IMG/VR virus record: IMGVR_UViG_3300042731_008125
DNA: 14,616 nucleotides
Direction: 5' to 3' (one strand)
Source of the DNA: a virus
This document shows, one piece after another, positions 1 through 14,616 of this stretch (position 1 is its first letter; every line of letters begins with the position of its first letter). Position numbers and translations under genes: made by a program. The notes under the pieces are model-generated. The model made no database searches, was not told where the DNA came from, and worked only from the letters and a program-made list of their open reading frames with translations.

Positions 1-38
1 TTACGATGTTCTAAATGCAAGTATCGAGCTAAGATTAA

Positions 39-515
39 ATGATTGAAATTGCGATAGCTTGGGTTGCCGCCGTCATCTTCATAGAAGCTACTGTAGAAAT
101 AGAAGTACAGTCAGAATTATTCGAGGGGTTTAGGGCGAGGATGATCAAGATACCGGCGATTGGCTGGTATCTTCATGGGCTATTCAGTTGTGGATACTGC
201 CTATCTGTGTGGGTCAGCGCTCTGACGGCTCTGTTCGTTCCAGGTTCGCTGATCTCGTTATTCGATGACTCGGTGATTTATGGTATTCTTGGCAGCACAC
301 CGCTGGTCATAGCCGACTATCTGTTCAAAGTATTTGTGCTGCATAGGTTATCGAATATATGGCACGAAGTTGTATATAGATGGTTGGCAAGGATGCCTTA
401 TATCTTGGGCCTGAGGCCCACCGAATTCGAACCAGATACAATGGAGTTAGAAGCCGATGGCGCAGAGAAAGCTGCCGGAGATGCCGGAGATTCCGGACAG
501 GAAGATCGAGAGTGA
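39..515 (+). CDS. Polytopic membrane protein (3-4 predicted TM helices) with a CGYC-x-S-x-W motif inside a TM segment and an acidic C-terminal tail; possibly DUF1360-like
   Basis: ATG at 39 directly after an in-frame TAA. Hydrophobic stretches AIAWVAAVIFI, LHGLFSCGYCLSVWVSALTALFV and VIYGILGSTPLVIADYLF. The Cys-x-x-Cys-x-Ser-x-Trp pattern matches my recollection of DUF1360-type membrane proteins; this is a recollection, not a search result. Confidence 0.6.
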   Translation: MIEIAIAWVAAVIFIEATVEIEVQSELFEGFRARMIKIPAIGWYLHGLFSCGYCLSVWVSALTALFVPGSLISLFDDSVIYGILGSTPLVIADYLFKVFVLHRLSNIWHEVVYRWLARMPYILGLRPTEFEPDTMELEADGAEKAAGDAGDSGQEDRE

Positions 516-825
516 ATCTGAGCTGCGCGAATTATTAAAGACATATTTGCCAGGAAGCGATGCGCACGCTAGAAAGACTCTTATGGATGGCTTCGAAGCC
601 ATAAGGCATAAGAAAGAAGCTGAAGCATCGATTAAAGACATCGATCCAAAAGATTTTGGGGGTTATATTCCAGCACCACTAACAATCAACGCCGCCATTT
701 CGACTCTAGATAACTTTATAAGAAAGCGGATGGGAGGAGAACGAAAAGACCTGATTATAGAATGGCGCATCGGCGAATCCGTGTTGGTATTTGACCCGTG
801 GACAGGAGATCTGAGCAAGAAATGA
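457..825 (+). CDS. Hypothetical protein (122 aa)
   Basis: ATG at 457 with a weak GGAG 12 nt upstream. Overlaps the upstream gene by 59 nt, so the true start may be further in (in-frame Met near 580). The stop overlaps the next start (ATGA at 822-825). Confidence 0.45.
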   Translation: MAQRKLPEMPEIPDRKIESESELRELLKTYLPGSDAHARKTLMDGFEAIRHKKEAEASIKDIDPKDFGGYIPAPLTINAAISTLDNFIRKRMGGERKDLIIEWRIGESVLVFDPWTGDLSKK

Positions 826-998
826 TCGAAATCATCGAAACTCTGATCTTAGGGGTAGGAATCGCCGCTGGGTGGTTTTATCTGAGAACATTGCTCTCCG
901 GAGACTTAAGCAATAGATCGGTTTCGCGCTGGGCGCTCATCGTTGTTCCACAGGGCGTGTTTATAGCGTGGGCAATCAGAGTTCTTGGGATAATATGA
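822..998 (+). CDS. Small two-TM membrane protein (58 aa), holin-like in size and topology
   Basis: ATG at 822 overlaps the upstream TGA (ATGA). The track's 798 start is a GTG, so I prefer the ATG-coupled start. Two hydrophobic helices, LILGVGIAAGWFYL and ALIVVPQGVFIAWAI. Confidence 0.5.
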   Translation: MIEIIETLILGVGIAAGWFYLRTLLSGDLSNRSVSRWALIVVPQGVFIAWAIRVLGII

Positions 999-1300
999 TT
1001 AAGAATTTCCAAGTTGACTTAGCCTATTACAAACCCATACAAGAATGGGATGCTGCGATAGGTGATATTCTTGTATATCACGGGTGGATTTCCCATTGGT
1101 TTGGTGTTGTGTGCCAGATTAATCAAGATGGGTCTATTGAGGTGGCTAAAGCCGGAATGCCTCTGTTGCTGCTGACTATGAACAACACCAAAGTGAGCAA
1201 GTCAAAAGTCACACTCGACTTAGTCGATGTGAAATCCTCGACTGGCGGCAAATATGCCGCCCTCAAAAGCATTCAAAACACATTGGTCTGGCATGTCTGA
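995..1300 (+). CDS. Hypothetical protein (101 aa)
   Basis: ATG at 995 overlaps the upstream TGA at 996-998; the track's 968 start is a GTG. Contains GDILVYHGWISHWFGVV...GSIEVAKAG, vaguely reminiscent of the His-containing half of NlpC/P60 or CHAP folds, but there is no nucleophile Cys, so I assign no function. Confidence 0.5.
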   Translation: MIKNFQVDLAYYKPIQEWDAAIGDILVYHGWISHWFGVVCQINQDGSIEVAKAGMPLLLLTMNNTKVSKSKVTLDLVDVKSSTGGKYAALKSIQNTLVWHV

Positions 1301-1814
1301 AATCCCAGCATTACTACCATATCCCAAAATCCTACCATTAGATGAAGTCCCAGAGCTTGATGGCAGGCTAGTGTACGTTATCGAAGGATATGCCCTAGAT
1401 GGTGTGGCTATCCTATTATTCTTCCACGAAGGCAATATGGGAGCCAAATTCGGGGATTTCGACGGAAATCCAATCAACCCAGGAGATATCGATTTCATAG
1501 ATGCCTCGCTATTTGTTGAAAAACTGTCCGAGTTAATGGTGAGAGCACGCATTCGTCAAGCAATTTTCTACGTATCAGAAAGCGGCGTGCTGGTTGACAT
1601 TAGGATTTCTTTAAATGTTATGACCGGACCTGGAATGCTCAAAGATTTATGTGGAAAAATACTTCCAACACAGAAAATCATAGATATCAAACCGCTAGAC
1701 GAAGAATTAAAAGAAACAATCGAAAAAGAAGACTATATTATCTTAAAGCATAGTTCATTCAAAGTTATTACTAGAGGAGATGAGATGGTTCCGCTCTATG
1801 CGACGAAGAGGTAA
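1293..1814 (+). CDS. Hypothetical protein (about 173 aa; an alternative ATG start at 1254 gives 186 aa)
   Basis: Long ORF. The ATG at 1293 lies 5 nt before the upstream stop, a translational-coupling geometry. The ATG at 1254 would overlap the upstream gene by 47 nt. No SD for either start. Confidence 0.5.
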   Translation: MSEIPALLPYPKILPLDEVPELDGRLVYVIEGYALDGVAILLFFHEGNMGAKFGDFDGNPINPGDIDFIDASLFVEKLSELMVRARIRQAIFYVSESGVLVDIRISLNVMTGPGMLKDLCGKILPTQKIIDIKPLDEELKETIEKEDYIILKHSSFKVITRGDEMVPLYATKR

Positions 1815-1817
1815 GAG

Positions 1818-2282
1818 ATGAAGAGGAAAGATCTGTCATCGGTCCAGCGCAGGCTCCTCAGGGAGCAAGAAGAACTAGAGCTCGACATGGGCGAAGAGGA
1901 AGAGGCACCTGAAAAGGCCCCAGAAGAAGCAGAAGCCCCCGAAGAAGGCGAAGAATTGGAGCTCGAACCGGAAGAGGAGGGAGAAGCCGCGCTGGATGAA
2001 ATCCCCGTCGAAGACGAGGTAGAAGAGGACGAAGATAAGACCAAGCTGTTGACGACGACCATCGACAGCCTAGAACAGATAAGGTCTGACCTCAACAAAA
2101 AGGGCCTACTAGTCGCCATGCAGATGAGCGATTTCTCGACCCAAAGGCGCATGCAGTCCATCTCAGATGAGCTAGGTGAGATCATAAATCACTTGAACGA
2201 AAAGATGCTCAAGACGGTGGCTAAATCGCCCATGGAGCTACAGCAGGCGACCGATTGGCTGGCCGGAGGTGCGCCAGAATGA
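1818..2282 (+). CDS. Extremely acidic Glu-rich protein (154 aa): N-terminal basic patch, about 70 aa of E/P/A/L low-complexity, C-terminal helical region
   Basis: GAGGT 6 nt upstream of ATG at 1818. Composition EEEEAPEKAPEEAEAPEEGEELELEPEEEGE; the charge distribution is typical of DNA-mimic, scaffold or chaperone-like proteins. Confidence 0.65.
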   Translation: MKRKDLSSVQRRLLREQEELELDMGEEEEAPEKAPEEAEAPEEGEELELEPEEEGEAALDEIPVEDEVEEDEDKTKLLTTTIDSLEQIRSDLNKKGLLVAMQMSDFSTQRRMQSISDELGEIINHLNEKMLKTVAKSPMELQQATDWLAGGAPE

Positions 2283-2665
2283 AACTAGACGTATTACATG
2301 AAACAGTTTTGGTGGGGGCTGTGGCTTTTAAGCCCAATGTCCTTGGAAAACCATTCGGTGGCATAGAGGTATCAAGGCCACGTGGGAAACAGAAATGGTA
2401 TCTCGCTTTCTCGTCTGACGATCCCATTGAAGGGCTGATGGAAGACGACGATCCCAAGGGCGGTTCTAAAGTCAAGACCCAATTTGGCAAGCAAACCACC
2501 AAACCCAAGACACTCGTCTGGCAACCGGAAGAAGGCCAAGGCCGAGATCTAACCAACAAATCTCTATATGTTCCGCCTGGAACCAAAAAAGCAAAGGGAT
2601 ATACATGGCCACGAACAACTTTTCATGGCCAGTCCGAGGGGCATGCTGATCACATCTTAAAGTAG
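2279..2665 (+). CDS. Hypothetical Lys-rich protein (128 aa)
   Basis: ATG at 2279 overlaps the upstream TGA (ATGA), with GGAGGT about 10 nt upstream. The track's 2255 start is a TTG. Confidence 0.55.
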   Translation: MKLDVLHETVLVGAVAFKPNVLGKPFGGIEVSRPRGKQKWYLAFSSDDPIEGLMEDDDPKGGSKVKTQFGKQTTKPKTLVWQPEEGQGRDLTNKSLYVPPGTKKAKGYTWPRTTFHGQSEGHADHILK

Positions 2666-2703
2666 CCAAAGATAAATAAATCTGGCGTTATTTAAGGTAC
2701 AAA

Positions 2704-4626
2704 ATGTCTCGACTGGTAGAATATGTAAACCCGCACCCCTACACCGTCCAGATTGCTGGTCCCAACAAAGAAGTCATCAGAGTCAACAAGTTCACAAAAG
2801 TAGTCTTATCAGACTGGTTCATCGACCGCTATACTCCAAAATTCCTCCGTGTAGTTAGAATATTATCTGAAGGAGGACAGCAATCTCTTGGGGCTATGCT
2901 GACCAAACACGAACCGAAGAAGAAAGTCAAGCTGCTTGGGTCGTCCGCTCAAAAGAGGGTTGTAGTGAAAAGGAAAGAACGTGTCGCAGGGCAAGCACAA
3001 GGAGTGCGCAGCGGGCGCAGTGTCAAAGATCGCCGTCTCTACCGAAGAAGAAATACCATTGTCGGAAAGGCCCTAGCCCACGCCTCAGAATTATACAACC
3101 AAGCAATCCAGGATGTTTTTGTGCCCGTAAGCAATGGCATCGGGATTGGGATTCTCAGTTTTAATAGATTGCCGTCCTTGCAGAGACTGGTCAACTCGAT
3201 AAGAAAATTCACAGACTTATCTAGAACGACAGTTTTCGTCAGCGATGACGGATCTGACAACCAAGTCAAAGAATGGTTATCCCATCAACACGATATAGTA
3301 GCCATAACCAACAGAAACAGGATTGGGATTTCCGGAAACACCAACAGATTGTTGAGGTGTCTGGCTAGATTTAAGAACAAGATACTTCTAAACGACGACG
3401 TCGAAGTATTGGCTTCTGGTTGGGAACGTTTCTATACTGATGCAATGCAGAGGAGCGGGTTTCACCATTTCTGCTTCAGGCAGCCAGGGTTGTATGGCGC
3501 TGGCCAGAAAGACGGCGCACAGTCGCGAAAAGCTGGCGTGACGATCAACACCATTACAGAAAAGCCACATGGCGCTGTCTTGGCTTTCGATGATCTGGCA
3601 TTTGAAAAAGTAGGTTTCTTTGATGAGAGTCTAGACCAGTATGGCATGGAACATGTCGATTGGTCTAACAGGATTGGGCTCTCTGGGATCCAGCCACCAG
3701 GATTCCATGACGTGGCTGGCTCTGATGCATATTTCGCGATCCACAGAGAAAAGTCCGCATTACCCCAAAAGGGGCGTTTCTTAAGAGAGAATAGAGCTCG
3801 CTACGAGAGTTTGAAGGGCAACAAAAGTCGAATCTATGTAAAGGCGTCCACGAAATCCATGGTACCCAAGGTAACAATTGTAACGCCGATAAGGGATGTT
3901 GGCAGATCAGATAGCATAAGAACCGTCTTAAACAATATACGTGCTCAGAGGTTCCCCGCAATAGAAATGATCCTAGTTGAGCAGGATTTCGAGAAGAAGT
4001 TTCATCTAGGGCAAGCAGAACCGATTAAGTATATCTTCGTGCCTAGTCATTCTCCAAATCAAGATTTCAATAAGTCAAAAGCCTTCAATACCGCAATGCA
4101 AGATGTCACATCGGAGTTCGTAATACTACATGATGCTGATATTGTGGTACAAGCAGACTATGTTAAGAAAGTTATGGATATTCTTAAAGACTTTGAGGGC
4201 TGTCACATAGGCGCAAGGGTCATGTATCTAGACACGCAGTCCACGGCACAAATGTGCCATAGCGGCAATCTAGACCGCTCATACACATGCGAAAGGGCAG
4301 TCGGCTATTTTGAAGGCGGCTCAATCGGATTCAGGACGTCAGCCTACTTTACGGTTGGCGGTTTTAACGAAGCGTATGAAGGATACGGGTGCGAAGATTG
4401 TGATTACTTCGAAAGGCTGAGGGATAATACTCGTTTCTTTAACCAAAGATCTATAGATATGTTCCATCTTTGGCATTCTAGAATACCAGGATGGGTAGAC
4501 AGACATAAAACAAACAAGAAACTGGCAGAAAATATCCTGCGTACTATGAAAGGCCAGACCTACCTTACCCATCTAAAGACACAAATGCAAACCAAATACC
4601 CAGCGTCCAAGAAATACTATGTCTAA
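2704..4626 (+). CDS. Two-domain GT-A glycosyltransferase (640 aa). N-terminal basic K/R-rich segment, then a GT2-like domain, then a beta-1,4-galactosyl/GalNAc-transferase-like (GT7/beta4GalT-fold) domain
   Basis: AAGGT upstream of ATG at 2704. Domain 1 has ILSFNR...VFVSDDGSD...LLNDDVEV, GT2 signatures including the DxD. Domain 2 has NQDFNKSKAFNTAMQDV (cf. FNRAKLLNVG), ILHDADIV (DxD) and YFEGGSIGF...GGFNEAYEGYGCEDCDYFERL (cf. the WGGEDDD region of beta4GalT and chondroitin-synthase C-domains). Confidence 0.85.
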   Translation: MSRLVEYVNPHPYTVQIAGPNKEVIRVNKFTKVVLSDWFIDRYTPKFLRVVRILSEGGQQSLGAMLTKHEPKKKVKLLGSSAQKRVVVKRKERVAGQAQGVRSGRSVKDRRLYRRRNTIVGKALAHASELYNQAIQDVFVPVSNGIGIGILSFNRLPSLQRLVNSIRKFTDLSRTTVFVSDDGSDNQVKEWLSHQHDIVAITNRNRIGISGNTNRLLRCLARFKNKILLNDDVEVLASGWERFYTDAMQRSGFHHFCFRQPGLYGAGQKDGAQSRKAGVTINTITEKPHGAVLAFDDLAFEKVGFFDESLDQYGMEHVDWSNRIGLSGIQPPGFHDVAGSDAYFAIHREKSALPQKGRFLRENRARYESLKGNKSRIYVKASTKSMVPKVTIVTPIRDVGRSDSIRTVLNNIRAQRFPAIEMILVEQDFEKKFHLGQAEPIKYIFVPSHSPNQDFNKSKAFNTAMQDVTSEFVILHDADIVVQADYVKKVMDILKDFEGCHIGARVMYLDTQSTAQMCHSGNLDRSYTCERAVGYFEGGSIGFRTSAYFTVGGFNEAYEGYGCEDCDYFERLRDNTRFFNQRSIDMFHLWHSRIPGWVDRHKTNKKLAENILRTMKGQTYLTHLKTQMQTKYPASKKYYV

Positions 4627-5632
4627 GAAGCTAACGGTATTCATAACAAACTCAAAATCAGGTGCATTTTTCGAGATATCTAAAGGATGGAAGAATGCGC
4701 TGATCTTTGGCGGCCATAAGGCCATCCATTGGGACGGCGATATAAGCACCTGGCAACAATACAAACCAGATATTTATATCGGGTGCTCTGGATGGAAACA
4801 AAAATTACCTCCCAATCACAACGCCAAAGTCGCCATCCATGTCAACCCCTACTGCGATACGGTGATCCAGGTACCCGGTGGCCCTGTAATCAATGAACCG
4901 AAGCAGGCAATCGATTGGACCGTATCGCAAAAGCCCAAGTTCGTTTTTGGTTATGGCCTTCAGGACGATATGAATCAATGGTGGTACAAATGGAAAAGAG
5001 ACTGCGGCATTGATATGGTAGGGATGCCAAATGCGGCAGATATCACGATATATAAACCACAACCAGCCACGCCTAGTCTGATATGCGACGTTGGATGGGT
5101 TGGCGGCTACTGGGGCTATAAAGCTATAAATCTAGACAAATATATCGTCCCGGTAGTAAAAAGGTTCAAATCGATATGGTTCGGGTGGAGCGGCCCAAAA
5201 GGCTTGTGGAGAGGTACTGCCACCCAGAACAAAATAACCGCTCTTTTCAACTCAGCCAAGATATGTCCATGCGTGGTCGAGCCACACACAACTACCTACG
5301 GCATTGACATCCCAGAACGATTGTTCAAAGTGGCTGCGTGTAATGCACTAGCCGTATCCGACCCTGTATTGGGACTGAATCGCTATTTCTCACCAGACAT
5401 ATTACCGACAGCCAGCGATCCTGACCATTACATGCAACTATGTGAGCGGTACATCCACATGGACGCGGATAGCCGAAAGGCACAGGCTGCCAAACTAAGA
5501 CGAGCGGTACTCGCAGACCATACTTATCTGAATAGAATTAGGACGTTCTTGTACGAATTTGGGTATTATGAACAGTCAGACGAATATGATGCTCTTATAG
5601 CCAAGGCTGCTGGAGAGACAGTAGCCAGGTAG
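4619..5632 (+). CDS. GT-B fold glycosyltransferase, CgeB-like (Glyco_trans_1_2 / DUF3880-type), 337 aa
   Basis: ATG at 4619 overlaps the upstream stop by 8 nt. The C-terminal region ERLFKVAACNALAVSD...LRRAVLADHTYLNRIRTFL matches the conserved R-x-FE-ala-cG...eHTy-x-R end of CgeB-family GT-B enzymes, as I remember it. Confidence 0.65.
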   Translation: MSKKLTVFITNSKSGAFFEISKGWKNALIFGGHKAIHWDGDISTWQQYKPDIYIGCSGWKQKLPPNHNAKVAIHVNPYCDTVIQVPGGPVINEPKQAIDWTVSQKPKFVFGYGLQDDMNQWWYKWKRDCGIDMVGMPNAADITIYKPQPATPSLICDVGWVGGYWGYKAINLDKYIVPVVKRFKSIWFGWSGPKGLWRGTATQNKITALFNSAKICPCVVEPHTTTYGIDIPERLFKVAACNALAVSDPVLGLNRYFSPDILPTASDPDHYMQLCERYIHMDADSRKAQAAKLRRAVLADHTYLNRIRTFLYEFGYYEQSDEYDALIAKAAGETVAR

Positions 5633-5975
5633 ACACGCCAGGTTCGGCCTTTGTGGCGCACTTTAAAATAAAATTCTTGAATGGTATCCCTACTATCGAC
5701 TTATCTAGCTTGGTTATCCATGGTTGGTATTTTTCTAGCAGAACATATTCATCCAGATTATTGGCTTCATGCTTCGGCCAGATTTTGACATCCTTGGTAC
5801 GCCACTCTACAGAGATAGTCTGATCATCTCTTGTAACACAGATCACTAATTTGAGAGTCAGTATAGCGGATTTCTCCTCCTCGGGGAATTTAGTCGTCGC
5901 TCGGCCAACCACAACTACTCCGACGCCATCTGGTTGGCCTTCGAATGTCATTTCTTTTGAATACCACTCGATCAT
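5595..5975 (-). CDS. Hypothetical protein on the minus strand (127 aa from ATG at 5975; the track's longer version starts at a GTG at 6041)
   Basis: An ORF with plausible globular composition, but it lies antisense inside a + strand block, overlaps the end of the upstream GT gene by 38 nt and has only a weak SD. A 188 aa antisense ORF inside the MVP gene shows that long spurious ORFs do occur here. If this one is spurious, 5633-5999 is a 367 bp non-coding gap. Confidence 0.35.
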   Translation of the reverse strand: MIEWYSKEMTFEGQPDGVGVVVVGRATTKFPEEEKSAILTLKLVICVTRDDQTISVEWRTKDVKIWPKHEANNLDEYVLLEKYQPWITKLDKSIVGIPFKNFILKCATKAEPGVSTWLLSLQQPWL

Positions 5976-5999
5976 CGGTCTATCCGTATTTAACCACCA

Positions 6000-6626
6000 A
6001 TGGAAAAAAAGCGTAAAAAAAGACCACCAGACAATAGACACAGGTGTTGCGTTGGATCCTGCAATAGAAACACAACTATATTTTATTTAAAGAACTATCC
6101 GATTTGTGACAAACATTGGGACCTCGATTGCGACCATAAATTCAAATACAAACATTTTAGGACGCTTAGAGAATACTTAGGATTCCCGCCGATACCAAAA
6201 CCCAAGGGTTACGAACATATTAAAGGTGAAGAAGAAGACTGCCTTGCATACCATGCTGAGATTCAAATAGACGTAGAAACTAACGTGCCGGTGGTCATGT
6301 CAGAGGAACTCACTCTGTGGCAACCCGAATCACCGCCCAAACAACCACAGCAGACAGATGTTAAATGGAATGGCAAGAAAGAAGACCCACTGGAGCTTTA
6401 TATAACAATTAAAGATACCAATATAGTTTTATTGAGAGCTATGGGTATTGCTGTTAAATTCTCATCGGAGAAGGCTATCAAAGCCGCCATGGGCAAATTA
6501 CAAAATTTATTAGATACTGGTCTTACTACTCTACCCCTTCGGATGCAAAAAGCTTTCAAGAAAAGCAAATTCTGGAAAATCAACGAAAATTGTCAGGAGC
6601 AAATAGAGGCTGCCAATGGGAACTGA
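6000..6626 (+). CDS. Hypothetical protein (208 aa) with a very basic N-terminus (KKRKKRPP) followed by a Cys/His cluster (CCVGSC...CDKHWDLDCDH); possible zinc-binding nucleic-acid-binding protein
   Basis: ATG at 6000. No clear SD. The Cys/His spacing suggests a metal-binding module. Confidence 0.55.
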   Translation: MEKKRKKRPPDNRHRCCVGSCNRNTTIFYLKNYPICDKHWDLDCDHKFKYKHFRTLREYLGFPPIPKPKGYEHIKGEEEDCLAYHAEIQIDVETNVPVVMSEELTLWQPESPPKQPQQTDVKWNGKKEDPLELYITIKDTNIVLLRAMGIAVKFSSEKAIKAAMGKLQNLLDTGLTTLPLRMQKAFKKSKFWKINENCQEQIEAANGN

Positions 6627-7026
6627 GCGTACATATAAGAAAGGTGACAGAATAAAAGTACAAAGCCATCGCGTCAAAGTGGGAGACGTAACGATGGTTG
6701 TTGAGAGTTTTTGCGGGACTTTCCTGAAAGAATTCGTTGGTTCAGATGGCAAAACATACGTCGACTTATGGGGCGAAGGGCAATACCCAGGACAACGAGC
6801 GATCCAAAAACAATTTGTTCATGGTCACGACGAACCCATCGACGCACCAGAATATGATGGAGAGAATTATATAATCAGGTGCCAAGAATGTGGTGATTCG
6901 AGAGAGATCAAACCACAGCATCTGGGACAAGTTTTGCGATGCAAGAGGTGTCAGAAAAAGCATAATAGAGAGATGGCCAAGAAACGAGCCAAAAGGAGGT
7001 ATCGTGATAAAGAAAGCTCAGTTTAG
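6616..7026 (+). CDS. Zinc-ribbon protein (136 aa) with a basic C-terminal tail
   Basis: ATG at 6616 overlaps the upstream stop. Motif CQECG...(16 aa)...CKRCQ, followed by KKHNREMAKKRAKRRYRDK. Confidence 0.6.
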   Translation: MGTERTYKKGDRIKVQSHRVKVGDVTMVVESFCGTFLKEFVGSDGKTYVDLWGEGQYPGQRAIQKQFVHGHDEPIDAPEYDGENYIIRCQECGDSREIKPQHLGQVLRCKRCQKKHNREMAKKRAKRRYRDKESSV

Positions 7027-7192
7027 AGATGATAGAGGTGTCTGGCAAGACATGCCAATTACTGATTTCAGATTGACCCCAGAAGTGGTAGCGTTCGAAT
7101 CTGCCAAAAAAGGACTACAGACGAGAGTCATTCAATATAAGCCAGACGGCTCTTTCGATGTCGTCAAACGATACAGACAACAAATGAGGTAA
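7004..7192 (+). CDS. Small hypothetical protein (about 62 aa from the GTG at 7004; alternative ATG at 7052)
   Basis: AAGGAGG lies 4 nt upstream of the GTG at 7004. The ORF continues to 7192, directly before the next gene's SD. The track's start at 6890 is a GTG deep inside the upstream gene. Confidence 0.4.
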   Translation: MIKKAQFRDDRGVWQDMPITDFRLTPEVVAFESAKKGLQTRVIQYKPDGSFDVVKRYRQQMR

Positions 7193-7194
7193 CA

Positions 7195-7563
7195 ATGGAC
7201 ACCAAAATAGACATTGAGCTCCAAAAGAAACTTTCTGATCTGCTTGGCAGAGAGAAAGCCAAAGAAGTCAGAAATTTGTTGGTCGAGTACGGGATAGAGG
7301 TAATAACTGGGCTGGGCAGCGTCGACGTCGATCTACCTGGTCTAAAAATCACAGGAATGGCCTCTGATGGCACCGTAGCTAGACATCACCCAATCAGACA
7401 ACACCAATTCGTATGCAAGATCAATGGACAATCACTACTCAATCTCCAACGAGTAGAATTGGACCCCTTTGACTATAACAGCGGAGAGCTGTTCCAAGCC
7501 AAAATTACATTGATTCCAGGTCTATCGAAAGAGACGTTTAAACCCATAGGAGGCAATTCATGA
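7195..7563 (+). CDS. Hypothetical protein (122 aa)
   Basis: GAGGT 4 nt upstream of ATG at 7195. The stop overlaps the next start (ATGA). Confidence 0.6.
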   Translation: MDTKIDIELQKKLSDLLGREKAKEVRNLLVEYGIEVITGLGSVDVDLPGLKITGMASDGTVARHHPIRQHQFVCKINGQSLLNLQRVELDPFDYNSGELFQAKITLIPGLSKETFKPIGGNS

Positions 7564-7958
7564 GGGACGTAGGACTGGTCAACATCTTGTGCGAGAATGA
7601 ACTCATCATTGCACAGGCAGTCGATATAGACCAAAACCTGTACCGATCTCTAAACGTCACAATGGGGCCCGTCAACGTATTCGATGTGATAGAAGCTAAG
7701 AAGAATGAGAATGGAATTCTAGAATACGTCACTGTTGTTGAAGAAGGCGTCCCACATAAGGAACTATTCTTCTTCAAGGACCAAGACAGCTGGACAGCGA
7801 TTTGCGTCAAAGCGGCTGACCACAAAGATCTCTGCGTTGTACAGGGATTGGCTATGCCCAAGGGGCCGCAACCCGGTGTGGTCGCGATCGCATACGAGGC
7901 TGACTTCAACCCCGTCGAGGCATTCGGTGACTTAATCCAACAAATGCCTGAGGAATAA
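7560..7958 (+). CDS. Hypothetical protein (132 aa)
   Basis: AGGAGG 6 nt upstream of ATG at 7560. The stop TAA overlaps the next ATG (TAATG). Confidence 0.6.
   Translation: MRDVGLVNILCENELIIAQAVDIDQNLYRSLNVTMGPVNVFDVIEAKKNENGILEYVTVVEEGVPHKELFFFKDQDSWTAICVKAADHKDLCVVQGLAMPKGPQPGVVAIAYEADFNPVEAFGDLIQQMPEE

Positions 7959-14616: not shown

Follow-up and report, generated by a model that had tools for sequence, protein, structure and literature searches.

Two adjacent glycosyltransferase genes of uncultivated jumbo phages encode a conserved three-site system that may act on virion proteins

Background

Which glycan do two adjacent glycosyltransferases of an uncultivated phage build, and on which acceptor? 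Glycosyltransferases are among the commonest unexplained genes of large phages, and to our knowledge the only roles well documented for them in lytic phages are DNA glucosylation and, recently, the glycosylation of mycobacteriophage virions. The window analysed here (the whole stretch of 14,616 nucleotides, IMG/VR record IMGVR_UViG_3300042731_008125) carries such a pair on its forward strand at 2704-5632. Knowing the acceptor would tell whether giant phages have, as a general and ancient trait, a glycan coat or glycosylated DNA, and either outcome bears on host range, defence evasion and particle stability in water.

Results and Discussion

The first gene (2704-4626, + strand), identified from its open reading frame and translation, Pfam and an AlphaFold2 (AF2) model, encodes a protein of 640 amino acids which is very basic (pI 9.7), has no hydrophobic segments and is predicted to be soluble. 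From the N-terminus it has a small folded domain, a disordered linker rich in basic residues and two successive GT-A domains, and the model (pLDDT 90.7) shows a Rossmann-like fold in both halves. Glycos_transf_2 (PF00535) matched two stretches of the protein with 58 bits against a cut-off of 23.3, and Glyco_transf_7C (PF02709) scored 40.5 bits against a cut-off of 23. Invariant residues were taken from an alignment of 101 homologues (41-83% identity).

GT-A domain 1 (aa 118-384; 3055-3855, + strand) was delimited by its match to PHROG 2456 'glycosyltransferase' (E 1.9e-27, aa 145-368), its invariant motifs and the AF2 model. On the + strand it carries SFNR (aa 152-155, 3157-3168), DDGSD (aa 181-185, 3244-3258), LNDDV (3388-3402, with NDD at aa 230-232) and MEHVDW (3646-3663), and R155, D181, N230, D231, D232, E316, H317 and D319 are present in all 101 sequences. 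GT-A domain 2 (aa 385-640 with the C-terminal helices included; 3856-4623, + strand), defined by Pfam, profile matches and invariant motifs, is covered by GT2 over aa 392-516 and by Glyco_transf_7C over aa 536-575. Its motifs, on the same strand, are FNKSKAFN (aa 455-462, 4066-4089), HDADIV (aa 476-481, 4129-4146), GYGCEDCDY (aa 560-568, 4381-4407) and HLWH (4465-4476), and D477, D479, E564, D565, H588 and H591 are again invariant in 101 of 101. Each domain has a DxD-type site (N230-D231-D232 and D477-A-D479), accompanied by E316-H317 in domain 1 and E564-D565 in domain 2.

A preliminary description of this DNA had given the reading frame, its strand and six of these motifs correctly, and their occurrence is far beyond chance. 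It had proposed two GT-A domains, the second of the beta4GalT or glycosaminoglycan (GAG) synthase motif class. Structure prediction and the alignment agree on the two domains with intact catalytic motifs, the DxD and ED residues withstood careful alignment, and the class of domain 2 was borne out by profile matches to PmHS2 (2e-8), beta4GalT7 (3e-8), K4CP (2.5e-7) and beta4GalT1 (1e-6). Its further comparison with bifunctional GAG synthases was right in part. The tandem GT-A arrangement is real and the best solved structures found by Foldseek are the tandem GT-A polymerases K4CP, LARGE1, CHSY3 and PmHS2 (whole-chain TM about 0.26), but this likeness is generic for GT2-type folds and the protein is therefore not assigned to a GAG-synthase family. 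A full-length relationship of the K4CP/PmHS2 type, with one GlcA-T and one HexNAc-T domain, was not found.

The N-terminus had been described as a Lys/Arg-rich extension of about 130 aa. This is true only of a basic disordered linker of about 60 aa (aa 56-117; 2869-3054, + strand), delimited by low pLDDT (below 50 at aa 58-106 in AF2) and by the lengths and charges of its homologues. In the 101 homologues the linker varies from 39 to 99 aa with a net charge of +5 to +27 (median +12), so that its charge is conserved whereas its sequence is not. The preceding aa 1-55 (2704-2868, + strand) form instead a folded beta-rich domain, recognised from AF2 and conserved residues, with four strands, a helix and a further strand at pLDDT 90-95. 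This domain is kept across the family, with E6, N9, P20, L35, Y43, P45 and L48 conserved in the 101-sequence alignment. Its profile gave a weak match to SUMO2, with E 9.5e-6 against a chain of tandem SUMO and 0.06-0.2 against chains with one SUMO, and it is possibly a ubiquitin-like beta-grasp domain.

The second gene (4619-5632, + strand), which Pfam, AF2 and Foldseek identify as a GT4-like GT-B glycosyltransferase of 337 aa, overlaps the first by 8 nt (ATGTCTAA, 4619-4626). The GT-B enzyme directly following had already been noted and is confirmed by the match to Glyco_trans_1_2 (PF13524), 55.7 bits against a cut-off of 25. The AF2 model (pLDDT 97.0) has the two-Rossmann GT-B fold, and the top solved structures in Foldseek are all of GT-B/GT4 type (BshA, MshA, PimA, GlgM), with T4 BGT among the structure matches at rank 44. 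Across 68 homologues G162, G163, K168, E221, H223, E233, R234, K237 and D248 are invariant. The protein has a pI of 8.9 and no membrane segment, and is predicted to be soluble. No named family of NCBIfam matched it, a PDB sequence search was empty, and no homologue was found in any GenBank phage.

Conservation of the pair and its distribution

Of 72 distinct loci, 51 have the GT-B gene immediately after the GT-A gene and a further 10 have it next but one (about 85% together), and overlaps of 4-8 nt between the two are frequent. Moreover, L017 and L081, two independent assemblies of one phage, contain a single continuous GT-A + GT-B reading frame of 983 aa. Adjacency and fusion both support the earlier suggestion that the GT-B enzyme is a close functional partner of the 640-aa protein. 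Three glycosyltransferase domains that many related phages keep together, in some cases as a fusion, very probably serve the synthesis of a single glycan.

Homologues of the two-domain protein number 498, mostly of full length. The family of the pair occurs on 154 IMG/VR contigs, the largest of 408 kb, and of 1.84 billion representatives 133 matched at E<=1e-30. In a set of 185,579 species genomes homologues were limited to 4 MAG contigs, which belong to four unrelated phyla. The family is restricted to phages, where the pair counts among the core functions of a large, uncultivated clade of jumbo tailed phages. In addition, seven homologues contain an intein within the catalytic GYG|CEDCD motif, inserted exactly after GYG, as is expected at a strongly constrained site. 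The locus represents a three-site system of a large and globally distributed clade, strictly conserved, sometimes fused and with an intein-invaded active site, and beside it lies a rapidly evolving group of sugar-tailoring genes.

The preliminary description had counted a downstream BNR protein in the glycan module and had drawn attention to a vault-like shell protein encoded nearby (9186-11681). In such a unit the pair and the sialidase-like BNR protein would synthesise and remodel a glycan serving the shell, for instance by glycosylating the particle. All these genes share a strand and a span of 7 kb in this window, and a 79%-identical relative has the BNR gene at the same relative place, with seven small genes in between. 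However, both genes are singletons that occur in none of the 85 related loci first compared, the vault-like gene is missing even from the 79% relative, and in this window one reverse-strand gene plus six small ones stand between the pair and the BNR gene. Sampled neighbourhoods of the pair on the 154 contigs hold neither gene. Since the BNR gene is found in one close relative only and the vault-like gene in none, neither belongs to the conserved module. Synteny brings this unit close to refutation and we regard it as very improbable.

Genomic context

In every locus seen the pair is the last element of a T4-like replication and recombination module of jumbo phages, preceded by DnaB, PolA, UvsY, gp32, 5'3' exonuclease and PDDEXK genes. 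A block of co-oriented small genes lies upstream of the pair (39-2665, + strand), recognised by neighbour clustering, and connects it to this module. Three of its families (the products of 39-825, 968-1300 and 1254-1814) accompany the pair in 54-80 of the 86 sequences compared, and the upstream products had no Pfam, PHROG or PDB match. The replication-module context lay outside what could be seen from the letters of the window.

This position gives weight to the main rival explanation, that the three sites build a mono- to trisaccharide on a hydroxymethylated or hydroxylated pyrimidine and so shield the DNA from host nucleases. DNA glycosylation has precedents in the T-even phages and in recently described GT-A/GT-B DNA glycosyltransferases. 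Published phage DNA glycosyltransferases use GT-A and GT-B folds serially beside polymerase, helicase and ParB genes, and the DNA arabinosyltransferases share the generic PDB matches of the GT-B enzyme (BshA, MshA, sucrose-phosphate synthase). Both proteins of the pair are basic, the first with its polycationic linker. In 28 of 72 loci the gene just before the pair is for a Pnk/PSTK-like P-loop kinase, in two (L016 and L018) the gene just after it is ThyX-like, and a Mom-family gene is near it in some loci. On the other hand, the precomputed annotations of the related loci contain, among the matches listed, no thymidylate-synthase (ThyA)-type hydroxymethylase and no TET/JBP-type dioxygenase within +/-10 kb, although in known systems such enzymes are adjacent. 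Neither kind of enzyme was among the matches listed for 144 neighbour families, and the only 2OG oxygenase found in the neighbourhoods scanned is of the prolyl-hydroxylase type. Moreover, the sulfotransferase-like and sulfatase neighbours are without precedent in DNA modification, and domain 2 is nearest to enzymes that glycosylate sugars. We consider DNA hypermodification somewhat unlikely.

The region downstream varies between relatives and frequently contains genes which look like glycan tailoring. A GDP-mannose 4,6-dehydratase gene lies immediately 3' of the GT-B gene in 13 loci (neighbour cluster 29), and in 22 loci this place is taken by a gene whose product has the two PAPS-binding motifs known from heparan-sulfate 6-O-sulfotransferase. 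Genes for a second epimerase, a cytidylyltransferase and additional GT2, GT2_5 and GT9 enzymes occur as well, and a Sulfotransfer_2 match and a sulfatase/SGSH-like protein also adjoin the pair. In eight relatives the same module encodes a prolyl-4-hydroxylase (P4H)-type oxygenase. Genes for neck, baseplate and sheath-stabiliser proteins, and a weak collagen-repeat match, lie a few kb downstream. None of the hydroxylase, sulfotransferase-like and dehydratase genes is in this window, and among relatives each is confined to a subset.

The sulfation-related neighbours could be read together with the K4CP, LARGE1, CHSY3 and PmHS2 structure matches, and with the profile matches of domain 2 to the catalytic domains of PmHS2 and K4CP, as signs of a class-II (Pasteurella/K4CP-type) polymerase. 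It would make a free or lipid-linked GAG-like polysaccharide that coats the infected cell or modifies its envelope, which might serve, for instance, to exclude superinfecting phages or to keep progeny off debris. Glycosyltransferase clusters of jumbo cyanophages have been proposed in the literature to alter outer polysaccharides. Against this, the likeness goes no further than that of GT2 enzymes in general, and it is one and the same K4CP domain that both phage domains resemble. Membrane segments are lacking in both proteins, and a capsule-locus context was not seen: among the matches listed there is no UDP-glucose dehydrogenase or Kps-type export within +/-10 kb in related loci, and no ABC export or membrane-anchor family in the neighbourhoods scanned. 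Host-surface clusters are described in the literature as sporadic and polymorphic whereas this pair is constant, and a target on the host envelope would leave its strict conservation across very different habitats unexplained. We consider such a polymerase unlikely.

Proposed function

The reading that we tentatively prefer is a stepwise or polymerising glycosylation of an acceptor made by the phage, most likely its virion proteins. The two genes would provide a single system that builds a glycan in the cytoplasm at three active sites (GT-A 1, GT-A 2 and GT-B), supplied with nucleotide sugars of the host, to which a phage GDP-mannose dehydratase or epimerase may add in some relatives. Sugars would be attached one after another; alternatively, two sites might take turns once priming has occurred and so produce a repeating chain. 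The ubiquitin-like N-terminal domain and the basic linker might dock the enzyme on its target. The data show the folds, the intact catalytic motifs, the obligate pairing or fusion, the restriction to phages and the variable tailoring genes nearby; the order of action, the donors, the choice between polymer and oligosaccharide and the acceptor are our inference.

The enzymes of marine, freshwater and sediment phages share 35-83% identity, which implies a conserved acceptor, since glycans on host surfaces would not show such constancy. As both proteins are soluble, the acceptor must be reachable in the cytoplasm. The phage itself would specify this acceptor, most likely one or several of its virion proteins, and capsid glycosylation has precedents in mycobacteriophages and chloroviruses. 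The pointers to a protein acceptor are the kinship with mycobacteriophage GT2 enzymes, the P4H-type oxygenase, the collagen-repeat match and the structural genes nearby, together with the lack of a hydroxymethylase or TET/JBP enzyme among the matches listed for the 144 neighbour families.

Several observations speak against virion proteins. The basic proteins and polycationic linker fit binding to DNA or another polyanion, nucleotide kinases like the Pnk/PSTK-like enzyme of 28 of 72 loci also occur in published DNA-glycosylation clusters, and the kinship to the mycobacteriophage enzymes amounts to just 23-27% identity. Furthermore, because the pair stands beside replication and not structural genes it is probably made early, which suits DNA modification at least equally well.

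A more specific version of the virion-protein proposal, which we consider quite improbable, is that a whole clade of jumbo phages has a self-contained cytoplasmic machine as a core function: once the GT-B site has primed the chain, the two GT-A sites would take turns in extending a repeating GAG-like polymer on virion proteins. In sub-lineages this polymer would be sulfated, desulfated or decorated with deoxy-hexoses by the products of the sulfotransferase-like, sulfatase and GDP-mannose-dehydratase genes nearby. If true, these phage particles would be coated with a sulfated, animal-like glycan. A soluble multi-site glycosyltransferase might also be of use in glyco-engineering.

Comparison with known systems

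The phage DNA glycosyltransferases (T4 beta-GT, JGT-like GT-A enzymes and the RB69/DLP3 arabinosyltransferases) also combine GT-A and GT-B enzymes that act serially and lie near replication genes or nucleotide kinases. The likeness to them is at the level of the fold, and here no adjacent base-hydroxymethylating or oxidising enzyme was found among the matches listed.

The class-II GAG synthases (K4CP/KfoC 2z86, PmHS2 8vh7, PmHAS/PmCS and PmHS1) likewise have two tandem GT-A domains in one soluble chain. However, identity to K4CP and PmHS2 is only 14-19%, the relative orientation of the domains differs (TM about 0.26), and both phage domains resemble domain A1 of K4CP. The 640-aa protein has in addition its N-terminal domain, basic linker and obligate GT-B partner, and is encoded in a phage replication module instead of a capsule locus; polymerisation by the phage enzyme is putative. 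Also close are beta4GalT1 and beta4GalT7 (GT7) and the polypeptide GalNAc-transferases (GT27), the 'Gal/GalNAc-T motif' class; E564-D565 of the phage protein, the acidic pair of the WGGEDDD region, aligns to the motifs of K4CP and beta4GalT. In contrast to GT7, the N-terminal half of each phage domain is GT2-like, and Pfam gave no Glyco_transf_7N (PF13733) match in the protein, the N-terminal half of domain 2 scoring as GT2. The motif of domain 2 reads GYG(C/V)EDC(D/E), domain 1 has His for the second acidic residue, and the protein has neither a lectin domain nor a membrane anchor.

The GT-B enzyme shares its fold and an above-threshold PF13524 match with the CgeB-type and GT4 retaining transferases (BshA, MshA, PimA), PF13524 being a generic C-terminal model only. 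The usual FE of the 'R-x-FE' stretch is FK in the 337-aa protein, where K237 is invariant.

Among cultured phages, domain 1 is closest to the mycobacteriophage enzymes LittleE gp18, TChen gp98, McProf gp43 and gp237 of the Klebsiella jumbo phage FBKp24 (23-32% identity, E 1e-6 to 4e-9; for the mycobacteriophage GT2s 23-27%, about 1e-8). Freeman et al. (2023), cited in PMC12619734, are reported to have found that mycobacteriophage glycosyltransferases glycosylate virions. The relatives of domain 1 sit in multi-glycosyltransferase cassettes, that of LittleE between the major capsid and head-tail connector genes. The mycobacteriophage and FBKp24 enzymes differ from ours in having a single catalytic domain or other domain combinations, other genomic positions and other partners (an APH-type kinase, GT25, a methyltransferase).

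A last parallel, offered as an analogy only, is the glycosylation of Skp1 hydroxyproline in the cytoplasm of Dictyostelium and Toxoplasma by a prolyl hydroxylase, Gnt1, the bifunctional two-domain PgtA and AgtA. Although the oxygenase and the dehydratase are missing from this window and from most relatives, some relatives combine a P4H-type oxygenase, a two-domain glycosyltransferase, a GT-B enzyme and a GDP-mannose dehydratase, much as the Skp1 pathway unites soluble cytoplasmic enzymes, a two-domain diglycosyltransferase and GDP-fucose-type donors.

The glycosyltransferase pair

The two glycosyltransferase (GT) genes are found on the forward strand where the preliminary description had placed them, ORF calling and Pfam giving a two-domain GT-A gene (2704-4626, 640 aa) followed by a GT-B gene (4619-5632, 337 aa). 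Their 8-nt overlap was also borne out, with the GT-B start lying within the last codons of the longer gene (…TAC TAT GTC TAA / ATG TCT AAG…). Pfam recognises Glycos_transf_2 (58 bits, in two stretches) and Glyco_transf_7C (40.5 bits) in the 640-aa protein and Glyco_trans_1_2 (55.7 bits) in the 337-aa protein, all three scores being well over the curated cut-offs. Moreover, aa 145-368 of the former match PHROG 2456 'glycosyltransferase' (E 1.9e-27), which marks the first catalytic domain independently. NCBIfam gave only sub-threshold matches (MftF, EpsD and others) and no named family. Both proteins are basic (pI 9.7 and 8.9, respectively) and neither contains a hydrophobic segment. Promoter and terminator scans returned sites no more numerous than in shuffled sequence.

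The AlphaFold2 model of the 640-aa protein, built on 101 homologues (pLDDT 90.7, pTM 0.82), has a beta-rich domain at aa 1-55, a disordered stretch at aa 58-106, two GT-A domains at about aa 120-380 and 388-600 (domains 1 and 2) and C-terminal helices. The N-terminus had been described as a Lys/Arg-rich extension of 130 aa; this holds for the basic linker, the rest being the folded domain of aa 1-55. Across the 101 homologues the linker measures 39-99 residues and has a net charge of +5 to +27 (median +12), its charge being kept and its sequence not. The profile of the N-terminal domain matched almost exclusively SUMO-family chains in the PDB (a tandem-SUMO entry at E 9.5e-6, single SUMO chains at E 0.06-0.2), a weak hint that aa 1-55 may form a beta-grasp of ubiquitin-like type; such modules typically serve in protein docking.

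The motifs first read from the sequence were all located, at aa 152-155 (SFNR), 181-185 (DDGSD), 230-232 (NDD), 455-462 (FNKSKAFN), 476-481 (HDADIV) and 560-568 (GYGCEDCDY). Among homologues 41-83% identical, R155, D181, N230, D231, D232, E316, H317 and D319 are invariant in domain 1 and D477, D479, E564, D565, H588 and H591 in domain 2; thus the DxD and ED motifs are not lost, and domain 2 is GT-A in the model and not an unrelated fold. Profile-profile comparison (probability 86%, E 5e-6) shows the two domains to be distant paralogues that share one motif layout. In this alignment LNDDV falls on LHDAD and YGMEHVDW on GYGCEDCD, which places a His in domain 1 where domain 2 has its second acidic residue.

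In a Foldseek search of the PDB the 640-aa protein has K4CP chondroitin polymerase as its top match (E 5e-17), with LARGE1, CHSY3 and the heparosan synthase PmHS2 next, all of them tandem GT-A bifunctional polymerases. The domain 2 profile matches PmHS2 (2e-8), beta4GalT7 (3e-8), K4CP (2.5e-7) and beta4GalT1 (1e-6). On this ranking and these matches the earlier reading of a glycosaminoglycan-synthase architecture is fair as regards the tandem GT-A likeness. It does not extend to specificity, because the whole-chain TM to the tandem polymerases is about 0.26, the sequence similarity to K4CP is local (E 4e-4), domains 1 and 2 both align to one and the same K4CP domain, and the Foldseek matches include the further tandem GT-A proteins COLGALT1 and mimivirus R699, which to our knowledge are not polymerases. 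The components of a bifunctional synthase appear to be present in the 640-aa protein, which is at most a candidate member of that family, and a free or lipid-linked glycosaminoglycan-like polymer is given only a small chance of being the product. Its two GT-A sites may alternate in building a polymer or may add a single sugar each.

The AlphaFold2 model of the 337-aa partner has a pLDDT of 97, and its top structural matches are all GT-B proteins of GT4 type (BshA, MshA, PimA, GlgM and sucrose-phosphate synthase). Among 68 homologues there is no variation at G162, G163, K168, E221, H223, E233, R234, K237 or D248. No sequence match was obtained in the PDB, NCBIfam or any GenBank phage. The last 38 nt of the GT-B gene are shared with an ORF on the reverse strand (5595-6041, 148 aa), which starts with GTG; as this ORF is common to five related loci it is probably real, marking the operon end.

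Inteins

Seven of the 120 best homologues of the 640-aa protein (P0061, P0063, P0091, P0092, P0100, P0113 and P0119) are interrupted by an intein, always at GYG/C…HN/CEDC. In domain 2 this site falls midway in the catalytic motif of Gal-T type; it corresponds to 4381-4392 in the window. A Cys at the +1 position of an intein site is the required nucleophile; this position is Val in most family members and Cys563 in the window protein.

Gene order in related loci

ORFs were called and clustered in 85 related loci, 72 of which have distinct GT sequences. The GT-B gene comes next after the long gene in 51 of these 72 and next but one in 10, often with an overlap of 4-8 nt; in four loci it is convergent. 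Two assemblies of 320 and 151 kb (loci L017 and L081) carry one uninterrupted 983-aa ORF (9992-12943 in both) in which the two genes are joined, so that three glycosyltransferases are fused in a single protein; both assemblies represent one phage. The GT-B gene is missing from five loci with adequate flank, and in two of them a ThyX-like gene takes its place.

Upstream the order is constant, consisting of DnaB, a Zn-ribbon protein, PolA, UvsY, gp32, an exonuclease, a PDDEXK protein, three small-protein families and the GT pair. The three small families (39-825, 968-1300 and 1254-1814 in the window, all on the forward strand) occur with the pair in 54-80 of 86 sequences, and their products have no match in Pfam, PHROG or the PDB. 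By eye, the product of 39-515 looks like a multi-pass membrane protein. The gene at 1818-2282 (+, 154 aa), two genes 5' of the basic GT and common to 10 related loci, encodes a protein whose N-terminal half is extremely acidic and Glu-rich.

Directly before the pair, 28 of the 72 distinct loci have a P-loop kinase (175 aa in L051, 9483-10007) closest to O-phosphoseryl-tRNA kinase (PSTK) and polynucleotide kinases (Pnk); none is found in the window. A tie to the mycobacteriophage cassettes was ruled out for it, their kinases being APH-type and unrelated. The upstream replication block of eight loci or so also contains a gene pair encoding a protein of about 230 aa and a prolyl-4-hydroxylase-type 2OG oxygenase (5576-7039 in L028). 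A TET-like DNA enzyme was ruled out for this oxygenase, as in the PDB it matches OGFOD1 and prolyl 4-hydroxylases best and not TET/JBP.

No gene 3' of the pair is constant across the related loci. Pfam scans of 144 neighbour-family representatives found this region rich in sugar chemistry that differs by sub-lineage. A GDP-mannose 4,6-dehydratase lies directly 3' of GT-B in 13 loci (E 9e-122; L073:12495-13499), and there are also a second epimerase/dehydratase (L011:20639-21598), a cytidylyltransferase, extra GT2, Glyco_tranf_2_5 and GT9 transferases (the last at L057:14401-15390), a protein matching Sulfotransfer_2 (2e-11) and a sulfatase whose C-terminal domain is SGSH-type (L068:15447-16274). 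In addition, a 214-aa family absent from the window directly follows GT-B in 22 loci (e.g. L024:12870-13514 and L028:13127-13774). Its only PDB match, to heparan-sulfate 6-O-sulfotransferase, is weak (E 0.006) and spans both PAPS-binding motifs; the motifs 'HxPKxGG' and 'RHPxxWYQSxW' are invariant, and the family is probably a phage sulfotransferase, judging from sequence. Glycan loci under diversifying selection show this pattern, in which tailoring genes change fast around a constant core. Two Cys-rich proteins of the window (6616-7026, +; 12371-13024, -) have weak zinc-ribbon matches, one of them also a faint HNH-endonuclease PHROG match.

The pair had been grouped with a downstream BNR gene into a module in a region that encodes a vault shell, a grouping which the comparison does not sustain, since the BNR_2 and vault-like genes are singletons in the synteny clustering. 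Only the closest relative examined (L094:9903-10910) also has the BNR_2 gene (sialidase-like beta-propeller; 8154-9131, +), which lies seven small genes 3' of the pair. This relative, 79% identical, keeps it at the same place and lacks the vault-like gene. Proximity to the GT pair is therefore coincidental and local, or at most characteristic of a single sub-lineage. The vault-like gene (9186-11681, +) encodes an 831-aa protein with matches to the shoulder domain of the major vault protein (E 2.9e-27), to a vault repeat and to SPFH/Band 7. As it is missing from all related loci, the 79%-identical one included, it looks like a recent insertion. Major vault protein homologues in gut phages have been described in a 2023 preprint (10.1101/2023.11.10.566534).

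Distribution and host phages

None of 50,697 GenBank phage records contains DNA nearly identical to the window. In metagenomes 498 homologues of the 640-aa protein were found, mostly full length (about 620-650 aa) and on contigs of up to 371 kb, and in IMG/VR the family is present on 154 contigs of up to 408 kb. The longest contigs are IMGVR_UViG_3300000976_000008 (408 kb), 3300029288_000054 (388 kb), 3300030385_002649 (371 kb), 3300037067_012889 (364 kb) and 3300014208_000001 (356 kb). Of 1.84 billion representatives scanned exhaustively with HMMER, 133 matched at E<=1e-30, and some members are already named publicly as 'GT2 family glycosyltransferase'. The gene is carried by only four contigs among 185,579 species genomes, all from MAGs of four unrelated phyla and most likely misbinned phage DNA; a cellular origin or prophage was ruled out on this distribution.

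The neighbours of the pair are RecA, DnaB, a PolA fragment, a UvsY-like protein, gp32, a 5'-3' exonuclease and a PD-(D/E)XK nuclease, and further downstream a T4 gp15-like protein, a baseplate-hub OB domain and a head-tail adaptor. The phages carrying it are uncultivated, jumbo in size and myovirus-like, and form a deep clade whose DnaB has only about 27% identity to that of any cultured phage. A 2025 study (PMC12619734) notes four core GT orthogroups in a jumbo phage lineage, the moraphages, without analysing them; this is possibly the same lineage or another one.

Probable acceptor

Three catalytic sites that a phage-only family keeps together, and at times fuses, almost certainly share a single product. 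Across very different habitats the enzymes are 35-83% identical, so the acceptor is probably specified by the phage and not a host surface glycan, and since the GT proteins are soluble it must be cytoplasmic. The leading candidates are phage proteins and phage DNA.

Protein glycosylation is the tentative choice, its probability being put somewhat below even, and if a protein is the acceptor virion components are most likely. This reading is favoured by the mycobacteriophage GT2 kin of domain 1, which in phage LittleE lie between capsid and connector genes, and by the resemblance of the N-terminal domain to a protein-docking module. It is also favoured by the neighbouring prolyl-hydroxylase-type oxygenase, sulfotransferase-like proteins and sulfatase, for which we know of no precedent in DNA modification. 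Glycosylation of DNA is a serious rival, unlikely if less so than a polymer. In its favour are the place of the pair in the replication module, the polycationic character of both proteins and the kinase of nucleic-acid type that often adjoins the pair; DNA arabinosyltransferases also give generic structural matches identical to those of the 337-aa protein. In known DNA-glycosylation systems, however, base-hydroxymethylating or base-oxidising enzymes are adjacent, whereas none is among the matches listed within 10 kb of any locus, which counts against DNA and in favour of a protein acceptor.

Comparison with known systems

The folds and chemistry of the GT pair are ordinary. The nearest cultured-phage relatives of domain 1 are mycobacteriophage GT2s, and its cultured-phage kin lie in multi-GT cassettes. 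That of Mycobacterium phage LittleE (10667-15064), placed between the capsid and connector genes, consists of an APH-type kinase gene and four GT genes. In Klebsiella phage FBKp24 (139828-141897) a GT of about 480 aa is paired with a second GT of about 200 aa, as in TChen, where the second GT is GT25-type. Glycans at the C-termini of mycobacteriophage capsid and tail-tube proteins are cited in the moraphage paper (PMC12619734). No paper was found in the literature on the architecture, the core pairing, the active-site intein or the tailoring island. What is new, compared with these systems, is the predicted combination of a ubiquitin-like domain, a basic linker, two paralogous GT-A domains and a GT-B partner that is sometimes fused, the core status of the pair in a large jumbo-phage clade, the intein within a GT active site, and a putative island of sulfation and deoxy-sugar tailoring beside the pair.
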